Shown here: piece after piece, positions 1 to 56,004 of the stretch | Position numbering within the stretch: the first letter of the stretch is position 1 | How the letters are laid out: each line of letters opens with the position of its first letter | Assembly (NCBI GenBank): GCA_035574435.1 | Contig: DATLYU010000016.1 | Location: forward strand, 1 to 56,004 | Length of the DNA: 56,004 nucleotides | Source: Gaiellaceae bacterium | Lineage (GTDB): Bacteria; Actinomycetota; Thermoleophilia; Gaiellales; Gaiellaceae | Direction: 5' to 3' | The notes under the pieces: model-generated | What the model was told of the DNA's origin: nothing | Databases searched by the model: none | The model's input: only the letters and a program-made list of their open reading frames with translations | Made by a program: the position numbers and the translations under genes

Positions 1-1
1 C

Positions 2-901
2 GTCCCGCCGGTTCTCTTCGCGCTCGCGCTCGCGCTGCTCCTCGTCTCGCTCTCGCGCCCGCACGTCTCGCGCATGCTGCTCAAGGAGCGTGCGACGGTG
101 ATCCTCGTCATGGACACCTCGCGCTCGATGCAGGCGCGCGACGTGCAGCCCACGCGCCTGGCCGCGGCGCAGGAGGCCGTGCGCACGTTCCTCGACCAGG
201 TGCCGGGGAAGCTGCGGGTCGGGCTCGTGGTCTTCGCCGGCGAGGCGCAGGTGGCGACGCCGCCGACGCGCGACCACGACCTCGTGCGCACGTCCGTCGA
301 TCAGATCGACAGCTTCCTCATCTTCGGCGGCACGGCGATCGGCGACGCCCTGCAGGCCGCGGTCGAGCTCGGGCGCCGCGTGACGAACGAGCAGCGCGCG
401 CGCGGCCAGGAGATCTCCTTCGAGCCCAGCCGTCCCCAGGCGACCCGGAGCCTCGCGCAGGCTCCGGTCGGGTGTGACGACGAGGGCCCGGTCTCGATCC
501 TCTTCCTCTCCGACGGCTCGCAGACGCGCGGCATCCTGCAGCCGCTCGAGGGCGCCGCGCTCGCCCGCGAGGCATGCATCCCCGTCTTCACGATCGCCCT
601 CGGCACGCCGGAGGGGGTGATCGAGCGCGGGTCGTTCGGGTTCGGCCCGCCCGGCCAGGGCGAGCTGATCCCCGTGCCGCCCGACCCGGAGACGCTGCGG
701 GCGATCGCCGAGCTGACGGGCGGCGAGTTCTCCGAGGCACGCACGGCGGAGGCGCTCGAGTCCGCCTACGAGAACCTCGGCTCGCGCCTCGGCCGCGAGC
801 CGGGCGAGAGCGAGGTCACCTTCCTCCTCGTCGCCGTCGCGGCGGGGCTGCTCGTGCTCGCGGGTGTCCTCGGCGCTGCCCTCGCTCCCCGGCTGCCCTG
901 A
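2..901 (+). CDS. VWA (von Willebrand factor A) domain membrane protein, BatA-like; 5' end outside the window
   Basis: The frame is open from base 2. The upstream residues VPPVLFALALALLLVSL look like an N-terminal TM helix. MIDAS-type DxSxS motif (VMDTSRSM) and a C-terminal TM (FLLVAVAAGLLVLAGVLGAAL). Stop TGA 899-901. Confidence 0.8.
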   Translation, partial: VPPVLFALALALLLVSLSRPHVSRMLLKERATVILVMDTSRSMQARDVQPTRLAAAQEAVRTFLDQVPGKLRVGLVVFAGEAQVATPPTRDHDLVRTSVDQIDSFLIFGGTAIGDALQAAVELGRRVTNEQRARGQEISFEPSRPQATRSLAQAPVGCDDEGPVSILFLSDGSQTRGILQPLEGAALAREACIPVFTIALGTPEGVIERGSFGFGPPGQGELIPVPPDPETLRAIAELTGGEFSEARTAEALESAYENLGSRLGREPGESEVTFLLVAVAAGLLVLAGVLGAALAPRLP

Positions 902-953
902 GCGCTCGGAGGGCGCTCCCGCCGGCGGCGCCGCGCCGTAGGCTGACGCACTC

Positions 954-1694
954 GTGGAGGCGCAGCGCATCGTCGAGCGAGTCCCGCTTCCCGCGAGCGG
1001 CCGGACGTTCTCCTCCGTGCGCCGGATCCGGCTCGCAGACCGGGACGCGGACGGGCGCGTCCGGCTCGACGCGCTCGCCCGCTATCTGCAAGACGTGGCC
1101 ATCGACGACGTGGACGAGACGGGCTGGGGCGCGCCGGAGCACCTGTGGGTGCTGCGCTCCATCCAGGTCGAGGTCATCCGCCCCCTGCGCGCCGACCGCG
1201 AGGTCGAGCTCGTCACCTGGTGCAGCGCCCTGGCGCCGCTCGCAGCCGGGCGGCGGCTCTCCGTGCGCGGCGACGCGGGCGGCAGCGTGGAGGCGGACAG
1301 CGTCTGGATCCACCTCGGTCCGGACGCGAGACCCGCGCGCATCGAGGACTTCGGCGCGTACGCGGAGGCGGCGCAAGGACGGGCCGCGAGCACGCGGCTC
1401 GCGCTCCCCGGCCCGCCGGAGGGCGCCGAGGCGGCGCCCTGGCCGCTGCGCGCCACGGACGTGGACGTCTTCGGCCACGTGAACAACGCCGCGTACTGGC
1501 ACGCCGTCGAGCAGCTCCTGCCCGCCACCGGCCCGGATCCGCGGCGACCGCTGCGCGCGCAGCTCGACCACCGGCACCCGATCGACCTCGGCGAGGCGGT
1601 CGTCGTCCGCCACGCGGCCCGCGACGGCGGCCTCGACGTCGCGCTCGAGGTGGCCGGCTCGACCCGCGCTCGCGCCCGGGTCGAGCCGCTCTAG
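954..1694 (+). CDS. acyl-ACP thioesterase family protein
   Basis: 246-aa ORF with a GTG start. Double hot-dog layout with a second-half motif (ATDVDVFGHVNNAAYW) typical of acyl-ACP thioesterases. High GC3. Confidence 0.65.
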   Translation: MEAQRIVERVPLPASGRTFSSVRRIRLADRDADGRVRLDALARYLQDVAIDDVDETGWGAPEHLWVLRSIQVEVIRPLRADREVELVTWCSALAPLAAGRRLSVRGDAGGSVEADSVWIHLGPDARPARIEDFGAYAEAAQGRAASTRLALPGPPEGAEAAPWPLRATDVDVFGHVNNAAYWHAVEQLLPATGPDPRRPLRAQLDHRHPIDLGEAVVVRHAARDGGLDVALEVAGSTRARARVEPL

Positions 1695-1700
1695 CCGGTC

Positions 1701-2162
1701 CTAGACCGCCACGATCGAGAACGCGGCGTCCACGAGGTCGTCGCGACCGGCCGGGTGGATGGAGACGCGGAACGCGCCCTCGGGCGCGGCCTCCACGGCG
1801 ACGAGGGCGTTGCCCACGGCGCTCGCGAGGGCCGTCTGCGCCGTGTTCCCGACGAAACGCACCTCGAAGACGCCGGTGGAGACGCGCCGCACCTGGACGG
1901 CCTTGCCCGTGCAGTTGAAGCGCCGCGAGAAGAGCGACCTCGTGGCCGTGAAGCGGTCGGGAACGTTGGCGATGCCCGCGCCGGGAGGCCCGACCACGGT
2001 CGCGACGCCGCGGACGGCGCCGTTCGTGCAGCGCTGCTGTGCGACCGCGGCGCTCTGCATCCGCTCGCCGAGCGCGAAGGCCGAGCCGCCGAACGCGAAG
2101 AAGAGCGCGGCGAGCGCCAGGGCGGTCGCAGGGCTCGGGACGGGGATCCTCGACTTGCTCAT
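1701..2162 (-). CDS. secreted hypothetical protein
   Basis: 153 aa. SD aggaaggag lies before ATG 2162. Signal peptide (ALALAALFFAFGGSAFA). No recognisable domain. Confidence 0.6.
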   Translation of the reverse strand: MSKSRIPVPSPATALALAALFFAFGGSAFALGERMQSAAVAQQRCTNGAVRGVATVVGPPGAGIANVPDRFTATRSLFSRRFNCTGKAVQVRRVSTGVFEVRFVGNTAQTALASAVGNALVAVEAAPEGAFRVSIHPAGRDDLVDAAFSIVAV

Positions 2163-2313
2163 CGTGCTCCTTCCTCTCGTGAGACGCTCGTAGCGTGCTG
2201 CGGGCTCCGCGCGCGGGCAACCTCCGCGCAGGGGAGCCGCGCTCGAGACAGCGTTTCGCGCCTGCCGGACGGCGCATGCGCGGTCGAGTGCCGCAGACGT
2301 CCCGAGCCGACGT

Positions 2314-2319
2314 TAGAGT
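2314..2319 (+). promoter_or_regulatory. -10-like TAGAGT, 7 nt before GTG 2327 (leaderless-type)
   Basis: TAGAGT-N7-GTG. Same architecture as about a dozen other first genes in the window. Confidence 0.35.
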
Positions 2320-2326
2320 CCGGCCG

Positions 2327-2956
2327 GTGATTCCTGACGAGGGGCAGGGTCACGGGAGGGGTTCGGTTCGTCCCGCGACGTCCACCACGTGGGTTCTTCG
2401 TGCGTGGGCCGTCGCCGTGCCGGTCGCGCTCGCCGCGGTCTTCGCGGCGGCGGACGTGTGGGCCGCGTCCTCGCCCGAGCGGGGCTGGGTCGAGTACCTG
2501 GCGCCGCCGAGCGCCTGCCCGGGCGCGACGGACGCGTCCGCTCCGGTCGCCGTCCAGCGCGAGGCGATCGGCTGCCTCGTGAACTGGGCGCGCGGACGCG
2601 CGCGCAACCGGCGGCTCGCCCCCTCGCGCCCGCTCGAGCGAGCCGCCGTCCTGAAGGGGTTGCGGGTGGCCGCGTGCGGCGATTTCGCCCACGCTCCCTG
2701 CGGGACGGAGGTGACGGCCACCGTTCGCCGGGCCGGGTACGCCTACCGGCGCTACGGCGAGAACCTGTTCGCGGGCACCTGGGGCCGGTACGCGCCGCGC
2801 GAGGTGGTGGCCGCGTGGCTGCGCTCGCCCTCGCATCGGGCGACCCTGCTCGCCGCCCAGTACCGCGACGTGGGCGCCGCGCTCGTGCGTGCCCGCGGGC
2901 TCGTGGGCATGCCGGACGCCGCGGTCTGGGTGGCCGCGTTCGGCGTCCGCCGCTGA
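2327..2956 (+). CDS. CAP/SCP (PR-1-like) domain secreted protein
   Basis: The C-terminal part fits the CAP-domain pattern (YGENLFAG, WLRSPSHRATLL, YRDVGAAL). N-terminal hydrophobic segment WAVAVPVALAAVFAAA. Start placed at GTG 2327 because of the TAGAGT upstream; the ORF track opens at 2195. Confidence 0.7.
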   Translation: MIPDEGQGHGRGSVRPATSTTWVLRAWAVAVPVALAAVFAAADVWAASSPERGWVEYLAPPSACPGATDASAPVAVQREAIGCLVNWARGRARNRRLAPSRPLERAAVLKGLRVAACGDFAHAPCGTEVTATVRRAGYAYRRYGENLFAGTWGRYAPREVVAAWLRSPSHRATLLAAQYRDVGAALVRARGLVGMPDAAVWVAAFGVRR

Positions 2957-3027
2957 GCGCGGGGAGGACTCGCACGGCCCGCCGGGAAACGACGCGCCTG
3001 GTGAGGGAAGAGAGCCACCTGGACGAC

Positions 3028-3306
3028 ATGCGGGCGGCCATCCGCGGCGACTTCGAGCGCCTTGCCGAGCGGCGCGGGGCGCAGGAGCTGATGCGCGTGG
3101 ACGAGCGCGACCAGGGCGAGATCCTGGACGACGAGCCGGTGGCGGCGCCGGCTCCCGAGCCTCCCCTGGCGGAGGTCGAGCCCGAGCCCGCACCTGCGCC
3201 GGAGGCGCCGACGGCCGAGCCGGAGGACGATCCGGCCGCAGCCGGGCCCGAGCCGGCCGCGCCCGCTCCGCGGCGCTCCTGGCTCGCCCGGCTCCTCGGG
3301 CGCTGA
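3028..3306 (+). CDS. hypothetical Pro/Ala/Glu-rich small protein
   Basis: ATG 3028 to TGA 3306 (92 aa). The structured-looking N-terminus (MRAAIRGDFERLAERRGAQELMRVDERDQGEIL) is followed by a low-complexity PAPEP tail. No clear SD or -10, so the call is weak. Confidence 0.35.
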   Translation: MRAAIRGDFERLAERRGAQELMRVDERDQGEILDDEPVAAPAPEPPLAEVEPEPAPAPEAPTAEPEDDPAAAGPEPAAPAPRRSWLARLLGR

Positions 3307-3332
3307 GCGCGGCCCTCGGCTTCAATGGCGGC

Positions 3333-3872
3333 GTGGAGCGCGCCGAGCGCGAGCGGATCATGCGCCAGGGGGTCGTCCTCCCGGAGACGCCCCGGCAGCG
3401 CCGCGAGCTCGCCGGCCTGGAGGAGGACCTGCGCGCGCTGCCGCTGCGGGGCCGTCCATTGCCGCTCCGCCTGCGCAACTTCCGCCCGGCCGCCGAGAGC
3501 TACCTGGCGGCCACGCGGGGGCCGCTCCCGTACATGCTGCGCCTGCACGAGATCGAGATCCGGACCGCCGAGCACGAGGCCGCGCTCGAGTCGGACTGGC
3601 GGGAGCTCGCGCGCGTGAGCGACGGCGACGAGGCGGCGTTCGCGGCCCGCTGGCGCGCGCACGCGCAGTCGGTCGCCTTCGACGAGGTGAACGACCTGAT
3701 CGAGCGCCACAACCGCTGGTATCCGGCCGAGTCCCGCCTGCCGCTCGACCCCCGCCGCGGCGACTACGTGCTCGTCAACGGGCGGGACTACCGCCTGCGC
3801 CCGCTCGACGCCCGGTGGGTGCTCGAGCGCTTCCCCCCGTCGCTCGGGCAGGCGCAGGCCGCCGTGCCCTGA
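3333..3872 (+). CDS. conserved-looking hypothetical protein
   Basis: Balanced composition (…LPYMLRLHEIEIRTAEHEAALESDWRELARV…NRWYPAESRLPLDPRRGDYVLVNGRDYRL). Start is GTG 3333 (TTCAAT 6 nt upstream) or ATG 3360. The 3' end overlaps the convergent methyltransferase by ~98 bp. Confidence 0.5.
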   Translation: MERAERERIMRQGVVLPETPRQRRELAGLEEDLRALPLRGRPLPLRLRNFRPAAESYLAATRGPLPYMLRLHEIEIRTAEHEAALESDWRELARVSDGDEAAFAARWRAHAQSVAFDEVNDLIERHNRWYPAESRLPLDPRRGDYVLVNGRDYRLRPLDARWVLERFPPSLGQAQAAVP

Positions 3873-4443
3873 CGAGCGCGTCGATCGCGGGCCGCTCCTC
3901 CCCGGCCACCGTCCGCAGGACGCGCTCGGCCTTCACGACCTCGAGGCCGGGGAGCTCGGCCACGATCTGCTCCGGCGTGTACAGGACGGCCGGGTCGCTC
4001 GGGCCGCCGACGCCCTGGGTGAGGTTGGCCAGGTCGTGGCCGAGGAGGAGCAGCGTCCCGCCGGGGGCCAGCGCCGCAGCCGCGCGCTCGAGGACGATCC
4101 GGCGCTCGTCCGCGGGCAGCTGCAGGAAGAGCACGAGGACGAGGTCGTAGCGCCCGCGCTCCGGCACGTAGTCGAGGAGATCGGCCTGCTCGAAGATCGC
4201 GTGCACGCCCTCCCGCCGCGCCCGCTCGCGCGCGCGCCCGAGGGCGACCGGGGAGAAGTCCACGCCGACCACCTCCCAGGCGCGCAGGGCGAGCCAGACG
4301 GCGTTCCGCCCCTCGCCGCAGGCGAGGTCGAGCGCGCGGCCCGGCGGCAGCGCTCCCACCTCGGCCACGAGCACGCGGTTCGGCTCGGCGCCCCAGAGGA
4401 GCTCCCGGGCCGCGTACTTGCGATCCCAGTCCTCAGGCCGCAC
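3775..4443 (-). CDS. class I SAM-dependent methyltransferase
   Basis: Motif I LDLACGEGRN, followed by VVGVDFS and LAPGGTLLLL. The GTG start at 4443 overlaps the MFS stop by 11 nt, implying one operon. Confidence 0.8.
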   Translation of the reverse strand: MRPEDWDRKYAARELLWGAEPNRVLVAEVGALPPGRALDLACGEGRNAVWLALRAWEVVGVDFSPVALGRARERARREGVHAIFEQADLLDYVPERGRYDLVLVLFLQLPADERRIVLERAAAALAPGGTLLLLGHDLANLTQGVGGPSDPAVLYTPEQIVAELPGLEVVKAERVLRTVAGEERPAIDALVRARRPAPARATGGSARAPTGRRAGAGGSPAR

Positions 4444-5581
4444 GCGGCCGGAACCTCCCTGACGAGAGCTGCTGCGTGGCGAGGAGCGTCGCGGCGCACA
4501 GCGCCGCGCCCAGCAGGTACGGGGCCGGGTCGCCGACCGCGCTCGCGAGCGTCCCTCCGAGCACCGGCCCGAGGAGGTTGCCGAGCGCCCAGGCGCTGTT
4601 CATCACCCCGAAGGCGAGGCCCTGTGCGAGGCCGGCGCTCTCCGCCCGATCCGACGTGAGCGCCATTCCGGGCGTGTAGAAGCCGCCGAAGCTGAGCGCG
4701 GCCGCGACGACGAGCACGGCCACGAGCAGCGGCGCCTCGGCCGCGGCGAGCAGCGCGGCCACGACGATCGAGGCGGCGAGGGCGACCCGGACGGGAAGGA
4801 GGCGGCCTCGTCGGTCGGTGGCCCGGCCGAGAAGCGGGTTGATGACCACCTCGAGCAGTCCCGCCGCGAAGAACACGGAGGCGATCCCGAGCGCCGACCA
4901 GCCCCGCTCGTCGAGCGCGAGCGGCGCCAGCACGACGAGCACGCCGAAGAGGAAGGCGGGCAGGGTGTTCAGCCACAGCCCGCCGAGGAAGCGCGGGTCG
5001 CGGAGGGCGCGGGCGAGCCCGCCGCCCGAGAGCGACTCGCCGGGGGCCGCGGGCGCGAGGGCGGAGAGGAGCGCGAAGGCGAGCCCGCAGGCGCCCACGG
5101 TCGCGAACGAGGCGCGGATCCCGACCAGCTCGGCCAGCGCCCCGAACATGGGGCCGAGCACGGCCCCGAACACGGCGGCCCCGAAGGCCGTCCCGATCAC
5201 CTCGCCGCGCTGGCGGCGCGGCGACGCGACCGTCACCCACGCGAGCGCGCCCGCCCAGGTGGTCGTGCTCGAGAGCCCCTGCACGAAGCGGGCGACGCCG
5301 AGGGCGGCAGCGCTGTCTGCCCAGGCGAACGCGAAGCTCGCGGCCCCGAGCAGGAGCAGGCCGCCGACGACCGCGCGCTTGGGCCCGAAGCGGGCGGCGG
5401 CCAGGCCGCCGGGGATGCCGCCGAGCAACGCGCCGGCACCGAAGGAGCCCACGAGCAGGCCGGCGCCGGTCTTCGAGAGATCGAACTCCTCCGCGTAGCC
5501 CGGGACGAGCGGCGTGAGCGCGGTGAACAGCATCGCGTCCACGAACACGATCGCGCTCGCGAGGAGGAGCAGCCGGCGCAC
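4433..5581 (-). CDS. MFS transporter
   Basis: 382 aa, about 12 hydrophobic helices. MFS signature region GAGLLVGSFGAGALLGGIPGGLAAARFGPKR. GTG start at 5581. Confidence 0.85.
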   Translation of the reverse strand: MRRLLLLASAIVFVDAMLFTALTPLVPGYAEEFDLSKTGAGLLVGSFGAGALLGGIPGGLAAARFGPKRAVVGGLLLLGAASFAFAWADSAAALGVARFVQGLSSTTTWAGALAWVTVASPRRQRGEVIGTAFGAAVFGAVLGPMFGALAELVGIRASFATVGACGLAFALLSALAPAAPGESLSGGGLARALRDPRFLGGLWLNTLPAFLFGVLVVLAPLALDERGWSALGIASVFFAAGLLEVVINPLLGRATDRRGRLLPVRVALAASIVVAALLAAAEAPLLVAVLVVAAALSFGGFYTPGMALTSDRAESAGLAQGLAFGVMNSAWALGNLLGPVLGGTLASAVGDPAPYLLGAALCAATLLATQQLSSGRFRPRAA

Positions 5582-5588
5582 GCCGCCG

Positions 5589-5594
5589 AGGATA
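5589..5594 (-). promoter_or_regulatory. -10-like TATCCT (minus strand), 7 nt before the MFS start
   Basis: The reverse complement reads TATCCT-cggcggc-GTG. Confidence 0.35.
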
Positions 5595-5665
5595 CGCGCA
5601 CGCCGGGGCCCGCCCGCCGGCCTCCGTCCACGGCGCGCCGACCTTCTTTCGCCGCAACGAAAAAT

Positions 5666-5765
5666 GCACCGAGCCGGTGACGCCTTCGTCCGGCCTCCCG
5701 ACTGACCGCCGCCGAAGCGACTGCCGATCGGAGGGCCATCAACCTCGGACGCTCCGTGCTCGGTG
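5666..5765 (+). ncRNA. candidate structured RNA element, copy 1
   Basis: Closing helix GCACCGAGC (5666-5674) / GCTCGGTGC (5757-5765). Inner helix GGCCTCCCGA/TCGGAGGGCC. Small hairpin GACG-CCTT-CGTC. Confidence 0.45.
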
Positions 5766-5911
5766 CAGTCGCGACTCTATGCGGACAGGTCGGGTCGCGT
5801 CAAGCACCGGCGCGCAGGAATTCCACGCAAATTCCGCAAAACACATGCGGACTGTGGAGCCCGCTCGTTGCCGCCTCGCCTGGCAACGACGACGTCGGAC
5901 CACGAAGAAAT

Positions 5912-6011
5912 GCACCGAGCCGGTGACGCCTCCGTCCGGCCTCCCGACTGACCGCCGCCGAAGCGGCTGCCGATCGGAGGGCCATCAACCTCGGGCGCTC
6001 GTGCTCGGTGC
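5912..6011 (+). ncRNA. candidate structured RNA element, copy 2
   Basis: Same helices as copy 1, plus a perfect GCCGC-CGAA-GCGGC hairpin. Closing helix 5912-5920 / 6003-6011. Confidence 0.45.
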
Positions 6012-6146
6012 AGTCGCGACTCTACGGACCGGGCTGCGGGCGGTCAAGGGCCTGCGGAAGGGCGTTGTCGCAATTTGCGGCTTTTTCTTTTCGCAACGCC
6101 CGTGCTGCAGGTGGCCGCGGGTGCTCTACCGTCCGGGAGAGAAGAA

Positions 6147-6170
6147 CGGCCGGGCCCGAGGGCCCGGCCG
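6147..6170. terminator. perfect 10-bp GC hairpin (CGGCCGGGCC-cgag-GGCCCGGCCG), terminator-like, no U tract
   Basis: Seen directly in the sequence. It lies between copies 2 and 3 of the module array. Confidence 0.4.
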
Positions 6171-6178
6171 CAAGAGTT

Positions 6179-6279
6179 CGCCGAGCCGGGAACGCTTTCG
6201 TCCACCTTCCCGACGAACCTTCCGCTTCCGCGTAGTGCTCCTCGGGGGGCTTCGTCCTACCGGCGCCCCGTGCTCGGCG
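6179..6279 (+). ncRNA. candidate structured RNA element, copy 3 (diverged)
   Basis: Closing helix CGCCGAGC/GCTCGGCG; the A:T pair of copies 1/2 is replaced by G:C on both arms. The inner helix CTTCCCGA/TCGGGGGG keeps pairing through two G.U wobbles on the + strand only. Confidence 0.4.
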
Positions 6280-6365
6280 CACGCAGGACTCTTCCACACC
6301 GGAAGGTGTCCTGCAAGACCCCCAGGGAACGAAATTTCGCGGAAATTGCGCCCGCACGTTCCGGC

Positions 6366-6395
6366 TTGCCCGCGTCCCCCGCACCGTCGTAGGAT
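6366..6395 (+). promoter_or_regulatory. putative promoter of the ethanolamine permease operon (TTGCCC-N18-TAGGAT)
   Basis: Hexamers at 6366-6371 and 6390-6395. SD GGAGGGAGG follows, before GTG 6431. Confidence 0.4.
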
Positions 6396-6430
6396 CGTCC
6401 TTTCCGGACGGGTCGGACAGGAGGGAGGCT

Positions 6431-7993
6431 GTGGAGCAACAACGGACTGTCGGTGCCGTCACGTACCGGGAAGCGGGGGCCGAGTACTTCGCGCAACGTC
6501 GGCTCCGCCGCTTCGCGGGCGTCTGGTCGCTGTGGGCGCTCGGAGTCGCGGCCGTCATCTCCGGCGACTTCTCCGGCTGGAACTTCGGGCTGGACGCCGG
6601 CGGGTTCGGCGGCCTGCTCGTGGCCACGCTGATCATCACCGTCATGTACTTCGGGCTCTGCTACTCGATCGCGGAGATGTCGCCTGCGCTCCCGCACACG
6701 GGCGGGGCCTACTCCTTCTCGCGCTCGGCGATGGGGCCCTGGGGCGGGTTCGCGACGGGAGTGGCCGAGACGATCGAGTACGTGGTGACGCCCGCCGTCA
6801 TCGTCACGTTCGCGGCCACCTACCTCGAGTCGATCTTCAACAGCTGGTTCGACTGGAGCCCGGCGACGTGGCTGTGGTGGCTCATCCTGTACGTCGTCTT
6901 CGTCGGGCTGAACGTCTTCGGCGTGGAGGCGAGCTTCCGCTTCGCGGTCTTCATCTGCCTGCTCTCGCTCGGCATCCTCGCGGTCTTCTACGTCGCCTCG
7001 CTCTGGGACTTCTCGTGGAACAACCTGACGAACATCGCGCCGGAGGGCAGCAACAGCGACTGGTTCCCGTTCGGCGCCGTGGAGGGCGTGTTCCTCGCGC
7101 TGCCCTTCGCGATCTGGTTCTACCTGGCGATCGAGGAGCTTCCGCTCGCCGCCGAGGAGTCGCACGACCCCAAGCGCGACATCCCGCGAGGGACGATCTA
7201 CGGCCTCATCACGCTGATCATCACCGGCTTCCTCGTCCTCTTCCTGAACACGGGCGTAACCGGCGCCGAGGAGATCCGCGTGTCGGGCGAACCGCTGCTG
7301 GACGGCTTCCGCGTGATCTTCGGTGAGAGCGAGAACATCTCGAACGTGCTCGGCCTGGCCGCGGTCGCGGGCATCATCGCCAGCTTCCACACGATCATCT
7401 ACGCGTACGGCCGGAACATCTACTCGCTCTCGCGCGCGGGCTACTACCCGCACTGGCTGTCACTCACGCACGGGAAGCGCAACACGCCGTACATCGCGCT
7501 CGTGGCGGGCGCGGTGGTCGGCTTCGGGCTGGCGTTGCTGCTCGACCAGGCGACGAAGCACGAGTGGCTCGGGGGCCACCTGAGCGCGGCGCTGCTCTCG
7601 ATGGCCGTCGGCGGCGCCGTCGTCTCGTACTTCCTGCAGATGGTGTCCTTCATCCTCCTGCGCAGGAAGATGCCGCACATCGAGCGCCCGTACCGGAGCC
7701 CGATCGGCATCCCGGGCGCGGCGGTGGGAGCGCTCATCGCGCTCGTCTCCCTGCTGGCGCTCTTCTGGCGGGAGGACTACCGCCCGGGCGTCGTCGGGGT
7801 GGCGATCTTCTACGTGCTCGCGCTCGCCTACTTCTCGTTCTCGGGGAGGAACAAGCTCGTGCTTTCTCCCGAGGAGGAGTTCGCGCTCACACGCGGCCAG
7901 CACGGGCATCCCGAGACGGAGGGCTACGGCCGGACGCACATCGCGGACATCCCGGCCGAGCCCGGGACTGCGCCGCCCGCGGAGACGACGTAG
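6431..7993 (+). CDS. eat: ethanolamine permease (APC superfamily, EAT family)
   Basis: 520 aa, about 12 TM helices. The N-terminal block VWSLWALGVAAVISGDFSGWNFGL is characteristic of ethanolamine permeases. Strong SD. Confidence 0.8.
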   Translation: MEQQRTVGAVTYREAGAEYFAQRRLRRFAGVWSLWALGVAAVISGDFSGWNFGLDAGGFGGLLVATLIITVMYFGLCYSIAEMSPALPHTGGAYSFSRSAMGPWGGFATGVAETIEYVVTPAVIVTFAATYLESIFNSWFDWSPATWLWWLILYVVFVGLNVFGVEASFRFAVFICLLSLGILAVFYVASLWDFSWNNLTNIAPEGSNSDWFPFGAVEGVFLALPFAIWFYLAIEELPLAAEESHDPKRDIPRGTIYGLITLIITGFLVLFLNTGVTGAEEIRVSGEPLLDGFRVIFGESENISNVLGLAAVAGIIASFHTIIYAYGRNIYSLSRAGYYPHWLSLTHGKRNTPYIALVAGAVVGFGLALLLDQATKHEWLGGHLSAALLSMAVGGAVVSYFLQMVSFILLRRKMPHIERPYRSPIGIPGAAVGALIALVSLLALFWREDYRPGVVGVAIFYVLALAYFSFSGRNKLVLSPEEEFALTRGQHGHPETEGYGRTHIADIPAEPGTAPPAETT

Positions 7994-8066
7994 CGCTCGT
8001 GGTCCTGGAGGTGGAGCGAAGCGGGGCCGGCCGCAGGGCCGGCCCCGCCTCCGACGGGGAGGGGCG

Positions 8067-9401
8067 GTGCTGAGCCTGGAGGAGCTCGAGGGCGCGGTCG
8101 AGCGCGGCGAGATCGACACGGTCGTCGTCGCCTTCACCGACATGCAGGGGCGCCTGCTGGGCAAGCGCCTGCACGGCGAGTTCTTCGTGGACGAGGTCGG
8201 TGCCGGGCACGAGGTCGAGGGCTGCAACTACCTGCTCGCCCTGGACATGGAGATGGACCCGGTCCCGGGCTACGCGATCGCGAGCTGGGAGCAGGGGTAC
8301 GGGGACTTCGGCCTCCGGCCCGACCTGCGCACGCTCCGTCGCATCCCCTGGCTCGACGCGACCGCGCTCGTGCTCTGCGACGTCGAGTGGCACGACGGCT
8401 CGCCCGTCGAGCCCTCGCCGCGGCAGGTGCTGAAGGCGCAGATGGAGCGCGCGGCGCGGCTCGGGTACGTGCCCATGGCGGGCTCGGAGCTCGAGTTCTA
8501 CCTCCTCCGCGAGACCTACCAGGAGGCCTGGGCGCAGCGCTACGAGGACCTCACGCCCTCCGTGCCCTACATCCTCGACTACCACGTCCTCGCGACCACG
8601 TACGACGAGGGCCTGATCCGCCAGATCCGGAACGGCATGCAGGGAGCCGGCATCCGCGTGGAGAGCTCCAAGGGCGAGGCCTGGCCGGGCCAGCACGAGA
8701 TCAACTTCCGCTTCGCGGACGCCCTGACGATGGCCGACCACCACGTCGTCTACAAGAACGGCGCCAAGGAGATCGCGCACCTGAACGGCTGCTCGATCAC
8801 GTTCATGGCCAAGCCGTTCGAGTCCTGGATCGGCAACTCGTGCCACATCCACTCGTCGCTCTTCCGGGACGGCGAGCCGGCGTTCCGCGACGACGACGCG
8901 CTCTTCGAGCGCTGGCTCGCCGGGCAGATCGCCTGCTTCGAGGAGCTGGCGATCTTCCTCGCGCCGACGATCAACTCGTACAAGCGCTACGCGGCGGGGA
9001 GCTGGGCGCCGACGACGCTCGCCTGGGGGCACGACAACCGCACCTGCGGCTTCCGCGTGGTCGGGCACGGCGCGTCGAGACGGGTGGAGACTCGCATCCC
9101 GGGCGGCGACGTGAACCCGTACCTCGCGTTCGCGGCCGTCATCGCCGCCGGTCTGCACGGGATCGAGCGGGAGCTCGAGCTTCCGCCGCCGCTCGAGGGC
9201 AACGCGTACGAGTCGGACGCGAAGCGCTTTCCCTCCTCGCTGCGCGAGGCGATCGCGGCGCTCGAGACGGGGACGATGGCCCGGTCAGCCTTCGGCGACC
9301 AGGTCGTGGACCACTACTTGAACTACGCCCGCACAGAGCAGGCGCTCTTCGACAAGGCCGTCACCGACTGGGAGCGCATGCGCTACTTCGAGCGCGGCTG
9401 A
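8067..9401 (+). CDS. glutamine synthetase-family gamma-glutamyl-amine ligase (GlnA4/PuuA-like; predicted gamma-glutamylethanolamide synthetase)
   Basis: 444 aa with GS beta-grasp and catalytic domains (…GSELEFYLL…, NSCHIHSSL, …RVETRIPGGDVNPYLA…). The gene context points to amines as the substrate. Confidence 0.75.
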   Translation: MLSLEELEGAVERGEIDTVVVAFTDMQGRLLGKRLHGEFFVDEVGAGHEVEGCNYLLALDMEMDPVPGYAIASWEQGYGDFGLRPDLRTLRRIPWLDATALVLCDVEWHDGSPVEPSPRQVLKAQMERAARLGYVPMAGSELEFYLLRETYQEAWAQRYEDLTPSVPYILDYHVLATTYDEGLIRQIRNGMQGAGIRVESSKGEAWPGQHEINFRFADALTMADHHVVYKNGAKEIAHLNGCSITFMAKPFESWIGNSCHIHSSLFRDGEPAFRDDDALFERWLAGQIACFEELAIFLAPTINSYKRYAAGSWAPTTLAWGHDNRTCGFRVVGHGASRRVETRIPGGDVNPYLAFAAVIAAGLHGIERELELPPPLEGNAYESDAKRFPSSLREAIAALETGTMARSAFGDQVVDHYLNYARTEQALFDKAVTDWERMRYFERG

Positions 9402-9457
9402 GCGCGGCCAGCCCCGAGCCGGTGGACGCGAGGCCCACCGGTCCTGGGGCCGCGGCG

Positions 9458-9871
9458 TCAGTGGACGACGAGGACGTCGACCGGCGCGCGGTGCACGACC
9501 TCGTCCGTGGGGCTCGCGCCGAGCAGCCGCGACAGGGCACCGCCTTCGTGCGCGCCGATCACGATGAGGTCGACCTCCTTCTCGGCGGCGAGGTCGAGGA
9601 TCGCGTGCGCGGGGTCGCCCACCGCAGTAACGATCTCGACGTCGGCGACGCCGAGCTCGGCCAGGCGCGCCCGCGCGTCGAGCAGCTCCTGCTCGTGGCG
9701 GCTCGGCGGGTCGGCGGGGTCGTACGGCCCGACGCCGCGCGCGACCTGCAGCACCGGCGCGACGCTCGTCGCGATCACCTTCGCGTGGAAGACCCTGGCC
9801 AGCTCGGCCGCCCGCTCGAGCACGCGCGGCGAGACCGGTCGCTCTTCATAGGCCACGAGGATTCGCTTCAT
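9458..9871 (-). CDS. universal stress protein (UspA family)
   Basis: Start set at MKRILVAY with SD aaaggagga. C-terminal G-x2-G-x9-G(S/T)-like motif GAHEGGALSRLLGASPTDEVV. Sits antisense inside the operon. Confidence 0.8.
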   Translation of the reverse strand: MKRILVAYEERPVSPRVLERAAELARVFHAKVIATSVAPVLQVARGVGPYDPADPPSRHEQELLDARARLAELGVADVEIVTAVGDPAHAILDLAAEKEVDLIVIGAHEGGALSRLLGASPTDEVVHRAPVDVLVVH

Positions 9872-9969
9872 CGGGTTCCTCCTTTCCACGTGCAGGGTGG
9901 CGCGCGCGGCCGGCGAGGGCATCCGGGATCGCCGGCGAAGCGGATGCGGGAAGCTACGGACCCGGTAGC

Positions 9970-10704
9970 GTGCTCTTCGTGGCCGCCAGGCCGGTGATCG
10001 GCATCACGACGTACGCCCAGGAGGCGAGCTGGGGCGTGTGGCGCCTGCCGGCGGCGCTGATCCCGCTCGACTACGTGGATGCGGTCGAGCGAGCGGGCGG
10101 CCGCCCGCTGCTCGTCCCGCCGAGCGAGGAGGGGGTCGAGGAGACGCTGGACGCGCTCGACGCGATCGTCTTCTCCGGCGGCGCCGACGTCGACCCCGCG
10201 CTCTACGGGGCCGACCGGCATCCCGAGACGGACCCGGCGCAGGAGCGCCGCGACGCGGGCGAGCTCGCGCTCTTGCGCGCGGCGCTCGAGCGCGACCTAC
10301 CGGTGCTCGCCGTGTGCCGCGGCGTGCAGCTCCTGAATGTCGCTCGCGGCGGCGACCTCGTCCAGCACCTTCCCGAGCAAGTCGGCAACGACGTGCACAA
10401 GCACGTGCCGGGCACGTTCGCCGAGCATCCGGTCGAGGTGCGGGCCGGCACGCGGCTGGCCGCGCTCGTCGGCGAGCGGAGCGACGTGACCTCGCACCAC
10501 CACCAGGCGCTCGGCCGGCTGGGGGAGGGGCTCGTGGAGGCGGCGTGGGCGGAGGACGGGACGCTGGAGGCGGTGGAGGACCCGGCGCGGCGCTTCCTCG
10601 TCGGCGTCCAGTGGCATCCGGAGGCGGGAGAGGACGACGCGCTCTTCCGCGGGCTGGTGGAGCAGGCGCGGGCCTACCGCGCTGCGCGAGAATCGCGCGC
10701 GTGA
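9970..10704 (+). CDS. gamma-glutamyl-amide hydrolase (class I glutamine amidotransferase, peptidase C26, PuuD-like)
   Basis: Nucleophile elbow AVCRGVQLLN, then HHQAL and VQWHPE. A GTG at 9979 is an alternative start. Confidence 0.8.
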   Translation: MLFVAARPVIGITTYAQEASWGVWRLPAALIPLDYVDAVERAGGRPLLVPPSEEGVEETLDALDAIVFSGGADVDPALYGADRHPETDPAQERRDAGELALLRAALERDLPVLAVCRGVQLLNVARGGDLVQHLPEQVGNDVHKHVPGTFAEHPVEVRAGTRLAALVGERSDVTSHHHQALGRLGEGLVEAAWAEDGTLEAVEDPARRFLVGVQWHPEAGEDDALFRGLVEQARAYRAARESRA

Positions 10705-12053
10705 CGCTGACCGTTCTCAACCCGGCGACCGAGGAGCCGATCGCGGAGCTCGAGCAGGCGGGCGTCGAGGAGACGGACGAGGCGGTCGCGCGGGCGCAGG
10801 AGGCGTTCCCCGCCTGGTGCGCCGTCACGCCCGAGAACCGCGCCCGGCTGCTCCGGCGGCTCGCGACGCTCGTCGAGGAGCACGCGGAGGAGCTCGCCCG
10901 CATCGAGTCGCGCAACGTGGGCAAGCCGATCGCCGGCGCGCGCGCCGAGGTGGCCATGGTCGCCCGCGTCTTCCACTTCTACGCGGGTGCCATCGACAAG
11001 CACTACGGCGAGACAATCCCCGTCGCCGGCGGCGTGGCGGTCACGTTCCGCGAGCCGCTCGGCGTCGTCGGCCTCATCGTGCCCTGGAACTTCCCGCTCA
11101 ACATCGCGAGCTGGAAGCTCGGCCCCGCGCTCGCGTGCGGGAACACCGTCGTCCTCAAGCCGGCCGAGCTGACGCCGCTCTCGGCGCTCCGGCTCGCCGA
11201 GCTCGCCCTGGAGGCCGGGATCCCGGAGGGAGTCGTCAACGTCCTCGTCGGCAAGGGCTCCGTCGTCGGGCAGCGGCTGATCGAGCATCCGGACGTGGCG
11301 AAGATCGGCTTCACGGGCTCGACCGAGGTCGGCCGGCTCGTGATGCAGGGCGCCGCGGAGACGATCAAGCGCGTCACCCTGGAGCTGGGCGGGAAGTCGG
11401 CGAACGTCGTCTTCGCGGACGCCGACCTCGAGCGCGCGGCCGCGGCCGCTCCGTACGCCGTCTTCGACAACGCGGGCCAGGACTGCTGCGCGCGCTCGCG
11501 CATCCTGGTCGAGCGCTCGGTGTACGACCGCTTCCTGGAGCTGCTCGTCGAGGCGACCAAGCGCGTGCGGGTCGGGGACCCGGCCGACGAGGCGACCGAG
11601 ATGGGCCCGCTCATCTCCGCCCAGCAGCGGGAGAGAGTCGCGTCCTTCGTCGACGGCGAGCCGGCGTTCCGCGGCGACGTCCCGGATGGTCCCGGATTCT
11701 GGTTCCCGTGCACGATCGTCGAGGCGACGAACGAGGATCGCGTCGCCCGGGAGGAGGTGTTCGGTCCGGTGGCCGCCGTCATCCCGTTCGCGGACGAGGC
11801 GGACGCCGTCCGGATCGCGAACGACACGCCGTACGGGCTCTCGGGCTCCATCTGGACGCGCGACGCGGCGCGGGCGCTGCGCATGGCGCGCGCGATCGAG
11901 TCGGGCGTGCTGTCGGTGAACGCGAACACGTCCGTGCGCGTGCAGACGCCGTTCGGCGGGTTCAAGCAGTCCGGGTTCGGGCGCGAGCTGGGGATGCACG
12001 CGCTCGACGGCTACTCGGAGGTCAAGAGCGTGTTCGTCTCCACGGAGGGCTGA
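10701..12053 (+). CDS. NAD(P)-dependent aldehyde dehydrogenase
   Basis: GTGA overlap with the upstream stop. Motifs VPWNFPL, ELGGKSA and catalytic Cys in GQDCCARSR. Confidence 0.9.
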   Translation: MTLTVLNPATEEPIAELEQAGVEETDEAVARAQEAFPAWCAVTPENRARLLRRLATLVEEHAEELARIESRNVGKPIAGARAEVAMVARVFHFYAGAIDKHYGETIPVAGGVAVTFREPLGVVGLIVPWNFPLNIASWKLGPALACGNTVVLKPAELTPLSALRLAELALEAGIPEGVVNVLVGKGSVVGQRLIEHPDVAKIGFTGSTEVGRLVMQGAAETIKRVTLELGGKSANVVFADADLERAAAAAPYAVFDNAGQDCCARSRILVERSVYDRFLELLVEATKRVRVGDPADEATEMGPLISAQQRERVASFVDGEPAFRGDVPDGPGFWFPCTIVEATNEDRVAREEVFGPVAAVIPFADEADAVRIANDTPYGLSGSIWTRDAARALRMARAIESGVLSVNANTSVRVQTPFGGFKQSGFGRELGMHALDGYSEVKSVFVSTEG

Positions 12054-12055
12054 GC

Positions 12056-12829
12056 ATGGGCAGGCTGGACGGGAAGGTGTGCGTGATCACCGGCGCGGGC
12101 GGCGGCATGGGGCGCGAGGCCGCCTTGGTCTTCACCGGCGAGGGTGCGAGGGTGTGCGTGGCCGATGTGGACGAGGCCGCGGCGCAGGAGACGGTCTCCC
12201 TGTGCCCGGCGGGCTCCGCCTTCGCGGTGCGGGTGAACGTCGCGGACGAGGACGAGGTGAGCGGGATGTACGCGGCCACCGCCGAGCGCTTCGGCGGGAT
12301 CGAGGTCCTCTACAACAACGCGGGCATCTCGCCGGCCGACGACGGCTCCGTGCTGGAGACGAGCGTCGAGGCCTGGCAGCGGGTGCAGGACGTGAACACG
12401 AAGGGCGTGTTCCTGTGCTGCAAGCACGGCATCCCGTACCTGCTCGAGCGCGGCGGCGGCTCGGTGATCAACGTCGCCTCGTTCGTCGCCATCCTCGGGG
12501 CGGCGACGTCGCAGATCTCGTACACGGCCTCGAAGGGCGCGGTGCTCTCGATGAGCCGCGAGCTCGCGGTGCAGTTCGCCCGCCAGGGCGTCCGCGTGAA
12601 CGCCCTCTGCCCCGGCCCGGTGGAGACGCCGCTCCTGCTCGCCATCTACGGCGACGACCCGGCCGCGTTCGCGCGGCGGCAGGTGCACTGGCCGACGGGC
12701 CGGCTCGGCAAGCCGCGCGAGATCGTGAACGCGGCCCTCTTCCTCGCGAGCGACGAGTCGTCGTTCGTGACCGGCGCTGCCTTCGTCGTGGACGGCGGCA
12801 TCACCGCCGCCTACGTCACCCCCGAATGA
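12056..12829 (+). CDS. short-chain dehydrogenase/reductase (SDR)
   Basis: TGAGGGMG, NNAG, YTASK, and a C-terminal VDGG. Confidence 0.9.
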   Translation: MGRLDGKVCVITGAGGGMGREAALVFTGEGARVCVADVDEAAAQETVSLCPAGSAFAVRVNVADEDEVSGMYAATAERFGGIEVLYNNAGISPADDGSVLETSVEAWQRVQDVNTKGVFLCCKHGIPYLLERGGGSVINVASFVAILGAATSQISYTASKGAVLSMSRELAVQFARQGVRVNALCPGPVETPLLLAIYGDDPAAFARRQVHWPTGRLGKPREIVNAALFLASDESSFVTGAAFVVDGGITAAYVTPE

Positions 12830-13020
12830 AGCTCGAGCGCGTCCGCGAGAACGTCTTCCAGCTCACCGCCACGAGCCAGGAGCTGAGCGCGTTGATCGCG
12901 GCGGCGCGCATGGCGCGTGACGCCCTCCTCGACGACCAGCGCGCGCCGCAAGATGCGCTCGCGCTCCTGGAGCGCGTCCTGGCCGAGTACGACCGGGCGC
13001 TCGGGCGCGAGAAGACGTAG
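12826..13020 (+). CDS. small hypothetical protein (64 aa), translationally coupled to the SDR
   Basis: ATGA overlap at 12826-12829. Helical-looking sequence MKLERVRENVFQLTATSQELSALIAAARMARDAL…. Confidence 0.45.
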   Translation: MKLERVRENVFQLTATSQELSALIAAARMARDALLDDQRAPQDALALLERVLAEYDRALGREKT

Positions 13021-13021
13021 A

Positions 13022-13044
13022 GAGCGGGCGCCCGGCGCCCGCTC
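13022..13044. terminator. bidirectional terminator-like hairpin (GAGCGGGCGC-ccg-GCGCCCGCTC)
   Basis: Perfect 10-bp stem lying between convergent genes that end at 13020 and 13072. Confidence 0.55.
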
Positions 13045-13071
13045 AGCTCGCCCGCCCGCGCGGCGGCCGCC

Positions 13072-13467
13072 CTAGGCGGTGACCGCCATCTGCGACCGCA
13101 CGTGCTGCGCGATCTGGTCGAACTCCCGCTTGAAGCGGTCGTAGTCGAAGGCGCGCGCGTTGAGGTACGTGCTCCAGCCCATCGTGTTCTTGGCCACGAG
13201 GGCGGCCTCGTTGATCTCCTCGTCCGTCGCGCCCCAGAGGCGCGCCGCCTCCGTGTGGTAGTAGACGCAGTACCGGCAGCGGGTCGCCCCGGAGACGCCG
13301 AGCCCGATCAGCTCTTTGTACTTGTTCGGGATCGCCGTCTCCGAGAGCATCAGCGACTTGAAGCTGGCCCACTCGGTCTCGATCAGGCGATCCGGCACCT
13401 CCGCGATGAACTCGGGGACGAGCCCCAGGGTCTCACGGATGTCGGCCTCGACTTCCGCTCTCGTCAT
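13072..13467 (-). CDS. carboxymuconolactone decarboxylase / AhpD-like family protein
   Basis: Start at MTRAEV with SD aaaggagga. CxxC motif in ATRCRYCVYYH. Confidence 0.75.
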   Translation of the reverse strand: MTRAEVEADIRETLGLVPEFIAEVPDRLIETEWASFKSLMLSETAIPNKYKELIGLGVSGATRCRYCVYYHTEAARLWGATDEEINEAALVAKNTMGWSTYLNARAFDYDRFKREFDQIAQHVRSQMAVTA

Positions 13468-13560
13468 GGTCTCCTCCTTTCGGAACCCGGAAAAGACGCA
13501 ACCGCGAGCGGGCAATACCGATAATAACAAGGTTGCCGTTTGGAATGCCGTCCGGAGGGC

Positions 13561-13755
13561 ATGCGTTACTCAGTGCTCATGTGCGTCCGCTGCAGCCGCG
13601 CCCATGCCCCCGAGCCGCTCGGGCTGTGCGCGCCGTGCGCGATGCACACGCGCGTCGAGGTGGTGGACGGCCTCAAACGCCTGGCGCGCTACCTCGCCGC
13701 CTGGGCGGCGTTCGAGGAGTGGCTGGCCGAGCGCGGTGCTCCGGGCCCCGCCTGA
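13561..13755 (+). CDS. small Cys-rich (CxxC…CxxC, zinc-ribbon-like) hypothetical protein
   Basis: MRYSVLMCVRCSRAHAPEPLGLCAPCAMH… followed by a helical tail. TTG 13540 (the ORF-track start) is an alternative. An AT-rich GATAAT lies at 13520-13525. Confidence 0.4.
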   Translation: MRYSVLMCVRCSRAHAPEPLGLCAPCAMHTRVEVVDGLKRLARYLAAWAAFEEWLAERGAPGPA

Positions 13756-13761
13756 GCGGGC

Positions 13762-14214
13762 TCAGACGCCGACGACCTGCACGAGCCAGCGCCGGTCGCG
13801 CTCGCGGTCGAGCTCGAGGAAGAGGATGCGCTGCCACTGGCCGAGCTGCAGCTCGCCCTCGCGCACCGGGATGGACTCGCCGGCTGGGCCGAGGAGCATG
13901 GACATGCAGTGCGCGTGGCCGTTGCCGATCTCCATGTCCTCCTCGCACACGTTCTCGGTCCGGCGGTCCCAGTCGTCGTGGGCGTAGTAGTGCTCGGTGG
14001 GGACGAGCCGCTTGAGGAGGACCGCGAAGTCCTCGAGGAAGCCGCGCTCCCACTCGTTCACGCGCACCTGGCAGGTGGTGTGCGGCGAGTAGACGCAGCA
14101 GATCCCGTCGCGGATCCCGCTCTGCGTGACGGCGTCCTGCACCTGGTCGGTGATGTCCGTGACCGTGAGCCCGCCGGCGGTGCGAAGGTGCGCCTCGTAC
14201 TGGAACGTCTTCAC
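13762..14214 (-). CDS. YjbQ/UPF0047 family protein (secondary thiamine-phosphate synthase-like)
   Basis: 150 aa. GICCVYSPHTTCQVRVNE and GNGHAHCMSMLLG are typical of the family. Confidence 0.75.
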   Translation of the reverse strand: MKTFQYEAHLRTAGGLTVTDITDQVQDAVTQSGIRDGICCVYSPHTTCQVRVNEWERGFLEDFAVLLKRLVPTEHYYAHDDWDRRTENVCEEDMEIGNGHAHCMSMLLGPAGESIPVREGELQLGQWQRILFLELDRERDRRWLVQVVGV

Positions 14215-14294
14215 GCCGCCCCCATTGTGTCAGGAGCCGCGCCGCCCGGCCCGGCGCAACCGGCGCCCGGGAGGTCGAGTACCCTCGAGGTGGC

Positions 14295-14368
14295 GGGCCC
14301 GTAGCTCAGCTGGTCAGAGCAGCCGACTCATAATCGGTTGGTCCCTGGTTCGAGTCCAGGCGGGCCCA
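14295..14368 (+). tRNA. tRNA-Met (anticodon CAT); could alternatively be lysidine-modified tRNA-Ile2
   Basis: Hand-folded cloverleaf: acceptor GGGCCCG/CGGGCCC, D arm GCTC-AGCTGGTCA-GAGC, anticodon arm GCCGA-CTCATAA-TCGGT, T arm CCTGG-TTCGAGT-CCAGG, discriminator A. The G1:C72 pair rules out an initiator. CCA is not encoded. Confidence 0.9.
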
Positions 14369-14401
14369 TCCTGAGCCGCGCGGAGTGAACGCCAGACTCG
14401 C

Positions 14402-16066
14402 TTACCTGGCCTGCGCGTCGGGGTCGGGGAGACCCAGCCGCTGTGCGACAACCCGCTCGGCCGCCGCCGCCGCCGCCGGGCCGGCAAGCGCCGCCAGGAA
14501 GACGGGGGCGGCGATCGCGTAGCCCGAGGTCGCCGTTCGGGCGGTCACCGTCGCCGTCCGGGCCACGCTGCGGACGAGCGCGATCTCGCCGACGCCGTCG
14601 CCCGGTCCGCACGTTCGCAGCAGGACGCCCTCATCGACCACGTCGACCTCACCGGTCGCGATCAGGACGTAGCGGTCGCCGCGCTCCCCCTTGCGCATGA
14701 GCACCTCCCCCTGCTCGAAGGAGACGGGCTCGAGCCCCTCGGCGAGTCGGTCGAGCGCGGTGAGCGGGAGCGGGGCGAAGAGCGGGTTCGAGCGCAGCAG
14801 CGAGAGGAGGTCGCCGCCGAGCGCACCGCTCGTCGCACGGGTGGCGATGGGGCGCCAGGTCAGCAGGGCGAGCGCCGGCAGGAGCGCTCCCGCGAGCATG
14901 AGCGCTCCGCGCGTGCCGACGAGGGCCGCGAGGGCGGGAGCGGCGAGGCTCCCGAGCAGGAGGGCGATGCCGAGGAGACCTTCGAAGAGCCCGAAGACGG
15001 CCACGCGATCCTCGTTGCGGATGCCGCGCTGCAGCAGCGTGAAGCCGGCCACGTCGAGGACGGCGTTGCTCACGCCGGTCAGGAAGAGCAGGCCGAGCGC
15101 GAGCGCCGCGACCGGTACGGCACCCAGTGCCACGAGGGGGAGTCCCCACCCGGCGAGCGCGAGGGCGTACACGAGCGGCAGGCGTCCGCCGCCGACGAGC
15201 GCGAGCGCGCCGAGCGCCCCGACGAGGCCGCCCAGCCCCAGCGCAGCGTTCAGCAGGCCCACGCCCGCCTTGCCCATATCCAAGAGCTCGATCGCCGCGA
15301 CCACGAGCAGCGTCGTCAGCAGCCCGCGGACGAAGATCTGCGCGAGGAAGTCGCCCACGACCAGGGTCGCGGCTCGGTACCGGACGAGCTTTCGCACCGC
15401 GTCCACGGGTCGGAAGGAGGAAGCGCCGCCGGGCGCAGCGCGCCCGCCGCGCGCGTCGTCCTCGCGCTCGAACCGAACTCCCGTCGCGGCTGCGGCCGCG
15501 ACGCCGAACGTCGCCGCCGCCAGCATGCTGGTGGGAACCGAGCCGGTCCACGAGATGAGGGCTCCGGACACGAGAGGCCCGACGAAGGTGCCGATCCCCT
15601 CTCCGGTGCTCGACGCGACGTTCGCGGCCACGAGCTCGCCCGGCGTGCGCGCGAGGGCGGGGAGGAGCGCCGTCTGGATCGGCCGGACGAGCGAGCCGGC
15701 CCCGGCGACGAGCGCGGCCAGCGTGTACACGATGGCGAGCGGCAGGTCGGCCGCCACGACGGCTGCGGTCGCGACCGCACCTGCAGCGCGCACGACGTTG
15801 ATGCCCGTCAACACGCCGTCGCCGCGGAAGCGCTCCACGAGCGCCGGCGCGAACGGCGCCGCGACGATCCCGGGCAGCAGGCGCAGCCCGCCGAGCAGGC
15901 CGACCGCGAGCGCCCCGCCCTCGTCGTACGCGACGACGAGGAGCACGACGAGGAACGCCCAGTCGGCCGCCGTCCCGATCGCCCACGCGGCCTCCACCCG
16001 GCGCAGGGCGCGATTCCCGAGGACCTCGCGGACGGCCGTGGCCGAAGCGGTGAGCGTGCCGATCAC
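14402..16066 (-). CDS. MFS transporter fused to a C-terminal cyclic-nucleotide-binding domain
   Basis: About 12 TM helices followed by a cNMP-binding module (…[27 protein letters not shown]…[23 protein letters not shown]). Confidence 0.8.
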
Positions 16067-16219
16067 GCCACGGCATCATCCACCCTCATCGCAGCGTCGC
16101 CTAACCCGGCCCGGGGCGGGACGACGAGCGAGGACGCGGGAAGTCCTCGTCCTCCGAGGCGCGACGCAGGAGAGCCACGCGGAGGCTGCCTACGCGCGCG
16201 AGCGCGCGTCGGGCTCGCG

Positions 16220-16384
16220 CTAGTACCAGCGGCCCTTCGCGAAGCCGCCGAACGCGACCAGCCCGACGAGCGCCACGATCACGCCGATCACGACGCTCCA
16301 GAAGAGCGCGATCACGATCCCCGCGATGACGAGCGCGCCGCCGAGCGTGAGGCCGCCGATCCCGCGATCCGTTCCGTTCGCCAT
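16220..16384 (-). CDS. 54-aa membrane mini-protein (below the ORF-track length cut-off)
   Basis: Hand translation: [67 protein letters not shown] lies 3 nt before the ATG. Two hydrophobic helices and high GC3. Confidence 0.55.
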
Positions 16385-16708
16385 CTCTCCCTCCTTCGGG
16401 GCCGACGCCGCCGGACGGCGGCTGGCGCGTTCCTACCCATCGAGCCGGGGGGTCGAAACGCGGACAGCACAAGGGGCCCGGGTGGGCGGGCCCCTTGCAA
16501 GGGCGGCGCAACTTCGGGGCCAGGCGGATCCGCCTGCGGGGAGAGGAGTCGCGCCGGTAGCCGGTATCTCTCGCACATCGTGCGGACGGATGCGAGGTTC
16601 TCCAGGAAGTTTCCACATGTTGAAATTCGCAAATTCGGGAAAGTCCGTGCCGTTCGTCCACAGTGCCTGGGGAAAGGGCTGGAGGGCCTGAGGAAGCCGC
16701 CGCACGGC

Positions 16709-16714
16709 TACACT
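16709..16714 (+). promoter_or_regulatory. -10-like TACACT, 6 nt before the pdxS GTG (leaderless-type)
   Basis: TACACT-ccgccc-GTG(16721). Confidence 0.4.
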
Positions 16715-16720
16715 CCGCCC

Positions 16721-17641
16721 GTGGCCGAGTACGGGACGCTGCGGGTCAAGACCGGGCTCGCGGAGATGCTGAAGGGCGGCGTCATCATGGACGTCGTCGA
16801 CGCCGAGCAGGCGCGCATCGCCGAGGAGGCCGGCGCCTGCGCGGTCATGGCGCTCGAGCGCGTGCCCGCGGACATCCGCAAGGAGGGCGGCGTGGCGCGG
16901 ATGGCCGACCCGCTCAAGATCAAGGAGATCCAGGAGGCCGTCTCCATCCCCGTGATGGCGAAGTGCCGCATCGGGCACTTCGCGGAGGCGCAGATCCTGG
17001 AGGCGCTCGAGGTGGACTACATCGACGAGTCCGAGGTCCTGACGCCCGCCGACCTCGAGCACCACGTGGACAAGTGGCGGTTCACCGTCCCCTTCGTGTG
17101 TGGCGCGACCAATCTCGGCGAGGCGCTGCGCCGGATTGCCGAGGGCGCGGCCATGATCCGCACGAAGGGCGAGGCGGGCACCGGCGACATCGTCAACGCC
17201 GTCACGCACATGCGCGCCGTGTTCGGGGAGATCCGCCGCCTCCAGTCGCTGCGCGAGGACGAGCTGTACGCCGCCGCGAAGGAGCACCGCGCCCCGGTCG
17301 AGCTCGTGCGCTGGGTGGCGGAGCACGGCCGCCTGCCCGTGGTCACCTTCACCGCCGGCGGCATCGCGACGCCCGCAGACGCCTCGCTCTGCATGCAGCT
17401 CGGCGCGGACGGCGTCTTCGTCGGCTCCGGCATCTTCAAGTCGGGTCGCGACCCGCTCGGGGACCACGAGGGGTGGGTGGAGGACGTCTCCCGGCGCGCC
17501 CGGGCGATCGTCGAGGCGACGACCCACTACGCGGACGCGAGCGTGCTCGCCGAGGTCTCGACCGGCCTCGGCCAGCCGATGGTAGGCATCGCCGCGAGCT
17601 CGCTGCCGGAGGCGGAGCGGCTCGAAGTCCGCGGCTGGTAG
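16721..17641 (+). CDS. pdxS: pyridoxal 5'-phosphate synthase, lyase subunit PdxS
   Basis: Near-canonical PdxS sequence ([11 protein letters not shown]…AEEAGA…MAKCRIGH…[10 protein letters not shown]…[10 protein letters not shown]…GGIATPADA…GSGIFKS). Confidence 0.95.
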
Positions 17642-17651
17642 CCCCACCGGG

Positions 17652-18221
17652 ATGGGCCGGCCGCGCATCGGGGTGCTCGCCCTGCAGGGCGCCTTCCGCG
17701 AGCACGCAAGCGCGCTCCGGCGCCTGGGAGCGGAGGTCGTCGAGGTCCGGGTACCCGAGCAGCTCGAGGGCCTGGACGGGCTGGTGCTGCCGGGCGGCGA
17801 GTCGACCACGATCATGCGCCTCGCCCGCGAGTACGGCCTGGACGAGGCCATCCGCCGCTTCAGGGGCGCCGTCCTCGGCACGTGCGCGGGCATGATCGTC
17901 CTCGACCGCGACCACCTCGACCTCGCCGATCTCGTCGTGGAGCGGAACGCGTACGGGCGGCAGGTGCACAGCTTCGAGGGCGACGTCCAGCTGGCGGGCG
18001 AGGAGCGGCCGCTGCGGGGCGTCTTCATCCGCGCCCCGCGCGTGCGGGAGCTCGGCCCCGGCGTGGAGGTGCTCGGCGAGCTCGACGGCGAGCCCGTCCT
18101 CGTGCGCGACGGCCGCTTCCTGCTCGCGACCTTCCACCCCGAGCTGACCGAGGATACGCGCGTCCACGAGCGCTTCCTGGAGCTCGTGCGCGAGTCGCGG
18201 CGGGAGGTGAGCGTCCGATAG
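17652..18221 (+). CDS. pdxT: pyridoxal 5'-phosphate synthase, glutaminase subunit PdxT
   Basis: [11 protein letters not shown], nucleophile GTCAGMI, and FHPE. Confidence 0.95.
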
Positions 18222-18973
18222 CCGGCCACTCCAAGTGGGCGCAGATCAAGCACAAGAAGAAGGCGACCGACGCGAAGCGCGGGCAGCTGTTCTCCAAGCT
18301 CTCGCGCGCCATCATCGTCGCCGCGCGCGAGGGCGGGCCCGACCCCGCCGGCAACCTCGCCCTCCAGAACGCGATCGAGAAGGCGCGCTCCTACTCCATG
18401 CCCAAGGACAACATCGAGCGCGCCATCGCAAAGGGGGCGGGCGCGGGCGACGAGGGCTCCGGCTTCGAGACGGTCGTGTACGAGGGCTACGGCCCGGACG
18501 GCGTCGCTGTGCTCGTGGAGGCGCTGACCGACAACCGCAACCGCACCGCGTCCGAGGTGCGGCACCTCTTCTCCAAGCACGGCGGCAACCTGGGCACGAC
18601 GGGCGCCGTGGCGTGGCAGTTCGAGCGACGCGGGGTGGTCGTCGTCCCGGCCGAGGGCGTGGACGAGGACGAGCTCGTGCTCGTCGCCGCCGACGCGGGC
18701 GCGGACGACGTCGAGCGCGACGGCTCGAGCTACGCGGTGACGAGCGCGCCGGAGCTGCTCGCCGCGGTGCGCGGGGCGCTCGAGGAGGCCGGGTTCCCCG
18801 TCGACTCGGCGGAGCTCGCGATGGTCCCGAAGTCCACCGTCGCCGTCACCGACGAGTCGAGCGCGCGCCGGATCATGCGCCTCGTCGAGGAGCTCGAGGA
18901 CGCCGAGGACGTGCAGGGCGTGTACGCGAACTTCGACATCCCCGAGTCCGTCCTGGAAGCTGTAGCCTCCTAG
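18218..18973 (+). CDS. yebC: YebC/PmpR family DNA-binding transcriptional regulator; apparent ATA (AUA) start
   Basis: The family N-terminus (M)[13 protein letters not shown] begins at codon ATA 18218. SD GGAGGTG is at 18203-18209. There is no in-frame ATG/GTG/TTG for about 270 nt upstream. Confidence 0.85.
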
Positions 18974-18978
18974 CCCGC

Positions 18979-20898
18979 GTGCCGAGCCTCGTCGCGAACC
19001 GGATCGAGTCGCTGCTCGCGGCTCGGCTCTTCGTCGAGCCCCAGCTCGCGGGCGAGCAGCTCGTCTTCGCCTCCAACCTCTCCGGCCACCTGAGCCTGTT
19101 CGCGATGAACGCGGGCGGGAGCGTGCCCGAGCCGCTCCTGCCGCCGCGGATCGCCCTCCAGAACCCCGAGCTCGTGGGCGGCTACCTCTTCCACGTGCTC
19201 CCCGAGCTCGGCCGGATCGTGGTCATGATCGACGCGGACGGGGACGAGAACTACGTTCCGTACACGATCCCCCTCGAGGGCGGCTTCCCCGAAGAGCTCG
19301 CCCCGGACGCGTTCGCCGGCCGCCGCTCGCACCTGGCCGACCTGGACGTGGAGCGGGCACTCGCGTACTTCGCCGTCGAGTCCCGGCAGGAGGCGCTGAT
19401 CAGCTGCGTGCGCGTCGACCTCGCCACGGGCGCGACGGAGATGCTCGCGAGCAGCCCGTACGGGGCCTTCGCCTCCGCCTGGACGCCCGACCACGCGCGC
19501 GTCGTGCTCGCCGACGGGTACACGGTCGGCGACGTCGTCCTGTACGAGCCGGACGGGGCGGGCGGGCGCCGGATCCTGTACGGGACGCCGATCGAGGAGC
19601 GGGCGCCGGGCGTCGAGGTGCCGCTCACGGGCTTCCGCTCCTCGCACGGCACGGCGAGCGGTGCGGGCGTCCTGCTCGTGACCACGCTCTTCGACGACGC
19701 CGGCTCGCTCGGCTACCTCGACCTCGCCGCGTCGGGCGAGGTGGTGCCCGTGGACGCGAGCGGGCTCGTGCACGAGGGGCAGGGGGAGCTCGAGCGCGTC
19801 CAGCACCTCGAAGGCGACCGCTTCGCGCTCCACTTCAACATCGACGGCTGCTCGTGGGCGTACGAGGGCCGCTTCGACGAGGGCGCGCGCGCATTCCGCG
19901 CCGAGCGCGTGCTCGTCGGGGAAGGAGAGCTCGCCGGCGGCGTCCTGCACGGGCTGCACTTCGATCCCGCGAGCGGGCGCTTCGCGCTCTCCTTCTGCAC
20001 GGCGACGAGCCCCACGCAGCTGTACGTGCTCGAGCCCGAGGCGGGCAGCGCGCCGCTCCGGCGCACGCGCGAGCGCGCGCTCGGGCTCCCGCCGAGCCTG
20101 CTCGCGCCCGGCGAGGACGCCTCCTTCGCCTCGCACGACGGCCTGCGCGTCTCGGCGCGGCTGTACCTGCCCGCGCCCGAGCTCGGCTTCGAGGGGCCGC
20201 GCCCGCTCGTCTACTACGTGCACGGCGGCCCGCAGAGCCAGGAGCGGCCCAACTTCGCCTGGTTCTCGATGCCGCTCATCCAGATCCTCACGTTGACGGG
20301 CTTCGCCGTCTTCGTCCCCAACGCCCGCGGCTCCACCGGGTACGGGCTCGCCTACGCCAAGCACGTCGACCGGGACTGGGGCGGCCAGGACCGGCTCGAC
20401 CACGTGCACGCGCTGACCGAGGTGCTGCCGCACGACCCGCGGCTGGACGTGGAGCGCGCGGGCGTGGTCGGCCGCTCCTACGGCGGCTACATGACGCTCA
20501 TGCTCGCCTCCCGCCACCCGGAGCTCTGGCGCGCGGCCGTGGACATGTTCGGGCCCTACGACCTGCTCACGTTCGGCGAGCGGATCCCGGAGACCTGGAA
20601 GCCGTACTTCGCGCTCTCGCTCGGCGACCCCGAGCGCGACCGCGACTTCCTCGTCGAGCGCTCGCCCCGCACCTCCATCGCCGACCTCTCGTGCCCGCTG
20701 CTCGTCATCCAGGGCCGGAACGACCCGCGCGTGGTCGAGCAGGAGTCGCGCGACCTGGTGGAGGAGCTGCGCGGGCTCGGGCGCGAGGTCGAGTACCTCG
20801 TCTTCGAGGACGAGGGGCACGACGTGCTCAAGCTGCAGAACCGCGTGCGCTGCTACGAGGCCATCGTCGGCTTCTTCGAGCGGCACCTGCGCCCGTAG
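18979..20898 (+). CDS. S9 family serine peptidase (prolyl oligopeptidase / acylaminoacyl-peptidase type)
   Basis: N-terminal beta-propeller-like region. Catalytic triad context GRSYGGY (Ser), QGRNDPRV (Asp), EDEGHDV (His). GTG start at 18979. Confidence 0.85.
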   Translation: MPSLVANRIESLLAARLFVEPQLAGEQLVFASNLSGHLSLFAMNAGGSVPEPLLPPRIALQNPELVGGYLFHVLPELGRIVVMIDADGDENYVPYTIPLEGGFPEELAPDAFAGRRSHLADLDVERALAYFAVESRQEALISCVRVDLATGATEMLASSPYGAFASAWTPDHARVVLADGYTVGDVVLYEPDGAGGRRILYGTPIEERAPGVEVPLTGFRSSHGTASGAGVLLVTTLFDDAGSLGYLDLAASGEVVPVDASGLVHEGQGELERVQHLEGDRFALHFNIDGCSWAYEGRFDEGARAFRAERVLVGEGELAGGVLHGLHFDPASGRFALSFCTATSPTQLYVLEPEAGSAPLRRTRERALGLPPSLLAPGEDASFASHDGLRVSARLYLPAPELGFEGPRPLVYYVHGGPQSQERPNFAWFSMPLIQILTLTGFAVFVPNARGSTGYGLAYAKHVDRDWGGQDRLDHVHALTEVLPHDPRLDVERAGVVGRSYGGYMTLMLASRHPELWRAAVDMFGPYDLLTFGERIPETWKPYFALSLGDPERDRDFLVERSPRTSIADLSCPLLVIQGRNDPRVVEQESRDLVEELRGLGREVEYLVFEDEGHDVLKLQNRVRCYEAIVGFFERHLRP

Positions 20899-20902
20899 GC
20901 GC

Positions 20903-21448
20903 TCACGGCGCCACCGTCGCGCAGATCGCGTGCACCTCGAGCTTCCAGGCCGCCCCGGTGGCGACGGCCTCGAAGGCCTCGGCCTCCCACGCGGCGTCGC
21001 CCGCCGGCTGGTTCTCGGTCACGGTCACGCGGCCGCGGCCCGGGCCTCCGACCTCGATGCCGCCGCCGACGACCTTCTTCCCCGCCGGACAGCTCGCGCT
21101 GATCGCCTTCGGGCTCACCGACGTGGTCGCCGTCTCGGCCGCCACCTCCTCGCGCCCGCTCAGGCCGGGCGCGCCCTGCGGGCCCTGCGGGCCGATCGGC
21201 CCGCGCGGGAGCTGGCCGGGCGCGAAGTCCACCCGGCGCAGCGAGCGGTTGCGGACGTCGGCGGAGGTGACCGCGCCGTCCGCGATCTTCGCGCTCGTCA
21301 CCGCGCCCTGCCGGAGGTGCACGGTGCCGACGCTGCCGCGCGGCACCGTCTCGATCGCGGCCACGCCCGTCCCGCCCAGGGCGGCGAGCAGCGCGACGGA
21401 GGCGACGACGGTGGCGGGGGAGGGGCGCTTGCGCAGGACACGAACCAT
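20903..21448 (-). CDS. secreted protein with a short collagen-like (G-x-y) repeat
   Basis: SD gaggagg, signal/TM segment VVASVALLAALGGTGVAA, then PRGPIGPQGPQGAPGLSG and a Cys-containing C-terminal domain. The rest of the 734-aa ORF in the track is antisense shadow of ruvCAB. Confidence 0.65.
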   Translation of the reverse strand: MVRVLRKRPSPATVVASVALLAALGGTGVAAIETVPRGSVGTVHLRQGAVTSAKIADGAVTSADVRNRSLRRVDFAPGQLPRGPIGPQGPQGAPGLSGREEVAAETATTSVSPKAISASCPAGKKVVGGGIEVGGPGRGRVTVTENQPAGDAAWEAEAFEAVATGAAWKLEVHAICATVAP

Positions 21449-21520
21449 GAGAGCCTCCTCTCGGTCGCTCGTTCGCAGGCGACGGTAGCGGCCGGGAAGG
21501 GGAACGTCCGGGACCCCGAA

Positions 21521-21526
21521 TACCTT
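21521..21526 (+). promoter_or_regulatory. -10-like TACCTT, 6 nt before the ruvC GTG
   Basis: TACCTT-ctttac-GTG(21533). Confidence 0.4.
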
Positions 21527-21532
21527 CTTTAC

Positions 21533-22021
21533 GTGAGAGTCCTCGGCATCGACCCAGGGACGGCTGCGTGCGGGTACGGGATCGTCCACGAAAGCGACGG
21601 GCGCCTCCGGCAGGTTGCTTCCGGGCAGTGGCGGACGGCCGCGCGTACGCCCCTCCACGAGCGCCTGCTCACGATCTTCACCGAGGTGCAACGACTCATC
21701 GCCGACTTCGAGCCGGACGCCGTCGCCCTGGAGGAGTCCTACGTGGGAGCCGACGCCCGCATCGCGCTCTCCGTCGGGCAGGCGCGCGGCGCCGTGCTCG
21801 TCGCGGCCGCGTCGGCCGGGGTCGCCTGCGCCGAGTACGCGCCCGCCCGGGTGAAGCAGACGCTGTGCGGGTACGGCCGCGCGGAGAAGCAGCAGATGCA
21901 GCGCATGGTCCGGATCGTGCTCGGGCTCGACGCCGAGCCCCGCTCCTCCCACGAGGCCGACGCGCTCGCGGTCGCGATCTGCCACGCGCTCGCGCCGCCC
22001 CTGCTCGAGGTGGCCGGGTGA
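21533..22021 (+). CDS. ruvC: crossover junction endodeoxyribonuclease RuvC
   Basis: [14 protein letters not shown]…EESYVG…[14 protein letters not shown]…[13 protein letters not shown]. Confidence 0.95.
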
Positions 22022-22584
22022 TCTCCCGGCTGCGCGGCGTCCCCGCCGGACGGACGGCGGAGGGGCTCGTCCTCGACGTGGGGGGCGTCGGGTACCTGCT
22101 GCACGTGACGCCGCGCGCGCTCCGCCGTGCCGAGAGCACGGCCGAGGTGGCGCTGGAGACGTACCTGCACGTGCGCGAGGACACCCTCCAGCTGTTCGGC
22201 TTCGCCGACGCTGCCGAGCGCGAGCTCTTCCTGCGGCTGCTCGCGGTGAACGGCGTCGGCCCCAAGGTCGCGCTCGCCGTGGTCGGGAGCGGCGCCCCCT
22301 CCGAGCTCTGGCAGGCGATCGCCGCCGGCGACCCCGCGCGCTTCCAGGCCATCCCCGGGATCGGCAAGAAGACCGCGGAGCGGATCGTGCTCGAGCTGAA
22401 GGGCTCGCTCGCGGACGCGCTCGCGCCCGTGCCCGGCGAGCCCGCGTCCGGCGACGCGGTCGCGCGCGAGGCGCTCGTCGAGCTCGGCTTCTCGGCGGTC
22501 GAGGCCGAGCGCGCCCTCGCCGCCGTGGATCCGACGCTGCCGCCCGAGGAGCGCGTGCGCGAGGCGCTGCGGAGGGCGGCGTGA
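22018..22584 (+). CDS. ruvA: Holliday junction branch migration complex subunit RuvA
   Basis: GTGA overlap with ruvC. GVGYLLHV…LFGF…[21 protein letters not shown]…[17 protein letters not shown]. Confidence 0.95.
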
Positions 22585-23600
22585 GCGCCTCGCCCTTCCT
22601 CGCGCCGGCCCTCCAGGAGGGCGACGAGGAGGTCGAGAGCTCGCTCCGTCCTCGCCGGCTGGACGAGTTCGTCGGCCAGGAGCGGACGAAGGAGCAGCTC
22701 CGGATCGCGCTCGAGGCCGCACGCGCGCGCGGCGACGCGCTCGACCACGTGCTGCTCGTCGGCCCGCCCGGTCTCGGGAAGACGACGCTGGCGACGATCG
22801 TGCGCGAGGAGCTCGGCGTCGGGTTGCGCACGGTGGCCGGGCCGGCGCTCGAGCGAAAGGGCGACATGGCCGCGATCCTCACGGGCCTCGAGCCCCGGGA
22901 CGTCCTCTTCGTGGACGAGATCCACCGGGTGAACCGCGCGATCGAGGAGATCCTGTACCCGGCGCTCGAGGACTTCCGGCTCGACATCGTGGTCGGCCAG
23001 GGCGCCGGGGCGCGGACGCTCACGCTCGACCTCCCGCCCTTCACGCTCGTCGGCGCCACGACCCGCACCGGCCTCCTCACGACGCCGCTGCGCGACCGCT
23101 TCGGCATGACCTTCCGTCTCGGCTACTACGAGTCGCAGGAGCTCGGCTCCATCGTCCGCCGCTCCGCGCGCATCCTGGGCGTCGAGATCGCGCCGGAGGC
23201 GGCGGACGAGGTCGCGCGGCGGGCGCGCGGGACGCCGCGGGTCGCGAACCGGATCCTGCGCCGCATCCGCGACGTGGCCGAGGTGCGACACGAGGGCGTG
23301 ATCACGCTCCCGGTCGCCCGCGAGGCGCTCGAGCTGCTCGAGGTGGACGAGGTGGGCCTCGAGCGCACCGACCGCGAGCTGCTGGGCGCGATCGCGTTCA
23401 AGTTCGGCGGCGGCCCGGTCGGGCTGTCCACGCTCGCGGTCTCGCTGGGCGAGGAGCCGGACACGATCGAGGACGTGTACGAGCCCTTCCTGCTCCAGCT
23501 CGGCTTCCTGCAGCGCACGCCCCGCGGGCGGGTGCTCACCGCGCTCGGGCGGGAGCACCTGGGCGCTCCCGAGGGGGCCGGCCAGGACGGCCTCTTCTGA
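22581..23600 (+). CDS. ruvB: Holliday junction DNA helicase RuvB
   Basis: [13 protein letters not shown], Walker [12 protein letters not shown], Walker B LFVDEIHR, and [12 protein letters not shown]. Confidence 0.97.
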
Positions 23601-23917
23601 TGTCCGGCCATCTGTGGACGCCGGGCGCGGCCGGCCCGCTGGACGAGTTCGTGGCCCGGATCGGCCGCATGGTCGCGGCGTTCGCGCAGGAGCACGGCCT
23701 CGAGCAGGCGGAGGTGCGGATCGAGCTCCTGGACGGCTCGCGGCACCTGGTCGCGGCGGCGATGCCCGAGCCGGGCTTCGGGTTCTTCTCCTTCGCGCCC
23801 CACCGTGCGGCGGGCGAGGAGCCGCGGCGCGTCGTCGTGCCGATCGGGGCGGTGCGCAGCATCGAGATCTCGCCGCCCGATCCCGAGCGGCCGTTCGGCT
23901 TCTCCGTCGCGGCGTAG
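23600..23917 (+). CDS. hypothetical protein coupled to ruvB
   Basis: ATGA overlap with the ruvB stop. 105 aa, balanced composition. Confidence 0.5.
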   Translation: MSGHLWTPGAAGPLDEFVARIGRMVAAFAQEHGLEQAEVRIELLDGSRHLVAAAMPEPGFGFFSFAPHRAAGEEPRRVVVPIGAVRSIEISPPDPERPFGFSVAA

Positions 23918-23929
23918 GCCGCCGGCTCC

Positions 23930-24385
23930 TCAGGCGCGGTACTGGTGCTCGTGCCAGGAGGGCACGGGCGCGAGCTCGAGCAGCGCGCGGCCGCCGTCCG
24001 GCTCCGCGTAGCCGAAGTCGCCGGTGTCGTCCTCGAAGCTCACGTCCAGGAGGCCCTCCTTGACGCGGTGGTCGAGCCAGGCCCCGCGGAAGACGAGCTT
24101 GCGCAGCCAGTACACGAGCGACTCGCCGTTCACGAGCGCGAGCGCCTCCCAGTGGCGCACGAGGTAGAGGCCGAGCCCGCTGCGGGGCTCCACGATCCGA
24201 CCGTCCGCGGCGAGCTCGACGAGGTCGGCCTGCTCCGCCTCGTCCACCTCGTTGGTCGCCAGCAGCCCGAGCTTCACCGCCGCGGCGGTCACGCGCTCGC
24301 CGAAGTCGTCGGCGTTGAACTCGAACCGGTGGCCGAGGAACTCGACCACGAAGTCGTCGCCGGAGCGGTAGTTCGCCGCGAGCAT
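23930..24385 (-). CDS. hypothetical protein
   Basis: 151 aa, acidic and aromatic-rich, not shadow-like in composition (…VVEFLGHRFEFNADDFGERV…YWLRKLVFRGAWLDHRVKEGLLDVSFEDD…). Confidence 0.55.
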   Translation of the reverse strand: MLAANYRSGDDFVVEFLGHRFEFNADDFGERVTAAAVKLGLLATNEVDEAEQADLVELAADGRIVEPRSGLGLYLVRHWEALALVNGESLVYWLRKLVFRGAWLDHRVKEGLLDVSFEDDTGDFGYAEPDGGRALLELAPVPSWHEHQYRA

Positions 24386-24414
24386 CCCTTCCCAGCGTAT
24401 CTAGGCTTCAGGCC

Positions 24415-24624
24415 GTGTCCGGGTGGAGGCTGTGGGCGCTGGCGAGCGCCGCCGTGCTCGCGGTCTGGCTCGTCGGCGCCGCCGTGACGAAGTACTCGCT
24501 CGAGCAGATGGCGCTCCTCACCCCGATCGCCGTCCTCGTCGTCGGCGCCACGGTGGGCATCGTCCTGCTCTGGGTGAAGGTGGTGCTCGACTCGCTGCGC
24601 CGCCGCCGCGGCACGGCTCCGTAG
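24415..24624 (+). CDS. small two-TM membrane protein
   Basis: TAGGCT sits 7 nt before GTG 24415. Two hydrophobic helices plus a basic tail (RRRRGTAP). Confidence 0.5.
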   Translation: MSGWRLWALASAAVLAVWLVGAAVTKYSLEQMALLTPIAVLVVGATVGIVLLWVKVVLDSLRRRRGTAP

Positions 24625-24666
24625 CCGCGGGGAGGGCCGTCCGGAGCGCTCCGTACCGTCTCCCGC

Positions 24667-26544
24667 GTGACGGGGACGTGGCGCATCGCGAGCTGCGGGC
24701 GGGACGACGTGGAACGCCTCGCGGCCGCGCTCGGGGTCTCCGAGGTGACCGCGTCGGTGCTCGTGCGCCGCGGCTACGCCGAGCCGGAGGAGGCGCGCAG
24801 GTTCCTGGCCGCCGAGCCGCCCGGGCACGACCCCCTCCTGCTCGGGGACATGGCCGTGGCCGTCGAGCGGCTCCGCGCGGCGGTGGCCGCGGGCGCGCGG
24901 ATCTGCGTCCACGGCGACTACGACGTGGACGGCATCTGCGCGACCGCGCTCGCCGTGCTCCTGCTGCGCGAGCTCGGCGCGGACGCCTCCTGGCACCTGC
25001 CGAGCCGGTTCGAGGAAGGCTACGGCGTCTCCAGCGAGACGCTCGGCCGCCTCGCCGAGGACGGCGTCTCGCTCGTCCTCACCGTGGACTGCGGGATCAC
25101 GGCGGTCGCGGAGGTGGCCGAGGCGAGAGCGCTCGGCCTGGAGGTCGTCGTCACCGACCACCACCGGCCCGGCGACACCCTCCCCGACTGCCCTGTCGTG
25201 GCCACGCGCCCGTCGCCGTATCCCTTCCCCGAGCTGTGCGGCACGGGGGTCGTGTACAAGCTGGGGGAGGCGCTGCTCGGCGCGGAGCACCCGGCGCTCC
25301 GGCGCCACCTCGACCTGGTCGCGCTGGCCACCATCGCCGACGTCGTCCCGCTCGTGGACGAGAACCGCGCGCTCGCGACCGCCGGGCTGCGCGCGCTGGC
25401 CACGACCCGGCGCCCGGGCCTGCAGGCGCTCCTGCGCAGCGCGCGCGTGGACGCGGCGGCGGCGGACGCCGGCGCGGTCGCCTTCCGGCTCGCGCCGCGC
25501 ATCAACGCCGCCGGGCGGCTCTGCCGCCCGGACGTCGCGCTGGAGCTCATCCTCACCGAGGACGCCGCCGAGGCCGACCGCCTGGCCCGCGAGCTCGAGG
25601 AGCTGAACCGGGAGCGGCAGGCGGTCGAGGACCGCATCCTGCGCGAGGCGGTGGCCCTCGTGGACGGGCTGCCGCCGCGGACGCGTGCCCGACGCGGCTA
25701 CGTGCTCTGGCAGGAGGGCTGGCACGAGGGCGTCATCGGGATCGTCGCCTCCCGCCTGGTCGAGCGCTTCCACCGCCCGGTCGTGCTCGTCGCGGGGGAG
25801 GGCGAGCGCTGGAAGGGCTCGGGCCGCTCCATCCCCGCGTTCGACCTGCACGGGGCGCTCGCGGCCTGCTCCGCACACCTCGAGCGCTACGGAGGCCACC
25901 GGGCAGCGGCGGGGCTCTCCGTCGACCCGGAGCGCCTGCCCGCCTTCGCGGACGCGTTCGCCGCCCATGCCGACGCCGCGCTCTCCGACGACGATCTGCG
26001 CCCGGTGACGGTGGTGGACGCGGTCGTCTCGGCGGAGGACCTCACCCTCGGGCTGGCGCAGGAGCTCGAGCGGCTCGCCCCCTTCGGGCTCGGGAACCCG
26101 GACGTGACCCTTCTCCTGCCCGGCTGCCGGGCCGCGGAGCCCGCGCTCGTCGGGGACGGCAAGCACCTGCGCTTCCGCGTCCGGCAGGGCGCGCGCGATG
26201 CCGGCTCGGCGATCGCGTTCGGGCTCGCCGGTCAGCTCGACCGCGTGCGCACGGGCGAGCTCCTGGACGTCGCCTTCCGCCTGAAGGAGAACCAGTGGAA
26301 CGGCACGGTCGCGGCGCAGCTCGTCGTGCGCCGGCTCTTCGACACCCCGGCGGGCTACGAGGAGCTGCGGACGCGCCTGGCCGAGCTCTGGCGCGCGGGG
26401 CCGGCGGCCTGGTCGGCGACGGAGCGCCGCATCTTCGGCGAGCTGGGGCTGCCCGAGGCGGACGGCGGCCGCCGGCGCGCGTTGCTCGAATCGGAGACGT
26501 TTCGTGAACTGCTCGGGCAGGACGCGCTGCCGCGCGCGGCGTGA
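24667..26544 (+). CDS. recJ: single-stranded-DNA-specific exonuclease RecJ
   Basis: DHH family motifs (VHGDYDVDG, TVDCGI, VVVTDHH) and DHHA1 (GGHRAAAG). Confidence 0.93.
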   Translation: MTGTWRIASCGRDDVERLAAALGVSEVTASVLVRRGYAEPEEARRFLAAEPPGHDPLLLGDMAVAVERLRAAVAAGARICVHGDYDVDGICATALAVLLLRELGADASWHLPSRFEEGYGVSSETLGRLAEDGVSLVLTVDCGITAVAEVAEARALGLEVVVTDHHRPGDTLPDCPVVATRPSPYPFPELCGTGVVYKLGEALLGAEHPALRRHLDLVALATIADVVPLVDENRALATAGLRALATTRRPGLQALLRSARVDAAAADAGAVAFRLAPRINAAGRLCRPDVALELILTEDAAEADRLARELEELNRERQAVEDRILREAVALVDGLPPRTRARRGYVLWQEGWHEGVIGIVASRLVERFHRPVVLVAGEGERWKGSGRSIPAFDLHGALAACSAHLERYGGHRAAAGLSVDPERLPAFADAFAAHADAALSDDDLRPVTVVDAVVSAEDLTLGLAQELERLAPFGLGNPDVTLLLPGCRAAEPALVGDGKHLRFRVRQGARDAGSAIAFGLAGQLDRVRTGELLDVAFRLKENQWNGTVAAQLVVRRLFDTPAGYEELRTRLAELWRAGPAAWSATERRIFGELGLPEADGGRRRALLESETFRELLGQDALPRAA

Positions 26545-26699
26545 GTCAGGCGGTGGGGAGGAGAGCGTCCCGCATCGCGACCGCGAGGCGGCGGGCGAGA
26601 CGCTGACGGAGCCAGTGACGGAGCCTGCGCACGGGACCTCCGGTTTCGACGGCCCGGGCGCCGCTCCTGCCGCGAGGCGGGGGGCGCGGAGGAGCGAAG

Positions 26700-26705
26700 T
26701 ACACT
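26700..26705 (+). promoter_or_regulatory. -10-like TACACT, 6 nt before the rel ATG
   Basis: TACACT-gagccg-ATG(26712). Confidence 0.4.
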
Positions 26706-26711
26706 GAGCCG

Positions 26712-28916
26712 ATGAGCGTCCTCGACGCCCGATCGCACCATGCCCACCTCGTCGAGGAGCTGATCTCCGAGGTCGAGGCGTACAACCCGGAGGTGGACGC
26801 GGAGCTCCTGCGGCGGGCGTTCGCCGTCGCGGAGCGCGCGCACGCCGGCCAGACGCGCCGCTCGGGCGAGGAGTTCATCCACCACCCGCTCGGCGTCGCC
26901 CGCATCTGCGCGGAGCTGCACCTGGACGAGCAGACGATCGCGGCCGCGCTCCTGCACGACGTGATCGAGGACACGGGCAGCGACCTGGAGGACGTGCGGG
27001 CCGAGTTCGGCGCCGAGATCGCGCAGCTCGTGGAGGGAGTCACGAAGCTGACCCGGATCAGCTTCCAGAGCCGCGAGCAGGCCGAGGCGGAGAACTACCG
27101 GAAGATGATCGTGGCGATGGCGCAGGACGTGCGCGTCATCCTCATCAAGCTCGCCGACCGGCTCCACAACATGCGCACCATCGAGTACCTGGGTCGCCAG
27201 AAGCAGGCGCAGAAGGCGCGCGAGACGCTCGAGGTGTACGCGCCGCTCGCGCACCGCCTCGGCATCCACGCGCTCAAGTGGGAGCTCGAGGACCTCGCCT
27301 TCCAGACGCTGCACCCGCGCAAGTACGCGGAGATCAAGGCGATGGTCGCCGACCAGCGCGCCGACCGCGAGGCGCAGGCGGAGAAGGCTGCGGCGATCCT
27401 GGGGGAGGAGCTGCGCAAGGCGGACGTGCCCGCCGAGATCACGGGCCGCGCCAAGCACCTGTACTCGATCTACGACAAGATGGCCAAGCGCGGGCGGGAG
27501 TTCAACGAGATCTACGACCTGACCGCGCTGCGCGTCATCTGCGAGCGCTCGGGCGAGGAGGGGACTCGCGACTGCTACGCGGCGCTCGGCCTCGCGCACT
27601 CGCTCTGGAAGCCGATGCCCGGCCGGTTCAAGGACTTCATCGCCATGCCCAAGCTGAACCGCTACCGCTCCCTGCACACGACCGTGATCGGGCCGGAGGG
27701 CAAGCCGCTCGAGATCCAGGTGCGGACGCGCGAGATGCACGAGGAGGCCGAGTACGGCGTCGCCGCGCACTGGCTGTACAAGCGAGGACGGGCGGCCAAG
27801 ACCGACGACGAGTGGCTCACGTGGGTGAAGTCGCTCATGGACTGGCAGGGCGACGAGCAGGACCCGGGCGAGTACATGCGCACGCTTCGCACCGACCTCT
27901 TCGCGGACGAGGTGTACGTGTTCACCCCCAAGGGCGAGGTGAAGGTGCTGCCCGCCGGCGCCACCCCGATCGACTTCGCGTACGCGGTCCACACCGACGT
28001 CGGCCACCGCACGGTGGGCGCCAAGGTGAACGGCCGTATCGTCCCGCTCCACTACCGCCTGCGCAGCGGCGACTTCGTGGAGATCCTGACCTCGAAGTCG
28101 GGGCGCGGCCCCTCCCGGGACTGGCTCGCGCTGGTGACCTCCTCCCGAGCCCGCAACAAGATCCGGCAGTGGTTCCAGCGCGAGACGCGCGAGGAGACGG
28201 AGGCGAAGGGTCGCGACCTGCTCGACCAGGCGCTGAAGGCGCAGAAGCTCCCCTACCGCAAGCTGCAGGGCTCGAGCGTCCTCGCGCAGGTGATCCGCGA
28301 GACCGGGTTCAAGAAGGCGGAGGATTTCTTCGTCGCGCTCGGCGCCGGGAAGCTCCAGCCCGCGCAGATCGTGAACAAGGTCATCCAGCGCCTGAAGACG
28401 GACGAGGTCGCGGACGAGCCGGCCCTGACCACGAAGCCGCCGCGGGCGAAGACGGCCATCTCGAGCGAGCGGCTGGGGATCACCGTGCCGGGGGTGGAGG
28501 ACGTCCTCGTCCGCCTGGCCAAGTGCTGCACGCCCGTCCCGGGAGACCCCATCGTCGGCTACGTCTCGCTCGGCCGCGGCATCACCGTCCACCGCCGGGA
28601 CTGCCCGAACGTGCGCGCGCTCCGGCGCAACCCGGAGCGCTTCACGGAGGTGGAGTGGGAGGGAGGTGCCTCGTCCGGCTTCCTGGTGCAGATCGCGGTG
28701 GACGCGTTCGACCGGGCGCGCCTGCTCGAGGACGTCGCCCGCACGTTCGCCGAGCACGGGGCGAACATCGTCTCCTACGGCGGCGTGGTGGAGGACGGGA
28801 TGGCGCGCAACTGGTACACGGCGGAGGTCGGAGAGGTGAAGGAGCTGCGCTCGCTCCTCACCGCCCTGCGCAACCTGGACGCCGTCTTCGACGCCTACCG
28901 GGTGACGCCGTCGTAG
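26712..28916 (+). CDS. relA: bifunctional (p)ppGpp synthetase/hydrolase (RelA/SpoT homologue)
   Basis: HD hydrolase domain (HPLGVA…LLHDVIEDT), synthetase domain (YRSLHTTV, AHWLYK), and TGS and ACT regions. Confidence 0.95.
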   Translation: MSVLDARSHHAHLVEELISEVEAYNPEVDAELLRRAFAVAERAHAGQTRRSGEEFIHHPLGVARICAELHLDEQTIAAALLHDVIEDTGSDLEDVRAEFGAEIAQLVEGVTKLTRISFQSREQAEAENYRKMIVAMAQDVRVILIKLADRLHNMRTIEYLGRQKQAQKARETLEVYAPLAHRLGIHALKWELEDLAFQTLHPRKYAEIKAMVADQRADREAQAEKAAAILGEELRKADVPAEITGRAKHLYSIYDKMAKRGREFNEIYDLTALRVICERSGEEGTRDCYAALGLAHSLWKPMPGRFKDFIAMPKLNRYRSLHTTVIGPEGKPLEIQVRTREMHEEAEYGVAAHWLYKRGRAAKTDDEWLTWVKSLMDWQGDEQDPGEYMRTLRTDLFADEVYVFTPKGEVKVLPAGATPIDFAYAVHTDVGHRTVGAKVNGRIVPLHYRLRSGDFVEILTSKSGRGPSRDWLALVTSSRARNKIRQWFQRETREETEAKGRDLLDQALKAQKLPYRKLQGSSVLAQVIRETGFKKAEDFFVALGAGKLQPAQIVNKVIQRLKTDEVADEPALTTKPPRAKTAISSERLGITVPGVEDVLVRLAKCCTPVPGDPIVGYVSLGRGITVHRRDCPNVRALRRNPERFTEVEWEGGASSGFLVQIAVDAFDRARLLEDVARTFAEHGANIVSYGGVVEDGMARNWYTAEVGEVKELRSLLTALRNLDAVFDAYRVTPS

Positions 28917-28920
28917 TGCC

Positions 28921-29586
28921 TCAGCCAGACCGGCCGAGCGCGGTGACGCGCACGGGGCGCGCGTACACGAGGTAGCGCTGGCTCGAGAAGAAGCGCGGAT
29001 GGCAGGCCTGCAGCACGAGCTCCTCGCGCCCGCGCGAGCGCAGGACGGAGAGGTCGTTGTCGTCCACGATCCGGTGGCGCACGACCCGGTACTCGAGCCG
29101 CGCGTACGGCACCTCCAGCGTGATCCGGTCGCCGGCGCGCAGGCGGTCGATGTCGGAGAACGGCGCTCCGAAGGTCGTGCGGTGGCCGGCCACGTACACG
29201 AGCGCGCGCTCGCCCGGCATGGCCGTCTCCAGGTGCCGTCCGGGCCCGCGCCGCAGGTCGTCCGGGTCGGTGCCGTTCACGACCACCACGTCCAGGCCGA
29301 GCCGCGGGACGACGAGCCGCGCGATCGCCTCCCCCTCCGCGCTCTCGCGCCGGTAGCGGCGGGCGTCGGCGCGCAGGTCGGGCAGCGCTCGCGGCCGGCG
29401 CGGCCGGGGTGGGGGCTGCGGCGCGGGACGCCAGGTCGCGAGCCGCCGGTCGAGCTCGTCCTCGAGCCGCCGCTGCTCGTAGGCGGTGTACAGCGTCGTG
29501 AACGGGTCCTTCCACAGGTAGACCGTGGCCGACCAGGCCAAAACGCCGATCCCGGCGGCCACGAGGAGCGTCCCCAGCCGGCGCAT
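28921..29586 (-). CDS. class E-type sortase (transpeptidase)
   Basis: N-terminal TM (LGTLLVAAGIGVLAW), catalytic His (VAGHRTT), Cys (LVLQACHP) and a downstream Arg. Start set at MRRLGT. Confidence 0.8.
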   Translation of the reverse strand: MRRLGTLLVAAGIGVLAWSATVYLWKDPFTTLYTAYEQRRLEDELDRRLATWRPAPQPPPRPRRPRALPDLRADARRYRRESAEGEAIARLVVPRLGLDVVVVNGTDPDDLRRGPGRHLETAMPGERALVYVAGHRTTFGAPFSDIDRLRAGDRITLEVPYARLEYRVVRHRIVDDNDLSVLRSRGREELVLQACHPRFFSSQRYLVYARPVRVTALGRSG

Positions 29587-29639
29587 CACGCCGCGCCTCC
29601 CCGGGCAGGAACGGCGCTCGCAGATCCGGAGGCGGGCGG

Positions 29640-31517
29640 GTGCTGATCGGACGGCGTCATCGCAGCTGGCTCGTGGCGCTCGCGACCGCGGCGCTCGTGG
29701 CCGCGGCCGCCGGTAGCCAGGGAGCGTACTTCTCGCAGTCGTGGGGCTGGGTCGCCCTCGGCTTTCTCGGCGCCCTGTGCGTCGCCACCCTCCTGGGAAG
29801 CGCGCACCTGCCGTCCCGTCCTGTGGGCACATTTGCGATCGGGCTCACCGCCTATGCGTGCTGGATGGCCGCCTCCACTGCTTGGTCCGTGAGCGCGCCT
29901 GGATCGGTTCGCGAGTTGGAGCGGTTCCTCGTCTACCTCTCCGTCGGACTTGCGGTGGCGTTTGTGGCCCGCCGAACAGATGCCTACGCAGTTGTCGCCG
30001 GTGTTCACCTCGGCATCACCGGCATCGCCTTGTACGCCCTGTGGCAGCGGCTCTTCCCCGACACGAGCACCACAGCAGCGTTCCTCACGCCACTCTTCCG
30101 AGCGGAGCCGATCGGCTATCGCAACTCGCTGGGCCTGTTCGCAGCGCTCGGCGTCCTGCTCGCGCTCGCGCTAGGCCTCTACGGGCGCACGCGACCGGTG
30201 CGTCTTGTCGCGACGGCGTCCACGGTGCCCCTCGCGGCGCTGCTGTACTTGAGCTTCAGCCGGGGGGCGTGGATCGGGCTCGGCGTGGGGTTGATGGTCG
30301 CCATCGCGTTGGATCCGCATCGCGTCCGTCTCGTGACCTTCGTGCTCGCGGTCTCGGTGCCGGCGATCGTCTGCATCGCACTCGTTTCGCGCGAGGAGTT
30401 GCTGACGACTGATCAACCGCTGGAGGGCCTCGACGTGACCGCCGCGGGAATGCGAGCGCTGTTCTGGATCTTTGCGCTCACCTGCGCATCCGGAGGGCTC
30501 GCATGGCCGGCGAGAGTGGCTGCACGACGGGCGGCGCGTAGCGGTGTGGCAGCCCGCGTCGTGAACCTCGGGGTTCCGCTCCTGCTGGTTGCAGCCCTCG
30601 CCGTGCCGGTCGTCGCTTTCGGGGGGCCGAGCCGGGCCATCGCCGAGTTCCAAGAGCGCTTCTCCGCGCCTCCGAGTGCTGGGTTCGAAGGCAACTCCAG
30701 GCTCTTCGACTTGTCGGGAAACAGGCGCGGAGAGCTGCTCGCAGTTGCCTGGGATGCGGCTCTGGAACGGCCCATAACAGGCCACGGGGCTGGTGCGTTC
30801 GAGTACCTCTGGTACGAGCGTCGGACGACGCACGATACGGTCCGCGACGCGCACTCCCTCTATGCCGAAGCCTTCGCGGAGCTCGGCGGCGTTGGTCTGC
30901 TTCTGCTGGTTGCCACGCTCGCGACGCCGTTCGCGGCTGCCTTCAGGAGCAGGCAGACGAGCCTCGTGCCACTCACGACAGGAGGTTTCGCCGCCTGGGT
31001 CGCACACAGTGCCATCGACTGGCACTGGGAAGTCGTCGCCGTCACGCTGGCCGCGTTCCTCTGCGCGGCCATCCCGCTCGTAATGGCCCGGCGAGGCCAG
31101 CCGCGGCCGCTCTCGGGCCGTGCCACGGTGGTCGTCGTTGCCGCTGGCATTGCACTCTCGATCGCGGCCGTGGTCAGCCTAGTGGGGAACCAGGCGCTCT
31201 TCGCGAGCCAGGAGGCGCTGGCCCGCAACGAGCCGGCCGAGGCGACCGAGCACGCCCGCCGCGCCCGGACGCTGCTGCCCTGGTCGGCCGAGCCGCACCT
31301 CGCCCTGGGCGACGCTCGGGCCGCACTCGGCGATCGCGAAGGGGCCCTGCGGGCCTACCGGGACGCGGTGGAGACCAACCCGCGGAGCTGGGTGGCCTGG
31401 CTGCACCTCGCGCAGGTCGCACGTGGGCGCGAGCGCGAGGCCGCGTACGCGCGCGTGCACGAGCTCAACCCACGTGAGGGCAGCCTGCCGGGCGAGGGTG
31501 CCGACCCCCGGCCCTGA
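29640..31517 (+). CDS. polytopic membrane protein with O-antigen ligase/polymerase (Wzy_C) domain and C-terminal TPR repeats
   Basis: At least 10 TM helices. Wzy_C-like block (SRGAWIGLGVGLMVAIAL … GHGAGAFEYLW … AHSLYAEAFAELGGVGLLLL). TPR-like tail (…GDREGALRAYRDAVETNPRSWVAWLHLAQV). The exact start is uncertain. Confidence 0.75.
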   Translation: MLIGRRHRSWLVALATAALVAAAAGSQGAYFSQSWGWVALGFLGALCVATLLGSAHLPSRPVGTFAIGLTAYACWMAASTAWSVSAPGSVRELERFLVYLSVGLAVAFVARRTDAYAVVAGVHLGITGIALYALWQRLFPDTSTTAAFLTPLFRAEPIGYRNSLGLFAALGVLLALALGLYGRTRPVRLVATASTVPLAALLYLSFSRGAWIGLGVGLMVAIALDPHRVRLVTFVLAVSVPAIVCIALVSREELLTTDQPLEGLDVTAAGMRALFWIFALTCASGGLAWPARVAARRAARSGVAARVVNLGVPLLLVAALAVPVVAFGGPSRAIAEFQERFSAPPSAGFEGNSRLFDLSGNRRGELLAVAWDAALERPITGHGAGAFEYLWYERRTTHDTVRDAHSLYAEAFAELGGVGLLLLVATLATPFAAAFRSRQTSLVPLTTGGFAAWVAHSAIDWHWEVVAVTLAAFLCAAIPLVMARRGQPRPLSGRATVVVVAAGIALSIAAVVSLVGNQALFASQEALARNEPAEATEHARRARTLLPWSAEPHLALGDARAALGDREGALRAYRDAVETNPRSWVAWLHLAQVARGREREAAYARVHELNPREGSLPGEGADPRP

Positions 31518-31520
31518 CGG

Positions 31521-31823
31521 CTACTGGCTCTTGCTTCGCTCTCGCCGCCGCAGCGCGATGCCGAGCGCCACGAGCGCGCCGCCCACGACCACCGTGCCGA
31601 GCAACGACAGGCCGGTGTTCGGAAGCGCGGACTCGTCGCTCGCCGCCTCGACCGCCGGCTGCTGCTGCGAGACCTGCACGCCCTTCACCTGCGAGCCGTA
31701 CTGATCCGACGCCGAGGACTGCGGGCCCTGCGCGTAGGCAAGGCCGCCGAGGGCGACGAACAGCCCGAGCACGAAGACGAGGTACGCCGTCGCGAAGAGA
31801 ACTCTGGATGTGCGGATGCCCAT
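31521..31823 (-). CDS. 100-aa LPXTG (LPNTG) cell-wall-anchored mini-protein
   Basis: SD gggaggt, signal peptide, a Gln/Ser-rich ~35-aa passenger, then LPNTG (31611-31625), a hydrophobic helix and an RRRERSKSQ tail. Confidence 0.75.
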   Translation of the reverse strand: MGIRTSRVLFATAYLVFVLGLFVALGGLAYAQGPQSSASDQYGSQVKGVQVSQQQPAVEAASDESALPNTGLSLLGTVVVGGALVALGIALRRRERSKSQ

Positions 31824-31907
31824 TCCCCTACCTCCCTTCCCCAGCATACGGGGCCGGGAAACGGCCCGCAACCGGCCGAAGGTCGAGTCTTACCGGGTCG
31901 GCGCCGC

Positions 31908-32558
31908 TCACGCCGGCGTGGCCGGCCACTCTGGCCGGTCGCGGAGCCGGGCCAGGTCCTCGTCTCCGACGGCGAGCTCGGCGAGGTCCGGCCGCAGCTC
32001 GAGCGCGCGCCGCAGGTGCTCGAGCGCCTCCTCGTCGCGTCCGGCGAGCGCCTCCGCGCAGGCGGCGTTGTAGAGCGTCGCCGGGTGGTCCGGGCGCCGC
32101 TCGAGGGCTGCGCGCAGCTCGTCCGCGTACGCGTCGACGTCTCCCGCGGCCCGGTGCCGCTCGGCCGCGAAGAAGTCCTCCCACGGGGACGGTTCGTAGG
32201 CGCCGCCGCGCGGGCCGCCCACTGCGAGCACGGCCGTGTCCGGCTCGGCGGCGACCGCGTGCCGGCTGATGCCCGGCTCGTGCACGAAGACGATCGTCCC
32301 GGCCGGCGCGTCGAGCGTCTCGCCGTCCAGCTCGAACGTCGCGCGCCCGGCGAGGACGAGGTACACCTCCTCGTGGCCGAGCGCGCTCTCCGTGTGCTCC
32401 TCGACCACGTCGTCGCCGGCGCGCGGGGCGACGTACGCGTTGATCCCGAAGGCGCCCACGTCCAGCGTGCGCCTGACGGGACGCCAGAGCAGCCGACCCT
32501 GCACGACCGGGATCGGCTCGATCTCGTCCAGCCGCACGCTGCGCCAGCCCGCCGCCAC
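31908..32558 (-). CDS. cupin domain protein with TPR-like C-terminal extension
   Basis: Cupin core (…EEHTESALGHEEVYLVLAGRATFELDGE…GTIVFV…). C-terminal helical repeat (…LYNAACAEALAGRDEEALEHLRRALEL). Confidence 0.65.
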   Translation of the reverse strand: MAAGWRSVRLDEIEPIPVVQGRLLWRPVRRTLDVGAFGINAYVAPRAGDDVVEEHTESALGHEEVYLVLAGRATFELDGETLDAPAGTIVFVHEPGISRHAVAAEPDTAVLAVGGPRGGAYEPSPWEDFFAAERHRAAGDVDAYADELRAALERRPDHPATLYNAACAEALAGRDEEALEHLRRALELRPDLAELAVGDEDLARLRDRPEWPATPA

Positions 32559-32564
32559 CTGCCG

Positions 32565-32570
32565 ACTCTA
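32565..32570 (-). promoter_or_regulatory. -10-like TAGAGT (minus strand), 6 nt before the cupin gene GTG
   Basis: The reverse complement reads TAGAGT-cggcag-GTG(32558). Confidence 0.4.
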
Positions 32571-32582
32571 CCCGCGGCCGAG

Positions 32583-33683
32583 CTACGACGGGCGCGAGCC
32601 GAGGGTGACGGCGAGCGTGACGCGGCGGCCGTCCCGGAGCACGGTCAGCTCGACGACGTCACCTGGCCGGTGCTCGTCCACCGCGCTCTGCAGCTCCGCG
32701 CTCGTGGCGATCTCGCGCCCGGCGAACGCGACGATGACGTCGCCGCCGGCCGGCAGGCTCTCCCCGTCCACGAGGCGCGCGCCGGTGGCCGGCCGCAGCC
32801 CGGCCTCGTCCGCGGGCGTGCCGCTGCGCACGTCCGTCACCGCCACGCCTTCGGGCACGGTCACCATGGTGATCCCGAGGTACGCGTGCTCGACCTGGCC
32901 GGACGCGACGAGCTGCCGGACGATGGTGCGGACGGTGTCCGAGGGGATCGCGAACCCGACCCCGTCGTTGCCGCCCGACTCAGACTCGATCTGGGCGTTC
33001 ACGCCCACGACCCGGGCCCGCTCGTCGAGCAGGGGCCCGCCCGAGTTGCCGTGGTTGATGGCGGCGTCCGTCTGGATGGAGCTCGTGATCGTGTACCCGT
33101 TCGGTGCCCGCATCTGCCGGTCGAGCGCGCTCACGATGCCGCTCGTCACCGTCCCCTCGAGGCCGAACGGGCTGCCGATTGCCACCACCGGATCGCCGAC
33201 GCGCAGCCGCGAGGAGCTGCCGAGCCGGAGCGGATGGAGCTTCGCCGCCGGCGCGGCGACGTCCAGCACCGCGAGGTCGGTCGAGGCGTCCACGCCCACG
33301 ATCTCGGCCTCGTACGCCGTGCCGTCCCAGAAGCGGACGGAGACGGGACCGCCGCCGGCCACGACGTGCTGGTTCGTGACCACGTGGCCCTGGGCGTCGA
33401 GCACGAAGCCGGACCCTTGCGCCCGGCCCTCCTGCCCGAGCCCGGAGGAGCCGCCCGCGGCCGTGATCTCGACGACGCCACGGTGCGTGCGGGCATGGAT
33501 CTCCGCGACGCCGAGCCCCTGCCCGCTCGCCGTCCGCTCGCTCCCCGTGACCGGCACCTCGCGCACGACCGTGCCGCCGTCGCCGGCCAGCAGGGCAAAC
33601 GCGCCGGCGCCGGCCAGGGCGCCGGCACCGAGCGCCGCCAGCAGGGCGCCGAGGAGGAGGGGAAGACGCGTTGGCGAGGTCAT
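32583..33683 (-). CDS. htrA: HtrA/DegP-type S1C serine protease with PDZ domain
   Basis: N-terminal TM. Catalytic triad context VVTNQHVV (His), TDLAVL (Asp), GNSGGPL (Ser). C-terminal PDZ domain. Confidence 0.9.
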   Translation of the reverse strand: MTSPTRLPLLLGALLAALGAGALAGAGAFALLAGDGGTVVREVPVTGSERTASGQGLGVAEIHARTHRGVVEITAAGGSSGLGQEGRAQGSGFVLDAQGHVVTNQHVVAGGGPVSVRFWDGTAYEAEIVGVDASTDLAVLDVAAPAAKLHPLRLGSSSRLRVGDPVVAIGSPFGLEGTVTSGIVSALDRQMRAPNGYTITSSIQTDAAINHGNSGGPLLDERARVVGVNAQIESESGGNDGVGFAIPSDTVRTIVRQLVASGQVEHAYLGITMVTVPEGVAVTDVRSGTPADEAGLRPATGARLVDGESLPAGGDVIVAFAGREIATSAELQSAVDEHRPGDVVELTVLRDGRRVTLAVTLGSRPS

Positions 33684-33805
33684 CGGAAGCTCCTTTCAGG
33701 GTTTCCCGGCGAGCCTCGCGGCCACTCCTAAGCGGACGCTGAGATCGCTCTAAGAACTCGCTAAGAGCGACCGCGCGGGTGGGGGCCCACCCGCACAATG
33801 GACGC

Positions 33806-34486
33806 GTGGACGTCCTGGTCGTGGACGACGAGCGGGCGGTGCGCGACTCCCTGCGGCGCGCGCTCGAGCTCGAGGGCTACGGCGTGGAGCTGGCCGAGGA
33901 CGGGGAGCAGGCGCTCGCCCGGCTCGCCCGCGCGCCGCGCCCGGACGCCGTCCTGCTCGACGTGCTCATGCCCGGCGTGGACGGCTTGGAGGTCTGCCGG
34001 CGCCTGCGTGCGGCCGGGGACGCGGTCCCCGTGCTCATGCTCACGGCACGCGCCGAGGTGGACAGCCGCGTCGCGGGCCTCGACGCTGGCGCCGACGACT
34101 ACCTCCCGAAGCCGTTCGCCCTCGCGGAGCTGCTCGCCCGGCTGCGCGCGCTGCTCCGGCGTGCTGGGAACGGCGCCGCTCCCGGAGAGCTCCTGCGCTT
34201 CGCCGACCTCGAGCTCGACCCGGGAACGCGCGAGGTGCGCCGCGGCGGGGAGCCGCTGGAGCTGACCCGTACCGAGTTCGCGCTGCTCGAGCTCTTCCTG
34301 CGCAACCCGCGCCAGGTGCTCACCCGCTCCCTGATCTACGACCGCGTGTGGGGCTACGACTTCGGGCCCAGCTCCAACTCGCTCGACGTGTACATCGGGT
34401 ACCTGCGCCGCAAGACCGAGGAGGGCGGGCGGCCGCGCCTCGTCCACACGGTCCGCGGCGTCGGATACGCGCTGCGGGAGCGATGA
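33806..34486 (+). CDS. OmpR-family response regulator (MprA/CseB-like)
   Basis: VLVVDDE…[11 protein letters not shown]…LPKPF, then the winged helix …[12 protein letters not shown]…[15 protein letters not shown] sits 6 nt before GTG 33806. Confidence 0.9.
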
Positions 34487-35865
34487 GCTTCCGCGCGCGC
34501 ATCGCGGTCGCCGCCGCCGTGGCCGTCGCGCTGGCCGTGGCGCTCGCCTCGGTGCTCGCCTACGTCGCCGTGCGGGCCGAGCTCCGCGGCCAGGTGGACG
34601 AAACGCTGCGCCGGCGCGCGGCCGAGATCGCCCGCGTGCCGCTGGCGGAGATCCAGGGCCCGGGGGGCCACGCCTACCTGGGTCTCCATCGCGGCTTCGG
34701 GGAGGCGAGCACGTACGTGCAGCTCGTGAAGGCGGACGGCACGATCCTGCGCCAGCCGCTCGACCGTCTCGACCTGCCCGCGAGCGACGACGCGCTCGCC
34801 CTCGCGAACGAGGCCGTCGACACGGAGCTCCTGTTCGAGGACGCGAGGGTGGGCGGGACGCACGTCCGCGTGCTGAGCGTCGCCTACGGGCCGGGCTACG
34901 TCGTCCAGATCGCCCGCTCGCTCGCGGAGGCAGACGACGCGCTCGCACGCCTGCGCGTCCTCCTCGGGCTGGTCGCCCTGGGCGGGATCGGGCTCGCGGG
35001 CGGGCTCGGACTTGCCGTCTCCGGGGCCGCGCTCGCGCCCGTGCGCCGGCTCACCGGGGCCGCGGAGCGGGTGAGCGCGACGGGCGACCTGAGCGAGCGG
35101 ATCGCGGTCGACGGGCGCGACGAGCTGAGCCGGCTGGCAGGGAGCTTCAACGCCATGCTCGGGGCGCTCGAGTCGTCCAGGCGGGCGCAGCGGCAGCTCG
35201 TCGCGGATGCCTCGCACGAGCTGCGCACCCCGCTCACCAGCTTGCGGACGAACATCGAGGTGCTCGCCGGCGACCACTCGCTTCCGCCCGGGGAGCGGGA
35301 GCGCCTGCTCGCGGACGTGGTCGAGCAGCTCGACGAGATGACGACCCTCGTCGCCGAGCTGATCGAGCTCGCGCGAGCCGAGCAGCAGGCCCTCGTCTCG
35401 CCCTCGGCGCTGGAGCCGGTACGGCTGGACGCGGTGGCGGCGGACGCGCTTGCGCGGGCGCGCCGGAACCGCCCCGGCGTGCGCTTCCAGACCGACCTCG
35501 CACCCTCAGTCGTGCGCGGGATCCCGGAGGCGCTCGAGCGGGCGATCGGGAACCTGCTCGACAACGCGGCCAAGTGGAGCCCGCCCGAGGGCGAGGTCAG
35601 CGTCCACGTGGCCCGCGGGCGGGTCGTCGTGCGCGACCGCGGGCCCGGGATCGCCGACGAGGACCTGGCGCACGTGTTCGACCGCTTCTACCGGGCCCGA
35701 AACGCCCGCGGGCTGCCCGGATCCGGTCTCGGCCTGGCGATCGTGCGGCAGGTGGCCGAGGCCCACGGAGGCGCTGTCTCCGCCGAGCGCGCCGAGGGCG
35801 GCGGGACGCGGATCGTGCTCGAGCTGCCCGAGCTCGCGACGGCGGGTAGCGGGCCTCGTCTTTAG
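34483..35865 (+). CDS. sensor histidine kinase (MprB-like)
   Basis: ATGA overlap with the response regulator. TM-sensor-TM-HAMP layout, H box [12 protein letters not shown] box LLDNAAKW, G boxes DRGPGI and GSGLGL. Confidence 0.9.
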
Positions 35866-35945
35866 GCAGTTCTTAGACGCCTCTCAGCGTGCTCTCAGGC
35901 CACGGCGGTTCGCTCTCCCTGCCACCGACGAAAGGGGGTCCTGCG

Positions 35946-36635
35946 ATGAAGAAGATGCGCACGTTCAAGGTCGCCGCGAGCGTGGCGGCAGCCGGCGCGG
36001 TCGCCGGGGGCGGAGCTGCGCTCGCCGCCTCGGACGGCTGGTCGCCCGCGGGCGAGACGAATGCCGTGCTCGAGGAGGCGGCCGAGGAGCTCGGCGTCGA
36101 GCCTGCGCGGCTTCGCGAGGCGCTGCGGAACGCGCTCGAGAGCCGCCTCGAGGCGGCAGTCGCGGACGGGCGCCTCGACGCCGAGCGCGCGCAGGCGCTC
36201 GAGGAGCGGCTGCGCGCGGGCGAGCTTCCGCTCTTCGGCGTCCCCGGGCACGGCCACGGCCTCCGGCTCCACGGGCCGCACCGCATCCTCGACGAGGCGG
36301 CGTCGTTCCTCGGGCTCGAGGAGGGCGAGCTGCGCGACCGCCTGGCAGCGGGCGAGACGCTCGCCGAGATCGCGCGCGACCAAGGGAAGGCCGTGGACGC
36401 GCTCGTGGACGCGCTCGTCGCGGACGGCCAAAAGCGCCTCGAGGAGGCGGTCGCGAGCGGCCGCCTGACGCGCGCGCAGGCGGACCAGCTCGCCGCCGGG
36501 CTGAGCGAGCACGTGGAGTCGCTCGTCCGCGGGGAGCACGTCGGCCCGCGTCTCCGCTTCGAGGAGGGCGCGCCCTTCGGGGGGCCCCACGGGCACCGGG
36601 GGCCACCGCCCTGGACCGACGGCCCGCACGCGTGA
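35946..36635 (+). CDS. secreted hypothetical protein downstream of the two-component system
   Basis: MKKMRTFKVAASVAAAGAVAGGGAALA signal peptide. Internally repeated helical segments (…EELGVEPARLREAL… / …FLGLEEGELRDRLAAGETLAEIA…). Confidence 0.6.
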   Translation: MKKMRTFKVAASVAAAGAVAGGGAALAASDGWSPAGETNAVLEEAAEELGVEPARLREALRNALESRLEAAVADGRLDAERAQALEERLRAGELPLFGVPGHGHGLRLHGPHRILDEAASFLGLEEGELRDRLAAGETLAEIARDQGKAVDALVDALVADGQKRLEEAVASGRLTRAQADQLAAGLSEHVESLVRGEHVGPRLRFEEGAPFGGPHGHRGPPPWTDGPHA

Positions 36636-36686
36636 TCCCCTCCCTCCCTCGTTCGAGGGATGCTCCCTCGTTCGGGTGGGGTACCT

Positions 36687-36713
36687 CGTTCGAGGGATTG
36701 CGTCCCTCGAACG
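36687..36713. terminator. perfect 11-bp hairpin CGTTCGAGGGA-ttgcg-TCCCTCGAACG
   Basis: Seen directly in the sequence. It is the third copy of a CCTCGTTCG(A/G)GG motif in a convergent intergenic gap. Confidence 0.45.
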
Positions 36714-36748
36714 CGTGAGTACAAGGAGAGAGGGGAGAGGGGAAGGGA

Positions 36749-36778
36749 GCCGCGCGCCCGCCTCGGCGGGCGCGCGGC
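36749..36778. terminator. 14-bp GC hairpin GCCGCGCGCCCGCC-tc-GGCGGGCGCGCGGC
   Basis: Seen directly in the sequence. It immediately follows a 27-nt all-purine tract (36723-36749). Confidence 0.45.
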
Positions 36779-36849
36779 AGAACCGCCCCGAACCCACGGG
36801 CGGGGCGGTCGTCCCCCTCCCCCGAACGTGCGTGTGCGGAGGTGCGCGC

Positions 36850-37191
36850 TCAGGGCTCCCAGGCCTCGCCGCCCGTGTCCCACCCGACGAGGACGTGGCC
36901 GGCGAGCAGCTCCACGACGCGTGCGAGGAGGGCCGTGTCGGCCCCTCCCTCCACGCGCAGCTCCCCCACCAGGTCGCCCTGGAAGCGCACGGGCAGCGCG
37001 GTGAGCTCTCCGCCCGCGTGCTCGCCGGCCTCCGGACCCAGGCGCAGCGCCCCCTCCTCGAGGAAGGCGATCCCCGCCCAGGAGATGCCCGGCTCGGTCG
37101 CGAGGAGCCGCACGGCCCCCCGCAGGGCGTCGTCCGGCTCGCGGTCGCCTCCCAGGAGCTCGGCGAGGCTGGCGAGGAGCCGGTCGCTCAC
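36850..37191 (-). CDS. small GAF-like domain protein
   Basis: GTGA overlap with the thioesterase stop. …ALRGAVRLLATEPGISWAGIAFLEEGALRLGPEAG…LPVRFQGDLVGELRVEG…. Confidence 0.55.
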   Translation of the reverse strand: MSDRLLASLAELLGGDREPDDALRGAVRLLATEPGISWAGIAFLEEGALRLGPEAGEHAGGELTALPVRFQGDLVGELRVEGGADTALLARVVELLAGHVLVGWDTGGEAWEP

Positions 37192-37649
37192 TCCTCGAGG
37201 TCCGCGCCCTCGAAGGCGCGGAGAACGGCCCGCAGCGACTCCGGGACCGGCGTCGGGCGCCGGCTGCCGAGGTCGACCAGGACGAGCGTCTGCGTCGCCG
37301 TCACCATGAGCGTGTCGTCGGGCAGGCGGTAGGCGGCGCACTCGTACGTTACGCTCGAGCGCCCGATGCGTCGGACGCGCACGAACGACTCGATGAGGTC
37401 GTCGAAGCGGGCGGGAGCGTGGTACTCGACGTTCGAGGCGCGCATGACGAACTCCGCTCCGTCGAAGCGCATGCCGCCTCCCAGATGGCGGTGGTACTCG
37501 GTGCGCGCGTGGTCGAAGTAGGGCAGGTAGCGGCCGTAGTAGACGACACCCTGGGCGTCCGTGTCCGAGAACCACACGCGCGAGAGCGCCGAGTACTTGA
37601 ACGGCGGGCGCCGGTCGGTGACGCGGCCGAGCTCGAGGACGTCCGTCAC
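37188..37649 (-). CDS. acyl-CoA thioesterase (4HBT/YbgC hot-dog family)
   Basis: …VWFSDTDAQGVVYYGRYLPYFDHARTEYHRHLG…. Single hot-dog fold, 153 aa. Confidence 0.8.
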   Translation of the reverse strand: MTDVLELGRVTDRRPPFKYSALSRVWFSDTDAQGVVYYGRYLPYFDHARTEYHRHLGGGMRFDGAEFVMRASNVEYHAPARFDDLIESFVRVRRIGRSSVTYECAAYRLPDDTLMVTATQTLVLVDLGSRRPTPVPESLRAVLRAFEGADLEE

Positions 37650-37658
37650 GGGGCGATC

Positions 37659-38642
37659 CTAGAGCCGCCCGTGGCGGCGCAGGACGCCGAGGAGCGCGTC
37701 GGGGTCGAGGGCGGGGACGGTCACCCCGCGACGCCCGGTCATCGTCTCGGCGGCGAGGAGCGCGTTCACGATCGCCTCCTCCGTCGCCTCGATCGCGGCG
37801 TAGAAGAGCTCGTTCATCCGCTCGTTCGGGAGCATGCGCACGCTCTCGGCGACCCGCTGCGTGGAGAGCGCGAGCAGGAGGTCGCCGCTCGAGTCTTCGC
37901 CGGCGCCTCCCGTGCGCCCGATCCCGAGCGCGGCGCGCCGCGCGAGGCGCTCGCACTGGTGGGGGAGCAGCGGCGCGTCGGTGGCGACGAGCACGATGAT
38001 CGACCCCTGCGGCTCGCGCGGGGGCGGGAGGAGCTCCCGTCCCACCGGGACGCCGGAGACGGTCAGGCGGCTCGCCCGGCCGTGGTTCGCCTGGACGAGG
38101 ACGCCCACGAGGTGCTCGCCCGCCCGGCGGGAGGCGGTTCCGATGCCGCCCTTCCAGCCGTGGCAGATCATCCCCGTCCCGCCGCCCACGTTCCCCTCCG
38201 CGACCGGGCCTCCGGAGGCCGCGGCGAGCGCCTCGCGGGCGTGCTCGGGGCGGACGTGGAAGCCGTTCACGTCGTTCAGGACGCCGTCCCAGGTCTCCGC
38301 GACCACGGGCAGCGACCAGGGGCTCCCGTCCTCCTCTTGCGCGGCGGCGATCAGCCCCTCGTGCACGGCGCCCACGCTGTGCGTGCTCGTGAGCCCGATC
38401 GGGGTCGTCAGGAGCCCCGACTCGCGCACCCACTCGAGCCCCGTCATCTCTCCGTTCCCGTTCAGGCGGAAGGGCGCCGCGAAGGCCGGTAGCGGCGGCA
38501 CGACGACGGTCACGCCGGTGCGTACGTCCGCGCCTTCGACGAGCGTGCGGTGGCCGACGCGGACCCCGGCCACGTCCGTGATCGCGTCGAGCGGGCCCGG
38601 CTCGAGCTCGCCGAGGACGATGCCGAGCTCGCGCGCCCTCAT
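37659..38642 (-). CDS. P1/DmpA family aminopeptidase (peptidase S58)
   Basis: ITDVAGVRVGH…NGNGEMTG…GNVGGGTGMICHGWKGGIGTAS…VATDAPL. ATGA overlap with the upstream gene. Confidence 0.75.
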   Translation of the reverse strand: MRARELGIVLGELEPGPLDAITDVAGVRVGHRTLVEGADVRTGVTVVVPPLPAFAAPFRLNGNGEMTGLEWVRESGLLTTPIGLTSTHSVGAVHEGLIAAAQEEDGSPWSLPVVAETWDGVLNDVNGFHVRPEHAREALAAASGGPVAEGNVGGGTGMICHGWKGGIGTASRRAGEHLVGVLVQANHGRASRLTVSGVPVGRELLPPPREPQGSIIVLVATDAPLLPHQCERLARRAALGIGRTGGAGEDSSGDLLLALSTQRVAESVRMLPNERMNELFYAAIEATEEAIVNALLAAETMTGRRGVTVPALDPDALLGVLRRHGRL

Positions 38643-39985
38643 GCCCGGATGAGCGCGAGCACCTCCTCGCGCTTCTCCTCGAGCAGGGCCTCGGAGAGGG
38701 CCTCCAGGTTGAGTCGCAGGAGCGGCTCGGTGTTCGACGGGCGCACGTTGAAGTGCCAGTCGTCGAAGTCCACCGAGATCCCGTCCAGGTGCGAGATGCG
38801 CCCGCCCTGGGCCTCGTAGTGCTCCTTCAGCTCCTGCAGCTTCAGCGCCACGTCGGCCACGGGGGTGTTGATCTCGCCGCTCAGGAAGTAACGGCTGCGC
38901 AACGGCTCGAGCAGCTCCGAGAGCTTGCGGCCGCGCCGCGAGAGGAGGTCGAGCATGAGCAGGAAGGGCACGACGCCGGAGTCGGCCTGCGAGAAGTCGC
39001 GGAAGTAGTAGTGCGCCGAGACCTCGCCGGCGAAGACGGCGCCCTCCTTGCGCATGCGGTGCTTGATGAACGCATGCCCGACGCGGTTGACGAGCGGGAC
39101 GCCTCCCGCGCGCTCGATCGCCTCCGGCACGGCCCGGCTCGCGCGCACGTCGTAGATCACCTTGCCGCCCGGCTCCCGCTCCAGGATCGCCTCGGCGAGG
39201 AGGGCGGTCACGAAGTCGCCGGGCACGAACTCGCCGCGGTCGTCCACGAAGAAGCAGCGGTCGGCGTCCCCGTCGTAGGCGACGCCGAGGTCGGCGCCCT
39301 CCTCCCGCGTGCGGCGGACGATGAACTCGCGGTTCTCGGGCAGCAGCGGGTTCGGCTCGTGGTTGGGGAAGGACCCGTCCGGCTCGAAGTAGCAGCGCAC
39401 GACGTCGAGCCGCGGGAGGCGCTCCAGGACGGGCGGGAGCATGACCCCGGCCATGCCGTTGGCTGCGTCCACGACCACGCGCAGGGGCGCGATCCGGTCG
39501 GGCTCGACGAAGGAGAGCACCTTGGCCACGAACCCGGGCCAGACGTCCTCGGTGCGCACCTCGCCGCGCCTCGCGGGGGGCGGGAACTCGCCGCGCGCGA
39601 GCTCCCGGATCTCGGCCAGCCCCGAGTCGCCGCCGACGGGCAGCGCTCCTCGGCGGACGATCTTCATCCCCGTGTCGTCGCGCGGGTTGTGCGAGGCGGT
39701 GACGCAGATGCCGCCGTCGAGGCCGAGCTCGCCGACGGCGTAGTAGACCATCTCCGTCCCCACGAGCCCGAGGTCGAGCACCTCCGCGCCGCCGTCCGCG
39801 GCGCCCTCGATGGTTGCGGCGGCCATGGCCGGCGAGGACAATCGCATGTCGCGGCCGACCGCGAGCGTGCGCGGCTCGAAGTGCTCGACCACGGCTCGCC
39901 CGATCCGGTACGCGCCGTCCTCGTCGAGCTGCGTCGGGTAGCGGCCCCGCACGTCGTAGGCCTTGAAGACGGAGGGATCGAGCAC
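38639..39985 (-). CDS. phosphomannomutase/phosphoglucomutase
   Basis: FKAYDVRG, active-site TASHNP, metal loop AYDGDADR, and sugar loop GEVSAHYYF. GTG start at 39985. Confidence 0.92.
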   Translation of the reverse strand: MLDPSVFKAYDVRGRYPTQLDEDGAYRIGRAVVEHFEPRTLAVGRDMRLSSPAMAAATIEGAADGGAEVLDLGLVGTEMVYYAVGELGLDGGICVTASHNPRDDTGMKIVRRGALPVGGDSGLAEIRELARGEFPPPARRGEVRTEDVWPGFVAKVLSFVEPDRIAPLRVVVDAANGMAGVMLPPVLERLPRLDVVRCYFEPDGSFPNHEPNPLLPENREFIVRRTREEGADLGVAYDGDADRCFFVDDRGEFVPGDFVTALLAEAILEREPGGKVIYDVRASRAVPEAIERAGGVPLVNRVGHAFIKHRMRKEGAVFAGEVSAHYYFRDFSQADSGVVPFLLMLDLLSRRGRKLSELLEPLRSRYFLSGEINTPVADVALKLQELKEHYEAQGGRISHLDGISVDFDDWHFNVRPSNTEPLLRLNLEALSEALLEEKREEVLALIRA

Positions 39986-40045
39986 GGAGAAGGATGCTAG
40001 ATGCCCTCCCGCGGCGGGGATGGAGGTGGGGTGGAGCGTCGTTTC

Positions 40046-40051
40046 TAGACT
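40046..40051 (+). promoter_or_regulatory. -10-like TAGACT, 6 nt before the cyclase ATG
   Basis: TAGACT-gcacgc-ATG(40058). Confidence 0.4.
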
Positions 40052-40057
40052 GCACGC

Positions 40058-43021
40058 ATGGAGCGCAAGCTCGCCACCGTCCTCTTCGTCGACCTCGTGG
40101 ACTCGACCGCGCTCGTCGCGAGCGCCGACCCGGAGGTCGTGCGCCGCCGCGTGACCGAGTTCTTCGAGCACGTCTCGCGCTGCGTCGAGCTCCACGGCGG
40201 GATCGTGGAGAAGTTCGCCGGCGACGCCGTGCTGGCCGCGTTCGGAGTCCCGCAGACGCACGAGGACGACGCGCAGCGCGCGGCTCGGGCCGCGCTGGCC
40301 ATGCGGGAGGCGGTCGCCGAGCTCGGCCTCGAGGCCCGGATCGGGATCGAGGCGGGGGAGCTCGTGGTGGACAGCTCGGAGTCGACGTTCGCCACGGGCG
40401 AGGCGGTGAACCTGGCCGCGCGCCTGCAGCAGGCGGCACGGCCCGGGGAGATCCTCGTCGGGCCGACGGCGTATCGGCTCGCCGCGAGCTGCTTCGTGGC
40501 CGAGGAGGCGGGCCCGCTCGACGTGAAGGGCATCGGGTCGCCGCTGCGCGCGTGGCGGCTCCTCGAGGTGCTCGAGGGATCGGGTCGCCCGCGCGGCCCG
40601 CGCGCGCCCCTGGTCGGGCGCGAGGCGGAGCTCGAGCTGCTCGAGAACACGTTCGCGCGCACGGTGCGCGACCGCCGCGCGCACCTCTTCACCGTCTACG
40701 GCGAGCCCGGCGTGGGGAAGAGCCGCCTGGCGCGCGAGTTCCTGGACGGCGCCGAGCGCGCCAGCTCGCTCATCGGCCGCGCGCTGCCGTACGGGGAGGG
40801 CATCACCTACTGGCCGCTCGCGGAGATGATCAAGGCCGCGGCCGGCATCTCCGACGACGACCCGCTCGAGGAGGCCTTCGAGAAGCTCCGCGAGTGCTGC
40901 GCCGAGGAGGCGGTGGCGGACGTGCTCGCGCTCGCCTCCGGGCTGCTCGAGGCGCTCGAGGGCGAGCGCAGCCCGCAGGAGATCGCGTGGGCTGCGGGAG
41001 AGGTGTTCGAGCGCCTCGCGGACGTGCAGCCGCTCCTCCTGCTCTTCGAGGACATCCACTGGGCCGAGGAGCCCTTGCTCGACCTGATCGAGCACCTCGC
41101 CGACCGCGTGCGCGCCCCGCTCCTGATCGTCTGCCTCGCACGGCCGGAGCTCCTGGACACGCGGCCGGGGTGGGGAGGCGGACGCGTGCGCTCGACGTCC
41201 ATCGAGCTCGAGCCGCTCTCTGCGCGGGAGAGCCGGCTGCTCGTGGAGAAGCTCCTCGGCGAGCTCGCGGGGACGGCGCTCGAGGCCCCGCCGTCGCTTC
41301 CCGACGACGTGCTGGAGCGCGCGGAGGGGAACCCGCTCTTCGTCGAGGAGACCGTGCGCATGCTCCTCGAGTCCGGATCGGGAGACAGCCGCCCCGACCG
41401 GGTGCCGGACACGCTGCAGGCGCTCATCGCCGCCCGCATCGACCAGCTCCCGACGCAATCGAAGGCGCTCCTACAGCGCGCGTCGGTCGTCGGGCGCGTT
41501 TTCTGGCGCGGCTCGATCGCGCACCTCTCGCCCGACCTCGAGGACGTGGACACGCTGCTCGACGACCTGCTCGCGCGCGAGTTCGTCTTGCGCGAGGCGC
41601 GCTCCTCCATCTCCGGCGAGGCCGCGTTCCGCTTCAAGCACCTCCTCATCCGCGAGGTCGCGTACGCCGGTCTCGCGAAGCTCGCGCGCGCCCAGTTCCA
41701 CGCCCGCTTCGCGGAGTGGCTCGCGGAGCGGACGGGCGAGGAGCTCGTCGAGATCCGTGCCTACCACCTCGACCAGGCCGTCGAGCTGCTCGTGGAGCTG
41801 GAGGGCGCGGCGCCGGACGCGCTCGCGCAGGAGACGGCGGGCGCGCTCCTGAAGGCGGCCAAGCGCGCGATCGCGCGCGAGGCGTACGCGAACGCGCGCA
41901 AGCTCGCCCTGCGCGCGCTCGAGCTGCGGCCGACCCTGAGCGCCCGCTACGTCGCCGCCCGCGCCGCCTGGCGGCTGCAGGACTGGACGGCCGTCAAGGT
42001 GGAGATGGAGAAGGTCCGCGAGCAGGCGCACGAGCAGGAGGAGCACGTCCTCGAGGCGCTCGCCCTGACCGCGCTCGGCGAGGCCACGCTCAAGCGCGAG
42101 GCGCAGACGGAGCCCGCGCGCCGCCTCGTGGACGAGGCGCTCGAGCTCCTGTCGCGCAGCCACGAGCCCGCGGCGGAGTTCGACGCCCTGACGGTGCGCG
42201 CGACCGTGGGCGCCTGGCGGGGGAACATGGACGAGGCCGCGCGCTTCATGGAGCGGGCGTACGGGCGCGCGCTGGACGCCGGGCGCAAGGACCTGCAGAC
42301 GCTCGCCGCTCAGTCGCTGGCCCAGATCCACATCCTCCGGCTCGAGCTCGACGAGGCGGAGCTCCTCCTGACCCGGGCGCTCGAGCTCGCCGGCGAGAGC
42401 GGGAGCGTGCGGGCGCGCGTCGGCGCAACGCTCGCCTACGCCTGGTTCCTCGTGGTCAAGGGCGAGCTGGACGCGGCGGAGACTCTGCTCGAGGAGGTCC
42501 GCGCCTCCACGGCCGAGCTCGGCGTGGAGCCGGCGCACGCGGCTGCGCTCGCCCGTCTGGGGTGGGTCGCCCGCCGCCGCGGCGATCTCAAGCGCGCGGA
42601 GAAGCTCCTGCGCGAGGCGCACCGGATCGTCTCGGCGCGGGGCGACCGGGGGCCGCTCCCGGACCTGCAGGCCGCGCTCGCGGAGGTCCTGGCCGACGTC
42701 GGCAAGCTGGACGAGGCCGAGCGTCTCGCGCTCGAGGCGACCGAGGGCGCGAGCCACGACGACGTCTCGGCCCGCGTGGCCGCCTCGGCCGCGCTCGGCA
42801 CGGTGCGCGGCGCGCAGGGGCGCGACGAGGAGGCCGAGGAGCTGCTCGCGTTCGCGGTCTCGCTCGCCCGCGAGAGCGCGTTCGCGGCGAACGAGATCGA
42901 GCCGCTCGAGCGCCTCGCCGGCTTCCTGCGCGAGCGGGGGCGGGAGGGAGACGCGAGCCGTTACGAGGCGCGGCTCGCGGAGCTCTCCGCTCCGCCCTCG
43001 AGCACCGCCCGGATCGCCTGA
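40058..43021 (+). CDS. class III adenylate/guanylate cyclase fused to a STAND/AAA NTPase and TPR repeats (no recognisable C-terminal DNA-binding domain)
   Basis: Cyclase core (ATVLFVDLVDST, KFAGDAVLAAFG, IGIEAGELVV, GEAVNLAARLQ). P-loop GEPGVGKSRLA with LLLFEDIHWAEE. About 450 aa of TPR-like helices. Confidence 0.85.
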   Translation: MERKLATVLFVDLVDSTALVASADPEVVRRRVTEFFEHVSRCVELHGGIVEKFAGDAVLAAFGVPQTHEDDAQRAARAALAMREAVAELGLEARIGIEAGELVVDSSESTFATGEAVNLAARLQQAARPGEILVGPTAYRLAASCFVAEEAGPLDVKGIGSPLRAWRLLEVLEGSGRPRGPRAPLVGREAELELLENTFARTVRDRRAHLFTVYGEPGVGKSRLAREFLDGAERASSLIGRALPYGEGITYWPLAEMIKAAAGISDDDPLEEAFEKLRECCAEEAVADVLALASGLLEALEGERSPQEIAWAAGEVFERLADVQPLLLLFEDIHWAEEPLLDLIEHLADRVRAPLLIVCLARPELLDTRPGWGGGRVRSTSIELEPLSARESRLLVEKLLGELAGTALEAPPSLPDDVLERAEGNPLFVEETVRMLLESGSGDSRPDRVPDTLQALIAARIDQLPTQSKALLQRASVVGRVFWRGSIAHLSPDLEDVDTLLDDLLAREFVLREARSSISGEAAFRFKHLLIREVAYAGLAKLARAQFHARFAEWLAERTGEELVEIRAYHLDQAVELLVELEGAAPDALAQETAGALLKAAKRAIAREAYANARKLALRALELRPTLSARYVAARAAWRLQDWTAVKVEMEKVREQAHEQEEHVLEALALTALGEATLKREAQTEPARRLVDEALELLSRSHEPAAEFDALTVRATVGAWRGNMDEAARFMERAYGRALDAGRKDLQTLAAQSLAQIHILRLELDEAELLLTRALELAGESGSVRARVGATLAYAWFLVVKGELDAAETLLEEVRASTAELGVEPAHAAALARLGWVARRRGDLKRAEKLLREAHRIVSARGDRGPLPDLQAALAEVLADVGKLDEAERLALEATEGASHDDVSARVAASAALGTVRGAQGRDEEAEELLAFAVSLARESAFAANEIEPLERLAGFLRERGREGDASRYEARLAELSAPPSSTARIA

Positions 43022-43806
43022 CTGGACGCCTCGTCCGGCGACTCCGAGATGACGGTCGCCGGCCGCTCGAAACGGGCGAGCGCGTCGCGCAGCGGCTCCG
43101 CGCGCAGCGTGCCCTCGCCGTAGGGCAGGTGCCTCGTCTCGTTGCGGTTCGCGTACGCGATGTCGGAGAAGTGGACATGGAAGGGCGCTCCGGGCGGCAG
43201 GACCTCGTCCGCCCCCGCAAGCGCGTCCGCGAAGGGCTCCACTCCCACGTACGCGCCGTCGCTCGTCGCGTGCAGGTGCGCGAAGTCGAGCACCGGACGC
43301 ACCCACCCGACCCGGCGCGCGATCTCGAGCACGTCGTCGAGCGACCCCAGGTCGCGCACGCGCCCCATGACCTCGACCCCGAAGGGGACTGCGCGACCCT
43401 TCCCCTCCAGCCGCTCCCGGAGCGTGGCGAGCTGTTCCACGACGGCGGCGATCGCGTCCTCCCGCGAGCGCCCGAGCAGGAACCCGGGATGGAAGACGAC
43501 GAGCTCGGCGCCGCTCGCCGCGGCGATGCCGGCGCTGCGGTCGAGCGCGCCCACGGCGGAGGTGAACTTGCGGCCGCTCGGCTCCAGGTGCCCCATGAAG
43601 CCGAAGAGCGGAGCGTGCACGGAGAGCGCGAGCCCGTTCTCGCGCGCGAGCTCGCCGAGCCGCTCCGCGAACGGGTAGTCCATCCAGAAGCCGCTCTCGA
43701 AGTCGATCTCGCACGCGCGGTACCCGCGCGCCAGGAGCAGCTCGACGGCCTCCTCGGGCGACTCCCGGGAGGGCAGGCGAGCAGGCCCCACGCGGACGGT
43801 CGCCAC
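42961..43806 (-). CDS. xylose-isomerase-like TIM-barrel protein (sugar phosphate isomerase/epimerase or endonuclease IV-like)
   Basis: 281 aa. …YRACEIDFESGFW…LSVHAP…LVVFHPG…FGVEVMG…DFAHLHA…HVHFSD…. The 3' end overlaps the cyclase gene by 61 bp. Confidence 0.65.
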   Translation of the reverse strand: MATVRVGPARLPSRESPEEAVELLLARGYRACEIDFESGFWMDYPFAERLGELARENGLALSVHAPLFGFMGHLEPSGRKFTSAVGALDRSAGIAAASGAELVVFHPGFLLGRSREDAIAAVVEQLATLRERLEGKGRAVPFGVEVMGRVRDLGSLDDVLEIARRVGWVRPVLDFAHLHATSDGAYVGVEPFADALAGADEVLPPGAPFHVHFSDIAYANRNETRHLPYGEGTLRAEPLRDALARFERPATVISESPDEASSQAIRAVLEGGAESSASRAS

Positions 43807-43847
43807 GCGGCCATCGTAGAGCGACGCGATGTGATTGGCTCCCGGTC

Positions 43848-44276
43848 GTGAAGGCGACGATCCTGCTGGCCGACTACGCGGTGGTCGCCGACGGGAAGCT
43901 GACCATCGTCGGGGGCGGCTGGTCGCAGACGGGGCCGGAGCCCGTCCCGTTCGGGATCGCGCTCCTCATCCAGGTGCCGTGGGACCAGGCGAACACGCCG
44001 CACACGTTCCAGGTCGAGCTCGTGGACGCGGACGGCGCCCCCGTCTCCTTCGAGACGGACGAGGGCGAGGAGCAGCCGGTCGCCTTCGGCGGCGACTTCG
44101 AGGTCGGCCGCCCGCCGGGGATCAAGCCGGGCACGCCGCTCGACTTCCCGGTGGCCGTGAACTCGACGCCGCTGCCGCTCGAGCCCGGCCGCTACGAGTG
44201 GCGCCTCACGATCGACGGCGAGTCGCGGAGCGACTGGACGCTGCCCTTCACCGTCCGCAGCGAGGAAGCCGCCTAG
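43848..44276 (+). CDS. hypothetical protein (all-beta looking)
   Basis: 142 aa, balanced composition (MKATILLADYAVVADGKLTIVGGGWSQ…YEWRLTIDGESRSDWTLPFTV). Confidence 0.55.
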   Translation: MKATILLADYAVVADGKLTIVGGGWSQTGPEPVPFGIALLIQVPWDQANTPHTFQVELVDADGAPVSFETDEGEEQPVAFGGDFEVGRPPGIKPGTPLDFPVAVNSTPLPLEPGRYEWRLTIDGESRSDWTLPFTVRSEEAA

Positions 44277-44352
44277 CGGCGCACCGAGGGGCTACGACGG
44301 GCGCCCCGGCTGCGGCCGCGGTCCGTCCGATCGCCTGCGTACGCTCGGACGC

Positions 44353-44601
44353 GTGTCCCGCAGGCCTACCCGCATCGACCTGCTCGAGCTCGACATCGAC
44401 CTCCGCCTCGCCGACCTCTGGCGAGAGGCGGTGGACGTCGCCGACTGGAACCTCGAGGTCGTCGCCGCGTTCATCCGCGCGGCCTACGGCAAGGGCTACT
44501 GCGACGCCCTGACCGAGGAGTCGCCCGGCTCCCTGTGCGTCGACCACGGGTACCGCATGCCCGAGCGGCGGGCGCGCGAGCGCGAGCGCGACGCCGCGTA
44601 G
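44353..44601 (+). CDS. hypothetical protein
   Basis: TACGCT sits 7 nt before GTG 44353. 82 aa: an acidic N-terminal half and a basic tail. Confidence 0.45.
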   Translation: MSRRPTRIDLLELDIDLRLADLWREAVDVADWNLEVVAAFIRAAYGKGYCDALTEESPGSLCVDHGYRMPERRARERERDAA

Positions 44602-44759
44602 CCTGCACGCGGCGCGGCCGCGCGCTCCTTCCGAGCCGCCCGGGACACGCCCCGCTCGGCCGCCGCGCGGGGGGCGGGCTCGACCGGAAGCTGGAGCGGG
44701 CCGGCGTGCGGGCGTCACGCGCGGCGCCAGCCGGCGTGACCGCCTCTCGGTCAGGCATC

Positions 44760-44765
44760 TAGACT
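44760..44765 (+). promoter_or_regulatory. -10-like TAGACT, 6 nt before the ccmE GTG
   Basis: TAGACT-tcgggc-GTG(44772). Confidence 0.4.
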
Positions 44766-44771
44766 TCGGGC

Positions 44772-45182
44772 GTGGCGCGCAGCGGAAGCCCAGCCCGGCT
44801 CGTCATCGCCCTCTCGGTCGCCGCCGTGCTCGCGGTCTTCCTCCTGTACACGTCCATCGCGGGCGGGGGCAACCCCTCCCTCGCGCCCAGCGAGCTCGCC
44901 GGCCGCAGCGGGAAGGTCCAGCTCGCCGGCCTCGTGGTCGGGCCGGTGCGCGGGGACGCGCACGCGGGCGGGCTCCGCTTCGGGCTGCGCGACATCGAGG
45001 GCTCCTCGCGCGTGGTCGTGCCCGTGCGCTACACGGGCTCCGTGCCCGACCTGTTCAAGACCGGGCGCCACATCGTCCTCGACGGGCGGCTGCGCAACGG
45101 CGTCTTCGTCGCCGAGCCGGGCTCGATGATCACGAAGTGCCCGTCGAAGTACGCTCCCAAGCGGAGCGGCGACCCCGCCTGA
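44772..45182 (+). CDS. ccmE: cytochrome c maturation haem chaperone CcmE, CxxxY variant
   Basis: N-terminal TM anchor and an OB-fold region (…GKVQLAGLVV…FGLRD…VPDLFKTGRHIVLDGRL…). The haem-attachment site reads KCPSKY (Cys codon 45138-45140) where canonical CcmE has HxxxY. Confidence 0.8.
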   Translation: MARSGSPARLVIALSVAAVLAVFLLYTSIAGGGNPSLAPSELAGRSGKVQLAGLVVGPVRGDAHAGGLRFGLRDIEGSSRVVVPVRYTGSVPDLFKTGRHIVLDGRLRNGVFVAEPGSMITKCPSKYAPKRSGDPA

Positions 45183-45191
45183 CGGGGCGCC

Positions 45192-47186
45192 ATGTCGGAG
45201 CTCGGTCGCGCCGCACTCGCCGTCACGCTCGGGCTGTCCGTGTACGCCCTCGTGGCCGGCGCTGCGGCCGCGCGCCTCGGGCGCCGGCGGCTTGCGCTCT
45301 CGGCCCGGAACGCCCTCGTCGCCGCGTTCGGCACCACGGCGGTCGCCTCCGCGGTGCTGCTGGCGGCCCTCCTCCGCAACGACTTCTCGTTCCGCTACGT
45401 GGCGGACACGACGAGCCGCGACCTGCCGACCGCGTACACGATCTCGGCCTTCTGGGGCGGGCAGGAGGGGTCGCTCCTGCTCTGGCTCCTCGTCCTGACC
45501 GGGTTCGCCGCGGTTGCGGTCAGCCTGAACCTCCGCTGGGCGCGCGACCTCGTCGTGTGGACGGTGCCGGTCTTCGGCGCGGTGGCAACCTTCTTCGCCT
45601 TCCTGCTCGTCGCCGTGGCCAGCCCGTTCGCGACCCAGGCGGCGCCGCCGGACGGGGCGGGCATGACGCCGAGCCTGCAGAACCCGTACATGCTCGCCCA
45701 CCCACCGCTCCTCTACCTCGGCTACGTCGGCCTGACCGTGCCGTTCGCGTTCGCGCTCGCCGCGCTCCTCTCCGGGCGCACGGACGAGCGCTGGCTCGTC
45801 GCGACCCGCCGCTTCACGCTCGTCGCGTGGACGGCGCTCGGGATCGGGCAGCTGCTCGGCGCGCACTGGGCGTACGTCGAGGTGGGGTGGGGCGGCTACT
45901 ACGCCTGGGACCCGGTCGAGAACGCGGCGCTCATGCCCTGGCTCGCGGCGACCGCGTTCCTGCACTCGGTGCTGATCCAGGAGAAGCGCGGGATGCTGCG
46001 CATCTGGAACGTCCTGCTCGTGATCGCGGCGTTCGCGCTCTCGCTCTTCGGGACCTTCCTCACCCGCTCGGGCGTCGTGAACTCCATCCACTCCTTCACG
46101 CAGAGCTCCATCGGGCCGTGGTTCCTCGCCTTCATCGCCGTGACCGTGGCCGTCTCCGCGGCCATCGTCTGGCGGCGGCTGCCGCTCCTGCGCTCGCCCA
46201 CGCGGCTCGAGTCGCCGCTCTCGCGGGAGGCCGCGTTCCTCTACAACAACCTGCTCCTGCTCGCGCTCTGCCTCACCATCCTGTGGGGCGTCGTCTACCC
46301 GCTGCTCTCGGAAGCGGTGAGAGGCGAGGCGGTCGTGCTCGGGCGTTCCTACTTCGACTTCTTCCTGCGCGCCTTCGGCCTGCCGCTCCTTTTGCTGATG
46401 GGGATCGGGCCGCTCGTCGCCTGGCGGCGGGCCTCGCTGCGCAGCCTCGCCACCACCTTCCGCTGGCCCACGGCGACGGCGCTCGTCGCCGGCCTCGTCC
46501 TGCTCCTCTTCGGCGCCGGCAGCTCCGTGCCGGGCCTGATCGCGTACACGTTCTGCGCCTTCGTGGTCGCCACCATCGTGCTCGAGTTCGCGCGCGGGAC
46601 GGCCGCCCGCAAGGCGCTCGGGGCAGGCTCCTGGCCGGGCGCGTTCGCCTCGCTGATCGCCCGCAACCGGAGGCGCTACGGCGGCTACGTCGTGCACGCG
46701 GCGGTCGTGCTGCTCGCCGTCGGCGTGACCGGATCGAGCGCGTTCGACAGCGTCGCCGAGGCCCGGCTGCGGCCGGGGGAGACGATGCGGATCGCCGACT
46801 ACACGCTCCGCTACGAGTCGCGCAGCGAGCGGCAGGCGGAGAACGCCACGGAGCTGCGCGCGCTCCTCTCCGTGCGACGCGGCGACCGCGACCTGGGCAC
46901 GCTCGAGGCCGGCAAGAACGCGTACACGGTCGAGCAGCAGGTCTCGAACGAGGTCGGGATCCGCAGCGACCGGCTCACCGGGGAGGACCTGTTCGTCATC
47001 GCCGAGCAGATGGACCCCGACGGCACCGTCTACTTCCGCGTGTTCGTGAAGCCGCTCGTCAACCTCATCTGGGTCGCCGGCCTCGTGTTCCTCGCCGGGT
47101 CCGCGATCGCTCTCTGGCCGGACGCGCGCGAGCAGCGCCGGCTCGTGGAGCGCGCGCGCCAGATCGGCGTCCCGGCGACGCGGTGA
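45192..47186 (+). CDS. ccmF: haem lyase CcmF/NrfE family
   Basis: 664 aa, polytopic. WWD-type motif WGGYYAWDPVEN. Conserved His-containing loops. Confidence 0.9.
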   Translation: MSELGRAALAVTLGLSVYALVAGAAAARLGRRRLALSARNALVAAFGTTAVASAVLLAALLRNDFSFRYVADTTSRDLPTAYTISAFWGGQEGSLLLWLLVLTGFAAVAVSLNLRWARDLVVWTVPVFGAVATFFAFLLVAVASPFATQAAPPDGAGMTPSLQNPYMLAHPPLLYLGYVGLTVPFAFALAALLSGRTDERWLVATRRFTLVAWTALGIGQLLGAHWAYVEVGWGGYYAWDPVENAALMPWLAATAFLHSVLIQEKRGMLRIWNVLLVIAAFALSLFGTFLTRSGVVNSIHSFTQSSIGPWFLAFIAVTVAVSAAIVWRRLPLLRSPTRLESPLSREAAFLYNNLLLLALCLTILWGVVYPLLSEAVRGEAVVLGRSYFDFFLRAFGLPLLLLMGIGPLVAWRRASLRSLATTFRWPTATALVAGLVLLLFGAGSSVPGLIAYTFCAFVVATIVLEFARGTAARKALGAGSWPGAFASLIARNRRRYGGYVVHAAVVLLAVGVTGSSAFDSVAEARLRPGETMRIADYTLRYESRSERQAENATELRALLSVRRGDRDLGTLEAGKNAYTVEQQVSNEVGIRSDRLTGEDLFVIAEQMDPDGTVYFRVFVKPLVNLIWVAGLVFLAGSAIALWPDAREQRRLVERARQIGVPATR

Positions 47187-47581
47187 CTCTCGCCCTCGTG
47201 CTGGCCGCGGCCCTCGCGGTCGCCTGCGTGCTCGCCGTCGCGCTCCCCTTCCTGCGCGAGCCCGAGCCGGAGTCGGATACCCTCGCCCCGCTCGACGAGG
47301 CAGACCGGCGCCGGCTCGAGCTGCTTGAGGCGCGCGATCGGGCGCTCGCGGCGCTCAAGGAGCTCGAGTTCGACCACCGGACGGGCACGATCGGCGACGA
47401 GGACTACCGGGCGCTCGTCGGCTCCCTCCGCCGGGATGCCGCCGCCGCGCTGCGCGCGCTCGAGGACGGGGCGGGGCAGGACGAGCCGGCAGGCGGCCGC
47501 CGGGGCGAGACCGCGTCCGGGCGGGCGGTGGAGACGGCAGCGCGCGGGGAGGGACGTCCGCCCCGCGCGCGAACCTCCTGA
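47183..47581 (+). CDS. membrane-anchored CcmI-N/CcmH-like accessory protein (tentative)
   Basis: GTGA overlap with ccmF. One TM helix, then LELLEARDRALAALKELEFDHRTGTIGDEDYRAL, which resembles the N-terminal module of CcmI. Confidence 0.45.
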   Translation: MTLALVLAAALAVACVLAVALPFLREPEPESDTLAPLDEADRRRLELLEARDRALAALKELEFDHRTGTIGDEDYRALVGSLRRDAAAALRALEDGAGQDEPAGGRRGETASGRAVETAARGEGRPPRARTS

Positions 47582-47582
47582 C

Positions 47583-48764
47583 ATGGGCCGGAAGCTCGCC
47601 TTCCTGCTCGGTCTCGCGCTCGCGCTGGCGTTCGCCACGCCTGCGGCGGGCGACGACATCGAGGACCGCAAGGCGGCCGTGGACGCCCGCATCGCGCAGC
47701 TCCAGTCCGAGATCCAGGCCGCGCAGGAGCGCGAGGGCGTCCTCACCTCCCAGCTCTCCGCGATCCTCGCGGAGCTCCGCGCCGCGCAGGCGGCGGTGGC
47801 CGAGGCGCAGGGCAGCCTCGACGTCCTCGAGACGGAGCTCGCCTCCGAGCAGGCGCAGCTGCGGGAACTGAGCGAGACGCTGGCCGAGCAGACGCGCCGG
47901 CTGCGCCGGCTGCAGGCGGAGCACCGGCGCGCCGTCGCCGTGCTCGAGGCCCGGGTCCGCGCGATCTACATCGAGGAGCCGCCGGACGTGCTCGCGTTCC
48001 TCGTCTCGGCGGAGAGCTTCGACGACGTGATCACGAGCTACGAGCACCTGCGGCGCATCGGGCGCCAGGACCGCCGCATCGCGCGCCAGGTCGGCGCCGC
48101 GAAGGCGCGCCTGGCCGGAGAGCGGCGCGCAACCGCGCGGACGCGCAGGCTCGTGGCGGCCTCCGTGGCGGTGATCGCGGCGCGCACGGACGAGGCGCGC
48201 GCGGTGCGCGATCGTCTGGCCGCGAGCCGCAACACCCTGGCCGACGCGCGTCAGCTCAAGGCCAGCGCGCTCGCGAGCGTCCGCGAGACCCGCGAGGAGT
48301 ACCTGCACGAAGTCGACGCCCTCGCGGCGCAGAGCGCCGCCCTGGCGGCTCGCATCCGCGAGGCGGGAAGCAGCTCGACCGGGACCGGCACGCCATCCGC
48401 CGCCGGCTTCGTCTGGCCGGTGAACGGCCCCGTGGTCAGCGGCTACGGGATGCGCTGGGGCCGGCTGCACGAGGGCATCGACATCGCGGCCGCCTCGGGC
48501 ACGCCGATCCGGGCGGCTGCGGCAGGGACCGTGATCCACGCCGGGTGGCTCGGCGGGTACGGGAACCTCGTCGTGGTCGACCACGGCAACGGCCTCTCCA
48601 CGGCGTACGCGCACGCCTCCGCGATCCTCGTCGGCGTCGGGCAGTCCGTCGCGCAGGGCGAGACGATCGCGCTCGTCGGCTCGACCGGGAACTCCTCTGG
48701 CCCGCACCTCCACTTCGAGGTGCGCGTGAACGGCACCGCCGTCGATCCCCTCGGCTACCTCTAG
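47583..48764 (+). CDS. M23 family metallopeptidase with N-terminal coiled coil (EnvC-like)
   Basis: Signal peptide, about 250 aa of coiled coil, then HEGIDI…GNLVVVDHG…GPHLHFEV. Confidence 0.88.
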   Translation: MGRKLAFLLGLALALAFATPAAGDDIEDRKAAVDARIAQLQSEIQAAQEREGVLTSQLSAILAELRAAQAAVAEAQGSLDVLETELASEQAQLRELSETLAEQTRRLRRLQAEHRRAVAVLEARVRAIYIEEPPDVLAFLVSAESFDDVITSYEHLRRIGRQDRRIARQVGAAKARLAGERRATARTRRLVAASVAVIAARTDEARAVRDRLAASRNTLADARQLKASALASVRETREEYLHEVDALAAQSAALAARIREAGSSSTGTGTPSAAGFVWPVNGPVVSGYGMRWGRLHEGIDIAAASGTPIRAAAAGTVIHAGWLGGYGNLVVVDHGNGLSTAYAHASAILVGVGQSVAQGETIALVGSTGNSSGPHLHFEVRVNGTAVDPLGYL

Positions 48765-48773
48765 ACGCGGCCG

Positions 48774-49352
48774 CTATGCGGCTTCGGACGCCGCCTGCGG
48801 CAGCTCGGTCCCGGCCACGACGTGCAGGTCGGGCAGCGCCCGCCAGCGCTCGTCCAGCCCCAGCCCGTAGCCGGCGAAGAGCTCGTCCGGCACCGTGAAG
48901 CCCACGTAGCGGAGCGGGAGGTCGTCCACGAGGCGCCGGTACGGTCGATCGAGGAGCGTGACCGCGCTCAGGCTCGCCGGCCGGCGGAGCGCGAGCGTCT
49001 TGACCAGGAAGTGGAGCGTGAGCCCCGTGTCCACCACGTCCTCGACGACGAGCACGTGGCGTCCCTCGAGGGCGACGTCCACGTCCTTGAGCAGGCGCAC
49101 GCCGCCGTCCCGCCCGTCGGCGTACGGGGCGAGCTCGACGACGTCCAGGGTGTGCGGGATGGGGAGCGCCCGCGTGAGGTCGACGAGGAACACGACGCTC
49201 GACTTGAGGGGAGCGACGAGCAGCGGGTCGAGCCCGCGGTAGTCACGCGCGATCTCGGTCGCGAGCTCGGCGACGCGCTCCTGGATCTGCCCTCGGGTCA
49301 GGTACACGGCGCCGACGCTGCCGTGCTCGGAGGCGAGGTCCCGGGCCCGCAC
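48774..49352 (-). CDS. hpt: hypoxanthine phosphoribosyltransferase
   Basis: …LTRGQIQERVAELA…PLKSSVVFLVDL…, PRPP loop HVLVVEDVVDTGLTL, …DELFAGYGLGLDE. GTG start at 49352, 2 nt after the upstream stop. Confidence 0.88.
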   Translation of the reverse strand: MRARDLASEHGSVGAVYLTRGQIQERVAELATEIARDYRGLDPLLVAPLKSSVVFLVDLTRALPIPHTLDVVELAPYADGRDGGVRLLKDVDVALEGRHVLVVEDVVDTGLTLHFLVKTLALRRPASLSAVTLLDRPYRRLVDDLPLRYVGFTVPDELFAGYGLGLDERWRALPDLHVVAGTELPQAASEAA

Positions 49353-49354
49353 GG

Positions 49355-49723
49355 CTACGAGGCGAGCCTCAGGCGATAGCGCTGCGCGAGCCGCTCGATG
49401 TCCCGTCGGTAGAAGAGCTTGACGCGGACGTTCGGATACAGGCGCTGCAGCTCGCGGAGCTTGCGGTTCTTGCGCGTGACGAGCGACTGCTTCATCACCG
49501 TCACCTCGATGAAGAGATCCTGCTCCGGCAGGTAGAAGTCGGGCGTGAACGCGCTCACGACGCGCCCTTCCTCGTCGCGCTCGAGCACGAAGGAGCGCGG
49601 CTCGTAGTCCCAGGGGACGCCGTAGTAGTCCAGGATCTTCGCACACTCGAGCTCCGAGCGATTCGCGAAGCGAGGCGGCTGGGAGCCACGATATGCCTGG
49701 AAAACGGGACTTTCCTCCCGCAC
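49355..49723 (-). CDS. small hypothetical protein, possibly nuclease-fold (weak PD…E motif)
   Basis: 122 aa. …ECAKILDYYGVPWDYEPRSFVL…AFTPDFYLPEQDLFIEVTVMKQ…. TACCCT sits 7 nt before GTG 49723. Confidence 0.5.
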   Translation of the reverse strand: MREESPVFQAYRGSQPPRFANRSELECAKILDYYGVPWDYEPRSFVLERDEEGRVVSAFTPDFYLPEQDLFIEVTVMKQSLVTRKNRKLRELQRLYPNVRVKLFYRRDIERLAQRYRLRLAS

Positions 49724-49730
49724 CTGCGCC

Positions 49731-49736
49731 AGGGTA
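49731..49736 (-). promoter_or_regulatory. -10-like TACCCT (minus strand), 7 nt before GTG 49723
   Basis: The reverse complement reads TACCCT-ggcgcag-GTG. Confidence 0.35.
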
Positions 49737-49765
49737 GCAACGGTCTCGGACGGCGCTCGACCTCG

Positions 49766-49771
49766 TAGACT
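49766..49771 (+). promoter_or_regulatory. -10-like TAGACT, 6 nt before the phosphoesterase GTG
   Basis: TAGACT-gtcccc-GTG(49778). Confidence 0.4.
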
Positions 49772-49777
49772 GTCCCC

Positions 49778-50584
49778 GTGGCGAGCGACGGCCCCTTCCG
49801 CATCGCGCACATCTCCGACCTGCACTGCGGCGGGCCGTACTTCGAGGCCAGCCTGCTCGAGCGGGCGATCAGCGAGGTCAACGAGTTGCGGCCCGACGTC
49901 GTCGTGTGCACGGGCGACCTGACCACCTTCGGCTTCCGGCACGAGTACCTGACCGCGCGTCAGTACCTGGATCGGATCGAGTGCGAGTCGCTCGTCGTCG
50001 TGCCGGGAAACCACGACTCGCGCAACGTCGGCTACGTCCACTTCGAGGAGCTCTTCGGCGACCGCAACTCGGTCCTGCGCAAGGACGGCGTCGTCATCGT
50101 GGCGGTGGACTCGAGCGAGCCCGACCTCGACCACGGCCAGATCGGGCGCGGCCGCTACCGCTGGATCGAGGAGCAGTTCGCGACGGAGCCGGGCGAGCTC
50201 CTCCGCGTCTTCGTGCTCCACCATCACCTGCTGCCGGTCCCAGGGACGGGGCGGGAGCGCAACGTCGTCTACGACGCGGGCGACGCGATCGAGTGCCTGC
50301 AGCGGGCCGGGGTGCGCCTCGTGCTCTCGGGGCACAAGCACGTGCCGTACGTGTGGCGGCTCGAGGACCTCTTCGTCGTCAACGCCGGCACCGTCTCCTC
50401 CCTGCGCCTGCGCGGGAACACGAGGCCCTGTTACAACCTGGTCGAGATCGGCGGCGGGCGGGTGGAGATCTGGCGCCGGCACCCGTTCCACGGCCAGCTC
50501 AAGCTCGTCTCCTTCTCGCTCGACACGCTCGAGTACGCCAAGTTCACGGGCGCCATCGAGGACGAGGTCACGTCCCGGACGTGA
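49778..50584 (+). CDS. calcineurin-like metallophosphoesterase
   Basis: All the signature motifs are present: HISDLH, TGDLT, PGNHD, VLHHHL, SGHKH. Confidence 0.88.
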   Translation: MASDGPFRIAHISDLHCGGPYFEASLLERAISEVNELRPDVVVCTGDLTTFGFRHEYLTARQYLDRIECESLVVVPGNHDSRNVGYVHFEELFGDRNSVLRKDGVVIVAVDSSEPDLDHGQIGRGRYRWIEEQFATEPGELLRVFVLHHHLLPVPGTGRERNVVYDAGDAIECLQRAGVRLVLSGHKHVPYVWRLEDLFVVNAGTVSSLRLRGNTRPCYNLVEIGGGRVEIWRRHPFHGQLKLVSFSLDTLEYAKFTGAIEDEVTSRT

Positions 50585-51846
50585 GCCGCCCGCGCGCGCT
50601 CGCGCTCGTGGACGGGGAGCACTACCCGCCCGTCGTGCGCGACGCGCTCGCGGGCGTGCCCTACGAGGTCGTCGCGGCCGTGCTCGTCGGCGGCGGGGAG
50701 AAGCTGCGCGGCGAGCCGGAGTACGGCGTGCCGCTCGAGCGCGACGTGGAGGCGGCGATCGAGCGGTACGCGCCCGAGCTCGTCCTCGACCTCTCGGACG
50801 AGCCCGTGCTCGGGCCGGTGGAGCGGTTCGCGCTCGCGAGCCGCGTCCTCGCCCGCGGCGTCCCCTACGTGGGGGCGGACTTCCGGCTCGACCCGCCCGC
50901 GCTCGAGCCGTTCGCGCTCCCCTCGATCGCCGTGACCGGCACCGGCAAGCGGGTCGGCAAGACGGCCGTGACGGGCCAGCTCGCGCGCCTGGCGGCGCGC
51001 GACCGCAGCGTCGTCGTCGTCGCCATGGGGCGTGGCGGCCCGCCCGAGCCGGAGGTGGTCTCTGCGCGCCCGACCATGGAGACGCTCCTCGCCCTCTCGC
51101 GCGCGGGTCGCCACGCGGCGTCCGACCACCTGGAGACGGCGGCGCTCGTCGGCGTGCCGACCGTCGGCTGCCGGCGCTGCGGCGGTGGCCTGGCGGGAGG
51201 CGTCGCGTTCTCGAACGTGGCCGAGGGCGCGCGCGTCGCGGCCTCGCTCGGCCCCGACCTGGTCGTCTTCGACGGCAGCGGCGCGGCGCTCCCGCCGATC
51301 GCGACCGACCGCCGCGTGGCGGTCGTGGGCGGCCACCAGGACCCGCGGGTGGCGGCCGGGTACCTGAACCCCTACCGCCTGGCGCTGGCCGACCTGGTCG
51401 TCCTCACAATGTGCGAGCCGGGCACGTCGTGGGAGGACGTGCGCGCGGCGCTCCGCGGCGTCGCAGGGGCCGAGGCGCCGGTCGTGGCCACCGTGCTGCG
51501 GCCGCGCCCGTCCGGCGACGTGGCCGGCCGCACCGTGGCCTACTTCAGCACGGCCCCCGCCACGGCCCACCCTCTGCTCGCCCGTCACCTGGAGGAGCGG
51601 CACGGCGCCCGCGTCGTCCATGTCTCGGGCAACCTGGCCCGCCGGGATGCCCTTGCAGAGGAGCTGCGGGGCGTGGACGCGGAGCTCTTCCTGGTGGAGG
51701 TGAAGGCCGCCGCGGTGGACGTCGTCGCCGAGGCGGCGGCCGCCCGCGGGGTGCCGGTGGTGGCCGCTGCGAACGACGTCGTCCCTCTCCCGGGGGAGCA
51801 GGACCTTGACGAGAACCTCCTGCACCTGGCAGGAATGGGATCGTGA
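50581..51846 (+). CDS. cpgS: cyclic 2,3-diphosphoglycerate synthetase-family protein
   Basis: GTGA overlap. N-terminal LVDGEHYPPVVRDAL, P-loop VTGTGKRVGKTAV, about 420 aa. Assigned from my memory of the archaeal cDPGS family, not from a search. Confidence 0.6.
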   Translation: MSRPRALALVDGEHYPPVVRDALAGVPYEVVAAVLVGGGEKLRGEPEYGVPLERDVEAAIERYAPELVLDLSDEPVLGPVERFALASRVLARGVPYVGADFRLDPPALEPFALPSIAVTGTGKRVGKTAVTGQLARLAARDRSVVVVAMGRGGPPEPEVVSARPTMETLLALSRAGRHAASDHLETAALVGVPTVGCRRCGGGLAGGVAFSNVAEGARVAASLGPDLVVFDGSGAALPPIATDRRVAVVGGHQDPRVAAGYLNPYRLALADLVVLTMCEPGTSWEDVRAALRGVAGAEAPVVATVLRPRPSGDVAGRTVAYFSTAPATAHPLLARHLEERHGARVVHVSGNLARRDALAEELRGVDAELFLVEVKAAAVDVVAEAAAARGVPVVAAANDVVPLPGEQDLDENLLHLAGMGS

Positions 51847-52754
51847 GCGAGCGCCGGCACGCGATTCCTCTCCCGCTCGGCGACGACGTGCCCTTCTCCA
51901 AGGGCCTCATGGCCCGTGCGCTCGTCGTCACCGGGCTCGACCCCGAGCGCTCGTACGTGATCGCCCGCCTCGCCGAGCAGGACCTGTCCCGGCGCGGCGT
52001 CCTCTCGCTCGACGTGGTGCGGCTGGGCGAGGTGGCCGCGGAGGTGATCGGCGACGAGGAGGCGGCGAAGACCGTGCGGCGGCTGCGCCAGCTCCACGCC
52101 CTCCAGCGGATCGAGGAGCCGCTCCTGCTGCTCGTCGGCGGGGCCACGGGCACCGGGAAGTCCACGATCGCGACCGAGGTCGCCCACCTGCTGGGGATCA
52201 CGCGCGTCACCTCCACGGACTTCGTCCGCCAGACGATGCGGGCGTTCTTCTCGGAGGAGTTCATGCCGTCCGTGCACTACTCGAGCTTCGAGGCGCGGCT
52301 CGCGCTCACGCGGGCCGAGGAGGAGGAGTCGGGCGACGCCGCGCTGCTCGGCTTCCTCGACCAGACGCGCAACGTGCTCGTCGGCGTCCAGGCGGCGCTC
52401 GAGCGCGCGGCCACCGAACGCTGGTCGATGGTGCTCGAGGGCGTGCACCTCGTGCCCGGCATGGTGGGCGCGCCCTTCCCGGGCGCGTTCGTCGTCCAGT
52501 GCGTGGTCGCGATCGAGGACGAGAGCCTGCATCGCAGCCACTTCTGGGTGCGCGACTACGCCACGGACGGGCTTCGGCCTTTGGACAAGTACCTGGATGC
52601 GCTTCCGGAGATCCGGAAGATCCAGGACTACCTCGTCGAGCGGGCGCGCCGGTACGACGTCCCGGTGATCGTGAACGACTCGCTGGAGCGTGCGATCGGA
52701 GACGTGCTCGACCTCGTGCTGCGCCGCGCCGACCAGCTCGTGGGCGCGGTCTGA
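51843..52754 (+). CDS. 2-phosphoglycerate kinase-family protein
   Basis: GTGA overlap. PFSKGLMARALVVTG, P-loop GGATGTGKSTIA, and LEGVHLVPG. Assigned from memory of the family. Confidence 0.65.
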   Translation: MSERRHAIPLPLGDDVPFSKGLMARALVVTGLDPERSYVIARLAEQDLSRRGVLSLDVVRLGEVAAEVIGDEEAAKTVRRLRQLHALQRIEEPLLLLVGGATGTGKSTIATEVAHLLGITRVTSTDFVRQTMRAFFSEEFMPSVHYSSFEARLALTRAEEEESGDAALLGFLDQTRNVLVGVQAALERAATERWSMVLEGVHLVPGMVGAPFPGAFVVQCVVAIEDESLHRSHFWVRDYATDGLRPLDKYLDALPEIRKIQDYLVERARRYDVPVIVNDSLERAIGDVLDLVLRRADQLVGAV

Positions 52755-52770
52755 GCCGGCCCGCCGCCTC

Positions 52771-52776
52771 TACACT
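52771..52776 (+). promoter_or_regulatory. -10-like TACACT, 6 nt before ATG 52783
   Basis: TACACT-gccgcc-ATG. Confidence 0.4.
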
Positions 52777-52782
52777 GCCGCC

Positions 52783-53082
52783 ATGGTCACGCGCGAGGAC
52801 GTGGTCGAGGCGCTGCACGGCGTCGAGGATCCCGAGCTCGGGATGGACATCGTCGAGCTCGGCCTCATGTACGACGTCGAGGTCGAGGGGCCGAGGGTGA
52901 AGGTGCTCTACAGCCTCACCTCCATGGGCTGCCCCGCCGGCCCGATGATCGCGGACGGGATCTACGACGCGGTGCGCTCCCTGCCCGGGGTCGAGGAGGT
53001 CGAGACCGAGCTCACCTTCGACCCGCCCTGGACGCCCGACCGCATGTCGGACGACGCGAAGTTCATTCTTGGCTTTGGCTAG
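52783..53082 (+). CDS. DUF59/SufT-like metal-sulfur cluster assembly factor
   Basis: …VEDPELGMDIVELGLMYDVEV…LTSMGCPAGPMI…FDPPWTPDRMS. Confidence 0.85.
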   Translation: MVTREDVVEALHGVEDPELGMDIVELGLMYDVEVEGPRVKVLYSLTSMGCPAGPMIADGIYDAVRSLPGVEEVETELTFDPPWTPDRMSDDAKFILGFG

Positions 53083-53100
53083 CGGTTTTTCGCCCCTCTC

Positions 53101-53129
53101 TTGAGGTGCGGGTAAGAAACGGGTACACT
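53101..53129 (+). promoter_or_regulatory. sigma-70/SigA-type promoter TTGAGG-N17-TACACT for the integrase
   Basis: Hexamers at 53101-53106 and 53124-53129 in a locally AT-richer stretch. SD GAAGGAGG precedes ATG 53170. Confidence 0.55.
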
Positions 53130-53169
53130 CGGGAGGCTTCCGATCGCCCCTCGTCGAAGGAGGTTCCCG

Positions 53170-54354
53170 ATGACCCCACGGAAGGCGTCGCTGCGGGTGG
53201 CGCACGCGCGCTCGTGCCCGAACGCCTCCAAGACGGCGCTCGCGAGCGCCGGCCGCGGCTCCGGCTGCACCTGCCAGCCCTCCTACTACGTGGCGACGCG
53301 CGACCGCGACGGGCGCACGGTGAAGAGCGCGCGCGTGCGCGACCGCCGCACGGCGGAGCGCCTGCTGGAGCGCGCGCAGCGCGAGATCGACGAGGGCCGC
53401 GTCGGCATCGCCAAGCCGAAGGAGATCACGTTCGGCGCCTGGGCGGACGAGTTCGAGCGCATCCTCGACCAGCGCATCCAGGCCGGCGAGCTGCACCCGC
53501 GCACGAAGGGCTCGTACGCCTCGACGCTGCGCCGCGGGCGGGAGGCGTTCGGCTCCCTGTACCTGCGCGAGATCGGAAACCCGGAGCTGCGCCTGTTCCT
53601 GGAGCCGTTCGCGCACCTGCGGCCCGCCTCCCGGCTGCGCTACCTGCGCGAGCTGTCGGCGGTGCTGACGACGGCGATCGGGGACGGGTACCTGGAGACG
53701 AACCCGGTCCCCCGGTTCACGAAGGCGGCGAAGCTGCGCGCGCCCAAGCGCGGCAAGGCGCCGTTCGAGGACGACGAGCTCGAGCGCCTGTGGGCGGAGC
53801 TGGGGCGGCTCGAGGCGAAGGTGTACCTGTACGCGTGCCGCTTCGCGGTCGAGACGGGCGTGCGCCTGGGCGAGCTGATCGCGCTGGAGTGGGAGAACGT
53901 CGACCTGCTGCGCGGCCGGGTGCGCGTCGAGGCGCAGTGGGACGACCGGGTTGGCCTGCTCGAGCCGAAGGACCGCGAGCCGCGCGTCATCTACCTGACG
54001 CCGCCGGCGCGCCAGGTGCTCGCCGAGTGGGTGGGGGTGGTCGGGGCGCGGGCCGCCGGGCCGGTGTTCCCGGGGCCGAACGGAGGCCGGCTCGGCCGCC
54101 GCGACCTGCAGCGTCGCTTCGAGGCGGCGCGGGAGGCGGCGCGCATCCCCAAGCTGCACCCGGAGCTGCGGCTGCCGCGCACGCTGCACTCGCTGCGCTA
54201 CACGACGAGCGTGCTCCTGCAGCGGCGCGGCTACCACCCGCGGCTGATTGAGGCGACGCTCGGCCACAGCTCGCTGGAGCTGACCTACGGGGTGTACGGC
54301 GGCTGGACGCCGGAGATGCTCGCCGCCGAGGCGGCGCGCGACCTACAAGCGTGA
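53170..54354 (+). CDS. tyrosine-type site-specific recombinase (phage integrase family)
   Basis: N-terminal SAM-like/core-binding region. Catalytic residues in context: TGVRLGEL (Arg), HSLRYT (His-x-x-Arg), LGHSS (His), LTYGVYGGW (Tyr). Confidence 0.9.
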   Translation: MTPRKASLRVAHARSCPNASKTALASAGRGSGCTCQPSYYVATRDRDGRTVKSARVRDRRTAERLLERAQREIDEGRVGIAKPKEITFGAWADEFERILDQRIQAGELHPRTKGSYASTLRRGREAFGSLYLREIGNPELRLFLEPFAHLRPASRLRYLRELSAVLTTAIGDGYLETNPVPRFTKAAKLRAPKRGKAPFEDDELERLWAELGRLEAKVYLYACRFAVETGVRLGELIALEWENVDLLRGRVRVEAQWDDRVGLLEPKDREPRVIYLTPPARQVLAEWVGVVGARAAGPVFPGPNGGRLGRRDLQRRFEAAREAARIPKLHPELRLPRTLHSLRYTTSVLLQRRGYHPRLIEATLGHSSLELTYGVYGGWTPEMLAAEAARDLQA

Positions 54355-54521
54355 GGGGGGCTACGATCACCGGGCGGGCCGGCGAGGCTCCTTCCCGGTG
54401 GTCGGAAGCCTTCGGGGTCAACGTCTCGCCGGCCCCCCGGGGCGCCGTCCGGGGGCTCAGCTAGTCTCGGGGACGGTAGGCAGGCCCTTCGGGTGCGAGG
54501 GGTTGAAACATGGCTCGTGTA

Positions 54522-54544
54522 GCGCCCGCCCGTCCGGCGGGCGC
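54522..54544. terminator. 9-bp GC hairpin GCGCCCGCC-cgtcc-GGCGGGCGC
   Basis: Seen directly in the sequence, in the 213-bp gap after the integrase. Confidence 0.3.
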
Positions 54545-54567
54545 TGCCGTCCGGTCGGGCGAGTAGG

Positions 54568-55512
54568 TTGGATGCGCCATGTTCAACAACTCTCCCCCAA
54601 GTGGCCGCCGTTGCCCATCCGGGCTATGACCTCGCGTCCCTGAGCGACGACCTCGCGTCCGCGGACCTCCCGTTCCTGGAGGTGTACCGCGACGAGCTCG
54701 TCGCCAGAGCGAAGGGGGCTCGGGGACCCGAGCGGAAGCAGATCGAGAGGTGCCTCGGCTACTTGTGGGGGCGGATCCGCGAAGAGCGCGCGCGCGCGCT
54801 GACGACGCCCCCGTCGCCCGACTCGTTGTACGACTTCCGCGGGCTGCTCGAGGTCGTCGAGTGCGCGCCTTCGACCGCCTCCGCGCCCAGCTTCGAGCGA
54901 GCCGTCCGGACCGCCTTCCCGGAGCGCGGCGATGAAGCCCTCGCGGCGTTCCGCGCGCTCGCGGCCGAGCGCGCCCGCCGGCTCGAGCTTGGCCATCCGC
55001 TCAAGCGCTGGGATCCGGAGGACTGGATCTGCGCGGCCCGGGCGCGCCTCGGCGAGTACGGGACGCTCGGGGTCGCGCGGTTCGCCGCGAGGCAACGACC
55101 TGGAATGCGGCAGGACAGGCTCATGCGCGTCCGGGACCTGGCTACTGCGTTCCTCGCGGCCAGCCCGGACGAGCAGGAGGCCCTCGTCCTCGGCCAGCGC
55201 CAGGGCGCGCCGCGGCACCGTCTCCTCGTGGAGCACGCGGCGCGGCATCGCATCTCCGCCGCACTCGCCGCCGCAGACTGGCGAGCGGCCCGGCTGCCGC
55301 TTTTCGAGGCCGGCCAGCTCCCGCTCCTCACCCCATGGGCGCGCGCCGTCGAGCTCGGGGATGAGGAAGCCGCCCGGCGCGCCTCGCGGCGGGCGAAGGC
55401 TGTCCGGCGCCGCCTGCTTCGGGACGTGGGCCAGGCGGCGGAAGACGTGGCCGGGAGAATCGCCCGGCTGCGGGCGGCGCGGGCTGCCCGGCGCTGCCGG
55501 CGCGCCGCCTGA
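54568..55512 (+). CDS. hypothetical protein of the putative element
   Basis: 314 aa. The + frame has high GC3 and a normal composition (D/E/L/F/Y/W present), whereas both antisense ORFs are Arg/Pro/Gly-rich. Start is TTG 54568 or GTG 54601. Confidence 0.55.
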   Translation: MDAPCSTTLPQVAAVAHPGYDLASLSDDLASADLPFLEVYRDELVARAKGARGPERKQIERCLGYLWGRIREERARALTTPPSPDSLYDFRGLLEVVECAPSTASAPSFERAVRTAFPERGDEALAAFRALAAERARRLELGHPLKRWDPEDWICAARARLGEYGTLGVARFAARQRPGMRQDRLMRVRDLATAFLAASPDEQEALVLGQRQGAPRHRLLVEHAARHRISAALAAADWRAARLPLFEAGQLPLLTPWARAVELGDEEAARRASRRAKAVRRRLLRDVGQAAEDVAGRIARLRAARAARRCRRAA

Positions 55513-55598
55513 GCGGCGAGCCGCTCTTCTCGAGCGGGATTTGCAGGGAAAATCGCATGTAGGCAGTGCTCGACGAGGGCGGTTGCCATCCTCCGCGC

Positions 55599-55790
55599 AT
55601 GGCGGCTGCACTCATCGTCACCCTCGCTGACGGGCGGCGAAGCCCGGTCTTGGTGCCCACGGCGGCAACGCCGGCGGAGCACGCGGCGGTGCTCCGGTGG
55701 ATCTACGAGCATGAACCGCTCGCCCGCGTCCTGGACGCGGCGCTCGACGCGCTCGCCGAGGCCGAGCCCGAGGGGGCCGAGGGTGATTAG
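55599..55790 (+). CDS. small hypothetical protein of the putative element
   Basis: MAAALIVTLADGRRSPVLVPTAATPAEHAAVLRWIYEHEPLARVLDAAL…. GTG 55566 is an alternative start. Confidence 0.4.
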   Translation: MAAALIVTLADGRRSPVLVPTAATPAEHAAVLRWIYEHEPLARVLDAALDALAEAEPEGAEGD

Positions 55791-56004
55791 CTGGACCGAG
55801 CTCCGGGACGAGGCGGTCGCCGCTTGGGGGCAGGCTCCGGGGGAAGCGCTGGAGGACGAGGTCGCCGCCGTCTTCCGCGAGCGGCCGAGGCTCGTCGCCA
55901 TGGAGCTCGCGCGAGTGTCTGAGGCGCACAAGAAGGCGGCGATCCACAGCCCGTGGGCCGTCCTGCGCGCCCGCTTGCGCAGCGCCCTGCGCGCGCTGGA
56001 CGTG
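55783..56004 (+). CDS. hypothetical protein, 3' end outside the window
   Basis: GTG 55783 overlaps the previous stop. Hand translation: VISWTELRDEAVAAWGQAPGEALEDEVAAVFRERPRLVAMELARVSEAHKKAAIHSPWAVLRARLRSAL…. The frame is open to the window edge and is absent from the ORF track because no stop is reached. Confidence 0.4.
   Translation, partial: MISWTELRDEAVAAWGQAPGEALEDEVAAVFRERPRLVAMELARVSEAHKKAAIHSPWAVLRARLRSALRALDV

Follow-up and report, generated by a model that had tools for sequence, protein, structure and literature searches.

Tandem "sibling" sRNA genes are represented by PrrF1/PrrF2 in Pseudomonas, OmrA/OmrB in E. coli, AbcR1/AbcR2 in Rhizobiales and Qrr1-5 in Vibrio. In the window analysed here, a 56-kb stretch (56,004 nt) of a Gaiellaceae genome, the 850-bp gap between an MFS gene and an ethanolamine permease gene most probably holds a comparable set of three independently transcribed sRNA genes, located on the minus strand, whose products would act in trans and probably bind a protein. 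Similarly to the known siblings, these are adjacent homologous genes with a promoter and an intrinsic terminator predicted for each, a common upstream regulator site and partly diverged paralogues. The known siblings, however, base-pair with their targets through a conserved seed that is exposed as a single strand, in most cases with Hfq, whereas the Gaiellales RNA is nearly all rod, has its invariant bases in two-strand internal loops and shows no sequence or Rfam relationship to them.

The other described RNAs that invite comparison are the rod-shaped protein-binding ones, 4.5S/SRP RNA (RF00169) and 6S RNA (RF00013). The Gaiellales RNA shares with these the paired ends of a long hairpin, conserved internal loops and a near-consensus promoter, and its general form (hereinafter type B) usually occurs once per locus, often amid housekeeping genes including the gene for the primary sigma factor. 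The likeness to SRP RNA extends to the length of about 110 nt and to a GGAA/GNRA tetraloop whose 3-bp stem stands above a small symmetric loop, an arrangement also seen in SRP helix 8. Nevertheless, the Gaiellales RNA has AGUA/GAAG as its apical loop in place of the one conserved in all SRP RNAs, and neither the window region nor a general-type copy matched RF00169 or RF01854 at E <= 10, so that an identification as SRP RNA was rejected. The same applies to 6S RNA, which is about 150-200 nt long and has a large central bubble, whereas the Gaiellales RNA is about 112 nt long (108-112 nt, rarely up to 139), has a small, sequence-invariant central loop and gave no match to RF00013. Unlike 4.5S and 6S RNA, it is also found in two or three tandem copies and at second loci, and has a dedicated regulator site.

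A further comparison is with tandem riboswitches, and with the ANTAR/EutV or AdoCbl-sRNA control of ethanolamine genes known from Firmicutes. The Gaiellales RNA is likewise a repeated structured element near ethanolamine-utilisation genes but lies on the opposite strand, has its own predicted promoters and terminators, and does not retain the association with ethanolamine genes. Its consensus is one long tetraloop-capped rod as opposed to the paired hexaloop hairpins of an ANTAR substrate or a cobalamin aptamer, and this fold, on the strand opposite the ethanolamine genes, led to the rejection of a EutV-type ANTAR substrate. Assignment to a riboswitch or cis leader class was rejected as well, given the strand opposite the permease, the heterogeneous downstream genes and the lack of a match to any Rfam 15 aptamer class at E <= 10.

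The gap contains three homologous modules of about 110 nt, in which the helices are retained through compensatory changes:

5660..5767, minus strand: putative sRNA gene copy 1, a type A paralogue of about 108 nt, 5'-UGCACCGAGC...GCUCGGUGCAUUUUU-3', rod-like hairpin with a UUCG tetraloop
5906..6012, minus strand: putative sRNA gene copy 2, a type A paralogue, 3' end GCAUUUCUUCGUGGUCC, covariance model (CM) score 111.9 bits
6171..6281, minus strand: putative sRNA gene copy 3, general type B, 111 nt, GGAA tetraloop, conserved loops GGUAGGACGAAGC and GGUGGACGAAAGCG, CM score 105.4 bits

The preliminary description of this locus had recognised three tandem homologous structured modules, and the repeat search bears this out. 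Copies 1 (5660-5779) and 2 (5906-6024), spaced by 246 nt, are 97% identical over 93 nt and 100% identical over 25 nt; copy 3 (6172-6293) shows 75-76% identity across two flanking blocks. A 19-mer core and a 27-nt degenerate pattern are confined to the modules within the window (chance expectation 0.25 and 0.00, respectively). On the minus strand, copy 1 reaches a CM score of 121.4 bits, and the minimum free energies of copies 1 and 2 are -62.9 kcal/mol (z = -3.7) and -64.4 kcal/mol (z = -3.4). Copy 3 does not seem to be decaying because it is 94-97% identical to the counterpart copy in related contigs. Toward the MFS gene, the order of the array is B-A-A, with all copies on the minus strand.

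On sequence evidence, the modules belong to a previously undescribed RNA family that is spread through Gaiellales. Pattern scans combined with the CM brought the family to more than 260 distinct copies, nearly all of them from Gaiellaceae, Gaiellales and Thermoleophilia genomes and from soil metagenomes. Most loci contain a single type B copy, and the array forms in the family are B, BB, BBB and BAA; type A is a lineage-specific paralogue, and the B-A-A array is derived, the single-copy form being ancestral. There are 1-3 copies per locus, and two loci were detected in only 5 of about 105 genomes in the species-representative pattern scan. In pattern scans of viral contigs the family is essentially absent, with a single 20-bit partial match. 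The single B copies adjoin bacA, the primary sigma factor gene, a gene for a small membrane protein, or RNase R/SmpB, as assigned by BLAST clustering of the neighbours and Pfam searches on representatives; distances to the neighbours are approximate, given GC3-based gene calling on stop-to-stop ORFs with over-extended 5' ends.

The consensus fold is a single rod capped by a tetraloop, in which the ends of the RNA pair with each other (5' GCRCCGAGC with 3' GCUCGGYG). In the B form, the central internal loop is invariant, with 5' NNUAGGNCGAA facing 3' GGACGAAA, and the apex is built of an NUA / GAN internal loop and three base pairs topped by a GNRA tetraloop; in the type A copies 1 and 2, the central loop has been remodelled (GAGGUUGAUGG), and there is a UUCG loop. 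In the alignment of 140 copies produced with the CM, 96.7% of the cells are paired and changes on both sides are found in 23 of the 27 pairs; none of 500 shuffles matched this alignment, and slid controls were 29-35% paired. The pattern used in the first scan demanded the 3' strand of the closing stem, so the first set is biased; an independent metagenome set of 107 copies, gathered by a loop-only pattern, agreed with it (95.7% paired, changes on both sides in 19 of 27 pairs, slid controls 26-35%). The compensatory changes of the preliminary description are genuine. Its long closing helix is real, too, along with the A:U to G:C exchange in copy 3: across 138 distinct homologues, this pair is A-U in 70 and G-C in 68. 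By contrast, the small hairpin ACG-CYTT-CGT described at the same time is not an element of the conserved fold, where the 3' half of the rod pairs with these bases.

The RNA can be assigned to the minus strand because the predicted promoters, the terminators, the asymmetry between G.U and A.C pairs and the alifold energy all agree. Read on this strand, the predicted pairs include 372 G.U against 30 A.C in type B and 146 against 8 in type A; the alifold energy is -43.2 compared to -19.6 for the reverse complement; and the CM scores are 105-121 bits, with the best plus-strand match in the window, over copy 2, at 28.8 bits. The earlier proposal of a plus-strand RNA, in the sense of the permease, drew on two G.U wobbles in copy 3, which turn out to be a local CC/AA internal loop of that sub-lineage, and the family-wide counts point to the opposite strand.

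That the gap encodes a tandem cis-regulatory RNA on the plus strand, a riboswitch or an ANTAR-like element in the 5' region of the ethanolamine permease operon, is therefore very improbable, even though the array is found upstream of the permease in the window and in three close relatives, and the plus-strand folds of copies 1 and 2 are stable (-48 and -58 kcal/mol), as expected of any long inverted repeat. Against it stand a G.U:A.C ratio of at least 12:1 in favour of the minus strand, where the alifold energy is twice as good, plus-strand CM scores of at most 29 bits, the location of all predicted promoters and terminators on the minus strand, and the likely -10 box of the permease (6390-6395), which lies downstream of all modules. 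The array would be transcribed away from the permease, contrary to its description as a leader of that operon, and the association itself is not kept. In related genomes the array stays next to the MFS gene, whereas its divergent neighbour can be the ethanolamine permease, an SDR or a DAO/GCV_T oxidase; in one relative (L010), an SDR gene lies between the array and the permease, and in another, the permease has an upstream gap of only about 105 bp and a gap of about 1 kb remains beside the MFS gene. Most members of the family are far from ethanolamine genes, and the ancestral single-copy form, with bacA, the primary sigma factor gene or smpB next to it, does not sustain the proposed ethanolamine link.

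The predicted control elements of the three copies are the following:

5774..5803, minus strand: predicted promoter of copy 1, -35 TTGACG (5803-5798), 18-nt spacer, -10 TAGAGT (5779-5774)
6019..6047, minus strand: predicted promoter of copy 2, -35 TTGACC (6047-6042), 17-nt spacer, -10 TAGAGT (6024-6019), from the promoter scan
6288..6316, minus strand: predicted promoter of copy 3, -35 TTGCAG (6316-6311), 17-nt spacer, -10 AAGAGT (6293-6288)
5827..5835, unstranded: GCAAATTCC, operator-like site of copy 1, a single mismatch away from GCAAWTTGC and about 64 nt before the RNA start
6070..6078, unstranded: operator-like palindrome of copy 2, GCAATTTGC, centred 62 nt upstream of the RNA start
6341..6349, unstranded: GGAAATTGC, operator-like site of copy 3, about 64 nt before the RNA start
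6136..6171, minus strand: separate intrinsic terminator of copy 3, GCGGCCGGGCC-CUCG-GGCCCGGCCG followed by UUCUUCUCUCC, 11 pairs, from the terminator scan
5897..5901, minus strand: GGUCC motif in the 3' tail of copy 2

The promoter scan of the gap yielded two sites, those of copies 1 and 2, both on the minus strand, with 0.0 expected. The promoter of copy 3 was read from the alignment of homologues, in which the same columns contain TTGAYC-17/18-TAGRTT, and is weaker than the other two, with a poor -10 and a poor -35. In each module, the sigma-70-type -10 box stops 6 nt ahead of the predicted first base of the RNA. Among the 165 distinct homologues, about 160 have a TAnnnT -10 that ends 5-7 nt before UGC, together with a -35 TTG at a 16-18-nt spacer, and the spacer is 17 nt in 124. 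Farther upstream, 87 of 164 units have the palindrome GCAA(A/T)TTGC with its centre at -62 +/- 1; it occurs 93 times in 985 kb, and 87 of these occurrences are in this position. Within the window, GCAATTTGC is the sole exact match (0.02 expected), and GGAAATTGC belongs to the recurrent one-mismatch variants of the palindrome in the family; this copy-3 site is located between the divergent promoters of copy 3 and of the permease. We infer that the palindrome is a candidate binding site for a dedicated dimeric transcription factor, and its position appears to be typical of activators. The roughly 60 nt of additional homology between modules reported in the preliminary description, together with their AT-rich "AAATT site", resolve into the predicted -10, -35 and upstream palindromic operator of each minus-strand gene; the inverted repeat at 6283-6314, described as a hairpin following copy 3, is present within the spacer of the copy 3 promoter.

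In copy 1, the closing stem is immediately followed by a U-run, and this combination is found in 185 of 273 distinct copies. Many copies that lack the U-run, including copy 3 in the window, bear a separate hairpin with a U-run, and those with neither a U-run nor a second hairpin have only a pyrimidine-rich tail and GGUCC. The separate terminator of copy 3 corresponds to the GC hairpin previously placed at 6147-6170, which spans 6146-6171 and is terminator-like, with a T-run on the minus strand; it is conserved, with better U-runs, in L001, L002, L006 and other related loci. Of the 131 general-type copies, 72 have GGTCC 7-10 nt past the closing stem, as do 9 of the 32 copies of type A, and conservation of this motif beyond the U-run suggests that some transcripts pass the first terminator.

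These fixed arrangements also bear on the reading of the modules as a repeat at the DNA level, that is, a mobile palindrome of the REP/MITE type or an array of protein-binding palindromes devoid of RNA function. The module is, indeed, a long imperfect inverted repeat in tandem, and some genomes have two loci, but this explanation is hardly credible. Strand-asymmetric wobble pairs are meaningless for duplex DNA, the helices stay paired through compensatory changes, and the loop bases are invariant on one strand only; moreover, the promoter, operator and terminator are found at fixed distances from each copy. Dozens of scattered copies, which the preliminary description would have taken as the mark of a MITE/REP-type element, were not found: in the species-representative pattern scan of about 105 genomes, a locus has 1-3 copies and a genome has 1-2 loci. 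With a promoter and an operator at every copy, near absence from viral contigs, and target-site duplications or terminal repeats not evident in the alignment of units, a REP/MITE-type element was rejected.

In each of the 15 B-A-A arrays with a called downstream gene, this gene is the same MFS gene and shares the strand of the array, an association that would also fit a local role in cis. One could envisage a minus-strand cis leader or attenuator, in which the A copies or the whole B-A-A array control the MFS-methyltransferase operon by a switch between termination and read-through at the closing stem and U-run, possibly with a ligand in the internal loop, as in a rod-like riboswitch. The constancy of the MFS gene, as opposed to the changing divergent neighbour, is compatible with such a device, as are the terminator-like closing stem with its U-run, the stability of which could depend on the fold, the internal loops, which like those of small aptamers do not vary on either strand, and the GGUCC motif, which suggests some read-through. 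We nevertheless consider a leader unlikely. The MFS gene has its own conserved predicted -10 box (gcATATCCT) 7-8 nt before the start codon, that is, a promoter for a leaderless mRNA, and the gene for the small membrane protein likewise has a predicted -10 box of its own at this spacing from its start codon; the U-run of the RNA and the MFS -10 box are separated by a variable 12 to about 190 nt. Furthermore, there is a full promoter and operator at each copy in the array, a new terminator was gained rather than lost where the U-run decayed, and the general form of the RNA is found in many other contexts, the next gene being on the opposite strand (convergent) in 31 of 102 loci and heterogeneous in the others. 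Because of these convergent loci, the varying contexts and the -10 box of the MFS gene, the RNA genes appear to be independent of their neighbours, and the constant position upstream of the MFS-methyltransferase genes more likely reflects inherited synteny or co-regulation than leader function.

A protein-coding interpretation of the modules was rejected as well: alignments of homologues contain no conserved start codon or frame, and coding potential is not compatible with the variable length of the U-run, which would shift any frame. In agreement with the preliminary description, no known family was recognised. The Rfam 15 search of the gap region and one general-type copy at E <= 10 returned only chance-level sRNA matches over the terminator hairpin; at the gathering threshold, the whole window and 18 related loci gave no family match, the only hits being one tRNA and one tmRNA; ARAGORN found nothing in the gap; and a literature search found no description of this RNA family. 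Resemblances to hammerhead, SRP, 6S, Y and 5S RNAs are not supported by Rfam. The search of the window for antisense targets, using complements of the loops, identified no convincing target: there is no match under 2-3 mismatches outside the modules except for one site with a single mismatch (33049-33062), and the many 3-mismatch matches to GCCATCAACCTCGG resemble codon-composition noise.

The three copies, each with a predicted promoter and terminator of its own and with covariation on the transcribed strand, thus have the characteristics of independently transcribed sRNA genes, and two readings that the preliminary description had kept in reserve, a small family of sRNAs and separate transcription units, match the evidence. 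Under this interpretation, each gene would be driven by its own predicted promoter with the upstream palindrome, encode a rod RNA of about 108-112 nt and end in its own terminator, that is, the closing stem with the U-run or, in copy 3, the added GC hairpin with a U-rich run. The pattern of conservation suggests that the RNAs act in trans, and binding of a protein, as a decoy or a scaffold, is likelier than antisense action because the invariant bases are in two-strand internal loops, not in an open seed. If the RNAs bind a protein, the A paralogues might have diverged in specificity.

A more specific but tentative possibility, to which we would give somewhat less than even chances, is that the B form represents a new class of RNA, regulatory or housekeeping, across the order: a rod of about 112 nt with two loop-E-like modules, a GNRA cap, a near-consensus promoter and a dedicated regulator, which binds a conserved cellular protein. 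The apical sequence NGUA-CGC-GGAA-GCG-GAAG resembles the sarcin-ricin loop AGUACGAGAGGA, with its AGUA...GAA signature by a short stem and a GNRA loop, and the central loop GAGUAGG / GACGAAA resembles the loop E strand of 5S rRNA, GAGAGUAGG. This is a motif-level resemblance read from sequence alone; there is no three-way junction and no Rfam 5S match, and, unlike in loop E and the sarcin-ricin loop, the position of the "bulged G" varies (G, C or U). The partner of the B form could, for instance, be a protein of the ribosome or a translation factor that normally binds loop E or the sarcin-ricin loop; a part of the transcription machinery whose gene lies close by is another candidate. As for the B-A-A array of the window, it would then be a lineage-specific expansion, with paralogues of altered specificity.

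Among soil Actinomycetota, Gaiellales and Thermoleophilia rank with the most abundant groups and have almost no cultured members. We know of no described non-coding RNAs in them, and Gaiellales probably lack the usual sRNA chaperones. With respect to annotation, the reading of the 850-bp gap as a riboswitch-type leader that serves the ethanolamine / gamma-glutamylation operon is a false lead, which is now removed. Altogether, the modules define a well-delimited RNA family that can be deposited as new, with more than 260 distinct sequences, clear covariation and a predicted promoter, operator and terminator, and a conserved candidate operator, GCAAWTTGC at -62, for a transcription factor. The paralogue series B, BB, BBB and BAA provides natural material for the study of duplication and divergence of sRNA genes. 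If the B form is indeed an RNA of a new class, it would be the first defined riboregulator of Gaiellales.

The gap between the MFS gene and the amino-acid/ethanolamine permease gene contains three related modules that, judging from sequence comparison, are three tandem minus-strand genes for a conserved structured RNA, each with a predicted promoter and terminator of its own.

Features of the gap and its flanks
5581 (start), minus strand: MFS gene, flank of the gap, identity by Pfam
5660-5767, minus strand: copy 1
5803..5774, minus strand: promoter of copy 1, TTGACG-18-TAGAGT
5906-6012, minus strand: copy 2
6047..6019, minus strand: promoter of copy 2, TTGACC-17-TAGAGT
6146-6171, minus strand (T-run): terminator-like hairpin directly after copy 3
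6171-6281, minus strand: copy 3
6431 (start), plus strand: amino-acid/ethanolamine permease gene, flank of the gap, identity by Pfam

The repeats noted in the preliminary description are real: a repeat search gave 97% identity between copies 1 and 2, spaced by 246 nt, over a 93-nt stretch and 100% over another 25 nt, and copy 3 shares 75-76% identity with them across two flanking blocks. The module core does not occur anywhere else in the 56-kb window. Copy 3 represents the general form of the RNA (type B), and copies 1 and 2 belong to a derived paralogue (type A) with the central loop GAGGUUGAUGG and a UUCG tetraloop; the array thus reads BAA towards the MFS gene. The same array is present in syntenic contigs of relatives, between which the conservation of copy 3 reaches 94-97% and exceeds that of copies 1 and 2; copy 3 is therefore not decaying.

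The predicted minus-strand fold of copies 1 and 2 is, in each case, one long hairpin (-62.9 and -64.4 kcal/mol; z = -3.7 and -3.4). Among 140 aligned homologues, standard pairs occupy 96.7% of the cells, both partners vary in 23 of the 27 pairs, and pairing drops to 29-35% when the partner is slid by 1-3 columns; none of 500 shuffles was as good. An independent metagenome set gave 95.7% pairing, 19 of 27 pairs changed on both sides and 26-35% on sliding, with compensatory changes even in the otherwise invariant closing helix. The helices are thus supported by covariation in homologues, and the long closing helix and its A:U to G:C exchange, both described previously, are genuine. A covariance model of 16 copies in minus-strand orientation scores copies 1, 2 and 3 at 121, 112 and 105 bits, compared to 29 bits for the best plus-strand match in the window; in structure-blind MAFFT alignments, G.U outnumbers A.C 372:30 in the general type and 146:8 in type A; and RNAalifold yields -43.2 kcal/mol versus -19.6 for the reverse complement. 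Given these scores, pairing tests, asymmetry and energies, the RNA corresponds to the minus strand, not to the plus strand as originally proposed, and the two plus-strand wobbles reported for copy 3 correspond to a CC/AA internal loop specific to its sub-lineage. A plus-strand leader of the permease is effectively excluded.

A 27-nt degenerate pattern, run against species-representative genomes, identified at least 120 loci; true copies are found in about 110 of the matches listed, nearly all of these matches being labelled Gaiellaceae, Gaiellales, Thermoleophilia or uncultured Actinomycetes. A scan of metagenome contigs with a pattern built solely from the two conserved loops added another 120 loci (101 distinct RNAs). 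Most loci carry a single B copy (85), followed by BAA, BAB or BA (17), BB or BBB (14) and a lone A copy (2); one genome contains both a BAA array (L065) and a separate single B copy (L119). The family is order-wide and of low copy number, and a REP/MITE element is effectively excluded. The sole viral-contig match (L253 from IMG/VR, 6938-7020) is partial (20 bits, without the apical domain) and probably due to chance.

The general form, usually 112 nt, begins with UGCRCCGAGCACGGAGCGCGAGUAGGUCGAAGC and a variable helix, continues into an apex of NGUA, a 3-bp stem, a GNRA loop, the other strand of the stem and GAAR, and returns through the other strand of the variable helix to GUGGACGAAAGCGCNACCGGCUCGGYGAAUUUUUU. 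GGACGAAA is found in 124 of the 131 general-type copies, NNUAGGNCGAA in nearly all and the apical NUA/GNRA/GAN arrangement in 108; the apical stem shows covariation (CGC/GCG, GCC/GGC, CCC/GGG) and can accommodate insertions. A divergent clade (L133, L157, L181, L183, L186, L203, L232 and L250) has a closing helix CCCGCC(G/A)GGC...GCC(C/U)GG(U/C)GGG, an enlarged apical domain, a degenerate -62 palindrome (see below) and, 10-12 nt 3' of the RNA, TAGGAT followed by a leaderless gene beginning MDFTLSDEQQLI, at a guess acyl-CoA dehydrogenase-like.

A consensus scan of 5400-6600 detected exactly two sigma-70-like promoters (0.0 expected), both on the minus strand and ending 6 nt before copies 1 and 2 in that sense; the promoter of copy 3 is weaker (TTGCAG-17-AAGAGT). 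Across 165 distinct units, the -10 boxes are TAGGTT, TAGATT, TAGAGT and similar, and in 124 of them a 17-nt spacer separates this box from a -35 TTG. A palindrome, GCAA(A/T)TTGC, which occurs just 93 times in 985 kb of loci, has its centre at -62 +/- 1 in 87 of 164 units; the only exact one in the window is upstream of copy 2, and copies 1 and 3 have one-mismatch variants. The additional ~60 nt of homology and the "AAATT site" of the preliminary description resolve into the -10 box, -35 box and palindrome of each unit. Its "perfect GC hairpin" exists as the terminator-like element after copy 3. Copies 1 and 2 have a U-run directly 3' of the hairpin on the minus strand; a good U-run is present in 185 of 273 distinct units, and the others frequently have a separate hairpin terminator.

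Several further elements accompany these signals. A weak hairpin with a T-run (GCGGGCTCCACAGTCCGC ATGTGTTTTG; 5847-5864, minus strand), between copy 2 and the palindrome variant (predicted operator) of copy 1, may be a back-up terminator of copy 2. Of 131 general-type copies, 72 have GGTCC 7-10 nt 3' of the closing stem (window site 5897-5901, minus strand); it recalls GGUC/GGAC in the central loop and is retained where the U-run decayed (AAUUCCUGGUCC and similar). It may be part of a 3' tail, mark the 3' end or serve as a second binding site. A second palindrome, GGAC-N2-3-GTCC, at -29 within the promoter spacer (17/272 copies versus 2/272 in a control window), may be a repressor operator. 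It is carried (L061, L084, L087, L094, L103, L109, L142 and others) chiefly by B copies within BAA arrays and by loci next to a MarR gene; in window copy 3, another inverted repeat occupies this place (6283-6314).

The B copies mostly have, on one side, a divergent bacA (23 loci) or a divergent primary sigma-70 gene (12 loci) and, on the other, a same-strand gene encoding a small membrane protein with two helices (34 loci). Directly 3' of the RNA in L014, L017, L018, L020, L083 and ~30 other loci (on the strand of the general-type RNA in 34), a conserved gene with its own leaderless promoter (TAGGAT-N7-ATG) encodes a ~65-aa protein (MHLRSPS...) with two hydrophobic helices, a basic tail and no Pfam match, a possible functional partner or target of the RNA. 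Three loci (L019, L072, L098) have the order RNase R gene, RNA, smpB; in L098, a tmRNA (170 bits) follows ~2.4 kb further on, on the same strand.

Next to BAA/BAB arrays with a called downstream gene, the MFS gene comes first, on the same strand, in 15 of 15 cases, and on the divergent side the arrays adjoin an ethanolamine permease gene in 4 cases, a DAO/GCV_T oxidase gene in 6, an SDR gene in 3 and otherwise another gene. Array and permease are separated by an SDR gene in L010, and in another relative the permease has an upstream gap of only ~105 bp, the ~1-kb gap staying beside the MFS gene. The permease operon as proposed target and the proposed ethanolamine link are both wrong. The closest homologues of the permease come from Gaiellaceae and other uncultured Actinomycetota. 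The permease/GS-like (Gln-synt_C)/Peptidase_C26 cluster (window 6431-10704; L001, L002, L006, L010-L012) varies among relatives: the gene separating the GS-like and C26 genes encodes either a Formyl_trans_N protein or an unannotated protein of 214 aa, or is missing, and L012 has its permease and GS-like genes in divergent orientation. The constant MFS neighbour would fit the main rival reading, a cis role of the array on the MFS operon, which we consider improbable. The MFS gene has a conserved -10 of its own, gcATATCCT (window 5589-5594, where conservation confirms the earlier prediction), 7-8 nt 5' of the start codon, which implies a leaderless mRNA; in the window, TATCCT lies 7 nt before GTG (5579-5594, minus strand). 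gcATATCCT-N7-8-GTG/ATG recurs in 11 of 16 related loci, the other five having a different TAnnnT box there, and between 12 and ~190 nt separate this box from the last RNA.

The RNAs, with promoters and terminators predicted for each, are best classed as a new bacterial small-RNA family. They match no Rfam 15 family, the sole gathering-level match in the window being a tRNA gene (14295-14368, plus strand, 72 bits), and a literature search yielded no report of non-coding RNAs from Gaiella or Thermoleophilia, nor the conserved loop sequences in any relevant context. The shape resembles 4.5S and 6S RNA, but tests for membership of either class were negative; in organisation, the array is like the sibling sRNA clusters PrrF1/2, OmrA/B and AbcR1/2. 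A dedicated dimeric regulator would bind the predicted -62 site, and the RNAs would act in trans. Since the conserved bases cluster in internal loops, on both strands, that resemble the loop-E/sarcin-ricin type and not in an exposed seed, protein binding appears more likely than antisense pairing. Altogether, the original finding is real, with better support than could then be known, and adds a solid new RNA family to an understudied, phylum-level soil lineage.

What the first reader, a model, noticed from the sequence alone, without database searches (positions are those of the whole stretch)
49778..52754. Archaeal-type cyclic 2,3-diphosphoglycerate module (2PGK + cDPG synthetase) fused into an operon with a metallophosphoesterase
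Three genes are linked by GTGA overlaps (50581-50584, 51843-51846) behind a TAGACT-N6-GTG start:
- a calcineurin-like metallophosphoesterase with all the signature motifs
- a ~421-aa P-loop protein that I assign to the cyclic 2,3-diphosphoglycerate synthetase family (LVDGEHYPPV…, GTGKRVGKT)
- a 303-aa 2-phosphoglycerate kinase-type protein (PFSKGLMARAL, GGATGTGKST, EGVHLVPG)

2PGK and cDPGS catalyse 2-PG -> 2,3-DPG -> cDPG. This pathway is known from hyperthermophilic methanogens (Methanothermus, Methanopyrus, Methanothermobacter), where cDPG serves as a thermoprotective solute and phosphate/carbon store.

The pair inside a bacterial chromosome is unusual. The obligatory-looking coupling to a phosphoesterase is unusual too. 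To my knowledge the gene for cDPG hydrolysis has not been firmly assigned. The phosphoesterase is therefore a candidate cDPG or 2,3-DPG hydrolase, which would make this a self-contained synthesis and turnover cassette. Family assignments are from memory of sequence signatures, not from a search.
Basis: partly seen in the sequence, partly recalled or inferred. Interest (0 to 1): 0.7.

Follow-up and report, generated by a model that had tools for sequence, protein, structure and literature searches.

The report
Bacterial cDPG operon with dedicated phosphoesterase
A soil-type actinobacterium (Gaiellales-like) carries a tightly coupled three-gene operon for making cyclic 2,3-diphosphoglycerate, a solute the literature ascribes only to hot-spring methanogens, together with a conserved phosphoesterase that is the best available candidate for the never-identified enzyme that breaks this solute down.

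Summary
Three co-directional ORFs sit at 49778-50584, 50581-51846 and 51843-52754, joined by GTGA stop/start overlaps behind a TAGACT box. [quoted passage not shown]

- **cDPGS:** E 7e-87 and about 43% identity to the crystallised M. fervidus enzyme; every published ligand residue I could map is conserved.
- **2PGK:** E 1e-73 to 4e-80 to the 2PGK models, but below their curated cut-offs.

The cassette is not a rarity in bacteria.
- At least 522 species genomes encode a cDPGS relative.
- All 80 best loci, all Gaiellales-type MAGs, keep MPE-cDPGS-2PGK, mostly with the same 4-nt overlaps.

The MPE is linked well beyond that order.
- It lies immediately upstream of cDPGS in other actinobacterial lineages with different flanking genes: 30 of 44 evaluable metagenome loci.
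- A tandem-domain version follows cDPGS-2PGK in an Asgard archaeon and a Cloacimonadota MAG.
- It is the most conserved of the three proteins.

Methanobacteriales, Thermococcus, Streptomyces and Bipolaricaulota lack it next to cDPGS.

The MPE's role as a cDPG or 2,3-DPG hydrolase is inferred, not shown. I found no paper describing bacterial cDPG or this linkage. The direction of archaea-bacteria transfer is unresolved.

The parts
49766..49771 (+). TAGACT -10-like box, 6 nt upstream of the GTG start; probable promoter of a leaderless operon transcript
   Evidence: Sequence read directly. A TAGACT/TACACT/TATGCT hexamer about 5-8 nt before the MPE start is conserved in nearly all 80 Gaiellales loci. 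The generic sigma-70 scan found nothing here, so promoter function is inferred.
49778..50584 (+). Metallophosphoesterase (268 aa), first gene of the operon; candidate cDPG / 2,3-DPG phosphohydrolase
   Evidence: Pfam Metallophos E 1e-20. Metal-ligand motifs are SDLH (D14/H16), GD47, GNHD (N78/H79), HHH148-150 and GHKH (H186/H188). The AF2 model has pLDDT 78.8 and pTM 0.84. Nearest structures are Rv0805 and GpdQ, TM 0.67-0.69 at 19-25% identity. No TM segment. Identity to orthologues is 70-91% in 80 of 80 Gaiellales loci and 48-62% in other actinobacterial cassettes.
50581..50584 (+). GTGA stop/start overlap between MPE and cDPGS (translational coupling)
   Evidence: The same 4-nt overlap occurs at 54 of 70 scorable junctions in related loci.
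50581..51846 (+). Cyclic 2,3-diphosphoglycerate synthetase homologue (421 aa)
   Evidence: PDB 8ORK/8ORU (M. fervidus cDPGS): E 7e-87, residues 5-403 aligned to 6-434. 9SXB: E 1e-78. About 43% identity, and the ligand residues E40 K41 K123 R124 K127 T128 D182 E279 T324 E373 K375 are conserved. Precomputed Pfam PF27272 CpgS_N.
51843..51846 (+). GTGA stop/start overlap between cDPGS and 2PGK
   Evidence: The same 4-nt overlap occurs at 67 of 80 junctions in related loci.
51843..52754 (+). 2-phosphoglycerate kinase-type P-loop kinase (303 aa)
   Evidence: NCBIfam PRK12337 E 3.5e-80 and PRK04220 E 1.3e-73, the latter covering model positions 14-293 of 306. Both are below the curated equivalog cut-offs. 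The gene lies immediately downstream of cDPGS in Gaiellales, other Actinomycetota, Streptomyces, Acidimicrobiales, Thermococcus, Asgard and Cloacimonadota loci.

Best explanation
This is a leaderless, translationally coupled three-gene operon for cyclic 2,3-diphosphoglycerate (cDPG) metabolism in a Gaiellales-type actinobacterium.

The third gene (2PGK-type kinase) phosphorylates 2-phosphoglycerate to 2,3-diphosphoglycerate with ATP. The second gene (cDPGS) uses a second ATP to close the two phosphates into the cyclic pyrophosphate cDPG. These two steps are inferred from strong homology, conserved ligand residues and gene linkage.

The first gene is a soluble binuclear-metal phosphoesterase of a distinct, arginine-rich MPE subfamily. 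It is the pathway's dedicated hydrolase. Most likely it opens the cyclic pyrophosphate (cDPG + H2O -> 2,3-DPG). Alternatively, or in addition, it removes a phosphate from 2,3-DPG, returning carbon and phosphate to glycolysis. This step is inferred only from conserved linkage and chemistry.

Because synthesis and breakdown genes are co-expressed, the pool size would have to be set post-translationally. One model is inhibition of the hydrolase by Pi and K+, as reported for the cDPG hydrolase activity of Methanothermobacter. That would make cDPG a phosphate/carbon store or stress solute rather than a thermoprotectant in these non-thermophilic bacteria.

My sub-confidences:
- gene identities: 0.95
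- cDPG is really the product: about 0.75
- the MPE acts on cDPG or 2,3-DPG: about 0.5
For: **Gene identity.**
- cDPGS: E 6.7e-87, about 43% identity to the crystallised M. fervidus enzyme.
- The substrate, Mg and nucleotide ligand residues named in PMC10690619 (E45, K46, K145, R146, K149, T150, D208, E305, T353, E404, K406) are conserved. One listed residue, P335, did not map to a Pro in my numbering.
- 2PGK profile hits at E 1e-73 and 3.5e-80.
- MPE with a complete metal site.

**Operon.**
- GTGA overlaps and the TAGACT box are conserved across 80 genomes.

**Linkage of the MPE beyond inherited synteny.**
- The same MPE-cDPGS-2PGK triad sits in a different neighbourhood (thrC/thrB ... rho-rpmE-prfA) in other actinobacterial lineages: L084-086, L090, L092.
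- The MPE is immediately upstream in 30 of 44 evaluable actinobacterial-type metagenome loci.
- A tandem-MPE protein of the same subfamily follows cDPGS-2PGK in an Asgard contig (L094), a Cloacimonadota MAG (L089) and two further loci (L119, L172). It is 31-33% identical, E 1e-26 to 1e-36, and shares the HHxxxPxP..GRERN/DAGD motifs.
- On an NJ tree, MPE-positive loci occupy the backbone and MPE-negative loci form a few nested subclades.
- The MPE is the most conserved of the three proteins: mean identity 79.7% against 67.2% and 70.0%.

**Chemistry.**
- The closest characterised MPEs, Rv0805 and GpdQ, hydrolyse cyclic and acyclic phosphodiesters.
- The subfamily-specific invariant arginines (R124, R159, R161, R210, R212, R216) lie in flexible loops next to the metal-ligand motifs. 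This fits a polyanionic substrate.
- A cDPG hydrolase activity inhibited by K+ and Pi exists in Methanothermobacter (PMC1224877). I found no paper that assigns a gene to it.
Against: - No metabolite or enzyme data exist for any bacterium. The literature reports cDPG only from methanogens.
- Co-expressing a synthetase and its hydrolase risks an ATP-wasting futile cycle. The regulation that would prevent it is assumed.
- The Methanothermobacter hydrolase is described as membrane-bound, whereas this MPE has no hydrophobic segment.
- No MPE is adjacent to cDPGS in Methanobacteriales (26 loci), in Thermococcus, or in several bacterial lineages. Many presumed cDPG producers therefore lack this linkage.
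- The 2PGK scores are below NCBIfam's equivalog cut-offs.
- The cDPGS superfamily contains at least one enzyme with a quite different reaction, arginine synthetase ArcE (PMC11032458).
- MPE substrate specificity cannot be read from sequence.
Confidence: 0.55

Rival explanations
1. The two P-loop enzymes make cDPG as above. The MPE is linked for another reason and does not hydrolyse cDPG or 2,3-DPG. It might be a cyclic-nucleotide phosphodiesterase (it is auto-annotated CpdA/Icc) that tunes a signal controlling the pathway. It might instead clear a side-product, such as the 2-pyrophospho intermediate or another phosphorylated glycerate, or supply substrate from some other phosphoester.
For: JGI names the orthologues 3',5'-cyclic-AMP phosphodiesterase CpdA / Icc. 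The best sequence and fold matches are the class III cNMP phosphodiesterase Rv0805 and the promiscuous GpdQ. Many cDPGS-bearing lineages do without an adjacent MPE. Placing a hydrolase of the end product first in the same operon is metabolically awkward.
Against: Scores against the curated cNMP-phosphodiesterase models are far below cut-off: PRK11148 40 bits against 225, SpdA 47 against 400. Identity to Rv0805 and GpdQ is only 19-25%. The subfamily has its own invariant Arg-rich motifs, which the Rv0805 alignment lacks. Linkage to cDPGS-2PGK recurs in unrelated gene neighbourhoods and in two domains of life, which points to a role in the same pathway.
Confidence: 0.25
2. In bacteria the cDPGS and 2PGK homologues have a different substrate or product and no cDPG is made. 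The pathway might stop at 2,3-DPG, or it might phosphorylate and cyclise another hydroxy-acid phosphate. The MPE would then belong to that unknown pathway.
For: cDPG has never been reported from a bacterium. The 2PGK-like family includes enzymes with other substrates: mevalonate-3-phosphate 5-kinase PRK12339 hits at 80 bits. The cDPGS superfamily includes arginine synthetase. The 2PGK score is below the equivalog cut-offs. The hosts appear from record names to be environmental (many look soil-derived), where a thermoprotectant has no obvious use (my inference, not verified).
Against: All residues that contact 2,3-DPG, Mg2+ and the nucleotide in the M. fervidus complex are conserved. Identity of about 43% over the full length is high for a change of reaction. 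The cDPGS-2PGK pairing is kept from Thermococcus and Asgard archaea to Actinomycetota. Mesophilic Methanobacterium and Methanobrevibacter also keep cDPGS, so the gene is not tied to heat even in archaea.
Confidence: 0.12
3. The MPE is next to cDPGS only through inherited gene order and has no functional link to it.
For: Within Gaiellales the whole neighbourhood (ccmF, M23 peptidase, HPRT, a small ORF, the triad, a DUF59-type protein) is syntenic. The 80 of 80 count alone therefore does not prove coupling.
Against: The triad recurs with entirely different flanks in other lineages, and a tandem version recurs in Asgard and Cloacimonadota contigs. The stop/start overlaps are conserved. The MPE is under stronger constraint than its partners.
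Confidence: 0.05

Closest known systems
cDPG biosynthesis of Methanothermus fervidus and Methanothermobacter (2PGK + cDPGS; PDB 8ORK/8ORU; PMC10690619, PMC12136491)
   Same: Same two enzyme families. cDPGS is about 43% identical over its full length, with the Walker A motif GTGKRxGKT and all mapped 2,3-DPG, Mg and ADP ligand residues conserved. 2PGK matches the archaeal 2PGK profiles end to end.
   Different: - The host is a bacterium of the Gaiellales type, not a thermophilic methanogen.
- The two genes are fused into one translationally coupled operon. In Methanobacteriales cDPGS stands alone between UPF0058 and a RimB-like gene.
- A third gene, the MPE, is part of the unit.
- The protein is about 40 residues shorter, through loop deletions in the N-terminal domain.
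- The product has not been verified.
cDPG hydrolase activity of Methanothermobacter thermautotrophicus (Sastry et al. 1992, PMID 1550819; summarised in PMC1224877)
   Same: It catalyses the reaction proposed here for the MPE (cDPG -> 2,3-DPG). It gives a precedent for regulated turnover, with inhibition by K+ and Pi.
   Different: It is known only as an activity and is described as membrane-bound. I found no gene assignment. The window MPE has no membrane segment. No MPE lies next to cDPGS in Methanobacteriales. I could not read the primary paper.
Class III cyclic-nucleotide phosphodiesterase Rv0805 and glycerophosphodiesterase GpdQ (MPE superfamily; PDB 3IB7, 3D03)
   Same: Same fold and the same binuclear metal-site motifs. 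These are the best sequence matches (E 2e-11 to 2e-10) and fold matches (TM 0.67-0.69).
   Different: Only 19-25% identity. Scores are far below the curated CpdA and SpdA model cut-offs. The window subfamily carries its own invariant motifs (PDLDxGxxGR, HHHLLPxPGTGRERN, DAGD, SLRLRG), which are absent from the Rv0805 alignment.
Arginine synthetase ArcE (TK2200, Thermococcus kodakarensis; PMC11032458)
   Same: A distant paralogue of cDPGS in the same P-loop superfamily. It shows that the fold can host other ATP-coupled reactions.
   Different: The paper itself calls the similarity to cDPGS low. The window protein groups with bona fide cDPGS (E 1e-87), keeps the 2,3-DPG ligands and is linked to 2PGK, not to arcB/arcC.

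Membership tests
[quoted passage not shown] | Full-length sequence similarity to an experimentally characterised cDPGS | tested here: met
   phmmer against PDB: 8ORK/8ORU (M. fervidus) E 6.7e-87, query 5-403 aligned to 6-434; 9SXB (Thermococcales-type) E 1.2e-78. About 43% identity.
[quoted passage not shown] | Walker A P-loop GxxGxGK[T/S], and the residues that bind 2,3-DPG, Mg2+ and ADP in the crystal complex (E45, K46, K145, R146, K149, T150, D208, E305, T353, E404, K406) | tested here: met
   The corresponding window residues are E40, K41, K123, R124, K127, T128, D182, E279, T324, E373 and K375. All are invariant in alignment A1, which includes the M. fervidus sequence. The residue list comes from PMC10690619. 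P335 in that list did not map to a Pro in my numbering, which may be a numbering issue in the paper.
[quoted passage not shown] | Family-specific N-terminal domain (Pfam PF27272 CpgS_N) | tested here: inconclusive
   The precomputed annotation of the window's own protein (P0001) lists PF27272. The local Pfam and NCBIfam copies returned no family, so I could not score it myself.
[quoted passage not shown] | Catalyses 2,3-DPG + ATP -> cDPG + ADP + Pi | not testable with these tools
   Needs an enzyme assay or metabolite detection.
[quoted passage not shown] | Belongs to the cDPGS clade rather than the paralogous arginine synthetase (ArcE) clade | tested here: inconclusive
   I had no ArcE sequence to compare. 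Indirect evidence favours cDPGS: the nearest characterised relatives are cDPGS at E 1e-87, the 2,3-DPG ligands are kept, and 2PGK is adjacent.
2-phosphoglycerate kinase (2PGK) | End-to-end match to the curated 2PGK profiles above their equivalog cut-off | tested here: not met
   PRK04220: 248 bits (E 1.3e-73) against a cut-off of 343, covering model positions 14-293 of 306. PRK12337: 270 bits (E 3.5e-80) against a cut-off of 603. This is clear family-level homology, and these are the best of all models, but it falls below the equivalog threshold. I therefore call it '2PGK-type'.
2-phosphoglycerate kinase (2PGK) | P-loop kinase core (Walker A GxxGxGKS/T) and genomic pairing with cDPGS | tested here: met
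   GGATGTGKST is present. A homologue lies immediately downstream of cDPGS in 80 of 80 Gaiellales loci and in Streptomyces, Acidimicrobiales, Thermococcus, Asgard and Cloacimonadota loci.
2-phosphoglycerate kinase (2PGK) | Catalyses 2-PG + ATP -> 2,3-DPG + ADP | not testable with these tools
   No solved structure or ligand map exists to check residues. Needs an assay.
Calcineurin-like metallophosphoesterase superfamily | Pfam PF00149 above the gathering score, and the conserved metal-ligand motifs D-x-H / GD / GNH[DE] / H / GHxH | tested here: met
   75.4 bits against a cut-off of 21.5. Motifs: SDLH, GD47, GNHD, HHH148-150, GHKH186-188, invariant in 30 orthologues. The AF2 model gives MPE-fold matches.
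Class III cNMP phosphodiesterase CpdA/Icc (the automatic annotation of the orthologues) | Score above the curated CpdA (PRK11148) or SpdA model cut-offs | tested here: not met
   PRK11148: 40.4 bits against 225. SpdA NF050112: 46.6 bits against 400. Identity to Rv0805 is 25%.
cDPG hydrolase (activity described in Methanothermobacter) | Hydrolyses cDPG to 2,3-DPG; inhibited by K+ and Pi | not testable with these tools
   I found no gene or sequence for this activity, so only an assay can decide.
cDPG hydrolase (activity described in Methanothermobacter) | Membrane-bound | tested here: not met
   The maximum 19-residue Kyte-Doolittle hydropathy of the MPE is 0.68, so no TM segment is predicted. 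If it is a cDPG hydrolase it is a soluble one, and probably not the orthologue of the methanogen activity.

The most novel reading that the evidence does not exclude
cDPG, held for 40 years to be a speciality of hyperthermophilic methanogens, may in fact be a mainstream phosphate/carbon store or stress solute. Candidate users are Gaiellales (which appear from MAG names to be largely environmental, many soil-derived), other Actinomycetota, Cloacimonadota and Asgard archaea. On this reading the conserved Arg-rich metallophosphoesterase is the long-missing cDPG hydrolase, a cyclic pyrophosphatase, and the cassette is a self-contained, post-translationally gated synthesis and turnover unit.
Probability: 0.3. 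Interest if true: 0.8.

Novelty: new variant of a known kind. Interest (0 to 1): 0.65.

Why it matters
- **Biology of the solute.** If the cassette works as read, the known range of cDPG moves from a handful of thermophilic methanogens to a large, abundant group of environmental bacteria and to Asgard archaea. Its role would shift from thermoprotection towards phosphate/carbon storage or general stress protection.
- **An old open question becomes testable.** It gives a concrete, clonable candidate for cDPG breakdown. That activity was described biochemically in 1992, and I found no gene assigned to it.
- **Biotechnology.** cDPG is being developed as an extremolyte (PMC12136491). Mesophilic, translationally coupled 2PGK-cDPGS pairs and a matching hydrolase would be useful parts, or a gene to avoid or delete in production hosts.
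- **Annotation.** The orthologues are currently labelled 'cAMP phosphodiesterase CpdA/Icc', which this analysis does not support.

Tried and rejected
- **Local profile scans for the 421-aa protein.** Local Pfam and NCBIfam returned nothing. The assignment rests on the PDB sequence search and the precomputed PF27272 annotation.
- **Anti-phage defence role.** The top NCBIfam hit of the MPE is an 'anti-phage phosphoesterase', but at 74 bits against a cut-off of 420 and only over residues 117-201. PADLOC gave one weak generic MPE hit. Rejected.
- **RNA elements.** An Rfam scan of 48500-53500 found nothing at E <= 0.1.
- **Promoter and terminator scan.** The generic sigma-70 scan found no promoter. 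The one 'terminator' lies inside the 2PGK coding sequence, at chance level.
- **Recent horizontal transfer.** Cassette GC equals that of the flanks, and the locus sits in a block syntenic across Gaiellales. The integrase just downstream is not part of that block (1 of 80 loci).
- **Direction of archaea-bacteria transfer.** Two NJ trees have no outgroup (I had no ArcE sequences) and no support values. Left unresolved.
- **Sastry et al. 1992.** Not held in the library.
- **Locus L095** ends at the gene, so it is uninformative.
- **Small upstream ORF.** Its PDB hits to ubiquitin are repeat-summing artefacts (0 stretches pass).
- ** label.** The 'closest reference' label in my script output was unreliable. 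I used only the identity columns.

Full report
**1. What is in the sequence**

Three co-directional ORFs occupy 49778-52754 on the + strand:

| ORF | Coordinates | Length | Start |
|---|---|---|---|
| MPE | 49778-50584 | 268 aa | GTG |
| cDPGS | 50581-51846 | 421 aa | GTG at 50581 |
| 2PGK | 51843-52754 | 303 aa | GTG |

- Both junctions are GTGA, so the stop TGA overlaps the next GTG start.
- TAGACT lies at 49766-49771, 6 nt before the first start.
- GC content of the cassette (0.68-0.77) matches the flanks.
- No Rfam family and no canonical sigma-70 promoter or credible terminator lies in the region.

**2. Family assignments**

*ORF1, metallophosphoesterase.*
- Pfam PF00149 at 75 bits against a cut-off of 21.5.
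- All metal-ligand blocks are present: SDLH, GD, GNHD, HHH, GHKH.

*ORF2, cDPGS.*
- It has no hit in the local Pfam or NCBIfam copies.
- It matches the crystallised cDPG synthetase of Methanothermus fervidus (8ORK/8ORU) at E 6.7e-87 over almost its whole length. It matches a Thermococcales-type cDPGS (9SXB) at E 1.2e-78.
- Identity is about 43%.
- The residues that PMC10690619 names as contacting 2,3-DPG, Mg2+ and ADP are E45, K46, K145, R146, K149, T150, D208, E305, T353, E404 and K406. They correspond to window residues E40, K41, K123, R124, K127, T128, D182, E279, T324, E373 and K375. All are invariant in an alignment that includes the archaeal enzyme.

*ORF3, 2PGK-type kinase.*
- It matches NCBIfam PRK04220 (E 1.3e-73, model positions 14-293 of 306) and PRK12337 (E 3.5e-80) far better than the related kinase models.
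- Both scores are below the curated equivalog cut-offs, so I call it '2PGK-type'.

*A paralogue to exclude.* Arginine synthetase ArcE is a distant paralogue of cDPGS (PMC11032458). The window protein sits with genuine cDPGS, keeps the 2,3-DPG ligands and is paired with 2PGK, so ArcE is not a serious alternative.

**3. How common is it**

The top hits are 72-75% identical. Their sources name them cDPG synthetase from Gaiellaceae, Thermoleophilia or 'Actinobacteria' MAGs.
- A scan of one genome per GTDB species found at least 522 loci encoding a relative. The best 80 (61-74% identity) are all Gaiellales-type MAGs. The window therefore most likely comes from this order, without a close sequenced relative. 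This is inference.
- At 50% clustering the family has 281 representatives at E <= 1e-30.
- Names recovered for representatives include Gaiellales, Acidimicrobiales, cultured Streptomyces strains, Bipolaricaulota, Cloacimonadota, Thermococcus, an Asgard archaeon (Borrarchaeum) and many Methanobacteriales. The last group includes the mesophilic genera Methanobacterium and Methanobrevibacter.
- Literature searches found no paper linking Gaiella or Thermoleophilia with diphosphoglycerate. None describes bacterial cDPG. The 2023 structure paper still states that cDPG is exclusive to hyperthermophilic methanogens.

**4. Is the phosphoesterase really coupled**

*Within Gaiellales.*
- All 80 loci have MPE-cDPGS-2PGK in the same order.
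- The 4-nt overlap occurs at 54 of 70 scorable MPE/cDPGS junctions and 67 of 80 cDPGS/2PGK junctions.
- A TAnnnT box lies just before the MPE start in nearly all.
- However, the whole neighbourhood is syntenic in this order: ccmF, M23 peptidase, HPRT, a small divergent ORF, the triad, and a DUF59-type protein. This count alone does not prove functional coupling.

*Outside the order (the decisive evidence).*
- **Other actinobacterial lineages, different context.** The same triad lies between the thr genes and rho-rpmE-prfA.
  - L084-086 have an MPE 62% identical to the window's, against 47% for cDPGS.
  - L090 has an MPE 59% identical.
  - L092 has an MPE 48% identical, cut by the contig end.
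- **80 diverse metagenome loci.**
  - An MPE orthologue is immediately upstream of cDPGS, on the same strand, in 30 actinobacterial-type loci.
  - It is absent in 14 loci that have at least 900 nt of upstream sequence.
  - 2PGK is immediately downstream in nearly all of these.
- **Tandem-MPE version.** A Cloacimonadota MAG (L089) has cDPGS-2PGK-CBS followed by a 499-aa tandem-MPE protein. An Asgard contig (L094) has GDPD-cDPGS-2PGK followed by a 511-aa tandem-MPE protein. L119 and L172 repeat this layout.
  - These domains are 31-33% identical to the window MPE, at E 1e-26 to 1e-36. The nearest characterised MPE reaches only E 2e-11.
  - They share subfamily motifs (HHxxxPxP..GRERN, DAGD).
- **Lineages without an adjacent MPE.**
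  - Streptomyces and Acidimicrobiales: cDPGS-2PGK only.
  - Bipolaricaulota: ABC transporter-cDPGS-iPGM.
  - Thermococcus: MGS-type glycosyltransferase-cDPGS-2PGK.
  - Methanobacteriales: cDPGS alone between UPF0058 and a RimB-like gene, in 26 further loci.
- **Tree pattern.** On an NJ tree without support values, tandem-MPE loci branch near the base. MPE-positive loci occupy the backbone of the actinobacterial clade. MPE-negative loci form a few nested subclades. This suggests old linkage with several losses or relocations.
- **Constraint.** The MPE is the most conserved of the three proteins, with mean identity 79.7% against 67.2% and 70.0%.

**5. What the phosphoesterase looks like**

- The AF2 model (pLDDT 78.8, pTM 0.84) has an MPE fold.
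- The nearest solved structures are Rv0805 and GpdQ (TM 0.67-0.69, 19-25% identity), followed by purple acid phosphatases.
- Scores against the curated CpdA and SpdA models are far below cut-off. The 'cAMP phosphodiesterase CpdA/Icc' labels given to the orthologues are therefore unsupported.
- It has no membrane segment.
- Its subfamily-specific invariant motifs are PDLDxGxxGR (115-124), HHHLLPVPGTGRERN (148-162), DAGD (166-169) and SLRLRGNTR (208-216). They lie in the loops that follow metal-ligand strands.
- These motifs coincide with the low-confidence, probably mobile segments of the model. They contribute at least six invariant arginines.
- That pattern is what one would expect for a small polyanionic substrate. 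This is inference, not a test.

**6. Mechanism proposed**

- *Shown by homology.* 2PGK converts 2-PG to 2,3-DPG. cDPGS converts 2,3-DPG to cDPG, each at the cost of one ATP, following the M. fervidus mechanism.
- *Inferred.* The MPE is the pathway's hydrolase. It opens the cyclic pyrophosphate or dephosphorylates 2,3-DPG.
- *Assumed.* Pool size is gated post-translationally. A precedent is the inhibition by K+ and Pi reported for the Methanothermobacter cDPG hydrolase activity (PMC1224877). I found no gene assigned to that activity.
- *Context in other lineages.* Neighbours tie the cassette to lower glycolysis and to glycerate-based solutes, which fits this reading. They include:
  - iPGM;
  - a transaldolase/FSA-type gene;
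  - a mannosylglycerate-synthase-type glycosyltransferase;
  - an MGH1-like glycoside hydrolase;
  - a GDPD phosphodiesterase;
  - a CBS protein.

**7. Weak points**

- No metabolite or enzyme data exist for any bacterium.
- Co-expressing a synthetase and a hydrolase needs a regulatory explanation.
- The methanogen hydrolase is described as membrane-bound, whereas this MPE is soluble.
- Classical cDPG producers lack an adjacent MPE. I could not test whether they carry an unlinked orthologue.
- The direction of inter-domain transfer is open.

**8. Verdict**

The cassette is common rather than odd in these bacteria. The MPE coupling is frequent but not universal. 'Archaeal origin' is unproven. 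The hydrolase role is a well-motivated hypothesis.

I classify it as a new variant of a known kind. The pathway is known, but it sits in a new host range, and the conserved third component is, as far as I could find, undescribed.

Noticed in passing
window 53170-54354 (+), with further ORFs to about 55600: A tyrosine-recombinase-like ORF (394 aa) starts right after the DUF59-type gene. A homologue is found at that position in only 1 of 80 related loci (L015). The syntenic block therefore ends at about 53100, and an integrated element probably begins there. No tRNA gene is nearby (the window's only tRNAs are at 3212-3284 and 14295-14368). The recombinase assignment is by eye and was not searched.
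   Followed up: partly
window 49355-49747 (-), possibly extending to about 49810: A small divergent ORF (about 130 aa) is conserved in 75 of 80 Gaiellales loci. It has no Pfam hit and only a marginal match to T7 endonuclease I (E 0.034). Its conserved N-terminal coding sequence (PSE..TLA) runs into the MPE promoter region, and no ATG/GTG/TTG lies before it until a GTG that would overlap the MPE start on the opposite strand. The true start is unclear.
   Followed up: partly
L036 10182-11225 (+) and equivalent positions in L027, L030, L034, L037 and others: Deeper-branching Gaiellales carry an extra ORF of about 347 aa, with no Pfam hit, between 2PGK and the DUF59-type gene. It is absent from the window. 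It could be a fourth operon member or an unrelated insertion.
   Followed up: no
proteins P0395, P0493 (MPE C-terminus + cDPGS) and P0409 (cDPGS + P-loop kinase): Some database representatives are single polypeptides that join neighbouring cassette genes. They may be true fusions, which would be strong evidence for functional coupling. They may equally be gene-call artefacts at the 4-nt overlaps.
   Followed up: no
L081-L083 (Methanothermobacter, Methanobacterium): In Methanobacteriales, cDPGS is consistently flanked by a UPF0058 gene upstream and a RimB-like (PF05618) gene about 15 nt downstream. 2PGK is elsewhere. The RimB-like gene may be a lineage-specific partner.
   Followed up: no
L176 (Streptomyces rimosus pSRIMHP, 458089-459381); L087 (Streptomyces sp. 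WAC 01529): Cultured Streptomyces carry cDPGS homologues. S. rimosus has a stand-alone copy (54% identity) annotated 'hypothetical protein'. WAC 01529 has an overlapping cDPGS-2PGK pair near a chromosome end. These are easy organisms for testing bacterial cDPG.
   Followed up: partly
L084-086, L088, L089, L090, L092, L093, L094: Recurrent neighbours of the cassette in other lineages:
- an MGH1-like glycoside hydrolase
- a mannosylglycerate-synthase-type glycosyltransferase
- cofactor-independent phosphoglycerate mutase
- a TAL/FSA aldolase
- a GDPD phosphodiesterase
- a stand-alone CBS protein
- a 5'-nucleotidase-type MPE

These suggest links to glycerate-based solutes and to energy sensing.
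   Followed up: no
L006/L008 (same contig CAVQVJ010000002.1), L023/L024, L071/L072, L001/L007 (same MAGs): Several MAGs, and one single contig, contain two near-identical copies of the whole cassette region. This may be a real duplication, strain mixing in the bin, or an assembly artefact at a contig end.
   Followed up: no
L089 9733-11232; L094 9367-10902: In the tandem-MPE proteins the second domain has lost metal ligands. In L089 SDxH becomes SNTF, GNHD becomes AGRD and GHxH becomes GTSSHP. In L094 GNHD becomes GHRD. This looks like a catalytic domain plus a degenerate domain forming a pseudo-dimer.
   Followed up: partly
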